A DNA stretch of 62,472 nucleotides, the filler included, from Globobulimina sp. (Eukaryota), in NCBI GenBank assembly GCA_003354225.1. It is 38 parts of 38 records of this genome, joined end to end, with 100 filler letters (N's around TTAATTAATTAA, not from the genome) between each part and the next. Parts side by side here need not be neighbours in the genome. Positions count along the whole stretch, not along the records: positions 18,126 to 19,672 come from PIVH01014988.1; 37 more parts are not named here. The stretch is one strand, 5' to 3'. A program made the position numbers and the translations under genes. Shown piece by piece: positions 1 to 62,472 of this stretch. Numbering within the stretch: position 1 is the stretch's first letter; each line of letters begins with the position of its first letter. The notes below the pieces were generated by a model. It ran no database searches. It was given only the letters and a program-made list of their open reading frames with translations, and was not told the DNA's origin.

Positions 1-213
1 GTAGCTTAAATCCTTAAAACTATGGTGTCTTATCTCATGGAGGGTTCCTGAAAGAAAAGCAGTTAGGCTTAAAACGACAGCAGATACCAGGCTGGACCAA
101 AATAAAAACTGATGGTTATCTAAAGTCGCTTGTCCCATTTTTGAAACAATGGGTATAAGTGCCCACAGGGCCACACAAATAAGCACACATATCGTTCCTT
201 TAGTTTTGTTCAT
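1..213 (-). CDS. EamA/DMT-family transporter, N-terminal fragment (bacterial)
   Basis: Not in the ORF track. My translation from ATG 213 is MNKTKGTICVLICVALWALIPIVSKMGQATLDNHQFLFWSSLVSAVVLSLTAF..., open to the window edge; it has the EamA TM1/TM2 pattern. Confidence 0.8.
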   Translation of the reverse strand, partial: MNKTKGTICVLICVALWALIPIVSKMGQATLDNHQFLFWSSLVSAVVLSLTAFLSGTLHEIRHHSFKDLSY

Positions 214-944
214 GATGTTGACTTTTCCATTTATCCATTATTGAATCAAATTCTTTTTTATACAATTTTTTCAAGAGTCATAATGCTCATTTTTTGGACA
301 TTTGACAAACGAATAGTTATTGAGGCTGACATAAAAATTCTTTATGAATAAAAATTGGATTTATATGGAAATTTTATTGATCCGGACTTCCCTCAGAATA
401 GGATGCTTTTAGATTCTTTTAAAACCAGGTCAAAAATAAATTCTTTATCTTAAAAATTGATTATCCAGACAATTGATTGAATCTCAAAAAAACAATAGGT
501 ATTGTATTTGGTAATTATAAAGAAAACCTGTAACATAATAATAATAGTGTTGACCTTTAAGCCCTTCGTTTGGGGAGAAAAATAATAGACATAGTCTGCA
601 CCAGGAAAAGTTTAAGATAGCAGTCCAATTCTTGATAGAATCACAGGAGTTGGCTACTGGCAAAATCTTCTATTTCAAGTTAAGCAAAATTCCCATTTAG
701 TATGTATAATCGTTACCGTTGCATTTTACAGCCGCGAATGATTTTCTCCAATAAGGTTTAATAGAATATTTTTTCATTTTATGTAATTAGCCAAATATAA
801 TTGAATAATTCTTTACACAAATTCGGAACATTGATACTAATTTGCAGATCAACTTTTTTATTCGTTTTAGTTCGGATAAAATTCCAAATTACATGATCTC
901 CAGATCTGTACAAAACTGTTTAGGCAGTGTCGAGGAAACAGAAT

Positions 945-1548
945 ATGTATAAATCCACCATCAATTGGCAAAAGGTTAGAGCACTTGGGGCGCTGCAAGT
1001 ACTTACAAGAGCATCATATCTAATGTTAGTTCTTGTTCCTATATTAGCTGGCCTCTGGCCTGGCGTAAGACTTATCGTTAATCAATACAATCAAGCAGTC
1101 ACTGATTCAAAAGCCGCTCTGGAATTTGCTTCGGATAGGCTTAAGAGCGAAGCAATGGCGATTGATTATTCCTTGAAAGGTAGTGCTGAAAAAAACAAAA
1201 CCATTGTTGCTGAAAAGGCGATTAAAATAATTCAAGAGTTAAATGATCAAGTCAACAGAATAATTGATGATTATTCTTTGAAAACAATTAAAAAAACAGA
1301 TTTACCAATGGTTTGGGTAGAAGCTTTTATTGCGTCACTTATGGTTCTTTTTGCGCATCTTATATATCAAGCGATGGCTCCAGAAATTGTGCGTCAATCA
1401 AACAGTCAACAATATGGAATTGATAGACGAAACTTACAAGCTGAAAATCAATGTAACATATGGTGTAATAATAACGTTTCTCTCATTTGCCATCTTTTCA
1501 AATGTTCATCAACATATAATCTTCATTATCATAATATGCTAGGACAAT
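945..1548 (+). CDS. Hypothetical membrane protein with two hydrophobic segments, probably bacterial, 3' partial
   Basis: ORF 927..; hydrophobic YLMLVLVPILAGLW and AFIASLMVLFAHLIY flank a helical region; no introns; divergent from the EamA gene. Confidence 0.6.
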
Positions 1549-1648
1549 NNNNNNNNNNNNNNNNNNNNNNNNNNNNNNNNNNNNNNNNNNNNTTAATTAA
1601 TTAANNNNNNNNNNNNNNNNNNNNNNNNNNNNNNNNNNNNNNNNNNNN
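1549..1648. other. Artificial contig spacer (44 N + TTAATTAATTAA + 44 N); first of 37 identical spacers
   Basis: The same 100-nt block recurs every ~1646 nt and the 12-mer puts stops in all six frames. Contigs shrink steadily from 1548 to 1545 bp. ORF tails reading XXXLIN are artefacts of this spacer. Confidence 0.99.
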
Positions 1649-1984
1649 CTCTGGCGATATATTGATTTTGAGGGCGATATTGTGCGTGGACCAAATGGAT
1701 GAAGAAATATGTGGTTTTGATATTATTTGTTTTCTTTTTTTTTTATCGTCTGTTATTTGTTTACCTATAAATTCAATTAAAATCGTTTCTACACATCTGT
1801 TTTTTTAAATAAACCCATGACGAACCAATTATTTTTATATCCTGTACTTACGTTCGACAGCTTGTAATCTTTTTAGATCCAAAATCCACAAACTTTTTAC
1901 TTTTAATCTTCTTTAGATGACAGTAAATATGTTATTAATAATTACAACATTTACCATCATCAGCCATCTGCTAAAAAAATTAAA

Positions 1985-3002
1985 ATGAATACTAATCACA
2001 ATACAAATATTAACGTCGATATTCCACAACGAATACCCAAAAAAAATAACTTTGCAGTTGCTATATCAAAGCAAATCGTAACGAAAAATGTCAGCGCAAA
2101 CTCACACATTGAAACAGTTGAAAATAATGTAACAGCAATGCCTGAAGTGCCAAATATAGAAAATAAGAAAAGCAATGGACGCAAAAGGAAGCTCAGAGCA
2201 ATTTTGGACGCACCCAGTCCACCATCGCGATCTCCAACGCCTGTTCCAAGATCTTTTATGCAAACGGCACAGAATAAAGTTAAAACAGAGCAGACAGTCA
2301 AAACAGAGGCCGGTGGTCTGGTTATTTCTGACGGTGTGGGCATGGCATATGGTGTACCGATATATAATGAGACCTATTTTGAATGTGCGCAGTTCGAAAC
2401 TGGTGATGAGTTCGCCATGCATGAATTTGCAGACTTATGTGTGGACATTGCATGTCGGTCGGATTTGAAAATCATGCGAGATTTACGGCGAACTGCAGCA
2501 CGCGGCCTGCGGCGGAGAGAAATTACAAAGCCATTGGAGGCTGAATCGCAATTTTTAAAAGGTGTGCCAGATCAGCGGTATATTGGCTTATTTGTTAGCT
2601 GCTTTACTAGCGATGAAGAGGAGCAATTGGAGGTTGATTGGAGAGATTACATTCGTTGTAAGGATAGGAAAAAATATGTGGTATATAATATTGGCTATGA
2701 TATTCAAAAAGATATGAAATTTAGATTGTATACTTTGATGCGGATATACATGCAACAAACACATAACTTGGGGCATATTGAATGTCGACACAGAAAAGCC
2801 GCCGTGGTTGGAAAGTGATGATGTGTTTATGTTTAAGCTGTGTGGGCAAATAAAATGTATTGATTTAACAGATGTGGCATCTGACGATGATGGTGATGAG
2901 GATTATGATATTTATATGGAAAATAATAATGGGAATATTAATTATAGCGATGTTAAAGTAAAACAAGAGTTCGGTGATGAATATGATTCTGAGAGTGAAT
3001 AA
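1985..3002 (+). CDS. Unknown protein, probably one gene with a 1-nt frameshift near 2757
   Basis: ORFs 1985..2818 and 2778..3002 overlap. Removing one A from CAACAAACAC joins them as YMQQHITWGILNVDTEKPPW... Basic patch RKRKLR and acidic tail. Confidence 0.45.
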
Positions 3003-3300
3003 TAAGATTGTTTTGATTTGACTTGTGAGACTGTGGCTGTTTATTTAAACAAATTTGCATGCAATTTATACTTGTGTATTTTAGAAAGATCGATCAGATT
3101 TGAAGTTACTACATAGTGTTGATCGGTGGTAACAACGCTCATTTGACACATATATGTTATAACCAAATCAAAAACACCTTGCAGTGATCACGCATCNNNN
3201 NNNNNNNNNNNNNNNNNNNNNNNNNNNNNNNNNNNNNNNNTTAATTAATTAANNNNNNNNNNNNNNNNNNNNNNNNNNNNNNNNNNNNNNNNNNNNCTAA

Positions 3301-4844
3301 AGAAAAAGAGAGAAAACTCGATGGGGTCCTCCACCTCGCAAAAAACGATGGGGATCCAAACAACCATCGAATAGCACAAATTCATTAATTAGTAATCTAA
3401 TAAAAATAAGTCATCAAAAAGAAAGCAACACCGCAATGGCATCCGCTATGTTTGGCAATGTCTGGAACCAAAACCAAACCAAGATATTCTTACTCAAAAA
3501 CCAACTCCAAGTATGTACCAAACGCGTTGCGATTTTGCGTCCAATAACTATCCGTATATAATATAGGAAATAACCTCTGTTTATCTGACATACCGCCTCT
3601 AATCAAGTTACTCACCGTATTGTCATTTGTATTTGTTTACCTTTATTTAATCCGCATTTGATCCACGGCCAACCAATACTATACAGGACGTCTCCACTCG
3701 TTTGATAGCACCGAGCGCCTTCATAGCTGCTCCAAACGGCACAGAAAGGTCGCCGTCTCCCGAACCAATCTACGACCAAAAAGGCGTCCGAGTCAACACT
3801 CGCCAGTACAGAATGAGAGAGAAATTACAAAACCAACGCATCGGAGTTATACAACAAATAATCGCACTCGATCCTACCTACAAAGTTGAGTACCAATAGT
3901 CCAATACCAATCATTTTCCATTTTGTATACATTGCATACACACTCCACACATTTCACACAGCCGCCGCCAGACTACAAAGCGCCGAAACTAACGCATAAG
4001 ATAATGATGCCCGTGGACGACTATCCCGATTACAACTTTTTCGGTCTGATCGTGGGTCCACGCGGTAACACTCAGAAAGAAATGCAAAAGGCCACCAGCT
4101 GCAAGATCGCCGTCCGCGGCCAAGGCGCTTGCTTGGATAAACCAGGCCGCTTAGTCCACCCCGACGACAACGACCCGTTACATGTCCACATCACCGCTCC
4201 CGACCAGGACTGCCTCGACAAAGCCATCGCGATGATCCAGGCGCTGTTGGACGAGGTGAAGACCGGCGGCGGCGAGCACAAAGCCAAGCAATTGCGCGAA
4301 TTGGCCACTATCAACGGCACATTGCGCATAGAGTCTCGCTGTCGAATCTGCGGCGGACAGCATCCCATTTATCGCTGTCCGGAGAAAACGGGCGAACAAT
4401 GGACGCCGGCCGAGGTTCAGTGTAAGATATGCGGGGAATTGACGCATGTGACTGAAGACTGCAAGCATTACAAGAAAGGCAGACCGGTCACAATGATGCA
4501 TAATAGCCGGCAGAGCATCGATGCGGAATATCGCTCGTTTATGCAAGAATTGATCGGCGATGGGCCCATGTCGTCGAATAAGCCGATTGCTGCGATCACG
4601 GCGCCTATCCATCCGATGATGAGTATGATCAATCCGATGGTGAATCGCGTGATGAACCCCATTGCCAATCCGATGGCGATGCTGCAGTCACAGCCGCCAG
4701 TGAATGGCTATCATAATGTACCGCCGCCTTCGCAGAATGGGGCGGCGCCACCACCGGAATATGCCAATGGTGCCAATGGTGATAAAGGAGAGGAAAAGAA
4801 ACAAGGAGTACCAGTACCGGGGCCAGTTATGCCCAGTATGCCTA
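3301..4844 (+). CDS. SF1: Splicing factor 1 / branchpoint-bridging protein (KH-QUA2, two zinc knuckles), partial; introns 3511-3686 and 3885-3961
   Basis: KTRW/KKRW ULM-like motifs, RSPSPEPIYD, YNFFGLIVGPRGNT, KAKQLRELATINGTLR, two CxxC...H...C knuckles, Pro-rich tail. Both GT..AG introns keep frame (NQLQ|DVST; DPTYK|PPPDYK). Confidence 0.96.
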
Positions 4845-5334
4845 NNNNNNNNNNNNNNNNNNNNNNNNNNNNNNNNNNNNNNNNNNNNTTAATTAATTAA
4901 NNNNNNNNNNNNNNNNNNNNNNNNNNNNNNNNNNNNNNNNNNNNCTCCTTGCTGGGCTCACCAACGTGGCGCTCGGGGGCCATTGCTCGAGGTGAGCTGG
5001 GTTGGACTAGGTCTGGATTCCTGGCCGCTGTGCGTGCTGGATATAGCTGTGCGTAGAGCTAGGCTGTGGCTCCTGCCAGATGATGACCTGTACAAATGTG
5101 TTTTTGTATTGAATGGTGCTTCAGGCACTTCGTGCGGGTGGCAGTCGCGAGGCAAAGCTATCCTGGTTCAGTATGGCATACCCGACCTGGTAGACCTAGG
5201 GAGGCCTGTGCTTCCCCTCCACCTATACAAGAAAATGGTCAAAGAGTCATTGGAAGCAGTGGGTGTCTCCATGTGGAGGAATGAAGCTGCACGTTTTACC
5301 TCCAAAAACGGGCGCTTCGAAAGTGAAAATGGGA

Positions 5335-6422
5335 TCATCGATGCGATTATCATCGATGAGTTTATTGGCAACGCGAAGCAGAATGAAAATATGTACCAAC
5401 AATTGCTGCAAAACTTCATCGAAACGAGCAAGCCCACCTTCTATGACTATGTTGCGATGAATCGCACGTATCACACTGTGACGGTGCCGTACAACTTTGC
5501 CAATTTTCTGATTGAAAAGTTCGAGGACCTCCAGGCGGAAAATGAGAGCAAAGAAGAGATGGAACTGATTAATGAGTTTTTAGCCGAACGGTGTTTGAAA
5601 TTGTATGGCAATGCGGCGTATATTCGCTTTAATGAGCTGCATTATGGCTTTTCGTTGGCGTTACATAATGCTTTATGGCAGCTGTTGTTTGACAGCATAA
5701 TAGATCCAATCATTGCGCATTGTGAGAATATACTGCGTTTGGAGGATATGAAAGATTGTAAGTTCCTGTTCCTTGTCGGGGGCTGTGCCAACAGCAAATA
5801 TTTCCAGTATCGAATGCAAAACACGTTTGCCAACGACGGCAAGTATAAGCTGTCGGTGGTAACGCCGGAGTTGCCGCAGTTGTGTGTGGTGGATGGAGCG
5901 TGTCGATGCGGCTTAAGGCCGAATTTCATGAAAGTCCGACGATTGAGCAAAACGTATGGCATTCAATCGAATAAATTAAAATCAAAGTTGGATGTTAATA
6001 AATTTCCGCAAGGATTTATTGCGCGAAAATCATATCATAATAAGCAGAAAAATAAGGATTTTGTGGAGAATTGTTTTAATGCGTTTGTCCGCAAGAATCA
6101 TGCCATAAATATCGACGATAAACCGATTCGAAGGCCAGTGTATAAAATAAAGCATGACCAGCAATTGGTGCATATTGTAATTTATAGTTCCAACAAAGCA
6201 GAGCCGCAAACCGCAGATCCGGTGGAAATCAAGAAATTCAGAGAGAATCTACAAACAGGGGAAGATTGCTGCGAGTTGGCGAAGTTTACAGTGCATTTTG
6301 ATCGAGACAGCAATGACAAAGTATGGGTGGAATTCTCTTATTCTGACACAATGCTCACTGTCCATGCTTATCCGGACCAGCAATATCAGAAAAGACAGCA
6401 AATACATATTGAATATCAATAA
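5335..6422 (+). CDS. HSP70-12 (HSPA12-like) atypical Hsp70, C-terminal part
   Basis: LFDSIIDPIIAHCENIL, FLFLVGGCANSKYFQ, VVTPELPQLCVVDGA and RRLSKTYGI match the HSPA12-type C-terminal half. The 5' part of the same ORF is unrelated. Confidence 0.75.
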
Positions 6423-6592
6423 TTATTAAAATATTCGACTGCAATCAATGTATAATGTGCAATTCATAATTAATAATAATTAATTTATACATNNNNNNNN
6501 NNNNNNNNNNNNNNNNNNNNNNNNNNNNNNNNNNNNTTAATTAATTAANNNNNNNNNNNNNNNNNNNNNNNNNNNNNNNNNNNNNNNNNNNN

Positions 6593-7202
6593 GATATAAT
6601 TTCTTTTTTGTACATTGTTTTTGAAATAGTTTATGATTTGGAAGTGTTCTTGAAATATCTGCCAAAATTGTTGCATGTCCGACACATTTGGAATCATTAT
6701 TTTTATCAATTAATTGTTGATAATATTCATTTGGATTTGTATATTGTTGTTTTATCAGATTAAAATGTAACAAATATTTCCATAAATTAGGTCTGGATTC
6801 AAATGGTATGCCATAAACTATTAATTGTGTTAATTGCGAAACTGATTTAATATTAATGTCAATACCATTCTGTTGGGAATTGGATATCGATATTAATGGA
6901 GATATAATATTGTCAATGGTCGATATAGTATGCAAATTCCAAGTGGCCGTGTTTATATTTTGTAATGTTCCATAATCATCCAAATATTGTATCAGTGGCA
7001 TGATTTTATTGCCTCTTTTCAGATTGTTACCCATTTCCAATGTTTGGTTTTTCTATTTTGATGCAATAAAAATATATAATTATGAGGGTATTTCAGTATC
7101 GATCATACGTTTGTTGTCTCATACAAATTAGTGTTATTTGGTTGGACCAAACTGTGCAATGGAACCATCGTAATTATGTACATGCCATTTTCCCGATACA
7201 TG
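6593..7202 (-). CDS. Rab-GAP TBC-domain protein, N-terminal part
   Basis: GIPFESRPNLWKYLL and ILADISRTLPNHKLF (IxxDxxR finger). A possible upstream exon from ATG ~7202 splices GTATGA..AATAG in frame. Confidence 0.85.
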
Positions 7203-8240
7203 ATTACCGAATCGAAACTAAAAATTTTTTACCTCTTCGATCTTTTTCACAACATCATCGTACTTAGTGGCAAAAGCAATAACAATTCAAAACTCATAAT
7301 AAAATATTAATGATAATTTGTCGTAGAATTTGTATTTATCCCATAAATATTTTTATGAAACCAACAACAAAACGATAAGAACGACTCAGTAGCTCAATAA
7401 TAGAGCGTGTGTCTGCAGCCTCGGCTGTCCCAGCCACAATTCTCTTTAATTACCTTTCTAAAAGGCTTTAATTCATGTACAAAATTCGTTTCAAGAAAAT
7501 TTTTTTTTTTATTATTTTTTTTTAAAATGTAGTACTACTACATACTATATGCAATGTACGGAGGATTACACAATCGTACGCAACCAGTTGTAAAGACTAT
7601 GTCATTGACAGAAAATTTTTACATACTAAATAAATTTTACCTTAAGTAGCAAAAAATTGCGCTGTTTCGTGGAACTAAAGGGACTAAACAGCTGTTCTAT
7701 AGGGCTGAGAATATAACCCCACTGATCTTAATATATACAACCAACCAAATAATAATCCATAATCCGAATATATATATTGACGTAATATATCCAATTATGA
7801 TTTGGTTGCGAAATGAATAATATCCCTTCTTCTTAATATAAATTTTTTTTCAACCCTCAGACGCACCTTCGGGTAGCACGACTTTACAGATGAGGTATAT
7901 TATGATATTGTAGTAAGCCGTAAGCCCTTAAGTCCATAATCTTACTGCTGTACCAAAATATCCTGTAAAGCCACAAACCAAACGTAACGATAGCCGTTAG
8001 GTAGATAGATAGACTGAACAGAATAAATATTTTATTGTTACAATTACGGCGTGGTGGTGTATGTAATGCAGGTAATTGTTTTTTGAGTGACCGGCATTAT
8101 CAAATTAATGATGGAAAGAATGGCAATATTAATGGCAATANNNNNNNNNNNNNNNNNNNNNNNNNNNNNNNNNNNNNNNNNNNNTTAATTAATTAANNNN
8201 NNNNNNNNNNNNNNNNNNNNNNNNNNNNNNNNNNNNNNNN

Positions 8241-8385
8241 ATTCCTCAGTAACACATTGAACTGCAATTGCTTCGCCAATCGGGTTACAAGCTCCTATAA
8301 TCACTGCAATGTAATTCGTAAAACTTGGTTTTATCACAGGAGAATTCGAAGAAGAAAACCAAGAACCAAACCATCGTTTCAACAT
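8241..8385 (-). CDS. Short-chain dehydrogenase-like N-terminal fragment
   Basis: IAVIIGACNPIGEAIAVQC resembles a degenerate Rossmann beta1-alpha1 motif; cut by the contig end. Confidence 0.5.
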
Positions 8386-8501
8386 TACTAACACCAAGTT
8401 TTTCAACTGTTTTTTTGCGAGTGCTCACTTGTTCATTGTCTCTTCACATCAATCATAATATCTTATTACAGTAACACAGACTTTTTACACAGTATATAAT
8501 A

Positions 8502-9009
8502 ATGGATAGTATGGACGGTCTCGAGTTTAAATTCCTCGATGAAACACCGTATCACAAAATGAACAGTACTTATGTTAGCTTTATACAATTTAAATAGAAA
8601 TACAATAAATTGCAAAAATAAACTACAAATATATAAGGATGATAATTATTGGAATGATAAAGGAAAAGGAGACGTTAATGCAGATACAGAGACAGACGAT
8701 AATAATTTGGTGCAACTGAGTTACAATGAACAGACGTACAATGAACCAAATTATAGTGAGGAAAATACTAATTCCAATGAACAGATCTATAATGAATCAG
8801 AAAACACCGATGATTCAATTGTGCAAAAGAGTGAATGTTGTAATCAGAGATTGAAGCGATATATGGCAATATGGAGTTTCTTCGTTTTTTGCCTAGCAAT
8901 CGCCATACTTTTAATGGTTGCTGGTGTTGTACTTCCAGGAGTTATTATGTGTTTGATTTCACTTATTGGGATATTTTGCAGTGGATGGTGTTTTAAAAAA
9001 TGTAAATAA
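8502..9009 (+). CDS. Small acidic protein with C-terminal TM hairpin; probable intron 8574-8637
   Basis: ATG 8502 exon (MDSMDGLEFKF...STY) splices GTTAGC..ATAAG in frame to DDNYW...; two hydrophobic helices and a Cys-rich tail. Confidence 0.6.
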
Positions 9010-9275
9010 TCCTACAAATAAACACTTGACAATTATCATGCCGATAACCATTTCGATCATTGTTTTATCAAAGTATATTCTTCTTGTTTTTAATTGACTT
9101 TAGCTTAACGATATATTGCAAATGATAACAGCAGAGCAGTAGTGGTACAAAATCCAATCAGGACCTAAGTCCGATTCCAGACTCAGATTGCTTAAACGAC
9201 ACTGTGAGGGATAGACATTAGAATAGATATTTGGTAGTAAATTGATATGATCATAAAACATTTAAACAGAAAGAA

Positions 9276-9788
9276 TCACTGTGTATCAGTGTCACCCTCA
9301 ACATATAAATCAGCAGTATCTGACTTTGCAACTAATGCCTGAATCTTATCAATCAAAATAACCTTATCACTAAAACTTGTGATACCAAGTCTATGTAAGT
9401 CAGTTTTATCCAATTCACTTAAACATTGACCATCAATTCTTTCATTTTCTAAATTTTTGTGCAATTGCTTATATTTCTGAAAATATCCGTTATTTGAATC
9501 AGTAATCCAATCATATACATCATGCATATTCCACGTTAAATAGCTATCTTTGTTATTGATTGACAATGATTTATTTTTCTCTTTCAATAACTTATATTTA
9601 TCATCCAAGTAAAAATAATTTACTTTCAACGAATTATATTTTACTTGCAAATTATTATATAAATGAGTCTCATTCATAAAAGATTTTTGGGTTTGTTGTA
9701 ATTTCGCCATTAATCCATTGATTTGTTGCTGTTGTACCGTAATAATTTGCTGTTGTGTTTCTTCATTCATATTCCGATTTGTTTGCGT
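9276..9788 (-). CDS. Coiled-coil + C-terminal SAM domain protein
   Basis: TWNMHDVYDWI...ENERIDGQCLSELDKTDLHRLGITSFSDKVILIDKIQAL is a SAM consensus. Confidence 0.85.
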   Translation of the reverse strand, partial: TQTNRNMNEETQQQIITVQQQQINGLMAKLQQTQKSFMNETHLYNNLQVKYNSLKVNYFYLDDKYKLLKEKNKSLSINNKDSYLTWNMHDVYDWITDSNNGYFQKYKQLHKNLENERIDGQCLSELDKTDLHRLGITSFSDKVILIDKIQALVAKSDTADLYVEGDTDTQ

Positions 9789-9888
9789 NNNNNNNNNNNN
9801 NNNNNNNNNNNNNNNNNNNNNNNNNNNNNNNNTTAATTAATTAANNNNNNNNNNNNNNNNNNNNNNNNNNNNNNNNNNNNNNNNNNNN

Positions 9889-10639
9889 TTGCCATATTTT
9901 CATTATGAAATGTCACATCATTTGACATTATTAACTCAGCTAACACTCTCTTAGCATTATGAAAATCATTTTTATTCCAATAAAGCAATGCTTGCTGGAT
10001 ATGCAACATTCCTTTGGTTTCACTGTCAACACCAAATTGTGTATTAATTAATGCTAAACCGATATCAATCGCATTCTGCCTCCTCTCCAAACCATTATTA
10101 TGATCTGTTGCAATTTTATACCATGTCGGTGCATAATAAGGATATAAATACGCTATTTCTTGATATAACTCCATTTGTTTTGATCTGTCCACCCATTCAA
10201 TCATTAAATATTTATAATATATTCCTAACTCAAATTTATTATTTTTCAGTTCATTTTCTAGACTCCAAAGAGCTGTTTTTGTGGTGAAAAAACCAGATGA
10301 AAACAATGACTCTGTTTCTTTGTAATATTTCAATGCGTTTTTATAATCTTTTTGTAATAAATAAGTATACGCTAAATCATACAAAGGATATTCCCATTTT
10401 GGAGCGAGTTTGTGTGCAGATTGTAATATTTGAACTTCGTCTTTATATTTGCCATTTGATCCTTTTTGTCTTGCTTCTTGATGCAAAGCGCTGGCTTTTG
10501 GTGGTATTGGATTGTCTAAATTTTGTCTAATTTTATACTCATAAATTCCATCTTCCACTTCTTTCATTGTTATTTTGCCAGATTTGTTGAAGACAAATAT
10601 TAGCAGGAAACAGAACAGTTTCACTCTTAGAGCCATCAT
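9889..10639 (-). CDS. Secreted TPR-repeat protein, 3' partial
   Basis: N-terminal hydrophobic signal; TPR patterns AHKLAPKWEYPLYDLAYTYLLQKDYKNALKYY and PYYAPTWYKIA. Confidence 0.75.
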
Positions 10640-10696
10640 TTAGTGTGAAGTTATTTAATAAAACAAAAAAAACCTTCAAGCACTATAATACACAAC

Positions 10697-11436
10697 ATGG
10701 CAACTGCAGACCAGGAATCTAAAAAAAGCGACGAAACTGTAACACAACCAACAGAACTAACAGACGCAGTCCCATCAACTGACACAGCCACTGCCGCAAC
10801 AACAGCTGAAGCAGCAGCTTATTATCAACAATATCAACAATATTATCAGCAATATCAACAATACCCATACAATTATGATCAACAATATTATCAACAATAC
10901 TATCAACAATATCAACAACAATTATTACAGCAACAAAATGCAACAAATGACACCGTAAACACAACACAAACACAAACACAAAACGCAGAAACACATACAG
11001 ACAAAAACGAAGAGGACAACAGTAAAATGATGGAATTAGATGACAATGACAACGATGAAAATATAGAAAATGGAAACAATAATCAAAGCAGAAAAGACTT
11101 AATGGAGTGGAGTCATTTTGAAGTGGCAGAATGGGTCGAAACAGTTGAAAATGGACAATATGCGGAATACGCTCAGAGATTTATTAAGAATGAAATTGAT
11201 GGGAAGATATTGTATAATATCACACCGCAACAATTAGAAATTGGTTTATATTTTAATAAAATGATTGAAAGGTTATCTTTTCATGGATTAATACAAAAAT
11301 TAAAACAAAACACAGCGGATAATAATGGCATAAAAAGCAATGCGATGAAATCCGATGAAAATGACTCACAAATATCACATTCTCAAATGCCAATAAAATC
11401 AATCAGTGAGTTACAAAAAGCGCCGCCCATTAAAAA
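10697..11436 (+). CDS. Gln/Tyr-rich protein with SAM domain, 3' partial
   Basis: YYQQYQQ repeats; EWSHFEVAEWV...FIKNEIDGKILYNITPQQLEIGL is a SAM domain. Confidence 0.8.
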
Positions 11437-11963
11437 NNNNNNNNNNNNNNNNNNNNNNNNNNNNNNNNNNNNNNNNNNNNTTAATTAATTAANNNNNNNN
11501 NNNNNNNNNNNNNNNNNNNNNNNNNNNNNNNNNNNNTTTAGACAATACCTGACCTAATTTAGTCCCGATCAGATCAGATTGGATGCATTTAATTAGGGTA
11601 ATTATAACCTGATCGATCAGCTCATTTCGGTGACCAGTCAGCTATCACAGTGACCGTACGTACCTGTTGATTCCTAATTGTGATAAATCATTATTGTGCA
11701 AGTATGCGAAATCGTATGTCATTTTATGTCTATAATTCATAGATTTGGGGCTCATCACCAATTTACGTTTATTATTATAACAATGTTGAATCAGTTCATG
11801 AATAAACTGATTATAATTCACTCCATTCTTTAGCTTGGTTGTACTACGTCGAAAGCCTAGCAATGCATAGTGCCAATGATTGCGTTTGGTTGTCCGAGCT
11901 GTTTGACCAAAATAATGAGACATGAAAAAGCGTTGACTAACTTTCATTTTTAGATAATTTAGA

Positions 11964-13070
11964 TTACAAAGACGACAATAAATAAACAGGACAAACACTC
12001 AATTGAGCCTCAAGACAAATCTTATCATTTTGTTTGACATTCAATAGCACTTTAAATACAAACAAGACATTTTCTCTCTTTATACAACTTTCTGATATTT
12101 CCGCCTCAGTCGTCATTGTTAAATCCAATAATTCGATATCAAATACTCCGAATTCCAAAAAAGTTTTATATGAAATATTCGATTCACATATGGCTAGATG
12201 GCATTGACTATGTTTTTGCAAAATATTGGCAGTTACTAGTATATTATTAGCAATATGGTTGGTAAATTTTGAATCTTTACAACTCCGAACTAATAAATGA
12301 ACAAATTGCATACAAAATTCACTCGCATGATCACTATTGATATGGTCTCCTGTTCCCACACACCATGGATGAGAATCAAATCCATTTTCTAAGCATATCA
12401 AACCATTTGAATATACCACAAATTTGTTATCAATATTTTTCAATTTTAATTTAGACAAAAATACAGTGTTTGGATTACAATCACCAATCTCTGAAGGAAG
12501 ACAAAATTCAAATTGTTCAACAGACGCTGATTTGGATGCAATTGCTTCTTTTTTAGGAAGCCTTGATTGTGTAACAGATGCACTTTTATTTGCACTCATT
12601 GACAGTGAGGTGGCGATTATATGAGATAATAATGATAAGCGACCGCCATGTTTGTCATATAAATAAATGTGCGCTTTGATAACAATAACATTTTTATCTG
12701 CCAATTTTGGCCTCATTTTAAGAACAGCATAATTGGGATGTGATGCATTCAATGAATATATTTTACTGTGACAGTTTGTTAATGCTGAAATCTGTGATGA
12801 TTTGGTTTTGGTGGATCTTAGTTTGGATTTACTCAATAAATTTACACTCAATGTTTGTAAATGATACATATAAAAATTAAGAACACAAAGATCATAAAAT
12901 GGTTTTCTTTGGATTCTAAAATATTGACTGCAATTGTTAATATCAAATGATATTTCTCCATTTTTCTTATCAATTTTAAAATTTGATATTAATTTATCTC
13001 GATATCTTTTCTGGTGAAAAAGTCTGGTTGCTTGCGGTTGAGATGGAACTGTTGAATATTGAGCAGCCAT
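11964..13070 (-). CDS. Hypothetical protein (368 aa); may continue into ORF 11645..11998
   Basis: Long ORF in AT-rich DNA; no family recognised with confidence. Confidence 0.5.
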   Translation of the reverse strand: MAAQYSTVPSQPQATRLFHQKRYRDKLISNFKIDKKNGEISFDINNCSQYFRIQRKPFYDLCVLNFYMYHLQTLSVNLLSKSKLRSTKTKSSQISALTNCHSKIYSLNASHPNYAVLKMRPKLADKNVIVIKAHIYLYDKHGGRLSLLSHIIATSLSMSANKSASVTQSRLPKKEAIASKSASVEQFEFCLPSEIGDCNPNTVFLSKLKLKNIDNKFVVYSNGLICLENGFDSHPWCVGTGDHINSDHASEFCMQFVHLLVRSCKDSKFTNHIANNILVTANILQKHSQCHLAICESNISYKTFLEFGVFDIELLDLTMTTEAEISESCIKRENVLFVFKVLLNVKQNDKICLEAQLSVCPVYLLSSL

Positions 13071-13184
13071 GCTTAGTTTTTTTANNNNNNNNNNNNNNNN
13101 NNNNNNNNNNNNNNNNNNNNNNNNNNNNTTAATTAATTAANNNNNNNNNNNNNNNNNNNNNNNNNNNNNNNNNNNNNNNNNNNN

Positions 13185-13398
13185 TTCACGGATTTTTCTC
13201 ATTTTCATGGATTTTTCTCATTTTTCATGGATTATTCTCATTTTTCATGGATTTTTCTCATTTTCATGGATTTTTCTCATTTTCATGGATTATTCTCATT
13301 TTTCATGGATTATTCTCATTTTCATGGATTATTCTCATTTTCATGGATTTTTCTCATTTTTCTTGGATTATTCTCATTTTCATGGATTTTTCTCATTT
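13185..13398. repeat. Minisatellite, 19-20-bp unit TTTTCATGGATT(T/A)TTCTCA, about 11 copies
   Basis: Head-to-tail array visible at the contig end; no spacers. Confidence 0.95.
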
Positions 13399-13449
13399 CT
13401 ACTTAAAAAAAGAAAAAATTTACTCTTGGGTTTTTGGGGCCTGTCCCCT

Positions 13450-14315
13450 CCTAGGTCTAATTTTGCTATATACTTTGTTTCATTTTCTTTATTATTTAAT
13501 AATTTTGCATTTATTTGAGGTGGATGCGATTCATTGCAAACTTCAAAAATAAATTCAATACACTCAGAAATAGATAGCATTAAAGGATATGTTTTAATCA
13601 CAGATTTCATAAATAATATTAATCCATTTTTTTCTGTTCTATATCCCTCAGGAAATAATTTATTATCATTCCAACAAAATCTTATTTTTGAAGGATCTAA
13701 GTCATCTAACTCTAATTTATCATTTTTAGGTGAATCTAAAATACAGTTTGCATACAAAAGTGATGCAGTTCCTCCCGCAGTCGGTAATCCATAAAACATA
13801 TTGATTGTGTACCAAACTTCCATTAAATATCTAGGAAATATAATGGATTTAACATTTTCATGTAAATATAATGATGATGGTAATAATGGTAGTATTCCCC
13901 ATCTGAATGCATGACATAATTTTGATAAACATGCTAAAAATCCAAATAATTTTGTTGAATGTTCAAAACGAGCTTTGCTAATTTCTTTGATGACATCAAG
14001 CATTATTTCGTCGTAATGATGTTCTGATTTGATCTGGGATTTAGTTTCATTATGCAGCCATTTACGAAATTTTTGAATACTTTGTAATGTACATAATTTT
14101 TGCGGCATTTGATCGCAAATTCTTGCATAAACATTCCAGCTCGATGGCCAATCATCAAATGATGCAGTTGGTGGCCATACGCCGTTATAATAAGTTAATA
14201 ATGTTTTTAATGATTTTGGATATAATCCGTGTTCAATGGTTGCTACAAATGATAATGTGTGGTATTCCGAGTCCCGATGATATTCTACTGCGCTGACACG
14301 CCGTGTAGTTTTCAT
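13450..14315 (-). CDS. Indoleamine 2,3-dioxygenase-like (IDO/PrnB superfamily) protein, C-terminally truncated
   Basis: NGVWPPTASFDDWP, FLACLSKLCHAFRWGILP, IIFPRYLMEVWYTINMFYGL and GGTASLLYAN resemble the divergent fungal IDO-like subfamily (recalled pattern GAWPP..WP; HAYRW; FP..L..PW..L). Confidence 0.6.
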
Positions 14316-14831
14316 TGTCAGTTGTATTTTTGCTGGATAATTTATGAGGTTTTTACTTAAGTTGCAAAGTTGTTGTTTAATCTATTTTATGATAATTAAA
14401 CCTACATTTAGCAAGAAAATTGCATAATTGTCGGCTTTATATAAATTGTCCGCCGCATAATTGAACAAAGTTAGCTTTAATTATCATAATTCAAATGGCA
14501 ACGTCCATAAACCAAATACACCAATCGTGATTTTTTGATGTATACCGAGTATGAAGAAGGAGCTGCAAAATATGGATTCCTACTAGAAGCAATCAATGTT
14601 ATTTATATACATATTATTCTGACATCATCATACAATCGAACATGTATAAATACCGCTTCTTTATATCATTGATAAACTTATGGGGTATAATATTTCCATA
14701 TCTAGCTGTAACTAGATGTAACTAGATGTTANNNNNNNNNNNNNNNNNNNNNNNNNNNNNNNNNNNNNNNNNNNNTTAATTAATTAANNNNNNNNNNNNN
14801 NNNNNNNNNNNNNNNNNNNNNNNNNNNNNNN

Positions 14832-16231
14832 CATTTGCTTATATTTTGATAATATTCCTCTTCACTGTTCCATCGTAACACCCCTATTAAATCATAACTT
14901 TCTACCTACAGACAACCACTAAATAGCATATAAAAAGCACACAAACCGGTCTTGCTGGGATCATCGCAATACGGTTGGATCATGCTCGCGCCCCAAGGAC
15001 CAAGACTGCCGTCCATAAAATGTTTAACACTGCGCACAGTCAACAAATCCCGATATAAGTAAAACAACTCATAATCAGACGGGTCATCATAGGCCGAAGC
15101 AAAAGCATTGATTCGCACTGTAATATTAGCAGCATGATCATCAATCGCATTCTTGTATAACTCAACATATGCGGGCCCGTTGCCCGCGTCATGAATTCCG
15201 GTCAAACCGTTTTCCGAACATTCCCTCAGAACTCGCAATAACATTTCATTCTGCACAGCCACATCCGGCGCAGGTATGGCGTCAGAGATTAACCACATAG
15301 CGGGTGTACCCACTAACATTCCCGTCGCATTGCCAAAGTTGTCGCGTTCAATTTTCCCTCCTTCGGGGTCAACGGCTTTGGTCAAACCATCAGGATCGCC
15401 ACCAAATGCTGCTATGATTGCTGCAGTGTTGCCAATGGCACTCGTACCATCAGCTCGTTTTAAAAACAACTTATAATCTTTGATTGTGCTATTTTCGCCA
15501 CCATCTATATCCCAGCGGGTTGGCAATTGTGTGTCGTTCCAATCTGACCAGCTGTTTTGAGACCAGCCCCAACCTAATACCCAATCAGATGGCGTGTAGT
15601 TGTTTGTTGCGATGTATTCCGCGATGAGATGGCGCACATTTTCAATGCTTGTGGCTGGACGCAAATCCACTTGGAATATATTCGAGCCATAACTCATTAT
15701 ATGAGCATGTGAGTCAGTTAAGCCTGGCAAGATGGAATAGGTTGCATTTAATTCCATTTCTATAAAACTGGAATCTATATTTTGTGCAGTTGCGATTTCC
15801 GCTCTACAAATATTATATATGTCATGTTTATTGCCAACAAATAAGAAACGATTATTTGTTACATCCACACAAAATGAGTCGACGGCATTGTTCAACGATG
15901 GCACAGATGTATCCATTGTGTAAATTTTAGCATTTGGATGATAAATGAACAATAATTTTATTTGTGATGGAGATGAACCATCAGTAAAATCAAAAACTAA
16001 TGTAAATAATATAATAAATATGATGACAATTATTGTTAACACAATTATTGCCACGCCAAATAAAATTCGATTGTGTCTTTGTTTTGTGGTATTAGGATAT
16101 ATTGTTGGTTTTGGGTCTAAATCCAAAGATATATCATCTGTACCATCGCTAAAGTGATCACTTAGTTTCTTGTAACTGGGTTGGTTTGATTTTACTAATG
16201 GTTGTAAAGACGTTGATGGTTCCTCTGCCAT
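14832..16231 (-). CDS. Amidohydrolase-3 (YtcJ/LAF3-like) with N-terminal signal-anchor; intron 14884-14946; 3' partial
   Basis: ILPGLTDSHAH, WVLGWGWSQ, DPEGGKIERD..GNATG, GLTGIHDAG, VKHFMDGSLG; TM ILFGVAIIVLTIIVIIFIILF. The GTTTGT..AATAG intron restores PSKTG|VLRW. Confidence 0.9.
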
Positions 16232-16592
16232 GCTCAAGTTGCTGAGTTCAAACTTTTGTTTTCGAAACATATGTTTTTGTGTCACGCACATACAAATATT
16301 AATAACAGTAAACGAGTGAACAAATACAATCGAATAATAATAACATATAATAGCACATACAATATTTATATTTTAATANNNNNNNNNNNNNNNNNNNNNN
16401 NNNNNNNNNNNNNNNNNNNNNNTTAATTAATTAANNNNNNNNNNNNNNNNNNNNNNNNNNNNNNNNNNNNNNNNNNNNATAAACAGATTAAATTATGTAA
16501 AGTTATGTTGTTTTTTGTTGTAAAAGTGATCTTTTTATGTTATCATTTTCAGAGTGTGTTTGTGTGTGTATATGCACCATAATATTAACAAT

Positions 16593-17178
16593 TTACTTCC
16601 TGTCCGATACGTTTCTGTTTTTCCTCTCAATATGATCCTTCACAATTTGAGGAGCATCGTACCTCATTTCCTGATCAAATACAGGCAAATCATATTCGCC
16701 TGGTTTTCTGTTTAATTTTCGTATTTTGCCTTGTCCAGTTTTGACATGTTGCTGCGTCCTCCGATCATGAGTATTGAATTTATTATCTCGTTTGGAAAAT
16801 AATTGATGTACTTTCCCATTTTTGCTGTATCCAGCGCCCATTTTCCATACTCTTTGAACGTCGCGCACACTCCGTGGATATGGGTCGCCATATGCTAAAT
16901 AGCACAATATACGTGATTCTCCGTCGTAGAGCCTCTGTCGAACTTCAACCTCATCTCTCATATCCTTATACTTTGTAAATTGCAATCTCGCTTCGTTTAC
17001 GATATATTTTTTAAATTCCGGATTACTGCCTGTTTAAACAAGGAAAATATTGGAAATTTAATTCATCGAAGAAAATAACATAACAAGAAACCCCAACCTT
17101 ACATCGGTAAGCATGTCGCATTATTGATTTGTATAATGTTAACACTTGTTTTCTAAGAAATATGACATTTGACGACAT
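16593..17178 (-). CDS. LYRM1: LYR-motif protein, LYRM1-like (mitochondrial); intron 17030-17102
   Basis: Spliced translation MSSNVIFLRKQVLTLYKSIMRHAYRCSNPEFKKYIVNEARLQF...GDPYPR carries the LYK motif, YIxNEAR..F and PYPR typical of LYRM1. The ORF track missed exon 1. Confidence 0.8.
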
Positions 17179-18125
17179 ATTAAAGTAGAGTGCACTTTAA
17201 CGTTTTCTACATCCTAACACAAAAAATCCTAATACTCGTTAGTTCACGAACCGATCCGATCCAATCTAAAATTCTAAATCTACGGTAAAAGCACATTAAG
17301 ATATTTGTGTTTTATTATCCAATTCAAATAACAAAATGAAAATTAAAACCTACACAGTTTAATTTCAACTTCAATTACATATTGAAAGTCAGAAAACACA
17401 CATCACAAATATGAGTTTTATATGTGCGTGTTCAGGCATTCATGCCGCGAAGCAAAATGAGATTCGTATGGCACAGTCAAGAAATACACACCAAACACAA
17501 ATGCAAATCCAGGCACAACAACAACACAGAAAATCATCATTGAATCTATTTCAGGTTTCATTCTTTAATCGAAATGGTAGTAATAACCAGCCATATTTTA
17601 ATAATATAAATTGGTCTTCGAATCCAATAATTTCATCTCGATTTCAACAACAAAAATATAGGCATCAGTGATATAATTAAACCATTACAGTATATACAAT
17701 ATATAAAATTAATGATTATATATATTTATATATTGGTTTGTTACTGTTTTCTTTGGAATCTTCGAGAAATTTCCCATTTGTAAAATATTATTGCCGTATT
17801 ATAATAATTAAAGATATTTTTATTTTTTTGTTTTTTTAATTAGTGTCTTTTTTTTTTTTTTTTTTTTTTTGTTTTTTTTATTTGTTTTTTTTTTTTTTTT
17901 TTATTGATTTGATGATTTTTGGGTCTTATTTTGTTAGCATATTTTGCCTTTTCTTGTACAATTTGTTTTTTCCATTAAATCCTATTTTTATCACATGTTT
18001 TTTGTCCATGTTTTTATACTTTATANNNNNNNNNNNNNNNNNNNNNNNNNNNNNNNNNNNNNNNNNNNNTTAATTAATTAANNNNNNNNNNNNNNNNNNN
18101 NNNNNNNNNNNNNNNNNNNNNNNNN

Positions 18126-18926
18126 GGCATGTATGGTAAGTATGTCATTGCTAAAATGGTATGTATTTTGTAAAATTATATTCTAGAAAGTGGTTCCGGG
18201 GGTAAAGAAAGAAACTACAATGAATTAAAGTTGGGAGACAACTTGCCTGCTTTGAAAAAGTTGATGAAAGTATTGGTCGACAGGTTGGTATGGTTGGAGG
18301 ATAACAAACGTTTCGCTGGTTCGCAGTCAGCTCGAAAAACTGATGATGTTCGCAAATATTTGAAGGAAAAGGCCTCGACTAAAGTAGTACAAGGTGTATT
18401 GACAACCGTAGATGGTGATCCATCAAGTAATATTACTCGATTCACTTATTATTATTATTTTTATACCTCTTGCATTCTTTGTAGAATATGGAAACAAAAC
18501 GATGGCAGAATGGCATGGTTTTGCAAAAGAATTGTACAGACATATTGATCGTATCGAGGTGATCAACGACATGCTTAATGATGAAACGCGTAAGATTTTT
18601 ATTTCGTACATTTATAAATGCATCCAACGTCCGTTTTTGCAGTTTCAAAAGGAATGTCTGGTTTGACTATTGGTGAAGTAAAAGAAATCGTTGTCAAGGC
18701 TTTGTTGAGCCCCGATCATGTAAATGCAACAATGGAAAGTTTGTTCGAAAAAGGAGGTGTCCTTGTTGAGAAACGAAAACAGTTGGTCGACAAATACAAC
18801 AAGAGAAAACTGAAGACCAAACAGGCAGCAGCGGCGGCAGCAGCTGCATCAGCAATTACACCAGAACCTTTGGATGATGATGCAGGACCCAGTTACGATT
18901 ATTTTGAGGCATCACAAGAAATTTGA
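18126..18926 (+). CDS. Unknown spliced gene, 5' partial; phase-1 introns 18136-18186, 18427-18484, 18590-18642
   Basis: Three GT(A/AA)..YAG introns of 51, 58 and 53 nt join ORFs 18231, 18412 and 18618 into one open frame. AATAAA at 18990. Confidence 0.8.
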
Positions 18927-19004
18927 ACAAGTACATTGTAGGAACTTTGACTCTGTTTAACGATATTTTTTATTGTAAAACAGTTTGATAATAAAACAAA
19001 ATTT

Positions 19005-19349
19005 TTAAGAAAGTTTAACCCACACCTTATCCCCAACTTCTCCTTCAACTCGGTTGTTCAAATCATTGACTGCCAGGATGGTCCAAAACTTTTTAATATC
19101 AAAAGGTCTCGCCATAGAACTTTTGTCATCAGCAACAGTATATTCGATTAGATCTACCAAAGGGCTTCCGGGGACAAATTCGTCAACATCTTCACCAACA
19201 TACAACATTCGGCCATCTGGGTCAAGTTTTATATGAGGCCACAACTCATCCAACATACGCTTGCCTTTGGGATTAGTTAGATAACTAATAAAATCTTCCT
19301 TCAGCAGCGATTTCGAACCTTCATTTTCTACAATTTTAACGGCTGCCAT
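19005..19349 (-). CDS. Polinton/Maverick-type small conserved protein
   Basis: KGKRMLDEL...DPDGRMLY...VPGSPLVDLIEY...RPFDIKKFWTIL...WVKL matches the recalled Polinton motif G(E/R)L...PGSN(I/L)VDL...P.G...F...L. Confidence 0.6.
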   Translation of the reverse strand: MAAVKIVENEGSKSLLKEDFISYLTNPKGKRMLDELWPHIKLDPDGRMLYVGEDVDEFVPGSPLVDLIEYTVADDKSSMARPFDIKKFWTILAVNDLNNRVEGEVGDKVWVKLS

Positions 19350-19644
19350 CTTTGTTGAGATATCTCAATCCTTCTTCACAAATAGATGGAACAATCTTTT
19401 TTCTGTAGCGATGTGTGAGCAATAGTTCACGTTTTCTCTTGAGTGAGCCCTTTTCAAACAATTTTAAGTCCGACTTTCTAATCTTTTGATTTAAAATGTC
19501 AGCATTTACAACAAGTTCAGCCACAGCTTGAGCCAAAAACTTTTGCTCCTCCAACAAAGTCAAATAGAGACGTTTACTGAGACTAGGGTTACTTAGTAAA
19601 GATAGGGCACACCAATTATCATAAATGTGCTGTCCGGCAGCCAT
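19336..19644 (-). CDS. Polinton/Maverick-type small basic protein
   Basis: LAQAVAELVVN...GSLKRKRELL resembles the Polinton ORF pattern (ICE..LN; SLKxKRxLL); overlaps the next ORF by 14 nt. Confidence 0.5.
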   Translation of the reverse strand: MAAGQHIYDNWCALSLLSNPSLSKRLYLTLLEEQKFLAQAVAELVVNADILNQKIRKSDLKLFEKGSLKRKRELLLTHRYRKKIVPSICEEGLRYLNKDGSR

Positions 19645-19772
19645 AACAATTTTACAACAACAAAATCAATCGNNNNNNNNNNNNNNNNNNNNNNNNNNNN
19701 NNNNNNNNNNNNNNNNTTAATTAATTAANNNNNNNNNNNNNNNNNNNNNNNNNNNNNNNNNNNNNNNNNNNN

Positions 19773-20227
19773 CAATTTGCAAATCCATATTTTTCAACTA
19801 ATTCTCTTTGAATTTCATCCAATTCGTTTGAATGTTTTGCTAATAAATGACAATAATCATCCAATAATTTGACACCATACACAGTTAAACAGAAATTACT
19901 CCATTCCACCACTGATTTATTCGACTTATTATAATATTTTAAGGCAAATGATAATCGTTGTAAATGTTGACAGTTATGGATGATATTATTATTATTGTTT
20001 GTTGTTTGATTACAATTCATTTCATTTTGTTTGAATACATTTATATTAATTTCATCGTGTTCATAATTTAACTCATTTGAGTCAACACAACCAATATGGT
20101 CTTGTCTGTCTACGTTAAGAGTTTCATTCTGTTTATTCTCGTTTGTAGATTGCCTTTCATCGTTCTTATAATTTATCTCATTTGCTGTTTCATCATTTTC
20201 TAGAAACTTCTCATTAGCACAATCCAT
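19773..20227 (-). CDS. Hypothetical protein, N-terminal part
   Basis: ORF runs off the contig; Asn-rich start followed by the helical segment CQHLQRL..ALKYY..LLDDYCHLLAKH. Confidence 0.55.
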
Positions 20228-20340
20228 GTCTATCTACACTAATGAGTTTTATTGTAAGCTCAACTGAATTTAATACATGAAAGAAAACATAATTGTGTTT
20301 TGAGTACTTGCAACATATTTTTCGAAACAAGAATATAAAA

Positions 20341-21309
20341 TTATAAATACTCCGCGATCTCCGGATCCTTTTCATTTGCGTTTTCATTTCCCAGTGGCTG
20401 TATATTTGCACTTAAACGGGGTAACGGGGAGATACTCGGAACCGACAATCTAACATGATTTTGCACATAATTCTTTGTTGCAATATGATCACACAAAATC
20501 CTGCAAACATTATCACATTTACTGCAAAGTGAATAATATCTGGACTGATTCTCACCAAATCCAAGAAAAACACACAACGCCCATAAATTAAAAGTGATAC
20601 ACCATCCGATCGACCAAAATATGTATGAATTCACAATTGTATACAATATAACAATCAATATATTGCAGATGAGCACAGATAACATAATCGATGCCAACAA
20701 GGTTTGTCTTCGTATTGTTGCTAAAAAAATTAACTGTTTATTATTGTTTTCCTGGATTGAGTTTGTGATTAAATATAGTTTATAGTTCAATAAATATATC
20801 AAATGAGATAAGCCAAATCCATAAATTATCATCAATAAGAAAAGTAATGTCCAGTATATCACATTGCTGCCACTCACAATTTTATCAATCACAGTGGTCG
20901 GACCTAACAAAACTATACAAATCGAGATCAATATATGTATTTTCAATGTCACTCTGTTGAGTTGGTACGGTGTCTCATCAAAACTATGATGTACTTTCAA
21001 TAAAATAACAAAGTAAAATAATACCATGGAGAATGTGACCAGGACAAAAAATAACAAATACCATACAATCCATGCGTTTGTATTTGGATAGAACCTATAC
21101 ATACACTCCTCGATTATCCATGACACAAAAGCCAATCCTAAGCACGTAAATGTGCCCAAAGCCGCAAACCGGATGGATTTGAAATATTTTATATTTGAAT
21201 ATGAAACAAAAGTAGAAAGCAATAATGAAATAAATATTATTTGGATAATCACTGTGATTGACGATGTTGTCACAGATATAACTGCCAACATCGTAAACTC
21301 TTTCGACAT
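20341..21309 (-). CDS. Seven-transmembrane (GPCR-like) protein
   Basis: About seven hydrophobic segments in 322 aa and a Cys-rich tail (YYSLCSKCDNVC). Confidence 0.7.
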   Translation of the reverse strand: MSKEFTMLAVISVTTSSITVIIQIIFISLLLSTFVSYSNIKYFKSIRFAALGTFTCLGLAFVSWIIEECMYRFYPNTNAWIVWYLLFFVLVTFSMVLFYFVILLKVHHSFDETPYQLNRVTLKIHILISICIVLLGPTTVIDKIVSGSNVIYWTLLFLLMIIYGFGLSHLIYLLNYKLYLITNSIQENNNKQLIFLATIRRQTLLASIMLSVLICNILIVILYTIVNSYIFWSIGWCITFNLWALCVFLGFGENQSRYYSLCSKCDNVCRILCDHIATKNYVQNHVRLSVPSISPLPRLSANIQPLGNENANEKDPEIAEYL

Positions 21310-22092
21310 TGTGCACAGTNNNNNNNNNNNNNNNNNNNNNNNNNNNNNNNNNNNNNNNNNNNNTTAATTAATTAANNNNNNNNNNNNNNNNNNNNNNNNN
21401 NNNNNNNNNNNNNNNNNNNGGCGAAGGGCAAGAAACAATAATAATAACCCATTGCAAAGATAACTTAACAAATTGTTTTGTATGACTTTGATTGTTTTTC
21501 TTTTATATTATTATTGTTGGAAAATTGTTTTTTTTTATTGTTATTGTTTAATTAATACTTTTTTTGTTATGAAATAGGCTTTTTTTTCGAAGGATTTGGC
21601 GTTGCAATTTTTTTGATGACGAATCAAATGCATGTTGGGAAACTGTAATTTCTTTTTTTATTGATAGTAACTAGCTACAAACACTGCAAAAATGTAGAGC
21701 GAGAAAAACAGCATAAATGATATATCCCATTGGATAACCATCTGGTCGTTAAGTTGCATTTTATTCAATTATATGCTTTTTATACTTAAATGGTTTGCTA
21801 TAGTTTGTCTTGTATACAATGGGATATATCGTTAAATGTTTTTGTCCAGAAACGATCAGAATATTTGGACTGTTTCTGGAAAAACAGTGTTATTTTGTTT
21901 TCAATACACGAGTGTTTACCATATTGTTATTGGTAAGCATCGTTTGTATACTCAACACGACCAAAAACGTTAAAACATCTCAAATTTAAAAATAAGATAC
22001 ATCATTATAAAAAGGTGGAGATTTGCAATAAATCATAGAAAAACAACAAAAGAATTTAATATTTCACATCAATAAATGCATAATATTTAATA

Positions 22093-22851
22093 TTATTGCA
22101 TTATCAATTTATTTTGTTGTAATAAAAGCTGATTATTGCCATAAACCAAGGACTGATAAATAGCCACCTCATTAGCATTTGAATTTAACTCTTTCTTATT
22201 ATCCTGATAAAATATGTCATATTCTTCAGTTTGATGGCTTTGATGACTCTGATCAGTGTAGACAGTGCTTGTTGTGTCAACACTTTTATTTTCATTAAAT
22301 TCCATTAAATCATCTTTGAGACAAAATATTGTTTCTTGCATGATACGTTTTGAGTTTCTACCTTCCATTTTCGCCAATTTCTTGGTTAAAATAATATCTT
22401 TTAAGTGCTTTAATTCTGAATATACCACAATTAATTTACTCATTGTCTGTGTGAAATATAATTCCTTTATGATTTCAGCAATTTTATCTTTATTTTTTGC
22501 GATTAAATGGTAATCATATTCCGATGGAACATGCACTGCAAACTCGGGAGAATGTGCTGACAATGTAATCATACCAATGTCGTGGATACTAATTCGTCTC
22601 TGAGATTTATTCAATTTGTTAGCTTTTAAATTATAAATAGCAAATTGTGTAATCATTAATATGCGTCGTTGTTGCTTTCCTTTTGCATTTAATTTAATTA
22701 TTTCCTCTGAAAATATGACGTTTTCATCAGCTAAGCCTTCCCTTTCAATCAATAATTTAATATCATTTTTATTTGCAAGATCTAACCGATCCATACTATT
22801 TGTGTCATTTCTTTCTATTGATTGCATCTTAAGGTGTGACATTTTAATCAT
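22093..22851 (-). CDS. Stand-alone myosin tail homology-1 (TH1, PH-like) domain protein
   Basis: VIFSEEIIKLNAKGKQQRRILMITQFAIYNL...RRISIHDI..ITLS...EFAVHVPSEYDY; no motor domain in the ORF. Confidence 0.85.
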   Translation of the reverse strand: MIKMSHLKMQSIERNDTNSMDRLDLANKNDIKLLIEREGLADENVIFSEEIIKLNAKGKQQRRILMITQFAIYNLKANKLNKSQRRISIHDIGMITLSAHSPEFAVHVPSEYDYHLIAKNKDKIAEIIKELYFTQTMSKLIVVYSELKHLKDIILTKKLAKMEGRNSKRIMQETIFCLKDDLMEFNENKSVDTTSTVYTDQSHQSHQTEEYDIFYQDNKKELNSNANEVAIYQSLVYGNNQLLLQQNKLIMQ

Positions 22852-23305
22852 TTTCTATCAAAATCTGTGTTTGCACTATTATAATAATCAAAGTAATAGT
22901 AAATTGTCCCGGTAAATGTACAAAACATCGAAGAACCAACGGTATCAAAACATCTAATACAATACTNNNNNNNNNNNNNNNNNNNNNNNNNNNNNNNNNN
23001 NNNNNNNNNNTTAATTAATTAANNNNNNNNNNNNNNNNNNNNNNNNNNNNNNNNNNNNNNNNNNNNGCTTTTTAATTAATTTTCAAAAAAATTAAGTCGA
23101 GTCTTGAAAAATGTAAATCTGGAAGGGTCAAATGTGATTTCTGTTTCGTCGTCGAGATTCTTAGAAGGAATTCACGAATAGAAATCATATTTAGGATCGT
23201 AAATCTAAAAGACATACTCAATAAGAAGATAATTGATTTTGATACTTAGTGAAAAAAAAACCAACTTTAAACTAAACACAGTTTCTGTTCTTTTCCACCA
23301 ATTTA

Positions 23306-24136
23306 ATGTCTTTATCTCGTTCTAACACTCCATCCGTATCCATAACCAACATAAGCACCAACTTAAGCACAAGCACACCTAGTACCACACAAGCACAAGC
23401 ACTATCAGTACCACTACTACTCAGTACACCACAAGTGATGAATCAGAATAAAAGTACCAATACACCGTCCGAATCGTCGACGTCGACGTCAGTGTCTCAG
23501 TCAGTATCGGCAGCGAGTTGGGAATGTTATGAGTGCGGCTTCTTTAATTACGATGATAGTTCAATCTGTCAAGCATGTTTCAAGAAATGTCTTTATTGCG
23601 ATGATGATGAGTCGGATTATTGTGACATTGATATTGATATTGATGACGATGATGAGTCTGTGATCGTAAATATGGTACAACAGCAACAGCAATGTCACAC
23701 ACAACAGAGACAGCATCAGCAAGCAAGAGATGAGCAAGAGATGTCAACTGAAGATTGCGAATTAGAAGATTGCGAAGATTGTAATAGTATTAGCAGTACG
23801 CGTACATGTAATAATAGTAAGTCGTCTCGGTCGCGAATCAGAAGTATTAGATCATGCATGTTAGATATCATATCATTCATTAACAACAATAGTATAAAAT
23901 ATGAGGATAGCAAAAGGATAATGATACATAATGTCTCTGAGAGTATGGCCAATGAGAATTTAGGCAATACCCATTTATTTGGCGTCTTTGGCGATGTGAA
24001 AAAGATCGAAATTATTCGCATTAAGCGGTCAAACAACATAAAGGCAGAAATCACATTCTATTCCGCCGATTCTGTGGTTGCGTTAATGAAATTGTCTTCG
24101 TCCTATCATAATTATAAAATATTTAGTCATTATTAG
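23306..24136 (+). CDS. RanBP2-type zinc finger + C-terminal RRM-like protein
   Basis: WECYECGFFNYDDSSICQAC (W-x-C-x2-C-x3-N-x6-C-x2-C); RIMIHNV...LFGVFGDVKKIEI...AEITF. Confidence 0.75.
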   Translation: MSLSRSNTPSVSITNISTNLSTSTPSTTQAQALSVPLLLSTPQVMNQNKSTNTPSESSTSTSVSQSVSAASWECYECGFFNYDDSSICQACFKKCLYCDDDESDYCDIDIDIDDDDESVIVNMVQQQQQCHTQQRQHQQARDEQEMSTEDCELEDCEDCNSISSTRTCNNSKSSRSRIRSIRSCMLDIISFINNNSIKYEDSKRIMIHNVSESMANENLGNTHLFGVFGDVKKIEIIRIKRSNNIKAEITFYSADSVVALMKLSSSYHNYKIFSHY

Positions 24137-24902
24137 TTAGTAAAATTAATAAGATATCTGTATATATAATATAGTAAATTATCTATTATTATTAAATATA
24201 AATATCATTATTCTATATCTATTATTCTTACCTATATCTCATTGTAACTTGTTTCGTTACTTGACATTAAAACAATTTATAGGAGGGCTATTAAGGCAGT
24301 TATTTTAATTGATTTTAATTGTGAAAGAGCGTAAGGCCAAACCTATGTATTTTATGCACAATATGTCTAAACATAAGTAAATCAATTCTAGTTTTAATGA
24401 AGGAATCAATCTTATTATCATTACAATTCTTTACTTTAAAGAGATATATTTAATAATTTATGTGGCAATATATTCACAAGATATATCTATCCTTAGCTCC
24501 ACATCTTCCGCTTCTCTACTTTTCTTTAGATTGTTTTAAATACTTAATCAACAAATTATTATGTTTTATATCTATAGCAATCTCACTAATCAATGATCTA
24601 TAACAATCTCCAANNNNNNNNNNNNNNNNNNNNNNNNNNNNNNNNNNNNNNNNNNNNTTAATTAATTAANNNNNNNNNNNNNNNNNNNNNNNNNNNNNNN
24701 NNNNNNNNNNNNNAATTGTATAAAATTAAACCAGTTTGTAAGTATGAAAAAAACCTTTGCTTTAAGTGAGTGGAAAATATTTGCCATAATTAAGCGAGAG
24801 TTTCTGTTTTAATCTAATAACAAACGTAATAATTAACATAAATGGCATAAATGACAATAAAAGATAATTTACGTAGGTTTTTTGCACTAATAACTAATTA
24901 AT

Positions 24903-25966
24903 TTATGAGCATGCTAAATTAGAATCGATTTGTATCTCAAAAACACATGGACCTATTTCCCTGGCCGCCGATATCCGGCCATATCCAACATAGGGATTGC
25001 AATTCCAAAACACAGTCACAACACTTTCCGGCCCATTGCTGCAGCCATCGCCATTTGTGTACACAAACTCCCATTGACCACCATAATTAGTTGAATATCG
25101 AGGTTGGGTCAACCCGCCATCCCATCTGGCAATCATTTGCATACAATCGGATATTGTCCCAATGGTAATCATGGAAACATCACCATCGCATTTTATATTA
25201 TTACTGCATGGCGATAATGCATATATTTGCTCTGAATCTTCGTCAGATATCCCATACAATGAAAGCCCTTCAATTACCGTCAAATTTAATGTGTTATCCC
25301 CAACATTCCATATGCATTCTTCTCGAGGCGAAGTGGTTGTTGTTGTAGAATTTGCACATTCTGTATTTCCGGTACACGCATATCTGGTATGAATTGTGAC
25401 TGTATAAAAACAACTGTTCGGTATCTCTTGTACAAAATCTATAGCCCATTCTGCTGAATCACATTGGAAAGTTGGAGCCCATGTTCTTGCCGGATTGCCA
25501 CAATCATTCGCACCATTAGCATATTTAAATATCCATCGACCACCATTGGCAGAGTCATATACTGGTTGAATGGATTCATCCCATCTTCCAAGAACATAAC
25601 ACCACTCTGATGCTTCTACTTGCTGTAAATTCAAATATCAATATAACAAAAACAAAAACAAATATATAATGTAAATTGTCAACTAAACTTTTACCATCAC
25701 TGGACTCTCCATACACATTTCGCCTGTTTTTGTGGTTTGTTTATGATGGAAATTTATACAGATACATATTGCTTACCGTTATCACACAACGAGAATAAAT
25801 AATTATACGATCCGTCGTAATCAGTGGTTACTAATTCTTTGCCTTTGGCGCAGGTCAAATCAAATGTAGCCTCACCACTGGGAGTGTTTACGGTCCATTT
25901 ACATTGACCATTTACAATTCCATACAAAGAATATATTGCAAATAAAAAACAGTTGCTGGTTGACAT
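24903..25966 (-). CDS. Secreted protein with two mannose-6-phosphate-receptor homology (MRH)-like repeats; introns 25724-25776 and 25623-25694
   Basis: Signal peptide; two Cys-patterned repeats (FDLT..YLFSLC..YANG..C..F.C..C.Y...T.YAC); the 29-nt micro-exon 25695-25723 keeps frame. Confidence 0.75.
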
Positions 25967-26134
25967 GATCTAAATAAAAAGATATTACAAGGAAGCGAAA
26001 AACATAGAACCAATTATATAGTCCATACTGCAAAATGTCGTCTTCCATTTGGAACAATCTCCCCTTCCTGTTCCTTGTCAAACAGGTGACGTATCGCCAC
26101 GATTAATATATATTGCAGGTTCATTATGGCACTC

Positions 26135-26221
26135 AAGAGGAATGATCGAATATTGAAAGAGGAATGATCGAATATTGAAAGAGGAATGATCGAATATTGA
26201 AAGAGGAATGATCGAATATTG
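26135..26221. repeat. Tandem repeat, 22-bp unit AAGAGGAATGATCGAATATTGA x4
   Basis: Near-perfect head-to-tail copies with no spacers. Confidence 0.95.
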
Positions 26222-26360
26222 CAGCGTTAACAGCAGTAAAATTAAACAAATTGTAAAATANNNNNNNNNNNNNNNNNNNNNNNNNNNNNNNNNNNNNNNN
26301 NNNNTTAATTAATTAANNNNNNNNNNNNNNNNNNNNNNNNNNNNNNNNNNNNNNNNNNNN

Positions 26361-27512
26361 CTTAGTGTGCAAAATTGCGACATTGAACAATTTCCAAACA
26401 CTTTTTCTCAATTATCAGAGTTGCAATGTGTCGGCTTCCAGAATGTGAATGCAGACAAAGGCTATCTTCCTCCAATCTGTTCATTTCAGAAATTAGCAAT
26501 GTTAAATTTAGTAACCAGCGGAATCACAGAAATACCGCATTGTATTAAAAATATCAAAGCATTGAAAATAATTCGGCTGAACAACTTAATTGATTTGAAA
26601 TATATTCCATTGGAATTGCTAAATATGCCACATTTGACTGACTTTAATGTGTTCAGAGCGTTTCAACTCACTCGGCATTCGCTGATGGAATATAACAACA
26701 TTTCAGATATGGAGCAATTTAATGATGCATTCCAGTATAATCACAATGCGAATTTCAGTTTGCAAGAATCCGGTCTGTGCCAAAGTGCAATTTCAGTTAA
26801 CGTTTCTGACACATTTGCATCGTTTATTGACGAAACAAAATCATGCGTTCCAGTGTGCAGTAACAGCGTGAATACAATTTCCTGTACACCGCAGGATTGG
26901 AGAGATGGTATTTGTGACCAAGAATGTCGATCACTTAGTTGTCTGTATGATGGTGGTGATTGCCATCAGCTGTGTGAATGTGATAATTATTGGCAGTTTT
27001 TAGGAAATGGTGAATGTGATTTGTTGTGCAATACAAGCAATTGTAATTTTGATGAAGGTGATTGTATAACAACTACTGTTTTTGATGCGGAGCGTTGTGA
27101 GTTGGATGGGAATGGATGTAATGTAACATGGGTCAATGACCATTGGTGTGACTCGAATTGCAATAATTTAGAGTGTGCTTTTGATGGCGGCGATTGTGAG
27201 GATCCGTGTGGAGAGAATGAAAAGTGCTCTGCTCTATGGGATGTGTTCAATTTTGTGGCTAATTCGGATGGTAAAGATAATAAAATATCAAAAAGTGAAA
27301 TATGTGCAGCATGGTTTTTCATTGCAAATGATCCAAATCTCAGAATCGAGAATTGTACACAGTTTATGTCATTGTACGATATAAATAAGGATGACTTAGT
27401 GAGTCCATATGAAACATTAACAGGAATGGGTGGATATTTTGATATCAATCAAGAAAAAGCCGCCCAGATAGATTGTTCAAGTTGTTTGGATAACCCTGAG
27501 GATTATTTATGA
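26361..27512 (+). CDS. LRR + three LNR (Notch/Lin-12) repeats + EF-hand pair protein, 5' partial
   Basis: LRRs (ITEIPHCIKNIKALKIIRL); DGICDQECRSLSCLYDGGDC, GNGECDLLCNTSNCNFDEGDC, DHWCDSNCNNLECAFDGGDC; DINKDDLVSPYE EF-hand loop. Confidence 0.85.
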   Translation, partial: LSVQNCDIEQFPNTFSQLSELQCVGFQNVNADKGYLPPICSFQKLAMLNLVTSGITEIPHCIKNIKALKIIRLNNLIDLKYIPLELLNMPHLTDFNVFRAFQLTRHSLMEYNNISDMEQFNDAFQYNHNANFSLQESGLCQSAISVNVSDTFASFIDETKSCVPVCSNSVNTISCTPQDWRDGICDQECRSLSCLYDGGDCHQLCECDNYWQFLGNGECDLLCNTSNCNFDEGDCITTTVFDAERCELDGNGCNVTWVNDHWCDSNCNNLECAFDGGDCEDPCGENEKCSALWDVFNFVANSDGKDNKISKSEICAAWFFIANDPNLRIENCTQFMSLYDINKDDLVSPYETLTGMGGYFDINQEKAAQIDCSSCLDNPEDYL

Positions 27513-28149
27513 TTAATGTGATATATATATTTGTATAAGCTTAGAGCAAGTTTTTAATTGTACCTATTTCTCTTAACAAAAGATAACCCCCCCTTTGTAT
27601 ACCGTTTAACGATGAGTACCTATTTCTCAAATTCACAACAAGACGTTACTATAAACAAACCAAGAAACGAATTCGAACAATCAAAAGAAAATTCTAAATC
27701 GGTGTTATGGAGAACAAAGGAAGCGTTAAGCGATGGGTGTCCTCATTACAGGAGTCTTGGTACATTATTTTAGGAGATTTTGTGGAATCTAGTGTAAGTG
27801 ATGAAGAGTATGAGAGTGCGTGTGTACCGATTCATAAGGAAGTATATTATTATAGGAAATTATACGAAACACGATGTATAACAAACTCAACACAAAGCTA
27901 TAGCTAANNNNNNNNNNNNNNNNNNNNNNNNNNNNNNNNNNNNNNNNNNNNTTAATTAATTAANNNNNNNNNNNNNNNNNNNNNNNNNNNNNNNNNNNNN
28001 NNNNNNNTAGATACTTTTATACGAAATTCCCTCGTAAAAATCATATTTAGGATCGCCAATCTAAAAGACAAGTGTAGACATTGGAGACATGAAATGTAAC
28101 GGTCTCGAAAATCACTTAGTTGGCCATAGTCAATTGGATTTCAATCATG

Positions 28150-29554
28150 ATTATATACGTATTCTTAAGACTTTTTATCTCGTTTACACAGAGATTTTCG
28201 CCCAAGTGCTGGACAGTGATACTATTAACTTACAAGAGGCAAATCAAAAGCAGCTGGATGCGATAAAGAAACAAACAAATATAAAGCAGTTCATTCCAGA
28301 ACAGCTCTATTTGTGGGCTGGAATCCCCACACCATTCGAACGCTGGGTCTCCTTAAAATTGGTGTTTTATTGGAAACTGTTGAGAATGCCAAATGTCTCC
28401 TTAATGCATAGATGGGCCAAACTGCCACACATAAACCATCATAAACTATATAAGCAATATGCGGCACTAAAAAGGGAATGGTTACCGGCAGTAAGTCAAG
28501 TCGTTCAGAATGATGTCCATATCATTGATCCATTTGATATTGTTGCCGAACCACATGAATTGCGCCCAATTGTGATAAAAGCGCAACATAAACAAATCCT
28601 CAACAAACTCAACAAATACCATCCACTAAAAATACTAAACCATTGCTCCTGTGATTATAAACCAATGAATATGTATGAAAAGAATGAATTAGAGGATTAT
28701 GTCAAAGCGCCGATGATTAAAACATATCGCGAGTTGTTCTATAATTTTGGCCAAAGACACCCGTATTGCCAACTATGCCATAAGAACATCGACAAACCTC
28801 TTGAACTACACTTAGCAGTGTTATGTCCTGTATTAGATGATTTGCGCCAAGCTTACTGGTACCACGCCAGCTTTATGTTTGCCAAAAGTGGCGCGGCGAT
28901 AAATAAAATCCATAATCAACTTTATATGCAGAAAATGATTGAACTCTGCAGAAACGTTAATGTCCATAGATCTCAATTTTGGAGACTGCTTTGTGGTGCG
29001 AACATATATAATAACGACACCAATGAATTCATATACAAACATCGCCCAATAAACATAAACATCACTAAATATACATTGTACAGACAACTGATCTCGCAGA
29101 CACACCGTTGGATACACAATATATACCTCCTAAACCAAAATAAACTAAATATCCAAAGAATGCGCAATAAGCACACAACGATGCCAAGTAAGATGCCATT
29201 GTACCACACCCGCAACCAAAACATAACTGAATGGCATAATAATAAGCATCGACTAAAACCAGATGACCTCATCATTGCCACTGACTCGTCACATGATCCC
29301 TGTACAAACACCACAGGAATTGGCATATTCATATTAGATCGTGATACAATTCACTGCTTTGCACAGCCTCTGGGTGCCCAAACCAACCATTTTGGTGAGC
29401 TCTTTGCCATAAATAAGTCACAATTTTTAATAAATCACTGCAAAATTGACACCAATAATAGAAGGAAAGTAATTTTCACCGATTCACTGTACAATTTTGT
29501 CCCATTAATCACAACTCCCCATAAAATAGATAAATTAGCCCATTCCAACATATT
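28150..29554 (+). mobile_element. Non-LTR retrotransposon ORF2, post-RT region: CCHC zinc knuckle then RNase H
   Basis: CQLC...ELHLAVLCP..DLR knuckle; RNase H motifs IIATDSS..TGIGIF, TNHFGELFAI, VIFTDS. Confidence 0.75.
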
Positions 29555-29654
29555 NNNNNNNNNNNNNNNNNNNNNNNNNNNNNNNNNNNNNNNNNNNNTT
29601 AATTAATTAANNNNNNNNNNNNNNNNNNNNNNNNNNNNNNNNNNNNNNNNNNNN

Positions 29655-29895
29655 CAAGTGTAGTGGCACTATATTGGGTTACCAGCGTATCTTGCCCGCT
29701 CGCCCTCCCCCGTATTAGTTTTATTTCTTTTCCAGCCTCGCTTACATTACTGCTGGTTTTAACATTCAGCGTTATACTGCAGTGTGTAATTTCAATGGTT
29801 GTTAGTTTTAATGTGTCGCCTGGTGTTGGCTCCGGCGGCAAAGGAGGCGGTTCCGTCGTGTTACAGGAAAGGATAAGCAATAAGTTTGAAACTAT
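29655..29895 (-). CDS. Bacterial lipoprotein N-terminal fragment
   Basis: Lipobox LILSC followed by NTTEPPPLPPEPTPGD; higher GC than the rest of the contig; true start is missing. Confidence 0.55.
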
Positions 29896-30700
29896 AATAC
29901 AAAACAATGTTTTTACTGATTTACAACCATTGTCACAGCATCAGGCTGCAAATAAATATAATATTATAACAGCACAGAGTTGTAACACTATGGATATTTT
30001 GCATAACAAATTTGTAAATAACAGGCATAAATTGGGTGTATTTTATGGTGGTAATAATATTTCACACATTAATATTTCATATAATTTATTTATGGATAAT
30101 TCAATGCAATATTTATTTGCAACAAATGAAGCCATCCAATGTGATATCAGTCACAATGATATTACAAATAATGGCATATTTAATGGTTATTTAATGCAGT
30201 TATTAAGATGTAATGACGTTACTTTATCATATAACATAATAAAATATAACACAAAAAGAAACGAATTTGATTTTATTTAGATACAAAACACAAACCGTGT
30301 TCAAATTTTATACAACGCATTTACTTACAACAACGCTACATATTTATCAAATTTATTATGTATATCACAGCCAAATATGCTCAATATAACACATAATATA
30401 TTCGATACTAATGCTATAAACAATATTTTATATCTAACTTATCCTAATTCTATCCGCACACATTCACTGTCATACATCCAATACAATGATTTCATTCAAA
30501 AACAAAACCAAACCATAGACACATACATAAATATCAACAGCGACACTGCCACCCGAAATAACTCCAATTTTATAAACTGGAACAACATCTACAACCAATC
30601 CAATGTTCAACACTTTATAGCTTCCAATAACATCACATCGACGCAGACAGCAATTACTTTGACGGACTCACATCGTACACACAAATTCGAACTAAAATGA
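29890..30700 (+). pseudogene. Parallel beta-helix (PbH1-like) repeat protein interrupted by an in-frame TAG at 30278-30280
   Basis: Recurring IxxNxF motifs (IQNNVF, ILHNKF, ISYNLF, ITHNIF, IQYNDF). ORFs 29663 and 30377 share a frame with a single stop between them. Confidence 0.6.
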
Positions 30701-31301
30701 ACGATCAGTGCCACAATGCATTCATAAATATTTCATATGTAAAGTCATATGTACATTATTCAAAACAACCAAGATTGACTGTACTTTTCGTTTTTTTATT
30801 TTTTTATTGTTGTTTTCTAACTTTTGCTGAGTGCAAGGATATATGTGGTGTTTTTTGTGAATGTTTATTTGTTTTTTGTAATATCTGTTTATATAAGTCA
30901 TCTTACTCATTCTTGTGTATTGTTAAGATTATGTAATATAAAAAAAAAAATGAAAATACTTATCGAACAGATTGCATTTTTGAGAAACGTTTGATAAGTT
31001 TTTTAAAAAATCAGTACTTATCGGAAAGCCCTACTGTAAATAGTATGTAAATATGACTACATGTTGTGCCTGGCATCGGGAACGTCTTTGTTTACTATTT
31101 TAAATTAAAAAACTTATTTCAATTTTTTTTTAATATCTTCATGTGTGATAATAAAGCGGCTCCATACAACTAGCAAACGTTATGTGTAGTCACAAATGGA
31201 ANNNNNNNNNNNNNNNNNNNNNNNNNNNNNNNNNNNNNNNNNNNNTTAATTAATTAANNNNNNNNNNNNNNNNNNNNNNNNNNNNNNNNNNNNNNNNNNN
31301 N

Positions 31302-32848
31302 TAGAGAATGAATTAAATGCAACGCATGAACAGTATGAAAACGTTGCAATGGAATTACAGGCTCAAATCCAAACCAATTCTGATAATATGAATGAATTTC
31401 GTGCGTTGCAGACTAAATATGATGAAATAACAAAACAAAATACCACCACTTTTGATGATATTTTAAATAATCAACAAAATGTCGACAAATTACAAATATT
31501 ACAAACAAAATATGATGTATTACTGCACGAAAATCAACAAACTATGGAAGCGATGGAAGAATTAATTATTGCCTCACAAAATAAAATTAATAGCACTACA
31601 AATGAAATGAACAATAAATACAATGAATGGCAACAACATATCAACACATTAGACGCAGAAAAGGCAAATTTATCTCAAACTATCACTCAATTAACAGACG
31701 AAAATCAAGCAATGGCACTGGAACTCGACAAATATGCACAAAATTCACAAACAACAACCGACAAATTAACACAATACAAAGCCGTAAATAAGGACTTAAA
31801 TAAAAAGTTATTAGCTCAAAACAACGATTTAGCAACAAATAAAACTGCGAAAAAACAAATGTTGGAATTGCAGCAAATTATAAAATCAAAAGACACACAG
31901 TTTGCACTGGAAAATGACAAAATGGACAAACTAACACAAAAATACAATTCATTACAGACAAAATACGAAGAATTAAAGCAACAAAAACAATCATTTTCAA
32001 AATACAAAGAAAAAGCAAAAAATGTAGTGAATAAACATAAGTCCAATGCAGAAAAGCAAATCAATGACACGAAGCAGCAATTAACTGATCTAACTGCTAA
32101 AAATCAACAATTGTCGCAAGAAAATGAAAAGGTTTCAAAAAATATGCGTGTCGCAACCAAACGAAATGAAACATTGTTGCTAAAAAACCAACAGATGCAA
32201 TCGTGGCAAGATAATTTAAATTCAAATATGATGAGTTTAAATAACAAAGTCGACTCTGATCAAACTGTTATCGATAAATTAACAAAAAATATGGCAAACT
32301 TAAAGCTAAATAATGTCGGTTTAGACCAGAAAATAAAAGCAATGCTTGCCTTGGAACAGCAATTAAAGACAAAATTAGAAACACAGAGCAAAATAAGCAA
32401 CAAAAGAGAACAAACATTACATAAAATATCCGCGGCGTTGGCTGAATGCAGTTGTTTTGAAGCAAATGATTCTATGAATGTGGTCCGAGCGGTTAACAAA
32501 TTAACAGAACATTACGAAACTGCATTACTTAAACTGTCGGGAAATGAGCGTGTATTCAAAGAAAATGAATATAAAATTCAATTGTCTGCCATTACAATTG
32601 CAAAGTTGCAAACTGTGCGAAGCGATTTGCAGCAAACTCTGGATGCTATGAAACAAAATTTAAGTCAAACTGCGGGTGAATCAGAACAATCGCATAAATT
32701 GTTAGAAAGTGTACGTGTTGAAAGTATGCAAGTTTTGGAGAAATATATGATATTTCTAGGAAATAATGGTGCGGCGGATGTGAGTGAGTGCGATGTATTG
32801 AGTGGTTTCAGATTGTTAATCGAGTATTTCGTGCAATTGATGGCAGAG
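31302..32848 (+). CDS. Long coiled-coil protein, internal fragment
   Basis: More than 500 aa of heptad-like Q/K/N/L/E sequence, open to the 3' contig end. Confidence 0.8.
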
Positions 32849-32948
32849 NNNNNNNNNNNNNNNNNNNNNNNNNNNNNNNNNNNNNNNNNNNNTTAATTAA
32901 TTAANNNNNNNNNNNNNNNNNNNNNNNNNNNNNNNNNNNNNNNNNNNN

Positions 32949-34176
32949 TTGAACTCTCATCTCCATCACAATACACATCATACATAATTTTGATAAAATC
33001 ACGTGTTATGTGTTCAGAATCATATAATCCAATTTCTGTTAATTTTATTATGTGTTGAAATTGATTCATACAGATTACCAATTTAATTTGTGTCATTTCC
33101 ACACATTTAGTAAATAATAAACACATTATGTTTTTTAATTTTTTATGATCCGCGGTACCGATATTTAGGAAAACACTCTGTAATTTAACATTTATTTTAA
33201 TTAAGTCATATAATGACTGCATATCTGGATAAAACACAACTAATTCTTTTACGTTAAGTAATGAATTACTATCAATATTTAGTTCGTTTATCTCTTCGCT
33301 ATATTCCAAATGAATGATTTGTTTTGAATGAGTTTCAATCAATTTATCTCGAAATAAATTTGCATTCATATCTTGAGAGTCAAAATCAAATTCTTTTAAT
33401 TTTGGTAATAACTCCGCAATGTCGACGTCATTATCTTCAAATTCCGTAAAAAATATTTTGTCAATAATTAAATTAGTGACATTCGGAAATTTTTTCATAA
33501 AATCACAAAATAAATCAAAATGATACAAGGCATCCGCTGCACCAAATGATTCGCATTGTAGTCGTTGAATTTGTTCCAAATTAATACATTTTGTATTGAT
33601 AAATGCTTCGAGTTCCGAATGATTGTTACTTTGCTTCATATCGATTGTTAATGATTTTATATTATGCAATACAGAAATATTTATATTTTCATATCGTTGA
33701 TTAAACTCTGAAGGATTAATAGAGATTTTTTGCAACAAAGTAAATTTATTCAAATTAGGAGGATACCCTTCTTCGGTCACATATAATTCTTGTAATGATG
33801 GCAGCGAATTGCATGCAACATAAATTAATCCGTCACATAAAGCAAAATCTACATAATCGATGGTATTTAGATAAGATGCACATTCTCTAATTATTTCACT
33901 TGGTAATTTATTTAAAGTGAGTGTATTATTTGAAATATGTGTGTCATTCGATTCGAATTCGTCTGTTTCTAGATCTCGGGAGGAAATGATGGTTGAAATA
34001 ATATTATTAATATTTTTGGCAGTATTCACTGGTTTTGTTTGGTTTTGATGCATATAAAGAAAACCCATCAACATAACTGATGTTATTTGGTTATGGCCAA
34101 CGTTATTGAGAAACACAGCAAATTCTTTACAGTCTAATTGATTGACACACAAACGAAATCTGATTATCTCTTCCAT
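32949..34176 (-). CDS. F-box-like + LRR-like protein, 3' partial
   Basis: LNKLPSEIIRECASYL F-box-like motif, then LxxLxI repeats (LQELYV, IKSLTI, VTNLII, VKELVV). Confidence 0.6.
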
Positions 34177-34639
34177 TGTCTTCGGTGTTGTAGAACTAAG
34201 TAAAGTGTTTTTTAATGAGCCTCAGCCATCCTGTTGCTGTCGAGAAGATGTTTCTGTTACAAACCCATACAGATATTTTATTAAAATCTACAGTATTGTT
34301 TGGTGCTGCTTATGTTCTCTACCATAATAAAACTTTAATAATTCATCAAATTAATGGTAAAGGAACAGCAAATGTTGTAAATTTAGACGATCCTCCTTTC
34401 GAAACATTATTTTAACAAATTAAACCGTTAAAGAAAACAAAAGCGGTCAAATGAATCTTATGAAACAGAAATAATAAAGAATTTGATGTAAAAANNNNNN
34501 NNNNNNNNNNNNNNNNNNNNNNNNNNNNNNNNNNNNNNTTAATTAATTAANNNNNNNNNNNNNNNNNNNNNNNNNNNNNNNNNNNNNNNNNNNNGTTTGG
34601 ATTTATTAATTGATAAGTTTGAGTGAAATATATAAAGCA

Positions 34640-35100
34640 TAGACAATTGGAATGAACGGAGTACGATTGCACCAGAAAGTGAACCCCGAACGATGGTACT
34701 ATTTCGCAGACAAATTGAGAGTGTTAGTCGTGCAATATTTGGAGGCAATGGTGATTGGTAAGTTCAATCACCCATCGATAATCCAACGGGAGACCCTAGT
34801 GTGTTATTTGTTCAGACGTTGGACAGCACGCGCTTGGTCGAGTGCATAACTATCCCTTCCCTGACGACCCTCAGCCATGCAAGGATATGCAGTATGCCAT
34901 GATTGGCGGCGGCATTGGCTATTATGTGACAGACAAAGAATGAGGCCAAGGGCAATGCCGATTGTTCAGGATTTTTGCAGATTTGTGGGTGAATATGAGT
35001 GCGATGGTATTGAGCCACAGTGGGGACATTTCTTGTGTGTAGTACACGCAATTGAGCGATATCGAGAATGAGTGCGATTGTGTGCTAAATATGCATTGGA
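34640..35100 (+). pseudogene. Degenerate glycoside hydrolase family 2 TIM-barrel fragment
   Basis: MNGVRLHQKVNPERWYYFADKL, FNHPSIIQ, HNYPFPDDP..QYAMIG, YTQLSDIENECD are spread over several frames with stops and deletions; the NE acid/base motif is lost. Confidence 0.75.
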
Positions 35101-36240
35101 TAACGTTTTGTATACCGGAAATATGTAAAATGAAAACGAAAAAGTGGACGATTGGAGATGTGTTGCAAAATCTGTTTTTTTTTTCGAATGGTAACATCGC
35201 CATGTGACAAAATCTGTTTTATTTTGTATTAGTAACATCAACAATTAAGCGTTTTTTAAACAGATTGTATGTTGATGTTACCTTGTTCATGTTTTGGAGC
35301 CTTCGTATTTCTTTCAGATGTTGACAAGAGAAGAGTCAGAAACTGTCCACCGCTGACATTGAAGTTTTATGATGTTTCAAAAATTACTGAAAATGTTTGA
35401 TGCAGGTTAATTGTCACTTTTCAAAAAGAAAGTCGATGTGTGAAATTGCTTCAAAAAAGTTTTACGAGAATCACATTCAGCTTCACACATTATCATACCC
35501 GTAGGGCAAAGTCTGTACAAGTTTAATTGCCTGCTTGCGCTCTGTCTTGTTTCTTTTGTTTCAGACAGGCCCTACCACTTTCCACAAATATTCAGTTCAA
35601 AAAAATGGTCGACATTAATTTACTTGTTGCAAATGAATTTACTTGTCAACAAGTAAATTTCTTACAGTATATTTACTTGTCATCAAATACTAAGATTTAA
35701 ATTAAACAAAGACAATTGAGGCCATTCAAACAAAAAGAAACATAACAACATCACATGGTCACACAACGCGGAGCCAATGGTAAATATGCATAAAATGTGC
35801 ATTGCCAGTGCAGATTTGCACTGATCATGCACATTTAACCCATATTTACCATTGGACAGAGTTGTTATGCTGTTATGTTTTTTTTTGTTTGAAGGTCCTC
35901 AATTGGGAAAAGGGCTCATTTATTGCGGATCTGCAATGTGAAGCTTTTGGCATGTTTTGCGGAACCAGCTTGAGGCGCAGTCACTCAAATTGGCAGTGGT
36001 TTGGCGGCGCAGTTTTCCAACAGCATATCCGCATAGCGGAGAAAGTATACACTTGTTCCGCAACACATCGCAGACGAACAAATTTAAAATAAATAATTAA
36101 ATAAAATCTGTTTTCCTTTTCCCTTTCTTTAACTGCTTGCNNNNNNNNNNNNNNNNNNNNNNNNNNNNNNNNNNNNNNNNNNNNTTAATTAATTAANNNN
36201 NNNNNNNNNNNNNNNNNNNNNNNNNNNNNNNNNNNNNNNN

Positions 36241-36663
36241 CGATTAAAAATCGATAATTTTAGTTATTTTTGAAACTTTAACGAAAATGGTTCAAACCTT
36301 TTTAGATCGAAAGCTAATATGGTTCCGAGTCAAACTCGGTCAAAATTTGATTTAAATTAATTGTCGATTATCGATAAAACTCGATTAAAAATCGATAATT
36401 TTAGTTATTTTTTAAAAGTTAACGAAAATGGTTCAAACCTTTTAGATCGAAAGCTAATAACGTTCTGAGTCAAACGCGAACAAAATTTGATTTAAATTAA
36501 TTGTCGATTATCGATAAAAATCGATTAAAAATCGATAATTTTAGATATTTTTGAAAAGTTAACGAAAATGGTTCAAACCTTTTTAGATCGAAAGCTAATA
36601 ACGTTCCGAGTCAAACGCGATAAAAATTTGATTTAAATTAATGTTCAATTATCGATAAAAATC
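36241..36663. repeat. Tandem repeat, ~141-bp unit x3 (starts 36241, 36382, 36522)
   Basis: Copies align by eye (CGATTAAAAATCGATAATTTTAG...GATCGAAAGCTAATA...). Confidence 0.95.
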
Positions 36664-36875
36664 TCAAACAAATCAGTCACTGCAAGTTGGACATTCAGTC
36701 TGCTCTACTTGGGCTCTCAAACAAATCAGTCATTGCAAGTTGGACATTCCGTCTGCTCTACTTGGGCTCTCAAACAAATCAGTCATTTGTTACAAACAGA
36801 GACATTTTGAACCGGGGGTGGTTGGGATATAATTTGTTACAAACAGAGACATATTGAAACGGGGGTGGTTGGGAT
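36663..36875. repeat. Two further arrays: 53-bp unit x2.3 (36663, 36716, 36769) and 47-bp unit x2 (36785, 36832)
   Basis: Direct inspection of the sequence. Confidence 0.9.
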
Positions 36876-36894
36876 TTATTGTTTGAATCTGTTT

Positions 36895-36925
36895 GTTCTG
36901 GCGAAGCCAGAACGGGTTGTCTAGT
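36895..36925 (+). mobile_element. Helitron 3' terminus
   Basis: Perfect 8-bp hairpin GTTCTGGC-GAA-GCCAGAAC (36895-36913), 7 nt, then CTAG (36921-36924) followed by T. Confidence 0.75.
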
Positions 36926-37436
36926 ATATATATATAGTAGAATTAACACAAAAATCAGATTGTTGTCAATCAGTTACCTTTTACTATAATCTTATTTTGA
37001 TTCTACAATACAAATCTTTGGTCCAAAAAGAATTAAAAACAAGGCAAACGATACGAAACCATAAGGGTTTTTGTTAAACTAAAACCAGATCTGTCAGTCT
37101 GGAATTCACGTGATTTTCATTCAACAGTCATAGGATCGGTCACGTTAAATGATGTCATTTAGTCATATGATATTATTTCGAAATAAAACATTAAGTAACC
37201 TGCTTTGATAGGAAATCTATTATTTCCAATGTTTTTCTATTGAATTGGGTATTATTTTAGAACAGCGTTTATAAGTCACATGTTTCCAACAAATATTGTT
37301 GTTGTCGAGAAAAAGGATTGCATACAAATCATTTAAAAAACTGGTTCTGCAATTGATTTGAAATAAGATATGGTTAAAATAGGTTTTATTACACAAAAGT
37401 ACAATATAAGTTTTTATTCTACAAAAGTACAATCAA

Positions 37437-37786
37437 TCAAGGTGTAACATTTTCAAATTTGATTTGTCTAACATTTCCACTTTCCAAAGCATGCATTGTA
37501 AACTTCCGCTCATATTCCAGCATGGCCAAAACTACTACATTGTCTGATGCCGGCTTGCTAAAGTGTATCATAAGTTCACAGTTTCCGGTCCCTATTTTCC
37601 CATATGGAACAGAAGAAGCGTCATGACCAGGACTTGTATCAAATGCATATATGTTGTATCCACTGTCATATTCTTGAAAGTTTATAGGTCCCACCTGAAC
37701 ATCGCCTAGACCCTGACCAAGTTCTTTAAACAAACCATAATATGGTTGCGAGTATATTTGTTTGGTATAATCCATTTTGTACCCTC
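37437..37786 (-). mobile_element. Polinton/Maverick (adintovirus-like) double-jelly-roll major capsid protein, C-terminal fragment
   Basis: YSQPYYGLF..LG...INFQEYDSGYNIYAFDTSP...GNCELMIHFSKP..NVVVLAMLEYE follows the MCP C-terminal pattern (Y..GY.LYAFDLTP...G.LRLE..F..AL). Confidence 0.85.
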
Positions 37787-37971
37787 NNNNNNNNNNNNNN
37801 NNNNNNNNNNNNNNNNNNNNNNNNNNNNNNTTAATTAATTAANNNNNNNNNNNNNNNNNNNNNNNNNNNNNNNNNNNNNNNNNNNNAAATATGAATATAT
37901 ATAATTATAAAAAAATTATCAAATTATTTCAAATAATCAAAAGTATTACAAAATAAAAAAACAGATTGATA

Positions 37972-39432
37972 TCAGACATAAATACCAAATGGAAATTCAT
38001 TATCTTTCCCAAAATCTCTCCTCAATGCATTATAATAATCCTTATCGTAATATGGAGTCGGATGCGGTCTTCGTATCGCTTCGCCCGGATGGCAATAATT
38101 GCACCGTCTGCCATACATACATCGCCTGCAACCTTCCCGGGCCGGATCGCAGCAGGGCTGCGTCTTATAATTTTCCACTCTCATCCTCGGTTTTAAGTCT
38201 TCAACGCCGTGCGCAAAATGGCATTTATTGCCATACGTACACGAACCCGTTAACATCCAATTTGTACATAACTCGGTCTTATACAGTGCGGTCTTATCGA
38301 ATCGGTCCTGTTTTCTGAACGCCATTCTTCCGCCAACGCCGCCGCCCAATCCACCCGCTAAGCCATTTGTGTTTGGTATACGATAAACGGTCTCCGCAAT
38401 CACGTGAACCACCGCTGATTTATTGCTATTCATTCGATGTCCGGTTACAGGCAATGGATTATTATTATTACCGTTGTTGTTGTTGCTGTTATTGCTCATT
38501 CTGTACGCATTGTATATGGCGGGGTTCAACGTCTGTCGATACGAACCACCATGGTTTGCACTCAATATATGTATATTTATCATTTGTATTACATATTATA
38601 TTACAAATGTAGGCGTACATACCTTCCGGGAGGCAAATAAAAATTACTCGCGGCGTTGTTATTTGCGTCATTTGCTTTGCTGACATTGACAGACACATTG
38701 CTGATGTTGGTAGCTATGGATTTATTGTCACTCGTGTTACTGTTAAGATTTCTATTTACATCTTTGATGTTTGTATCCAGATTTTCTTTATTATTGGCTG
38801 CGCCGGCAACGGTTTGTTTGTTTGTATTTGTGATGGACTGCACAGGAATTGGCGGTGCGGCAGCGACCAATGACGGATTAGCATTAATCCCTAATTGTGC
38901 TGAGTTTAAATTGTTCAATGCAGACTGGATAGTTGACACTGCGGCCAATGTGCGCGGCTGGTTTATGATGGAAGAGGTTACACTCATTGCTCCAAAGCCT
39001 AACGACTGTTGACTGTAATATGCATTTGTATATGTATGTATAAGTGGTTATGGATTTGTATATTTGATTGGTTCACTAAACTGATCCTCGTTGCCATAAA
39101 ACTCTGCAGTATAACTATTTGGTGTGCTGTGTGTATTTGTGGTCGACGTAGGCGCATAATTTGACCGCGGCTGTGGTATTATATCGGTAATACCGGTACC
39201 AAGCGATGCTGTTTGTGTTACAGATGAGATGGGTATGATTTGTGTCATATTGTTATATATTGAGTGTAAGGATAAAGGATAAGAGGTGTGAAGGGCATAC
39301 TGGTGGGATATTGGCCCCATGGAGTGAATTGTTGTGAGGATGGGGTATGTTGCGATTGCTGCGTAATGTAAACATTTGGTGTTGTATTTGCTTGTTGTTG
39401 TTGTGAAGCTTGATTGCTTTGCTGCGATGAAT
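37972..39432 (-). CDS. Tandem CCCH zinc-finger (TIS11/ZFP36-like) RNA-binding protein, 5' partial, three introns
   Basis: LYKTELC-x8-C-x5-C-x3-H and YKTQPC..C-x5-C-x3-H. Introns 39209-39300 and 39013-39081 keep frame; a third intron near 38561-38622 has an uncertain acceptor. Confidence 0.9.
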
Positions 39433-39663
39433 NNNNNNNNNNNNNNNNNNNNNNNNNNNNNNNNNNNNNNNNNNNNTTAATTAATTAANNNNNNNNNNNN
39501 NNNNNNNNNNNNNNNNNNNNNNNNNNNNNNNNGATTGTAATATAATATAATATAAGTGGAAACATTTTGAAAGTAATATAATATCCAAATTTTGATTGTA
39601 ACATAATAGTAATATAGTATATATTATATTACTATTACAATCAATATATTAATATAATACGGG

Positions 39664-40149
39664 TTACTGTGCTAATACCATTGACAATGTATAATCAATG
39701 TACCTCATCCCAGAAAATAATACAATTTGACCAAATGCCCACATGAAATATCCCAATGTTTTATGACCTCTCTCCCATATACTTCTTCGCTTTGATTTGG
39801 TATCTTTTATTTTTGGGGCAGTTGGACGTAATGTTCCATTCATTGCTTGAAACAGCATTAAAAGAAAAAACAGCAATCCAGCAATAGCATGAGTTTGAGA
39901 AAAATGAGCCACATTGTCCATTGATGTGAATACAACCGCAATAACAAACGCACAAAGTATTAGAATAATCACTAATCTTTGTACCATTGCATGGATGGTA
40001 TACCAACTTTCTTCAGGTTGCTTGCATAATAACAGTTTGTCATTTGCTACTATTATACCAATAGGACACAATAATCCAATTGCAATCCACATTAATAATC
40101 CATGGACCTGATGCAAGGTATATGTATTTATAGTATCATTATCTGACAT
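39664..40149 (-). CDS. Cytochrome b561 / ferric-reductase transmembrane domain protein
   Basis: Four heme-ligand His in HGLLMW, WYTIH, THAIAG and WERGHKTLG. Confidence 0.85.
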   Translation of the reverse strand: MSDNDTINTYTLHQVHGLLMWIAIGLLCPIGIIVANDKLLLCKQPEESWYTIHAMVQRLVIILILCAFVIAVVFTSMDNVAHFSQTHAIAGLLFFLLMLFQAMNGTLRPTAPKIKDTKSKRRSIWERGHKTLGYFMWAFGQIVLFSGMRYIDYTLSMVLAQ

Positions 40150-40207
40150 GTTGCAGTTGTACTGAGTTGGTCACAAAACTTTATTGCATACTAACATAAT
40201 CAACACA

Positions 40208-41078
40208 ATGGCACAGGAATTAGAAACTAAATCAACAGACTCTAAAGTGTTCGTCGATAAATCATTAATAAATAATAAATTTGAAACCTACAAATTGAGT
40301 TTTGATTACATTATAAATTCCGTGAAAAAGCCTGTGGAGCAAAAGCAATCTGTCGATAGTTGCGCAATATCCAAAAGAAAACAATTATCAAATCAACACC
40401 AACATATTCTAATTCAATTAAAAAATCGACTCTCAAATGTATCACAGCTCGAAAATATCATTAAAAGGAATTATTTATTCATGATCAATGATACACCATT
40501 TTACTATGACACAACTGGCATTTTCATTGTCAACGAAACCACTTTTTCCATTCATCAAATCTATCAATTTTCAAACGACATTGATGTTTCCAATCTATCT
40601 GTGACTGGATTTTATGATAAACAGTCTGCAGATTATTTTGTCATATTTTCTCATTCTAATAATAAAATATCATTATTAAAACTTGACTCATTTACAAAAG
40701 CATCCACTTTGTTTAATGATGAAATGAAAGATATTAACTCCGGTTTTATAATTCAAAATGGATATTATTCAAAACAATTAGATAAAATATTTTGCAGTGT
40801 ATTAAGTTGGCAAAGAAATACAGAAAATAACTCATTTAATCCACTCATTCATCTCATTTCATTCAATATCAACTCTGACAATAAACAGAGCACTGCGTCT
40901 TATTCAATTTGCTGTGAGTTTAACGGAGCTAAAAAATATTTTAATTGCTTTTTTGATGAACGTAAAGAAACATTTTGGATGATTTCAAACGGAAAATTTA
41001 GGCGTAAGGATACCATGGAGAGCAAGGATAAAAATAATGAAATCATTGATGGAAATGCATATGGTTCTGATTGGGCAG
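40208..41078 (+). CDS. Possible NudCD1-like protein, N-terminal part
   Basis: VDKSLINNKFETYKLS resembles the NudCD1 N-terminus (LLDPxFEGYKLS); the rest is beta-rich. Confidence 0.45.
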
Positions 41079-41763
41079 NNNNNNNNNNNNNNNNNNNNNN
41101 NNNNNNNNNNNNNNNNNNNNNNTTAATTAATTAANNNNNNNNNNNNNNNNNNNNNNNNNNNNNNNNNNNNNNNNNNNNGCATTTTATTTTTGTTTTCGTT
41201 TGTTTTTTATCTTAGTTTGGGACCATTTGCATTCTAGATATGTGTTTGTTGAATAATTAATAATGTTTTCATTCTTTAATATCCAATATACCTTATACCA
41301 TTTTACTATTTTCCAACAGTGTACAAATTATTATTATTAATAAGCTCATGTTTAAATTACAAAATTAGAATCAAAGTAAGTAATTAATTAATTGATACTT
41401 TTCTTTTTATAATGAATGAGTAAATAATAAGTACTTATTATTGTTGCAGTTATTTTTGTATTTAGTTGTTCATTGTATGTTATTTTCTTTTTGTTTTTTT
41501 TTGTTGGATACGGCTAAATTTTGAAATGTGACATTGTTTAAAAATGTATGTTTTTTTTGCTGTGTATTACGAATAGAAAGTTATAATATTCTTTTAATTA
41601 TGAATAAATAAATAAATAATGTACGATCATAGATTTGTCATTATTAGAATTGAATAATTATAAATTGCTTTTGAGCTTCGCTTAAAAACAGCTGATGAAG
41701 TTTTTACATTACTACTTATTATCTGTCGAGATAACTCAGATAAGTTAAGGATAAATCTTTACA

Positions 41764-42454
41764 ATGTCAACTTTACGAGAGATAAAAACTGATCAAGTAA
41801 CAACTGACTTGGTGTTTGGGTATATACGTGAATGTGGAAAAACATTATCAAGGAATTGCTTTGACACTGCGCCACCGTTAGTTTGCTGGATATGTTTACA
41901 GTATTATTGGCAGCCTGAATATTTTACCAATCATCATTCATTTTTAACCCTAAACAAATCCAAAGACATTGTCACTTTTAACTGTGCGACTTTCTTGAAT
42001 AATAAAAGTGTGCGGACTGTATTTGGAAATATATTGACTGGACTGAATAGCCACACACTCTACGAATGGAAAATAAAAATATTGAATATTATTCCAAACA
42101 ACAACAATATTGCCATTGGTATTGCATCAGATCGGTCTGCGATACATTCACATTTTTTAAATCGTAGTAAACCATCATATGGTTATTTGAGTAATGGATT
42201 TATGGAATCTTCGTCACGCCATGAATATTTATATGGCAATGGATATAAAACAAATTAATGATATTGTCACTATGCAACTAAATCTAAACAGGAAAACATT
42301 GAAATTTTATGTAAACGGTAAAGATGAAGGAATTGTAAAGTTTTACGGAGAGGAAATTGATTATAGAAAACAATATTGTCTGGCAATCTCGCTGCAATAC
42401 AATAAACCATCTATGCAAATCGTTGCATGTAGAACTTTTTATGTCAATTCATAA
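41764..42454 (+). pseudogene. SPRY/B30.2-domain protein with a frameshift near 42250
   Basis: YEWKIKI..IAIGI..YGYLSNG..YGNGYK in one frame; NDIVTMQLNLNRKTLKFYVNGKDEG..YCLAISL in the next. Confidence 0.8.
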
Positions 42455-42959
42455 CATTTACAAGAACTATGTGAATTAACCATTCCATAAACAATCCGTC
42501 GTTTCGCGGAAAAAAACAATTTGTTACAAATATTGGGTCAGCTGTAGGTTTCTAAATTTAGCAGAAACATTTTCAGTTATTTTGAATGTCAGCTGCATTC
42601 ACGAAATATGAATTTCATAATCACTTTTTATACCAGCAATCAAATTTTTTCTTCTATTTTTACCATTAAATCAAAAAAAAATTCGAATGAACTCAAAATT
42701 AATATTAATCATGTGTTGTATGCANNNNNNNNNNNNNNNNNNNNNNNNNNNNNNNNNNNNNNNNNNNNTTAATTAATTAANNNNNNNNNNNNNNNNNNNN
42801 NNNNNNNNNNNNNNNNNNNNNNNNTCAATAATATCAAGCGCCTTATCGACCCGCTCGGGCGGTAGTGTTGCCAACCAGGCATCAATATCGATATGCAGCC
42901 ATTCTGGATCGCGTTGGCAAAATATATAAAATGGCCTCATACGCAGACGTTAATTGCAA

Positions 42960-44370
42960 AATAGAATCCTTACACACACCCTTTCTGCAAATAAATATAA
43001 CAAACATACAGCCTTCAAATACACGAAATGAATTCATTGAAAGAAATCGACGGAAAATAGAACGTGAATTATTAAAGCATGGCAATAATAAAAATGAAAA
43101 GGAAATAATAAACGAGTTATTAAATAAATATGACGCATCTCCAATCAATGATGATTATTCCATACCAATTATTGATGAGATATTTGGTTTTAATAAACAA
43201 CACAAAGAAGAAGAACCAAAACAAGCACCGCCAAAAAACAATGCGCAATACGAATATATTCGTCGTAGATTGGAAGAAGAAACATATTCAGATATCATAT
43301 GTAATAACAGCAAGAATCTCACACATAAATATGACACTGATTATAAATTTATGTTCAATCCATTTACAAATTGTAATCTATCAAATACCATAAATAGCAC
43401 AACCACAATACATACGATTGCCACTGGGGCCAATGCACCGATTTTATATTCATCAAACTGCGAATTTATGCTACTTTTAAATGCAATATCTGGTCAATTA
43501 CAAATCATTGCTTCTCAACAATCGCAAACAATTCCAATGTGGACATCGGATAATCTCAATAACAATAATAACACAAATGCGATATTCAATGCCAGCAATG
43601 GTGATTTCATCGTATTTGATCACAATAATAATATTATTTGGTCCGCATCAAATACATCGCATTGGAATGCCAATAATAAAAATATTAACAACAATAGTTT
43701 GCAACCATATGTGTTAATATTAGACGATAATTTGGGTGAATTGCATATTGTTGACAGTAATAATGACATTAAATGGTATTCAAATGGCGTAAATATCAAA
43801 CAAAATGTCATCAATTATCGGCAAAGGGAATATAGGGTCAATCTCACTGATAATGCAAACAATATTTTATTGTCCCTGTCGATGAATGTACAGATAATGG
43901 TACACAGAGAGCAACATTTTCATCTACAGTTTGAATATGAGATTCCAGCCGTCATTGCAGATAATAATGATATGAGCGAATATATTGCTATTATGTTAGC
44001 ACAGGAATATAAATTCAATCTCAGTGTATATCAGTTATCCACGCATAACATTGGTGATAAATATATCATTTACGATGACAATCTACCAATGATTTATGCT
44101 TTAATGAACAATAAATTGTCGGCGCGATTAAGTATATCCGAATCGCACACATTCTTATGTATGGATAACAATACGCGCTATTTTAATATTGATATGGTAC
44201 CCTTTGCTCAGAATATATCCATACACAGCAATAATAATAATTACACCTTATCACTGCATCCATCATCAACTGGGAACTATACTTTTTTCATCAATCCATG
44301 GAATCCCTGCCATGATGGACAACCTGTCTTGGCTCAAAACGCAAAGCGACAATGTTTTATTAAATACGAG
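42960..44370 (+). CDS. Bulb-type (B-) lectin domain protein, fragment
   Basis: LYSSNCEFMLLL..GQLQI..PMWTS, NGDFIVFD....IIWS and LILDD.LGELHIVD....IKWYS are three beta-prism II repeats. Confidence 0.7.
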
Positions 44371-44529
44371 NNNNNNNNNNNNNNNNNNNNNNNNNNNNNN
44401 NNNNNNNNNNNNNNTTAATTAATTAANNNNNNNNNNNNNNNNNNNNNNNNNNNNNNNNNNNNNNNNNNNNATTGGTTATCAATAAAATCGCCTACCAGGA
44501 CTGCGCCAACAACTTCGTTTTCATAAGCA

Positions 44530-46016
44530 GATTTAAAATTAATACCGTATGGCGATCCCGATTTCGCTGCGTATTCTTTCAAGAAATTAGATGAAGAGAA
44601 TGGTATATATTTATGTGTGTGGCCCAGTTATTTCATCAATGAATTAGATCATTATTTTTTGTTTGGAATTGGCGATCCGAAAATTAACTTAGCTGCCATG
44701 CCAACGTTTGATCAAATCCATTACAAAGGATACTGGAAAGCAGAGAAACAAGCTCAAGTTAATTTTTTTGTGGTGTATACACATAAAATGATGAAGCGAT
44801 TTACGCACGCAATCGCCGGAGGGGTGGCGGGAATGCATCACAAATATAAAGCAATCTTACATTGTATTGCAGATAATATTGACAATGGCATTACTTTTGA
44901 GTCGAGTATGAAGACTATAATGACTATGCATAAACAGTGGGACGCCCAACAACAAGCTATGTTTGGTGAGTTACAGGACATATTTTTCCAGAAATTAGAA
45001 GAATATGCAGACAGTGTGGAGTATAATGATTTGAATATTGCACAGATTAATGTTATTTTGTTAGCAATGTACTGGTTATTAAGTTGCGGCCATCACAAAG
45101 TGCATTATAGACATTTACATCATTCATTGAATGGTTTGTTGAACATTGTAACTGTGAATGAGAATAATTATGACAATTATAATGTGGTTGACTTAATCGC
45201 TGAGATAGTGGGTGAATATTTGATCGATTTATTGAAATTATTTCAATCTTTTGCGATTGAGAAATTAAAAAAAGATCGGTGTCGATATTTCGATTTGGTT
45301 TGGTATCAAATAATATATTTATCCGCTATCAAAGTGGTTGATATTGCGGTTATTAATAAAATGCATAATGAGTTCATGTTGGACATTGATCATATTTTAT
45401 TTAATCCAAATTGTTTGGCGAAACCCATTGGTTCCGAAGATTTACAATCGATCATAAAAATATATGTTGGATTATTAAAACCATTTCAAAATGAAAATGG
45501 AAATGACGCGTTTTATAAGGAAAGCGGTGTAAAATTAGAAGAATTATTGATTGAAAATCATTTAAAATGCCAAGATATATTGGATACGGTGGAGTTTATA
45601 AATAAACATAAATTATCGTATCATATATTTGCAAGCATATTGTATAGAAATGCAAACTGTTATACATTTGCCGAATATTCGGACGGCAAACAATATTTAC
45701 CCGAATTAAATATTGCGTCGGATCAAAAAACACTTGATTTACTCTCCAAATCTGGAAAGTTTTTATTTGTGCAACAACAGAAAATACCCAAACAAGCTCG
45801 ATGTTGTTTGATTCATTTAATATTTGCAAATTTTAGACATTCGAAAGATTTTGATGAAAGAAAATTATTTTTTTGGTTTAATGTGCTTAAAAAATTAATT
45901 TTAAAATTTAAAGATTTTGTAGTGGCGGATCAAATATTATATGAAATACAAGAATTTGGTAAGCGACACAAAAAAAGGCAAAAAGAAACGGAAAAGAAAT
46001 ATTTGAAAGCATTATC
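44530..46016 (+). CDS. Hypothetical helical protein, fragment
   Basis: ORF of ~480 aa; no motif recognised. Confidence 0.55.
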
Positions 46017-46519
46017 NNNNNNNNNNNNNNNNNNNNNNNNNNNNNNNNNNNNNNNNNNNNTTAATTAATTAANNNNNNNNNNNNNNNNNNNNNNNNNNNN
46101 NNNNNNNNNNNNNNNNATTATTTTGCCGTTGAGATGCCCAAAAATGATACAAACATTATAAGAAGCTTTTGCTGAGAATAACGCAAATATCAACTAAATG
46201 TTATTATTTTGTTTTCAATGTTACATTATCACAAACAACAGGATTTGGCCCAGGGACACCGATATTTATTGATTATATGACAGAATCACAACCATTTTAT
46301 CATTTTGTGACAGCAACAATGAAATCTCGTGATAGCTATAATAAACTGGAGAAGTTATATTTTGTTCCCATTGCAATGAACAACATGCAAAATTGCAATG
46401 ATCCGCTATCAAAATATGACAATGTTTGATTATTTATATTATTGATGAGGTCAAATAACATTGATTTAAAAGTTATAATTGAAATTGAGTTGTTTCAGTA
46501 AATGAAATTTTAAATTAAA

Positions 46520-47521
46520 ATGAGTAATTTGCAGTGTTCATCATTAAGTAATTTGCATCGATATTATGCGCGTGATTTGTTTTCGTCGCATGCAAAACGA
46601 ATTGGTTCAACCAAACAAGAAGTCATAGAATCGACATGTAACGCATATCAACCACGCTCTTGTCCGGTTACTCCGTATTCAACACCAAGACCAAACTATG
46701 ATTCACCAAACCAACAAAACCCAAAATCAAATGAAATCGCACAACAATTAAAATGGCTCAGATCTGTTACCAATAAAACATATCAGCCACCAACTGCGTA
46801 TTCATCATTTTCCAGACCTTTGCCATTGTCAACTAAATCTACACAAAATAGTTATTTTGCAAGAAATAGACAAAAAAGATATAAACGTCCATTATCATCC
46901 ACTGTATACACAACAAAACACACTAAGAATAAGCAAACATTATCACGGCCACACACCGCAAAGATAAAGCTAACAAATAAAATGTTGGCACATCATTCGA
47001 GCACAAATAACTTACACAATGGAAATAATGAAGACATTTTAATAAATGTTGATAATTCCGACGATAACAAAGATTGCAGTGTTATAGGAACGAGTTTATA
47101 TTTAACAAATATGGAGAAAGAAGAGTTTAATACAAGATCAGTTTTACAAAATACAAAATATACGGACCATTTATATAGGCATAGACCCAAAACAATCCCT
47201 TGCAATGGAATGGAATTTAGTGATTTCGAGAAATTAAAACTCGACTTAACTGTGTCTGGAATTACTGTCTCTCAAAATGTCATAGAAAATGGTTTGTCAA
47301 CTCCTCATCCAACATTTAATTATCAATCCTTACAAAAGAATGAGTCAAATGATAATGCAAAGAAATGCAATTTTGAATATCCATTCCCAATCACTGGAGA
47401 AACATTGCTGAATATGAGTTCGCACGGACTACAACCACTGCATACCGGAGCTAGTGCTGCTAAAAAAGGAAAGAAAGGTAAAAAGGGTAAGAAAGGAAAG
47501 AAAAAAAAGAAAAAAAAATAA
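46520..47521 (+). CDS. Low-complexity basic protein with (KKG)n-polyK tail
   Basis: Complete ORF; RPLSS/RPHTA/RPKT motifs; tail KKGKKGKKGKKGKKKKKKK. Confidence 0.65.
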   Translation: MSNLQCSSLSNLHRYYARDLFSSHAKRIGSTKQEVIESTCNAYQPRSCPVTPYSTPRPNYDSPNQQNPKSNEIAQQLKWLRSVTNKTYQPPTAYSSFSRPLPLSTKSTQNSYFARNRQKRYKRPLSSTVYTTKHTKNKQTLSRPHTAKIKLTNKMLAHHSSTNNLHNGNNEDILINVDNSDDNKDCSVIGTSLYLTNMEKEEFNTRSVLQNTKYTDHLYRHRPKTIPCNGMEFSDFEKLKLDLTVSGITVSQNVIENGLSTPHPTFNYQSLQKNESNDNAKKCNFEYPFPITGETLLNMSSHGLQPLHTGASAAKKGKKGKKGKKGKKKKKKK

Positions 47522-47949
47522 CTTGCAGGCTTTGAGTGTAGTGTTTTTAAGTGTATCACCGTCATATAATATGTTTTGTTAATATTCATTATCCATTATC
47601 CATACATTGATACTTCATAAATTCTAATATCACATTAACAGACTTTCGGCTTTGTTTTTTGCNNNNNNNNNNNNNNNNNNNNNNNNNNNNNNNNNNNNNN
47701 NNNNNNTTAATTAATTAANNNNNNNNNNNNNNNNNNNNNNNNNNNNNNNNNNNNNNNNNNNNAATATTGACAATAACAAAAAAAAATGAGAAAAAACGCT
47801 ATAAAATAAAATACTAAAAATAGAATCACAAAGAAAACTACAATAAAAAAACATGTATAATTTTTTAACAACACATTTGATTATAAAGCGAAAGAGAACT
47901 GTTTGCAAAACAAAATAAAAACACAAAAATAAAAGTCATGTTGTTTTTT

Positions 47950-49308
47950 TTATAAAAAATAGAAACAGCACATAATAATACTCAAAAAACAGCAGATGCC
48001 GATACAAATATATACTCTGCGATTTATAGCTTTTTTATTGCTTTGAATATCTTCAGATTTATTAATTGATCTCCATTTTGGTGTACCACGCTTTTTATTT
48101 TGATAAAATAGATTTACACATTCACTGTACTTCGAAAACTGATTACATTCCATTAACAATTTACTATCCATTAAATCCTGAATCCATTTTGGCGGATTAT
48201 TCGCATTTTGTTGCGACAATTTAATTTCTAAAACACACATTGGATAATCTGACATCTCATCATCTGAAATATCAGCAAACCGAGTAAACCATTGTGAATT
48301 TAACAAATTATCCTTTTCTTTGATAAATTTCAAATTCAAATCTAATGAGATTACCAATGAATCACTGCTTGCGAACTGAAACACAATTCGTTTAAAAACA
48401 GTCCGTGTTTTGGGTTTTAAATTTAGTGTTTTTATCATTTCAAAAACTTCAGTTTGTAGCTGTACATTGCCGGTACCATCATTCCCATCATTAATAAACG
48501 AAATTATTTCAGCATTTTTCATGCAAAAACGTTCAGTTTCTGCTACTTTATCACATTCAGCATGTTTCCGCTCAAAATGTACAGTTTCTGCAGGTTGAGG
48601 GTCGTTATTTCCATACCACCGAATACGAAGACATTTGCCCGTTTCATAACATTCAAAATCATCATTATCAAAATAAACAGAGCTAATTTTGTCATAAACG
48701 GACTCATTTTCTTCCTTTTTTTCATCAATATAAATAGGAACACGCTGCGTAATCATACCAATCACCTCAAATATGTCACTGTTATGCACCCAATATTTAA
48801 TATTTTGTGCCACATTTTTGTGTGGGTTGCTGTTGTTTATTTTATTTATTTGTTCATCATCAATTTCATCATACAAAGAGGGCATTTGTTTAATTGCAGG
48901 AAATAAGATATTCTGCGGCGCATATTTTAATTTAGAGTCCCAAACTGTTTCTAATTTATTTGCCGGTGATATAGCATCATGTTTCAATATTAAATGATTG
49001 AAATTCTGCTGGTTGCTCCACACAAATTCATTGAATTTTAATATTTTTAACATTACTTGTTTCGAAACAGGCTCTGTCAATATTTTTGTTGCCGTTTCTT
49101 GTGCAAATTTTTCATATTTTCTCCATTCTTTGTCCAGTGCTTTGATGAATTCATTTTGGAATTTCGGCTTTTTTTCTCGTATACGCAGTAAAACGCGCAA
49201 TTCGTAAAAATTGATATATCCCGCACTGTATTCGTCGTGTTCCACATTTTCAAGCTGGTCAAAATATTTTTTTATGGCCAGAGTGTCCACACTGTCTTGC
49301 TTTTTATG
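47950..49308 (-). CDS. SPX-like + VTC polyphosphate-polymerase domain protein (Vtc4/Vtc2-like), 5' partial
   Basis: KYWVH, ISSVYFDN, LRIRWYG, FERK, ERF, ISLDLNL, VLEIKL, PKWI, FSKY; degenerate SPX upstream; one C-terminal TM. Confidence 0.9.
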   Translation of the reverse strand, partial: HKKQDSVDTLAIKKYFDQLENVEHDEYSAGYINFYELRVLLRIREKKPKFQNEFIKALDKEWRKYEKFAQETATKILTEPVSKQVMLKILKFNEFVWSNQQNFNHLILKHDAISPANKLETVWDSKLKYAPQNILFPAIKQMPSLYDEIDDEQINKINNSNPHKNVAQNIKYWVHNSDIFEVIGMITQRVPIYIDEKKEENESVYDKISSVYFDNDDFECYETGKCLRIRWYGNNDPQPAETVHFERKHAECDKVAETERFCMKNAEIISFINDGNDGTGNVQLQTEVFEMIKTLNLKPKTRTVFKRIVFQFASSDSLVISLDLNLKFIKEKDNLLNSQWFTRFADISDDEMSDYPMCVLEIKLSQQNANNPPKWIQDLMDSKLLMECNQFSKYSECVNLFYQNKKRGTPKWRSINKSEDIQSNKKAINRRVYICIGICCFLSIIMCCFYFL

Positions 49309-49563
49309 NNNNNNNNNNNNNNNNNNNNNNNNNNNNNNNNNNNNNNNNNNNNTTAATTAATTAANNNNNNNNNNNNNNNNNNNNNNNNNNNNNNNNNNNN
49401 NNNNNNNNCTGGTGGTACAAACCATGGACTCTCTCTCCAAAACTCAAACAAAATGCTGGTTATAATTTATAAAATATATTAAACTACACCTCCTTGCACA
49501 TGTATGTACACAAGTTATAATTATTAAACATTTAACCTTTTAGATAAAAACTGAGTGAAAACC

Positions 49564-50520
49564 ATGGCAGATTTAACAGCCAAAGCCGTATTAAAGGCAG
49601 GGAATACAGCTGTTATAACAGGCGCTAGTTCAGGTATCGGCCGCGCCGCAGCCGTATATTGTTCATCAGTCGGGATGAATGTATGGTTGGTTGATATCGA
49701 TGAAAAGGAATTAAAACAAGCCAAAGAATTAGTTTTATCCAAGTGCGCCTCGAAAGATCAAAGCATCGAAACCCGTACAGTGGATGTATCCAATATTGAG
49801 CAAGTTGAAAAATTAAGCATCGACGTCTTTGCTAATGGCAAATGTCATTTTTTAATGAATAACGCAGGTATTGGTGCAGGTGGCGGTGCGTTGACAGATA
49901 TCAAAACATTTACACGCGTAATGAATGTGAATGCCTATGGTCCAATCCATGGCTGTTTAGCATTTATACCGAAAATGAAGGCGTCGAATGAATGTGGCAT
50001 TATTGTGAATACCGGCTCTAAACAAGGCATTACAATGCCTCCTGGCAACTTAACTTATAATGTAAGCAAAGCCGCATTGAAAGCATATACGGAAGGATTG
50101 GAATTCGAATTAGGCAAAGAACGGCGTGAACAGAATGGCAAATTAAAAGCGGCGCTGCTTGTACCTGGTTGGACCAATACGTCGATAATGTTAAAGAATG
50201 AGCGCGCAAAATTCAAGGCGGAGGAAAAGAATGAGGAGCAAAAATTTGATGCAAATTCTGTGTTTTTCCATGAGGAGAAGCCTGCCAAAGGGGCTTGGAT
50301 GCCGTCACAAGTGGTCGAGTACATGATTGAGTATTTGAATGAGCAGAAATTTTATATTATATGTCCGGATAATGAGGTGGATAAAGAACTGGATAACTTC
50401 CGTATGACCTGGACAATGCAAGATATTACGCAAGATAGACAACCTTTGTCACGTTGGCATCCTATGTATAAAGACAAATTCACTGAATTTGTTGATAAAA
50501 ATAAAAAAGTGCAAAAATAA
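49564..50520 (+). CDS. Short-chain dehydrogenase/reductase
   Basis: TGASSGIG, NNAG and the catalytic YNVSK; complete ORF. Confidence 0.95.
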   Translation: MADLTAKAVLKAGNTAVITGASSGIGRAAAVYCSSVGMNVWLVDIDEKELKQAKELVLSKCASKDQSIETRTVDVSNIEQVEKLSIDVFANGKCHFLMNNAGIGAGGGALTDIKTFTRVMNVNAYGPIHGCLAFIPKMKASNECGIIVNTGSKQGITMPPGNLTYNVSKAALKAYTEGLEFELGKERREQNGKLKAALLVPGWTNTSIMLKNERAKFKAEEKNEEQKFDANSVFFHEEKPAKGAWMPSQVVEYMIEYLNEQKFYIICPDNEVDKELDNFRMTWTMQDITQDRQPLSRWHPMYKDKFTEFVDKNKKVQK

Positions 50521-50521
50521 A

Positions 50522-50755
50522 CAACTATTTAGCCTACACAAGTTAATTAGTCATTATGTGACTATTTAGTGACTATTTGTGACTTTTTAGTGACAAAAAC
50601 GAAAATGAGCAACTATTTAGTAACTATTTCAATACAAAAACGAAAATATGCAACTACAAAAACGGAAAATGGTGACTATTTAGGCGACTATTTAGGAAAC
50701 CTAGGCAACTATTTAGGCGACTATTTAACTTGTGTAGGCTCCAACTATTTCTAGT
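50522..50755. repeat. Degenerate minisatellite built on RACTATTT(A/G/C)
   Basis: About ten copies of the motif (e.g. GGCGACTATTTA, GGCAACTATTTA). Confidence 0.7.
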
Positions 50756-51128
50756 CATGATTTTGTATAATAGTATTATAATATAATTTTATTTCGTCGA
50801 TCCCAAAAACTTTTTTAAGTGAAGTAAAACTTTAATTCCTCTTCAAAAGTCTCTGATTCTTGAATACTTTCCATCCTTTTTTATATCCGTGGTGTCAAAA
50901 GGGTATATATCCATTGTTTAAATAATGACAATAATCATGTATACAAACCAAACTNNNNNNNNNNNNNNNNNNNNNNNNNNNNNNNNNNNNNNNNNNNNTT
51001 AATTAATTAANNNNNNNNNNNNNNNNNNNNNNNNNNNNNNNNNNNNNNNNNNNNTTTGAATTTTCTTTTAACTTTTTTTTTTTAAAACTTCAGTCAAAAC
51101 CTGAATTTTCTGGATTATTCAATCAACC

Positions 51129-52600
51129 ATGAAACAATCATTAATCAATCACTGCAAAACAATCGCACATAACTATCAAAAATGTGATCCATATTTGCTT
51201 GTATCATCACGTGGAATGATGAATAAATCAAAATATTTTGGAAATGACATTTTGGGGCATTCACTGACCAAAAAAGAGGCATACTTAAGTAAAAAAAAGC
51301 AAATGACAGAATTATGCACTGAATGGAATCCAACATTTCATGGTAAATTTACCAAAAAAATGGATTTATGTCAATCCGGAGATGATATTATAAAAACATT
51401 AACAAACATTGAAAACGAAATGGATGCAATTCCAGACACCATACAATATGTAAACGCCATTCGAAAAGCAGCATCGTTAAGAGAGTACAACACATGTTTC
51501 AAAATATTTGCCATTGCAAAAGAATCACAAAGAATTAACGTAACATTGTATGCTGTGATGATTTGGGTTTGTGCTCAACAAAGAACTGTTTTATCGCTAA
51601 ACATCGGACTCGAATTATTTGTTGAAATGCAATCCGTTTATTCCCTAACACCTTCCATTGAAATTTACAACCAATTATTAGCTCTTTGCGTGAAGACATT
51701 GGAATATAATAAAGGCAAATACGTTTGGAAAGATCTAAAAAATAAACGCAAAGACTTTCAGTACTCACAGCCAGATATATCAACCTATAATATTATGATG
51801 GATTTGTTTTGTAAATGTGGGGAAATGCATAAAGCAGTGGATATTTATGAAGGTTTATTAAATGGGAAATATGCAGATTTAAAACCAAATTATGTTATTT
51901 ATACCACATTGATCCAAGCATTTAGTAAACACAAATTGATAGAAACAGTACAAAAGTTGTTTGATAAATGTATGCAAACTTGTTATGTGAACACAAAACA
52001 ACATAATGAGGAACATTGCAAACAATTACTGATTCTAACGCAATGTTTATTGGATGCTTATGCAAATATTGGTAATGTCGATAAGTGTGTGGATATTATT
52101 ACAAATATGATGGAAAAACAACATGCTACGTATGATTGGACGCATTTCGCCAATCCAAATGTGCAAATGTTTACATGCGTTTTAAAAGCATTGACAAGAT
52201 ACAAAATGAAACAGAATGACCAGATTGTGAATGAAATTCACATTAATTATGAAACATGTTGGACGATTATTGAATGGTGTTTGCAATGTATGGATATGTT
52301 AGGAATTAAAAAGGATGCAATTGTTTATGGCAACTTGTTTCATTTAAGTGGGGATTTATATGGCAATGCTGATTTGGATCTGGCTCTAAAATATTATCAA
52401 GAAATGAAAGAAAATAATATTAAGCCTGGCGAGTTGCAAATGTTTAATTTGTTGAAGACTGGAAAGCAATATCATCATCACAAGAAAACCAGCAATTTGG
52501 AAAGAAAGGAATTTGTGAAATATATATTAAACGAGTTGCAGGAACAAAATGTTGTTCCCAGTACACAAATAAGAAAATTGGTGAAAAAAATAATGGGAAC
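51129..52600 (+). CDS. Pentatricopeptide-repeat (PPR) protein, 3' partial
   Basis: PSIEIYNQLLALC, PDISTYNIMMDLFCKCGEMHKAVDIY, PNYVIYTTLIQAFSK, LALKYYQEMKENNIKP. Confidence 0.9.
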
Positions 52601-53029
52601 NNNNNNNNNNNNNNNNNNNNNNNNNNNNNNNNNNNNNNNNNNNNTTAATTAATTAANNNNNNNNNNNNNNNNNNNNNNNNNNNNNNNNNNNNNNNNNNNN
52701 GAGACTGCATGTAACGAATCACCAATCCCTACATTCCCAAATATTGAAATGAATATTGAATAGAAAGAGGAAGAAAATACACTACAAACCCCACACTATG
52801 ATCCAAACTATGTACCATCAACACAACCCATTATAAACGAATTATATGCACTGGAACACAGCGACCAGGATTATGACAGTGATAATGATGTAATTATAAA
52901 TATGCCATCCCAAACACCGCACAGTCCGCCAATTCGCACTCACTCCGTCGAAATTAATGAAAAAAAGGAAACTGAGAATGTCCCGAACGGCCAAAATAAT
53001 CCAGTTATAAACAGAAAAGCCAAATGCCA

Positions 53030-53738
53030 TTCCGTTGAATTAGCACTTTCCTATGCTAACCAAAACAGTGCCCCGGGATATGATGGAATAAAATCTGTCC
53101 ACCTTAAAACCAACGGACATTCCATAAATGAGCTATTATGTACAATGTTCAATGTTTGGAATAAATCATTCTTCATACCATATTATTGGAGACTAGGCAC
53201 TGTGGTCCCAATACTAAAAACAAAAGATGGCAATACGCCGAACCAATACAGACCCATCACATTGCTACCGATTATATTCAAAGCCTATGAAAGATTGATC
53301 CTTTGGGAAATGAGCATAAAACATAAATTTAGAAAAAAATTACATACATTGCAAGGCGGTAATAGACACAAGAGAGGAGTGCCAGAGCAGATTGGCTGTA
53401 TCAATTTGATTGCTGAAACTGCCAAAATGCGAGAAATCCCCCTTTACTGTGCTCTCCTTGATATCCGTAAAGCGTTCGACACAGTGTGGAGAAAAGGACT
53501 CCTCTTCAAACTAAATAACCAATTTAAAATACCACTAAATCTCTGCAAAATAATTAAGGCGATCTATGACAACTCGCAGTCTGCCATCAGAGATCTACCT
53601 TTCATAACCAACAAATTCATACTCCATAATGGTGTCTTGCAAGGATCGGTACTTTCCCCCGTCCTCTACGCAGCCTCACCGGACCCCAATGAACCAATTG
53701 CATGCACCCTCTATGCCGATGACATAATACTTAAATAA
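53030..53738 (+). mobile_element. Non-LTR (LINE) reverse transcriptase, decayed fragment
   Basis: SAPGYDGI, YRPITLL, LLDIRKAFDTVWR, GVLQGSVLSP, LYADD; shortened spacing before YADD and a stop right after it. Confidence 0.92.
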
Positions 53739-54480
53739 GCTCTTAAAAATCTGTCAGAACCACAGCAATCATTGGCAATATCGCTTCAACAACAAAAAAT
53801 CTAAAACGATAATTTACAACGACAATACCCTGAATAACAATAACATAAACACTTACAATATAAATGATATACTGTAATAGTGTGAATTAGAAAAATCATT
53901 ATTTTTTCAGTGAAAAACATACTTTTCATCGAAAATCACAGTTTGCATTGAAATGGCACTAGTTTTACACACTTTTCATAGTCTGTGAATTTCATTGAAA
54001 AACATGCATTGAAATGACACTGGTTTGCATCAAAATTACACCATTTTCGTATTCTATGAATTTCATTGAAAAACGGCGAAATCCACATTAAAACGGCCGA
54101 TATCAATACATTAATACGGTCAGAATCGATTCATAAATACCGCCAATATCGATCAATTAAAACGGACATATTAATACCGCCAAATTCCATATATTAATAC
54201 GCCAAAATCCATAATAATACGGCCAAATTATATATTTTAAAACAGCNNNNNNNNNNNNNNNNNNNNNNNNNNNNNNNNNNNNNNNNNNNNTTAATTAATT
54301 AANNNNNNNNNNNNNNNNNNNNNNNNNNNNNNNNNNNNNNNNNNNNTAATCCACTCTGCTGGCAAGCAATCCTCTTAGACATAAGTAGACTTTAAATGTA
54401 ACGGTCTCAAAAAAAACTTAGTTGGCCATAGTCTAATTAAAAAAACCCGTTTAACAACGATAAAGTTTCCTAATTTCCTA

Positions 54481-55751
54481 ATGAAGTGCTTTGTAACAAC
54501 GATAAAGCGTCAGGTGATATACTCATCGTCTCCAAAGTTTTAATTAAACAAACCTCACAAACGTATTTGATATGTTGACAGAAATTGACCAAGATTTTAT
54601 TGGTTAATATAGCAGCATTTATATTGATGACAATAATATGTCTGCACTGGCAATTCCAGGATGAATATAACAATGAAAGTGATAATATGCATCCTCTAGT
54701 AATTGAAAATAAAAGCAGTTCATCGATGAGCAATGCAAATTGTTCAACACTATGGAGAAAACAATATCAAATTCCAATGGATAATGAAGAACTCAAGGAA
54801 AGAGTGTTGAAATATTTAGGAGTGTTTACAGCATCATATCATGGTCAGTCCGGTTACTACATATATAAATTCAACAAAGTGCCCAAAGGAACATTCACAT
54901 ATTGGTTATCTCACATTGCATCACAACATAGAATAGCAGATAAAGCTTACTTTGCAGATAAATACCTTATGAAAGAATATATTAGTGACTATACCAAAGA
55001 ATTTCCAGCATTTAATAAAATTAAACACGCTCAAATTCTCTATGATTTTGTGGGTGGCGAACAACTCTCTTTTGATGAATTGATTGATTTAAAAGAGAAA
55101 TACAAGGCATTTTTGGTGAAACCCAACCATTTTTCTGGAAAACAAATAATTGTGAAGGCCAACGATACCGTTACTTACAAGCGATATAAAGAGATTATGC
55201 GACAGTCACATAACTGGTTACAGCGTAAATATAAAAAGAAAAGCAATGGAATTAACAGAGAGAGTTGGTATGAATTAATAGAACCACATAGATTCATTGA
55301 AGAAAATATTAATATTGATCCTCAAAAATATCCTTTAACGGAGTATAAAATAAATGTGTTGAATTACAAAGCGTTATTTGTATATGTTCATAATGTGATC
55401 CTGATCCATTTGCATCTTTTTATTTTGCCAGAATTTGAGTTATTGGATGTAAGTTGGTGCGCGGAGCGAAGCAATAAAAGCATAGCGGATCAATTAGTTC
55501 CAATTCCATCAAAAGCAAATTTGCGTTTAATGATTGATTTTGCGGAACACTTTGCCGTCAGAGAAAAATGGAAATATGTACGGGTTGATTTGTATGAAAT
55601 AAATAACACAATTTATTTTTCAGAGTTTACATTCATGCCAATTGCTGGCACTGCAATAATGAGACCTATATCTTTTGATTATTTGTTGTATGATATATTA
55701 TGTGAGGATAAGCAAACAGATTATGATGAAATATATGAATATGTATTGTAG
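54481..55751 (+). CDS. TupA-like ATP-grasp protein with type II membrane anchor; intron 54514-54581
   Basis: ADKYLMKEYI, FLVKPNHFSG, ESWYELIEPHRFIEE, EYKI, YVRVDLY, IYFSEFTFMP. Exon MKCFVTTIKRQ splices CAG|GTGATA..TGACAG|AAA in frame to the TM segment. Confidence 0.85.
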
Positions 55752-55992
55752 AGCTAATTAAATTTTCTATTTCTATTTATTACATTTTCAGTTTTTATAA
55801 CAACAAGTTGTACGAAATTTCATATACAATTCTAAATATAACTTTTTTGTTTGAAAAAAGTTATTTTTTTTGTCATCCATAAAAGGCAGTGANNNNNNNN
55901 NNNNNNNNNNNNNNNNNNNNNNNNNNNNNNNNNNNNTTAATTAATTAANNNNNNNNNNNNNNNNNNNNNNNNNNNNNNNNNNNNNNNNNNNN

Positions 55993-57537
55993 GCATAAAT
56001 TAATGATGAAATTTGGGCAACAGCGAAATTATTCAGCTCAAGAGGTAATGTTCCATAATTTAAGTATACCGTTAGTGGAACATCCAAATCTTGTGTTTCA
56101 AGATATAAACTTATATCCTTCGTTTACGTGTTATGTTGATAGAAAAACAAAAACCTGGAAAACACCAAAAAGTATTGTGGATGTATACGCAGAAAGATTA
56201 AAATATAAAAATAAAGTGGAGTTTAAAGGTATAAACTGGGATAAAATGAACTTAGACACCTTTGTCAGGACATTCAAAGTAACTAAATTATCAACTGAAG
56301 AACCAGTTTTAACAAAACGAAAAAAAAGTAATAAAAACGATTCAAAAACAAAATATCATATAATTAATTGGATTCCCGAAATTAAAGTTCAAAAAGGGAA
56401 AAATATTACAAAATGGTATGAATGTGAATTATTAAAATATCATTGCTGGAGTGATCAACCTAGCACTGTTTTACCGGATGATATTCGCTCTTTAGCAGGA
56501 GACGCCAGAGACATTGCAGTTAAAGAATATTATCAAACATTTATTGAAAAACATAAAGATATTTTAGATGTAAATGTTGTTAATGCAGAGAAATTGTTAG
56601 AAGTTGAAATTGAAGAAGTAGAATTTATGGAAATTGAAGAATGTATTGAAGATGAAGATGGCATCTTGGAATTTTCTAAAGGAGAGCAAGGGAAAATATC
56701 AGACAATACATTATTTCCAATATTTGATGAGACTTCATTAGAATACGACTGGACTGAGCATTCAGCTAAATTTTCTCCTACAGAAATTACAGAATTACAA
56801 ACATGGCTACCGACACAAAAGAAAATACATAAAATCGAGCGAAAACAAAAAAAGATTGACATTTCTAAATATAAATTAAAGCAAAAAATAGCGTATAAAA
56901 TGGTTGAAAATCATTTTGTTGATCAAAATAAAAATAAAAAACAATTATTAGCAATTTTCACTGGAACAGCTGGTACAGGTAAATCACATGTTATTCATGG
57001 CTTAACTCAGTTGTTAGGATCAAAATGTAAAAAATTAGCACCCACTGGAAACACAGCATTTAATATCGGTGGTGACACTGCTTCCTCGCAATTATATCTC
57101 CCGATAATGGGAAAGAAAAAAGGTGCAATACCTGATACTTTATTATCTTCGTATCAAGAAAGGTGGTCACGTGTTGTAGAATATGTAATTATTGATGAAG
57201 TTGGTTTAATTGGGCAAGAAGAGTTTGGTTATATTGACAAAAGACTTCGCAATATATATCAAAGATCAACTGTTCCATTTGGCGGATTAAATATAATTTT
57301 AGTTGGTGATTTTGCCCAATTACCGGCAATTGGCGACACTGCTTTATGGAAACCATCACCATCAAATGCAAGTAATATGAAACGAATGGGTAGAAAATTA
57401 TATTTAATGTTTGAAAAGGCTGTTACTTTAACAGAAATAATTAGACAAGATTCAGATCAAGTACAATTTATTCAATTATTAAGAAACGTACGTGATGGCA
57501 AGTGTACTGAAGATGATTGGAGGTATATGCAAACAAG
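55993..57537 (+). mobile_element. Helitron/Helentron-type Rep-Hel fragment with PIF1-family helicase
   Basis: RNYSAQEV..LSIPL and LLKYHCW linker motifs; TGTAGTGKS, LAPTGNTAFNIGG, IIDEVGL, PFGGLNIILVGDFAQLP, LTEIIRQ. Confidence 0.8.
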
Positions 57538-58334
57538 NNNNNNNNNNNNNNNNNNNNNNNNNNNNNNNNNNNNNNNNNNNNTTAATTAATTAANNNNNNN
57601 NNNNNNNNNNNNNNNNNNNNNNNNNNNNNNNNNNNNNAACAGAAATTAAATCAGAAACCTGTTTTAGTTGGTGGCCATGGACAAAATGATAGTAATATTG
57701 AGGAAGTCAACAAGATTAAAAAGAAGGAAAAAGTGAGAAAGCATAAGAAGTGGAATCCAGAGTCTTTCAACCAATTGGTGCGTAATTCTGTGGGTGTTCA
57801 AAATGTTTTGATGGACGATGTTGTTCAAAATATGGAAATTGAAGGGGGTGACGCTCAAAATGTTGACAATGAAATCATTAAAAAGGAATCTGAGATTAAT
57901 GAAGGAAATCTGACTCGTTAGATATTCATTTTTTAAATTTAACAATAACTGTATCATCTGATGACTGATGATGTTGTTCAAAAACATGTACAATTCAGAT
58001 TAAGCGTCAAATAGTCTAATTGCATGCCATCAAATTTATCTATTATTCGTTTTCTCAAATTATGACATTACTTAATTTCGCACTGTACTTTATTTCGTTG
58101 ATATTTTATTTCGCAATATTTAATTTCGCAAAAAAAAGCGATCCGTAATGCAACATATTTAACTCAACCAATCAAATTATGTCTATAAAATTTATCAGAA
58201 AATTTATTGCATGATGGTATGCATCTTGCCATGTTTTTGCACATTTATATTATTTCAGGCTGAAACTACGATGATAAGATGCCATTTGCTATGGATAGCA
58301 AAACTTTGAGTAGCCAAACTAAAATTGGCTGACT

Positions 58335-59182
58335 ATGGCTAAAGTTTGTTTGTTAAATATCGTTATCTGGTGTCATTTTTTTAATGTGTTATGTTGCAAC
58401 ACCACAGACCACTACGGCATTGATTATTTGCTAAATTTCGAATCCGTTTTGCTGTGGTTTATATATGATGAACATAATGAAGAGTATACGGGACAATACA
58501 ACATTGATAAGTTCAATGGACATACTGATTTATACTATCAATACGAGGCAGACCATAAACAATGGCTATATCACATGAAACAAAATGGTTTTGTATTGCT
58601 GGCGTCATGGACACTACATCCAAATCAAACCTATTATTTACATTTATTTTACACTGCTGATCAACAACAAATGTTTTGGAAATTTGTACAGTTTGCACGC
58701 GAAAATGAAAAAAAAATTATTTATGAAATATCAACTGGCCATCGCGTGTTACCTGAACCAGCACTATCTGACTCATGGGGACTAACATTGCGTTATAAGC
58801 AAGAAGTGGATAGTAACATTGTTAACGCATTGCGCGAAGATAGAAATTGTATCCGAAAATTACAAAAACAACTTCACAACAAGTCATTGGAAGAGTTGCG
58901 TATTAATGAGGAGTTGGCTGATATTACACTGGAAAGAGATGATTTGATATTACAATTAGAACAACAAACACACTCTCAAGCTGCACCATTGGCTCATTTG
59001 GAAGTAAAAGTGTCAAACAGTTCTGTAGGTAATGCTATGTCTGACGGTAATGATAAAGAGTTATCGTCTGGTTCTGGGTCAGCGGTGCTATCATATGGTA
59101 TGGTGTCATGTGTAACTGCTTTGGTTATGTGTGGCATATTTTGCATTGTTTATTCATATCAGAAGCGGAGATGGAAGGCTTT
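58335..59182 (+). CDS. Type I membrane protein (signal peptide, coiled coil, TM), 3' partial
   Basis: N-terminal hydrophobic signal; TM VLSYGMVSCVTALVMCGIFCIVY followed by KRRWK. Confidence 0.65.
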
Positions 59183-59423
59183 NNNNNNNNNNNNNNNNNN
59201 NNNNNNNNNNNNNNNNNNNNNNNNNNTTAATTAATTAANNNNNNNNNNNNNNNNNNNNNNNNNNNNNNNNNNNNNNNNNNNNTGGATTACAGTTGGATTA
59301 CAGATGCCTTTTTTAGTCGACAAAGATGCATCGGATTTTTAATCGTGCAACAGATTCTGATTGGTCATGCACGTCATTTGAATGCACTGTGACATCACTT
59401 ATAAATATATTAATGTTGAAAAC

Positions 59424-60827
59424 ATGGAAGAAATGAATATTTCAAAGGACGAATTGCATCAAAAAATAAAGGAATATGAAGAATATATAGCTTGTAATAA
59501 TATATCACAATCCACAGAAATAGATGCAAATATAAATATAAATACAAACACAATGGATACCATATCCACAAAACAAAGAGACTCAATTGTTGATGATCTG
59601 TTGTCTGAATATAGATCGCAGCAACAACCACAACAACAACCAATAGAAGCAAACTATTTCTCTACTTTGACAAATGTATCATATGGAGCTTATATGGTGG
59701 ATGAAATGGATGAAAACAAAGACTCTGAAAATGATCAATTTGGGCATGAATCATATGGATCAGATTGGATTGACACGCTCCAAATTGCCAATAATAAAGA
59801 TTTGATATACAATAATTTGCGAGATTTAAAGAAGAAACGAAAACAAAAACACTCAATCACGCAAAATATAGACATTACGCGACCGAGTGATTATATTCAT
59901 AAATATCAAGATCATGATCATTGTCATCGAAAAAGTAGAACGAAAAGAAGGAAAAATAAAAATAAAAGTAGAGAAAGATCAAATTCATTGCCGCCAAATA
60001 AAAATAAAAAACAATCATTAGCTCAACAAATGGCTGATAAAAAAGAAGAAAATTTAACATTTAAACCCAAAATCAATAAATATTCATTTAATCGGACAAT
60101 TGACCCAAATGTACAAAAACGATTAAATGGATGGAATGTTCGAAGGAAAAGGAAATTGTCACAACAACGAAAGCAAAAAATGCAAGACGACGACTGTAAA
60201 ATAAAAGAAAACGTTACATTTCAACCGGAGGTTAAAACTACAATTAAAAAACATAAAAATAAGAATTATAATGATAATGATAGCGACGACGATATCGATT
60301 CGACGCTGCCGGTCCAAGACAGATTATATGAGAGAGAGCATCGACGCATTGAGAAGTTAGCAAAAACAAAACAAATTATTGAATCCCAGGAAATGGAGCA
60401 ATGTCCATTTAAACCGAAATTGCACAAAACAACCTTATCCAGCAAAATAAAAGAAAAATTTGAAGATCGTAAACCGATTTGGGAGAGACAGAATTTTGTG
60501 AAAAAAGAAAAAGAAAATAAACGCTTGGCAAATAAAAATAAAATAATCAAAGAAACCGAAACTAATTTGACATTTCAACCCAAAATTAACAAGAAATCGA
60601 AAGAAATGGTTGAAAATGCAAAATTGTATACATCTTATTATCCGATCAATGTTTGCGAAAGATTGCTATTACAAAATCCGAAAAATAAAAAAAGTAAAAA
60701 CAATGTAAATGAGAAAAGTAATGGCAAACCACACATTAATGCAACATCACAGAAAATATTAAAAGAATCCATTTTATTCCGAGAAGTGTCTGATAATTTT
60801 TTTAAGCGACAGGAAATTTACGAGTTA
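59424..60827 (+). CDS. Basic protein with repeated (T/P)F(K/Q)PxIN motifs, 3' partial
   Basis: LTFKPKIN, VTFQPEV, CPFKPKL, LTFQPKIN, KPHIN alternate with VQDRLYE/VCERLL. Such repeats occur in protist cytoskeletal proteins (inference). Confidence 0.65.
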
Positions 60828-61353
60828 NNNNNNNNNNNNNNNNNNNNNNNNNNNNNNNNNNNNNNNNNNNNTTAATTAATTAANNNNNNNNNNNNNNNNN
60901 NNNNNNNNNNNNNNNNNNNNNNNNNNNAAACAAATTTTATTTTCTGTCCTAATAAGATTGTGGATAATGTACTAGTATAAATAGTGATCAATTGATATGG
61001 AAATAAAATAATTGATGTAATTAAGATAAACGGAATTAATATAATTAGATGCATTGCACACATTATACATGCTTTACAAACCCCAAATGGTATAATGCAA
61101 CATAAACAGCATAAAAATCCATTTAAATCATTGATATTTCGCAGTGCGTATTTCTTGTCTGTCCAAATATCCTCAAATTTGTACAAGTGTCGTTTAAAAT
61201 ATATTGTTTTGATGTGCTCCATATTGATAGGATGCTTTAACACGACAAAGTTGCCATGACACTCGAAGTCAGTTTTTGTGAGCTTTGGATTTTAATGAAA
61301 AAAGTCACTCAAAGTCAGTTTTTCTGAGTTCAAAGTTTTTTATATCGCAAATC

Positions 61354-62472
61354 ATGAAGTCACCTCATAACAAAAGCAACCAGAACCATTTATCTGTTGT
61401 TGCCAACAACGAAGCATCATATTCCTACGAAAACGACTTTTTACCCGTTACTTCAATCTGGATTTGCCGGCAACAATACATTATCGCCGAATCACAAATT
61501 GGTTCCAAATCCATAAACAAAAAACAAAAAAGATTTGTCAAAGTATTTTTAGAACAAATAATCCAACCCTCCAAACATTCAAATTCCAGCACAAACCTCG
61601 CCACCTCGCCTTCATTTACCATTTACGTGAAAAAAAGAAAATATTTATTCCACATCTTATTAGACACAGACTTAACATTTCTGTCCCTAACCACCAATAC
61701 ATTGCAACAAGAACCATTGCAACAAATATTCGATTTATTATACGCAGTTAAATCTGCATTCTTATATGAAGATGGTTTAACTTTCAATGACACCTTAACC
61801 GATTTACATCATTCCTATCAATTTAAATCCAAATCGAAAATAATATATTTCAAAGATGAGCTCGCCACCAACAACAATAATAATACTAAATCGTTATTAT
61901 CGCACTCTGATGATCTCCACAACTTTGATTTGTGTGACAGCGATGGATTCGATACGTTGTACACTGCCTCACCAAAAGGCACCTGCGGTCATAGCAGCGG
62001 TAAGCTCTCCAATGACACATTGCGTACAAATACATTCAATTTATGCTCTCCCTCACCTTCCAATTGTAACAACATGCATATGTCTGCCAGTTCAAATATG
62101 ACCGCAGCAAGTCCCACATTTTCAGATCATTCGAGGAATACTTTCTCGGATACGCTCACCAGGACAGTCTCTGACAAATCCAGCGCCACCAATACAACAT
62201 TCAAGATCCGTTATGAGGAGAAAGACTGCGCAGACTCTGAGATTGAGGAAGTGGAACAGGTCGAATATTTTATATTGAAAAAAGGGTGGATGAGTAAGTT
62301 GGGCGATCGGTTTAAGACATGGAAATTCCGATATTTTGAGCTTTGGAGCAATGGATTATTGAATTATTTTGATAATGAAATGAATAGTAAAAAGAAAGGG
62401 TCTTTGAATATTGTTGATGGTGTGATTAATGTGGAATTATACTCGAAAAATGATAAAAATGGCTTTATTTTA
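61354..62472 (+). CDS. Longin-like domain + PH domain protein, 3' partial
   Basis: Not in the ORF track because it runs off the window. Frame is open from ATG 61354 to the end. Longin-like IWICRQQYIIAE..YLFHILLDTDLTFLSLT..IFDLLYAVKSAF; PH LKKGWMSKLGDRFKTWKFRYFEL..LLNYF..KGSLNI. Confidence 0.75.
   Translation, partial: MKSPHNKSNQNHLSVVANNEASYSYENDFLPVTSIWICRQQYIIAESQIGSKSINKKQKRFVKVFLEQIIQPSKHSNSSTNLATSPSFTIYVKKRKYLFHILLDTDLTFLSLTTNTLQQEPLQQIFDLLYAVKSAFLYEDGLTFNDTLTDLHHSYQFKSKSKIIYFKDELATNNNNNTKSLLSHSDDLHNFDLCDSDGFDTLYTASPKGTCGHSSGKLSNDTLRTNTFNLCSPSPSNCNNMHMSASSNMTAASPTFSDHSRNTFSDTLTRTVSDKSSATNTTFKIRYEEKDCADSEIEEVEQVEYFILKKGWMSKLGDRFKTWKFRYFELWSNGLLNYFDNEMNSKKKGSLNIVDGVINVELYSKNDKNGFIL

Follow-up and report, generated by a model that had tools for sequence, protein, structure and literature searches.

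An intron-bearing gene and two overlapping small ORFs, arranged tail-to-tail on a contig of probable Polinton-type origin from a Globobulimina sp. assembly

The window, i.e., the whole stretch of DNA analysed here (62,472 nucleotides, assembly GCA_003354225.1), consists of 38 unrelated contigs of about 1.5 kb, which are joined by artificial N..TTAATTAATTAA..N linkers. Region 18126-19672 is one whole contig of 1,547 bp (PIVH01014988.1), bounded by linkers on both sides; thus, neighbouring sequences of the window do not constitute its context. On this contig a putatively spliced gene on the plus strand faces a pair of small ORFs on the minus strand. Three phase-1 introns (51, 58 and 53 nt), an interval of 78 nt with AATAAA on both strands and overlapping minus-strand ORFs had been described in a first-pass annotation, and all of these features were confirmed in the sequence.

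The spliced gene begins with the last 10 nt of an upstream exon (18126-18135), which is cut by the contig end and reads ..G M Y plus the first base of the next codon. Intron 1 follows (18136-18186, 51 nt, GTAAGT..TAG), then an exon of 240 nt containing the best-conserved part of the protein (18187-18426; ..RFAGSQSARK..), intron 2 (18427-18484, 58 nt, GTAATA..TAG), an exon of 105 nt (18485-18589) and intron 3 (18590-18642, 53 nt, GTAAGA..CAG). The last exon (18643-18926) encodes a basic KRK-rich patch, a poly-Ala run and an acidic tail, and terminates with TGA at 18924-18926. When joined, the four exon segments yield 212 codons and a stop, with no internal stop; unspliced read-through meets a stop at codon 16. 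Since the three phase-1 introns flank exons of 240 and 105 nt, in-frame exon-skipped isoforms could arise.

Two related metagenome contigs, L001 and L002 (the latter of 11.3 kb and incomplete at both ends), contain all three genes of the contig in identical order and orientation. Position and phase of intron 1 agree with the L002 intron 6881-6830; intron 2 corresponds in position to L002 6592-6546 and L001 1757-1704, and intron 3 to L002 6443-6391 and L001 1598-1546. Introns 2 and 3 are thus supported by both relatives and intron 1 by L002 only, as L001 ends before it. With tblastn, the 240-nt exon was 55% identical to its L002 counterpart and 42% identical to that of L001, of which 26 residues are present; for the 105-nt exon the values were 45% and 52%, respectively. 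The 10-nt stub corresponds in L002 to an exon of 310 nt, which ends in an identical ..MY-G|gtaagt junction and has another exon ahead of it; therefore the gene on our contig is 5'-truncated by the contig edge, and the ATG at 18129 is probably internal. The spliced model in L002 comprises 351 codons with no internal stop, and a donor at 7240 in its upstream intron yields an open frame.

An exhaustive search of the 240-nt exon against 1.84 billion representatives gave three matches at E ≤ 0.001, one being a true exon-sized relative (P0010) and two being coiled-coil or adhesin repeats; hence a cellular homologue was not found among these representatives. None of four pieces of the window submitted to Pfam reached the curated cut-off. 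Identities of the spliced gene between loci were 44-60%, compared with 88% for the C-terminal exon of the ATPase gene between L001 and L002, which indicates faster evolution of the spliced gene. Our best guess is that its product would be a nuclear accessory protein of a replication-side unit.

The tail-to-tail interval (18927-19004, 78 nt, 77% A+T) carries AATAAA at 18990-18995 on the plus strand and at 18974..18969 on the minus strand. The two signals interdigitate, so that the 3' UTRs would overlap. When the interval was shuffled 20,000 times, the two hexamers co-occurred in 3.3% of cases; among 657 stretches from elsewhere in the window (78 nt, ≥ 72% A+T), 2.9% contained both. Signals in both directions recur in the relatives, with AATAAA on both strands in L001 and with AATAAA on one strand and ATTAAA on the other in L002; poly(A)-type signals are thus present on both strands of the interval in 3/3 loci.

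On the minus strand, small ORF B (19005-19349) encodes an acidic protein of 114 aa (pI 4.7), which belongs to an unnamed family of 19 database clusters, and small ORF A (19336-19644) encodes a basic protein of 102 aa (pI 9.7), which is predicted to be all-helical. They overlap by 14 nt (19336-19349), beginning with the ORF B start codon ATG and ending with the ORF A stop codon TAA, and the length of the overlap is equal in 3/3 loci. Upstream of ORF A, 28 nt remain to the contig end (19645-19672); in L001 and L002 a putative packaging ATPase gene lies upstream, and 8-30 nt separate its end from ORF A. Values of pN were 0.19-0.22 against pS of 0.85-0.96 for ORF B, and 0.18-0.25 against 0.73-0.80 for ORF A; in all six pairwise comparisons, pN was thus 0.18-0.25 with saturated pS (0.73-0.96). 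As judged from these substitution patterns, both ORFs are under strong purifying selection.

The first-pass annotation had likened the two small ORFs to conserved Polinton/Maverick genes which usually precede the integrase. This likeness was not borne out, since no known family was matched in Pfam, PHROGs or a PDB sequence search, and since the ORFs follow the ATPase gene in the relatives, with the integrase candidate upstream of the ATPase. No member of the ORF B family (0/19) had a Pfam match; profile searches of alignments A1, A2, A3 and A4 against PDB sequences all gave E ≥ 0.2; and in IMG/VR, relatives numbered 0 of 112 pattern matches for A1 and 0 of 515 for A2. A scan of prokaryote genomes with A1 produced 28 pattern matches and a single confirmed locus (L003), which was rejected as a chance ELWPHIK word in an enzyme-like bacterial ORF of 521 aa.

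The structural model of ORF A (pLDDT 71.6) has six helices. Foldseek comparison with the PDB returned no row at E ≤ 0.001, and no gasdermin was among the PDB rows listed; the best Z in a wide VIA-align search was 5.5, which is generic for helical bundles. Against BFVD, the top Foldseek match was GasderminX of Terrapene adintovirus (109 aa; 18% identity, prob 0.97, TM 0.53/0.51 over 105 columns), sub-threshold at E 0.19. The model of ORF B was unusable (mean pLDDT 42.9), and in the Atlas no match to ORF B reached the lead threshold, the highest score being 0.89. In vertebrate Mavericks, atp is followed by conserved small ORFs; as ORFs A and B occupy the corresponding position, our most likely guess, by analogy, is that they encode small virion or packaging accessory proteins.

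The relatives provide the gene content of the presumed element. L001 contains the 3' half of the ATPase gene and both small ORFs, with the spliced gene converging on them. In L002, capsid-like ORFs are followed by a probable integrase, then by a putative packaging ATPase (Walker A and B motifs) and the two small ORFs, A and B; on the other strand, a gene for a family-B DNA polymerase (PolB) and the spliced gene converge on the ORF A/B side, the spliced gene being located between ORF B and PolB. One piece of PolB (L002:8067-8651) matched phrog_1907 "DNA polymerase" with E 2.9e-12; two colinear weak matches to DNA_pol_B_2 (E 0.011 and 0.083) were obtained, and the motifs FDVET, DFCSLYP, KILMNSLWGK and YCDTDS (Exo I, A, B and C) are visible. 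At the sequence level, the identity as a family-B DNA polymerase is established. The ATPase of L002 has Walker A GGTSSGKTT and Walker B LLIFDDLEE and a weak match to Pox_A32 (E 0.094); Walker A and B motifs are present directly upstream of ORF A in both L001 and L002. In IMG/VR, the ATPase alignment A5 had 0 relatives among 31 pattern matches.

Assignments of the integrase, ATPase and capsid genes in L002 are each below curated thresholds. The integrase candidate (L002:3425-3985) gave a weak rve match (E 0.02; 15.6 bits, the cut-off being 32.6) and matched the PDB integrase 3dlr at E 0.99; no significant match to PDB sequences was obtained with integrase and PolB pieces of L002. The capsid-like ORF L002:1273-1965 was without a Pfam match and reached an Atlas score of 0.96, with clusters from Parabasalia and Mollusca (DJR-like_dom, 10% of members) and of giant-virus major capsid proteins (Capsid_N/Capsid_NCLDV). 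A putative penton gene was assigned by position and size. Among 22 ORFs of the incomplete L002 compared with Pfam, no Ulp1/adenain-type cysteine protease was detected; terminal repeats were not seen on L002 either, and the contigs reach no end of the element.

Considering these data, the contig is most likely a fragment of a virus-like element, of the Polinton/Maverick type, from an AT-rich eukaryote. A hallmark Polinton gene is not present on the 1,547 bp themselves; the assignment is made via synteny with L001 and L002, at protein identities of 44-68%. Of the earlier proposal of a polintovirus- or adintovirus-like element, the Polinton/Maverick-like part is retained because of synteny and PolB in L002, whereas a link to any adintovirus protein was not obtained at the sequence level. 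A contig of 1.5 kb is too short for a judgement on the non-standard gene order suggested earlier. The spliced gene lies inside the element and is thus not an ordinary host gene beside an insertion. When L001 and L002 were compared with the whole window by tblastx, no other pieces of the element were found on the other 37 contigs. GC3 of the coding parts of the element is 0.37, within the range of 0.20-0.62 for 27 other contigs (median 0.30), and thus does not distinguish between a resident and a foreign element. A crude scan of the other contigs for host introns yielded 0, then 2 candidates; it missed known introns and was therefore uninformative. In run X2, labelled as marine sediment metagenome, one contig of 167 nt matched 18551-18717 with one mismatch, which is too little to name a habitat. 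The matching contig pieces from runs X1 and X2 represent unspliced DNA.

Introns in this group of sequences are short (47-58 nt), have GT..AG borders and a G+C content below that of the exons in the contig, L002 and L001. All nine intervening segments (9/9) show these borders and lengths at the same codon positions across independent contigs, and position and phase of the introns of the spliced gene are common to the three loci. Their sequences have diverged so far that they are no more alike than shuffled controls: the identity of a pair was above the highest value of 200 shuffles in 0/7 comparisons and equal to it in 2/7. The ATPase gene has a phase-2 intron of 49 nt at the same codon in L001 and L002, and canonical intron candidates of 46-52 nt are present at 6/8 piece junctions of PolB in L002. 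Since the core ATPase and PolB genes appear to be spliced too, introns do not mark cargo. The earlier description as an "uncharacterised spliced accessory gene" should be modified in this sense: the gene would be spliced, but splicing is not special to it.

Most likely, two convergent transcription units of a polintovirus-type element meet on the contig; the element would be resident in, or infecting, an AT-rich eukaryote with introns of about 50 nt. One strand would carry the end of a packaging unit, consisting of the ATPase gene (just off the contig), ORF A and ORF B; the other would carry the last four exons of a protein of roughly 350 aa, encoded after the DNA polymerase gene in L002. Both units would terminate in one A+T-rich interval of 40-80 nt with poly(A) signals both ways. 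Transcription would presumably be nuclear, by RNA polymerase II of the host, and processing would be carried out by the spliceosome and polyadenylation machinery of the host. A common 3' end is probable for the ATPase gene and both small ORFs, because no canonical AATAAA is met downstream of the ATPase until ORF B has ended; ATTAAA occurs once inside ORF B of the contig and once in that of L002, and is absent from ORF B of L001. Translation of ORF B would then depend on leaky scanning, on reinitiation or on a nested transcript.

Several other explanations for the locus were considered. An origin of the spliced gene as cargo, taken up from the genome of a host and not ancestral to the element, appears quite improbable. 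Its introns and its faster evolution in comparison with the ATPase would fit such an origin, as would the description of nematode Mavericks which bear intron-containing cargo beside intronless core genes (preprint 10.1101/2022.07.12.499685); however, the core genes of the present lineage appear to be spliced as well, the gene in question has ORF B and PolB as its neighbours in L002 and runs towards ORF B in 3/3 loci, its intron positions are common to copies with saturated synonymous sites, and its best-conserved exon had no cellular homologue in the search described above. It is also unlikely that the contig is a dead endogenous relic with leftover open frames and no expression: all its frames are intact, 6/6 splice sites are canonical, and nonsynonymous divergence is far below synonymous divergence, although the latter reflects selection along the lineages and not activity of this copy. 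In favour of a relic, 96% of the Mavericks in vertebrate genomes are reported as degraded (PMC8097293), and a diverged second copy of ORF B was present in the same sample (X1 record 3), as would be expected of a repeat family.

The short contig stems from a highly fragmented assembly, and one might therefore suspect indels or frameshifts in a decaying gene instead of introns, or a host-viral assembly chimera at the junction. This is very hard to reconcile with the nine GT..AG segments of 47-58 nt at identical codon positions in independent contigs, nor would a chimera be expected to show the equal junction which was found independently in L001 and L002. In addition, a Logan contig of run X1, possibly from the same sample, covers 18754-19252 across the junction.

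For the element of Polinton type we propose, tentatively and with slightly less than even confidence, an undescribed Polinton-like lineage, in which both core genes (DNA polymerase and packaging ATPase) and accessory genes gained introns in the distant past and retained these at fixed codons. If this is true, expression of a virus or transposon would depend on the host spliceosome, and the lineage would carry a conserved ATPase/ORF A/ORF B cassette with its fixed overlap of 14 nt and with polyadenylation signals for both directions in one common interval. The lineage would be notable for short spliceosomal introns whose positions are conserved, as described Polintons are reported to be intronless; it would be a concrete case for the entry and persistence of introns in a DNA virus. 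Position-conserved introns argue for long-term nuclear, spliceosome-dependent expression, which bears on the question whether such elements are viruses or resident genes. Large screens for endogenous polinton-like viruses are described as using prokaryotic gene finders because the elements are deemed intronless (PMC10120064); with polymerase and ATPase genes split into exons of 100-400 nt, the lineage would be fragmented or missed in such screens, and this may be why nothing but unnamed ORFs of exon size, from short contigs, represents its proteins in the databases. ORFs A and B add a compact, strongly conserved cassette beside the packaging ATPase.

Comparison with known systems should begin with the vertebrate Mavericks/Polintons (Barreat and Katzourakis 2021, PMC8097293), which possess pPolB, packaging ATPase, integrase and capsid genes; L002 has PolB and candidates for the other three. 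In both, the modules are on opposite strands and face each other. Gene sizes are similar, e.g., about 230 aa for the ATPase of L002 and an alignment of 272 codons there. Conserved ORFs without assigned function, pm and then pz, follow the ATPase; their likeness to ORFs A and B is positional only, and PZ comprises about 260 codons compared with 114 aa for ORF B. The modules differ: PolB-ATP-PM-PZ versus INT-mCP-PW-MCP-PRO are given for vertebrate Mavericks, but mCP-MCP-..-INT-ATP-A-B versus PolB-spliced gene were found in L002. Intact vertebrate elements are stated in that account, citing Kapitonov and Jurka 2006, to be intronless, whereas ATPase, PolB and the third gene appear to be spliced here.

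Nematode Mavericks (Widen et al., preprint 10.1101/2022.07.12.499685) combine PolB, integrase, ATPase and capsid genes with intron-containing genes, and the present lineage resembles them in PolB, in candidate integrase, ATPase and capsid genes and in the presence of introns; their core genes are described as intronless and those for the WASP protease and KRMA kinase as intron-bearing, whereas introns occur in core genes here, and the location of the spliced gene between ORF B and PolB in L002 is different. Adintoviruses/Eupolintoviridae (Starrett et al. 2021, PMC8502044) have PolB, rve integrase, FtsK-type ATPase and hexon/penton-like capsid genes, as well as small conserved accessory proteins ("Adintoc", GasderminX); L002 resembles them in PolB, in candidates for the other core genes and in its small conserved ORFs, but their adenain was not seen in the incomplete L002. 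Polinton-like proviruses with intron-type sequences are also reported from dinoflagellates (introner-bearing eupolintoviral proviruses, PMC12166617). Those introners are described as recent insertions of intron-generating transposons, whereas the introns reported here are short, mutually unrelated and located at fixed codons in copies with saturated synonymous sites.

The window was made up of 38 segments of 1,545–1,548 bases each, ordered by length and separated by N..TTAATTAATTAA..N spacers; positions 18126–19672 are exactly one segment, a contig of 1,547 bp with 37.5% G+C. Window sequence to the left and right of it is no genomic context for this contig, and any finding which crosses a linker, or which leans on adjacent segments as context, would be an artefact. 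Two related loci, L001 (1,838 bp) and L002 (11,331 bp), both named records, were obtained by a scan of metagenome contigs. When they were compared with the window by tblastx, no further piece of the element was found on the other 37 contigs. Other mobile-element fragments from the same assembly are present there, namely a PIF1-like helicase at 55994–57535 (Pfam PIF1, E 2.8e-21) and a reverse transcriptase at 52764–53735 (RVT_1, E 6.8e-16).

Both related loci contain the two small ORFs of the minus strand, ORF A and ORF B, convergent with homologues of the three large exons of the spliced gene and in the same order as in the window. In both, the gene that ends 8–30 nt upstream of ORF A is the putative packaging ATPase, recognised by its Walker A motif (GGTSSGKTT) and its Walker B motif (LLIFDDLEE). 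On one strand of L002 a 272-aa ORF, a set of ORFs of about 480 aa and a RING-like ORF are followed by a probable integrase, the ATPase, ORF A and ORF B; the opposite strand carries a family-B DNA polymerase and then the spliced gene. The polymerase is a solid assignment, with a match to phrog_1907 (E 2.9e-12), two colinear weak matches to DNA_pol_B_2, and FDVET, DFCSLYP, KILMNSLWGK and YCDTDS, which we take to be family-B polymerase motifs. Matches of the other genes were sub-threshold: the ATPase to Pox_A32 (E 0.094), the integrase ORF to rve (E 0.02) and, over the same stretch, to a PDB integrase (E 0.99), and the capsid ORF to clusters from Parabasalia and Mollusca and to capsids of giant viruses (Atlas, 0.96). 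In appearance the 272-aa ORF resembles a penton gene and the set of about 480 aa a major capsid gene. L002, an incomplete contig of 11,331 bp, showed neither a protease nor terminal repeats.

Within 11 kb, L002 combines a polymerase with an ATPase of A32 type, an rve-like ORF and ORFs resembling capsid genes; taken together, these would correspond to the genes that PMC11161782, PMC5718144 and PMC4028283 list for Polintons/Mavericks. The first-pass annotation had described the contig as Polinton-type; synteny with the genes of L002 speaks for this, with the hallmark genes present in the relatives only and none on the contig. With the gene models given here, we consider it quite probable that the contig derives from a Polinton-like element, as a fragment of it. 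It would then hold the ends of a packaging-side and a replication-side transcription unit, and expression of the genes may rely on transcription in the host nucleus and on the splicing and polyadenylation machinery of the host.

Three further observations concern L002. A cluster of G+C-rich perfect hairpins (7505–7661) is situated between the end of the polymerase-strand ORF and the start codon of the spliced-gene homologue; one hairpin has arms of 17 nt (7516–7532/7576–7592) and another has arms of 15 nt (7629–7643/7647–7661). The cluster may represent either a short repeat that was inserted or an element with a regulatory or terminator role. The space that separates the capsid-like genes from the probable integrase holds both a 161-aa ORF with a hydrophobic N-terminal segment (2350–2835, minus strand) and a 168-aa ORF with weak RING-finger matches, E 0.015–0.056 (2956–3462, plus strand).

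The spliced gene, on the plus strand, contains three GT..AG introns of phase 1, at 18136–18186 (51 nt), 18427–18484 (58 nt) and 18590–18642 (53 nt), and ends with a stop codon at 18924–18926. These introns had been proposed in the first-pass annotation, and their coordinates and the open frame were verified in the sequence: the four exonic stretches joined give 212 codons plus stop with no internal stops, while without intron removal a stop occurs at codon 16. The 10-nt first "exon" of the window matches the tail of a 310-nt exon in L002, where it is preceded by a 180-nt first exon with an ATG start and a 49-nt phase-0 intron; the five-exon model of L002 is open over 351 codons. About 160 N-terminal codons are therefore missing from the gene in the window, because the contig ends. 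The internal exons 18187–18426 and 18485–18589 are 240 and 105 nt long (237 and 102 nt in L002); the frame would be kept if either one were skipped, and the introns common to the window, L002 and L001, three in number, are all of phase 1. From run X2, a sequencing run labelled marine sediment metagenome, a single 167-nt contig corresponds to 18551–18717 with 1 mismatch and intron 3 unspliced, which is too little to infer a habitat.

ORF A (19644..19336, minus strand) and ORF B (19349..19005, minus strand) encode 102 and 114 aa and overlap by 14 nt, in the window as well as in L001 and L002. Seven database proteins, with 57–65% identity, were relatives of ORF B among nine candidates, and two were relatives of ORF A among five. 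Of 3,725 candidates examined with a profile of ORF B, 19 proteins reached E <= 0.01; every one of them is unnamed and lies on a contig of at most 11.3 kb. None of these 19 matched Pfam, and both ORFs follow the ATPase in L001 and L002. The earlier proposal that they resemble conserved Polinton genes located ahead of the integrase was not supported. The pI is 9.7 for ORF A (basic) and 4.7 for ORF B (acidic). For ORF A a six-helix bundle was predicted with moderate confidence (pLDDT 71.6, pTM 0.60; three-sequence alignment); for ORF B no usable model was obtained (pLDDT 42.9). Among viral structures, one match of the ORF A model stood out, the 109-aa GasderminX of an adintovirus from the Terrapene box turtle (105 columns, 18% identity, prob 0.97, TM 0.53/0.51, E 0.19), which may serve as a lead only; PDB structures gave generic helical matches only. 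In adintoviruses, according to PMC8502044, GasderminX is part of the virion module; it is homologous to the C-terminal domain of gasdermin, which is helical, and has a basic tail resembling pX. In run X1, which also holds a Logan contig spanning 18754–19252 of the window, a 1,539-nt Logan contig from the same sample (record 3) matches two short parts of ORF B (window 19078–19243) and has 103 other letters where the ORF B region has 109. The sample thus seems to contain a second, diverged copy of the element, in keeping with a multi-copy family.

The interval of 78 nt between the stop of the spliced gene and ORF B is 77% A+T and, as first annotated, has AATAAA on both strands (18990, plus; 18974..18969, minus). 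Both hexamers together occurred in about 3% of shuffles and about 3% of comparable A+T-rich windows; taken alone they are a modest signal, but the relatives show the same arrangement. The ends of the convergent units are 40–80 nt from each other in each of the three loci, and the interval contains a poly(A) hexamer on either strand; the signals interdigitate in the window and L001 and overlap within TTTAATAAA in L002. Downstream of the ATPase the first canonical sense-strand AATAAA occurs only after ORF B (three of three loci), which suggests that ATPase, ORF A and ORF B may be 3'-coterminal; the window and L002 each have a single ATTAAA within ORF B.

Other readings are that the contig is a chimera or a product of decay, that it is a dead relic, or that the spliced gene is host-derived cargo. 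Against decay, the homologues in L001 and L002 are interrupted at the same codons (..MY-G followed by gtaagt; after the block ..VDG(D/E)P..; after the block ..ML(N/T)(D/H)(E/D)..), while the intron sequences are free. The nine introns compared measure 47–58 nt, and all are GT..AG and lower in G+C than their exons; identity of intron pairs exceeded the maximum of 200 shuffles in none of seven cases and equalled it in two, and the exons retain 44–60% protein identity. Positions that are conserved while sequences diverge freely are a mark of spliceosomal introns and not of decay.

As to a dead relic, six pairwise comparisons (ORF A and ORF B; window, L001, L002) gave pN of 0.18–0.25 vs pS of 0.73–0.96, the latter saturated; both ORFs are under strong purifying selection, a result which concerns the lineages and says nothing on activity of this copy. 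The C-terminal exon of the ATPase (L001 253–582 vs L002 5149–5472) is 88% identical, vs 66–70% for the small ORFs and 44–60% for the spliced gene, so constraint differs widely inside one gene cluster. As to host-derived cargo, the best-conserved exon was searched exhaustively against 1.84 billion representative proteins; three matches reached E <= 0.001, one of them a true relative (P0010, an exon-sized ORF call of 102 aa). The other two, long coiled-coil or adhesin repeat proteins, were judged compositional. Family libraries and PDB profile searches, with single-exon queries, yielded no name for the protein.

A Polinton-like element is the preferred reading. Splicing would be a property of its lineage, in the ATPase, the polymerase and the spliced gene. 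The ATPase genes of L001 and L002 are interrupted at one shared codon by a 49-nt GT..AG intron of phase 2 (..FTVY-R before it, HHWG.. after it). Canonical frame-restoring intron candidates of 46–52 nt are present at six of the eight junctions between polymerase ORF pieces of L002; of the remaining two, one has a poor 128-nt candidate and one none. Intact vertebrate Mavericks, in contrast, have eight conserved intronless ORFs according to the relevant part of PMC8097293, in agreement with Kapitonov and Jurka (2006), whereas introns are predicted here in ATPase and polymerase. In nematode Mavericks, as far as described in a portion of the preprint 10.1101/2022.07.12.499685, core genes are intronless and introns are confined to cargo genes, unlike the introns in core genes here; a passage of a large screen states that endogenous viruses are without introns (PMC10120064). 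Full-text literature searches gave no earlier account of Polinton core genes with conserved spliceosomal introns; such introns may have been described before in Kapitonov and Jurka 2006, in Pritham et al. 2007 or in the 2024 review of Koonin et al., which lay outside these searches. The nearest case, in PMC12166617, is that of dinoflagellate proviruses with introner transposons inside. With regard to gene order, the nearest positional analogue of ATPase, ORF A and ORF B is the atp-pm-pz arrangement of vertebrate Mavericks (PMC8097293, in the part concerned), a likeness by position alone, PZ having about 260 codons in the supplementary table of that article vs 114 aa in ORF B.

Follow-up and report, generated by a model that had tools for sequence, protein, structure and literature searches.

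A spliced-type, membrane-anchored TupA-like ATP-grasp gene of a probably lumenal foraminiferal subfamily with giant-virus-type relatives

Background

TupA-like ATP-grasp proteins belong to an enzyme class already known from bacteria. The C-terminal TupA-like domain of Cj1438 (Cj1438C) is reported to amidate C6 of glucuronic acid (GlcA), using ATP and serinol-P or ethanolamine-P (PMC11800379). CfmP of Klebsiella pneumoniae is likewise described as TupA-like; a conserved Glu is needed for its function, and according to the published description its phenotype concerns pilin modification and is independent of surface polysaccharide (PMC12632600). The acidic organic matrix of foraminifera, about whose chemistry little is known, serves as the template for a large part of marine carbonate; glycosaminoglycans are reported to be a major part of this matrix (PMC11648905).

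Here we describe a TupA-like gene from the foraminifer Globobulimina sp. (assembly GCA_003354225.1, hereafter G000), whose product carries a membrane anchor. Type II glycan-modifying enzymes of the Golgi typically combine a short basic tail, one anchor, a stem and a lumenal catalytic domain with N-glycans; we know of no characterised lumenal ATP-grasp ligase in eukaryotes. A published account of foraminiferal TupA-like proteins, or of the family in other protists, was not found among the papers listed by our searches, and an earlier mention of eukaryotic TupA members may exist. A term search of a review on giant-virus glycans (PMC9614988) found no occurrence of 'grasp' or 'amidat', the main text of a bioRxiv preprint on gene transfer in Rhizaria holds no 'ATP-grasp' (its supplements may list the family), and passages in PMC8383183 and PMC3417536 do not bear on the foraminiferal family. 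Because the enzyme class is known from bacteria, the novelty is limited to the new setting and the subfamily.

Results

The window, i.e. the whole stretch of DNA analysed (62,472 nucleotides, filler included), consists of 38 size-sorted contigs of 1545-1548 bases each, joined by N-TTAATTAATTAA-N linkers, and adjacency within it is artificial. As these contigs are unrelated, the sole true context of the gene is 54347-55892 (PIVH01015010.1; G000:C15010), and the window neighbours were ruled out as genomic context. No second gene was found on this contig, on which the TupA-like gene stands alone, and an Rfam search of it gave 0 matches. Other contigs of the window carry a PIF1-like helicase ORF (PF05970; 55994-57537), possibly of a Helitron-type element, a reverse transcriptase fragment (PF00078; 52764-53738) and, each on a separate contig, VTC-domain (47950-49308, minus strand), short-chain dehydrogenase (49555-50520) and PPR (51105-52600) genes, all unrelated to the contig under study.

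Table 1. Features of the TupA-like gene and its contig (positions along the window)
Feature	Position	Strand	Evidence
Exon 1, 11 codons: ATG and basic cytosolic tail	54481..54513	+	ATG at 54481
Spliceosomal intron, 68 nt, GT-AG	54514..54581	+	joined and unjoined forms in runs
Exon 2: 389 codons and stop (= P0001)	54582..55751	+
Predicted N-terminal signal-anchor helix, single, type II charge bias	54594..54650	+	KD 2.34; charge +5/-4; helical in model
Predicted lumenal stem	54651..54878	+	Asn/Ser-rich disordered segment (three sequons), followed by C54 of P0001, a Cys specific to foraminifera, and helices
TFxYW motif in place of bacterial TFxEK	54891..54905	+	148-row alignment
TupA-like ATP-grasp domain PF14305	54924..55694	+	profile match, conserved residues, fold
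High-copy dispersed host repeat, contig 5' end	54347..54440	.	many G000 contigs match; X1 depth >11,000
Second high-copy dispersed host repeat, contig 3' end	55772..55892	.	G000 contig matches; raised depth

The first-pass annotation had described a short exon, a GT-AG intron, one transmembrane segment, a Ser/Asn stem and an ATP-grasp domain, and its coordinates proved exact (Table 1). The spliced product of 54481-55751 is an intact protein of 400 aa. Read unspliced, 54481-54600 has stops in all three frames, and exon 2 alone offers its first in-frame ATG only at residue 16, in the middle of the anchor. Together the two contig-end repeats have at least 42 matches in G000 contigs (40 of 347 candidates scored); they are unclassified, and many G000 contigs stop at them.

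Reads of four (X1, X5, X6, X8) of ten listed runs were compared with the contig; none of the listed runs is recorded as RNA, X6 being RNA by guess only and the type of X5 not on record. The intron is retained in an X1 contig (contig 3) that spans 54475-55452. In X5 and X6, which stem from two other studies, loose-end letters before 54588 join the end of exon 1 directly to exon 2, with 9 exon-1 letters at the joint in X5 and 21, of which 18 are identical, in X6. The X6 contig (1240 nt) begins 56 letters before 54588 and finishes 35 past 55748, and is thus transcript-like. The joint across 54514-54581 is absent from the computed joint table of the run comparison, the joined form being seen in loose ends only. 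Because the joined X5 and X6 contigs carry the letters of a second copy, C8582, or of a related allele (93-97% alike, not the exact window copy), it is in near-copies rather than in the window copy itself that splicing is seen. The spliced reads predicted by the first-pass annotation were accordingly recovered for near-copies, and none had the window copy's own letters. The intron of C8582 is identical to that of the window copy at 67 of 68 positions and follows the same exon 1, which is strong, if indirect, reason to expect that the window-copy intron is spliced in the same way.

At two sites the window copy departs from its family, with H278 and F280 where 17 of the 19 foraminiferal rows of our alignment have N and Y; position 55413 is C in the window copy and A, which gives N, in all of X1, X5, X6 and X8. 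Small indels relative to all four runs fall within 55380-55420, which encodes an unusually hydrophobic strand, and represent either an assembly variant or a frame shift compensated nearby. The upstream repeat ends about 40 nt before the ATG, and this proximity together with H278/F280 suggests that the window copy may be drifting.

The assembly contains at least three copies: the window copy, C8582 (93% identical, partial, with the same intron and another upstream flank) and C156 (50% identical, no intron apparent); one paralogue scores 55.1 bits against PF14305. Directly upstream of the C156 copy, on the same strand and less than 100 bases away, stands a gene for a type II sulfotransferase (PF00685, E 1.3e-7; L006:5028-6047); the other paralogue adjoins an unrelated coiled-coil gene. 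A ThiF/E1-like gene lies further upstream on the C156 contig, which also holds unannotated ORFs for secreted or membrane proteins. The fourth PF14305 match in G000 (C22301; L001), a TupA gene of bacterial type that follows an ORF for a membrane protein, was excluded from the paralogue count; it shows that bacterial DNA is present in the assembly. Another contig, C1446 (L088), holds an intron-free, AT-rich pair of a UDP-glucose-dehydrogenase-family gene and an apparent hyaluronan-synthase-type GT2 gene (labelled by eye), and possibly belongs to a giant virus.

The closest relatives are 12 EukProt proteins with 40-54% identity, the remaining four of 16 matches reaching 26-32%; of the EukProt relatives looked up, eight came from Bolivina argentea and five from Nonionella stella, which makes a foraminiferal host very probable. 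P0023 (NCBI source) and P0028 (73% identical, named in another EukProt style) could be assigned to no species, and we accordingly claim no absence of the family from test-less foraminifera; an Atlas search gave scores of 0.86 only. The gene is one member of a multi-copy clade of foraminifera (Bolivina, Nonionella and G000), and the view of the locus as a eukaryotic nuclear gene is upheld by the intron with its joined forms and by host repeats at both contig ends.

The family assignment of the first-pass annotation holds, with a PF14305 match (E 1.1e-12) of 48.4 bits against a gathering cut-off of 25. In an alignment of 148 TupA-like rows, 19 of them foraminiferal and 108 labelled by us as bacterial-type, 13 columns are at least 90% invariant, and the window protein keeps all 13 (P0001 numbering: D126-K127, K180, E227, Y230, E240, Y255, R334, D336, Y338, F346, E348 and T350); their ATP- and metal-binding roles we take to be those of the corresponding residues in Ddl. 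The N-terminal bacterial motif TFxEK, with E in 91 and K in 93 of the 108 bacterial-type rows, is replaced by TFxYW, with Y and W in 16 of the 19 foraminiferal rows each. Likewise NHGSG has mostly become NHFSG and YFGE has become YFSE. On this alignment TFxYW marks a distinct subfamily. Since the invariant residues are kept and these motifs are altered, the catalytic core appears intact and the substrate side perhaps changed, so that the substrate site may differ from that of bacterial uronate ligases.

An AlphaFold2 model built from the 148-row alignment has a pLDDT of 88 and a pTM of 0.84, with pLDDT below 50 at residues 30-49, in the stem. Searched against 48,161 chains, it matches Ddl/VanA ligases best (Z 11-12, maximum 12.1; rmsd 3.5-4.3; about 200 residues aligned). 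Peptide ligases and macrocyclases (ArgX/LysX, PsnB, MdnC) also occur among its fold neighbours. An earlier model from 14 rows (pLDDT 64) also had ATP-grasp proteins as Foldseek matches. A profile search of PDB sequences at E 1 gave 0 matches, and a search of NCBIfam with four proteins gave 0 families.

The hydrophobic peak (KD 2.34) covers residues 16-34 of the spliced protein, flanked by a charge of +5 on its N side and -4 on its C side. A second stretch of KD 2.0 (residues 274-294) is a beta-strand in the model and is not hydrophobic in the relatives. Of the 19 foraminiferal rows, 15 have an N-terminal hydrophobic segment (KD at least 1.8) and four have no N-terminal part; among the 108 bacterial-type rows, 1 has such a segment. 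In 15 of 16 proteins of the foraminiferal clade the charge difference points to N-in/C-out. The foraminiferal rows have an excess of sequons both in the catalytic region (57 versus a shuffle mean of 32.6, a count reached in 0 of 300 shuffles) and in the stem (29 versus 13.4), related rows being counted as independent in both comparisons; bacterial-type rows have no excess (131 versus 140.9). The stem cysteine (C54 of P0001) is kept in 15 of 19 foraminiferal rows. Taken together, anchor, charge bias, sequon excess and stem cysteine indicate that the catalytic domain probably faces the lumen of the secretory pathway. The type II layout read from this gene at first pass is therefore retained as a prediction, with a single anchor, a positive-inside bias and a sequon-rich C-terminus, and by analogy of layout the Golgi is the most likely place of residence.

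A profile search of 1.84 billion representatives returned 5294 matches at E 0.001 and 20 at 1e-30. Those ranking below the foraminiferal block are small proteins with an N-terminal anchor of their own. One such anchored TupA-like gene (L056) has a major capsid gene of NCLDV type (PF04451, E 3e-46) at a distance of 3 kb. In two GVMAG loci (L041 and L036) anchored TupA-like genes occur amid genes for GT8, sugar epimerase/dehydratase, SIS/HAD and PLOD-type glycosyltransferase proteins, and a third (L083:7941-8105) holds, between glycosyltransferase-like genes, a 54-codon, internally deleted remnant of the sister type with anchor and C-terminal motif. Most glycosyltransferase-like genes of L041 and L036 also encode an N-terminal hydrophobic anchor; the epimerase/dehydratase and SIS/HAD genes are those of L041. 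The best viral structure matches (BFVD) are from Mimiviridae sp. ChoanoV1 and Marseillevirus LCMAC103.

Our main tree is unrooted and was inferred under LG+C20 PMSF from 256 columns and 40 rows that we picked from 223. In it the eight foraminiferal rows form a clade (100/99), joined next by P0025 from a Nonionella transcriptome (99/94) and then by seven virus-type rows including L056 (99/93); 16 bacterial-type rows stand apart (93/85). Recoding into four states (SR4) keeps the grouping of foraminifera with virus-type rows at 87.7/90, and the larger quick and FastTree trees return it at 91, unstarred. Part of the sister set came from a targeted search, and only L056 and the L083 remnant in it have viral context; other eukaryotic homologues, among them a mostly haptophyte Atlas cluster of 76 members, are sampled thinly in the trees. 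On these trees the foraminiferal clade is sister to small TupA-like proteins that have an anchor and are of giant-virus type, nesting within viruses not being seen in the unrooted tree. The bacterial-type origin proposed in the first-pass annotation is, as a direct transfer from bacteria, not borne out, with this anchored virus-type set as sister and a forced grouping of foraminifera and P0025 with the 16 bacterial-type rows rejected (AU p 0.0275).

The sister virus-type proteins are 23-30% identical to P0001. Only 2 of 11 virus-type proteins have the type II charge bias, and their sequons are not in excess (23 versus 19.6). As the nearest relatives are themselves anchored, an N-terminal anchor on a TupA domain is not an invention of eukaryotes only; as they have neither the charge bias nor the sequon excess, commitment to the lumen looks like a foraminiferal change.

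Three eukaryote-looking TupA-like proteins (P0077, P0039 and P0172) form a branch of their own; the N-terminus of P0077 is hydrophobic, and its TupA part is fused to an asparagine-synthase-like amidotransferase domain. A search of viral contigs with the foraminiferal profile gave 66 pattern matches, of which 0 were confirmed, and a search of a phage collection with P0187 gave four weak matches of at most 31%. A phage-like contig from IMG/VR (L084) has, adjoining virion-type genes, a cluster of glycan genes that includes a TupA fusion.

Discussion

Our data reveal a real, intact member, with a spliceosomal intron, of a distinct foraminiferal subfamily within an enzyme family known from bacteria; the subfamily is anchored and, as far as sequence features indicate, probably lumenal. 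Our interpretation of location, activity, substrate, role in the matrix and direction of transfer builds on what was observed, namely the structure of the gene, the fold, the residues kept, the clade and its sister group.

We propose that the protein is a type II membrane amidoligase whose catalytic domain would reside in the secretory lumen, most likely that of the Golgi. With lumenal ATP it would convert a carboxylate of a secreted acidic glycan, most likely C6 of a uronic acid, into an acyl phosphate, which would then condense with an amine (an amino acid or aminoalcohol) to an amide, and such amidation may tune the charge or the cross-linking of a glycosaminoglycan-like matrix. ATP import into the ER is described as established. 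We regard the chances of the core of this proposal, in which lumenal ATP serves to phosphorylate the carboxyl of a uronate in a secreted glycan and an amine is then condensed with it, as even. Amidation of a glycan is the best available idea, by analogy to Cj1438C and given the glycosylation genes near the viral relatives and one paralogue. The first-pass annotation suggested that amino acids or peptides may be added to secreted glycans or to wall or test matrix; the amine donors reported for Cj1438C are aminoalcohol phosphates (PMC11800379). The assembly also contains an intron-split, eukaryote-type UDP-glucose dehydrogenase gene, putatively of the host. Amide-decorated foraminiferal glycans were not found in the literature searched, and two supplementary files of a proteome of the test matrix, where a Golgi enzyme need not appear, do not contain the family term.

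The gene family may have been acquired, or have originated, alongside a line of giant-virus proteins with an anchored TupA-like domain, and would then have gained the stem, the sequons and (in the window copy) the intron, and expanded. That foraminifera exchanged an anchored ligase with giant viruses, made of it a lumenal Golgi family and now amidate with it the uronic-acid polymers in the test's organic template is, as one complete scenario, doubtful. If it were true, foraminifera would have a capsule-like amide decoration of eukaryotic glycans and, with it, a direct handle on matrix charge in biomineralisation. Should the predicted function hold, an ATP-grasp amide ligase would operate inside the eukaryotic secretory pathway, and amide-substituted acidic glycans would be expected in foraminifera. 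The tree also points to unnoticed anchored TupA-like enzymes in the glycosylation clusters of giant viruses and to gene exchange between viruses and protists.

Several alternatives to the amidation of a glycan can be considered. On the one hand, the substrate could be a protein or peptide: a lumenal amidoligase could act on the Asp/Glu side chains of secreted proteins, acidic matrix proteins among them, by amidating, extending or cross-linking them. The motif on the substrate side is not that of bacterial TupA, ArgX/LysX, PsnB and MdnC are among the fold neighbours, CfmP is described as affecting protein and not polysaccharide (PMC12632600), and acidic proteins are reported from the organic sheet (PMC11648905). 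However, the sequence is clearly TupA-like, the characterised member Cj1438C acts on glucuronate (PMC11800379), and the viral relatives and one paralogue adjoin glycan genes, so that we consider a protein substrate unlikely.

On the other hand, the same chemistry might take place elsewhere, in a surface ecto-enzyme, a cleaved secreted enzyme or a cytosolic domain, and act on a small molecule or a glycan precursor. Golgi retention is deduced from layout only, and the ancestral orientation was perhaps cytosolic, given that the viral sisters have neither the type II charge bias nor the sequon excess. A cytosolic domain is nevertheless at odds with the charge bias, sequon excess and conserved stem cysteine of the foraminiferal proteins, and free ATP would be scarce outside the cell, which speaks against an ecto-enzyme; we hold this family of alternatives to be distinctly unlikely.

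A further alternative leaves the proposed activity to the family and regards the window copy as recently duplicated and now decaying or subject to relaxed selection. It would account for H278 and F280 in place of the N and Y of the family (reads of the four runs giving N), for the repeat that abuts the 5' flank and for the fact that no spliced contig has this copy's own letters. The listed variants are mostly non-synonymous as well (11 of the 15 changed codons listed for X1 and 14 of the 21 listed for X6, 45 further variants being unlisted), but most changes lie in the stem, and reading frame, splice sites and all near-invariant residues are intact; we consider decay of the copy very unlikely. 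Finally, that the locus is a bacterial or viral contaminant of a mixed assembly is largely refuted and has next to no probability left: although the assembly does contain the bacterial-type C22301 and the virus-like C1446, the intron has joined forms, host repeats flank the gene at both contig ends, identity to foraminiferal transcriptome proteins is 40-54% versus at most 32% to the other proteins found, and scans of metagenomes (28 loci) and prokaryote genomes (7 loci) gave only distant matches, with best segments of 23-36%, all bacterial-type where checked.

Amidation of a uronate in the secretory lumen thus remains our preferred reading, and the comparison with known systems delimits it. 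The foraminiferal protein shares PF14305 with Cj1438C of Campylobacter jejuni HS:2, and ADK, K.NH, E.WHY, EE, YK, RVDLY and E.TF correspond by eye; ATP-dependent amide formation on a carboxylate, described for Cj1438C, is only predicted for the foraminiferal protein. In contrast, Cj1438C forms one domain of a multidomain bacterial glycosyltransferase encoded in a capsule locus and has TFNEK (PMC11800379), whereas the foraminiferal protein is stand-alone, anchored and sequon-rich, has TFxYW and is encoded by a gene of spliced type. CfmP is likened to it by description, not by sequence, and differs in that it is reported to act on protein, independently of surface polysaccharide, where we propose a uronate glycan. 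D-Ala-D-Ala ligase and VanA are the nearest solved folds, yet they are only 11-17% identical.

With the glycosyltransferases and sulfotransferases of the Golgi the protein shares, on sequence features, the succession of tail, anchor, stem and domain and the predicted N-glycans, but its catalytic domain is that of an ATP-grasp ligase. The TupA-like proteins of giant viruses resemble it in a single N-terminal hydrophobic anchor followed by the domain and, in part of the sister rows, in a motif of the type T-F/L-x-Y-W/Y. They differ from it in their size of 275-310 aa and in having no stem, no intron seen, no sequon excess and no type II charge bias.
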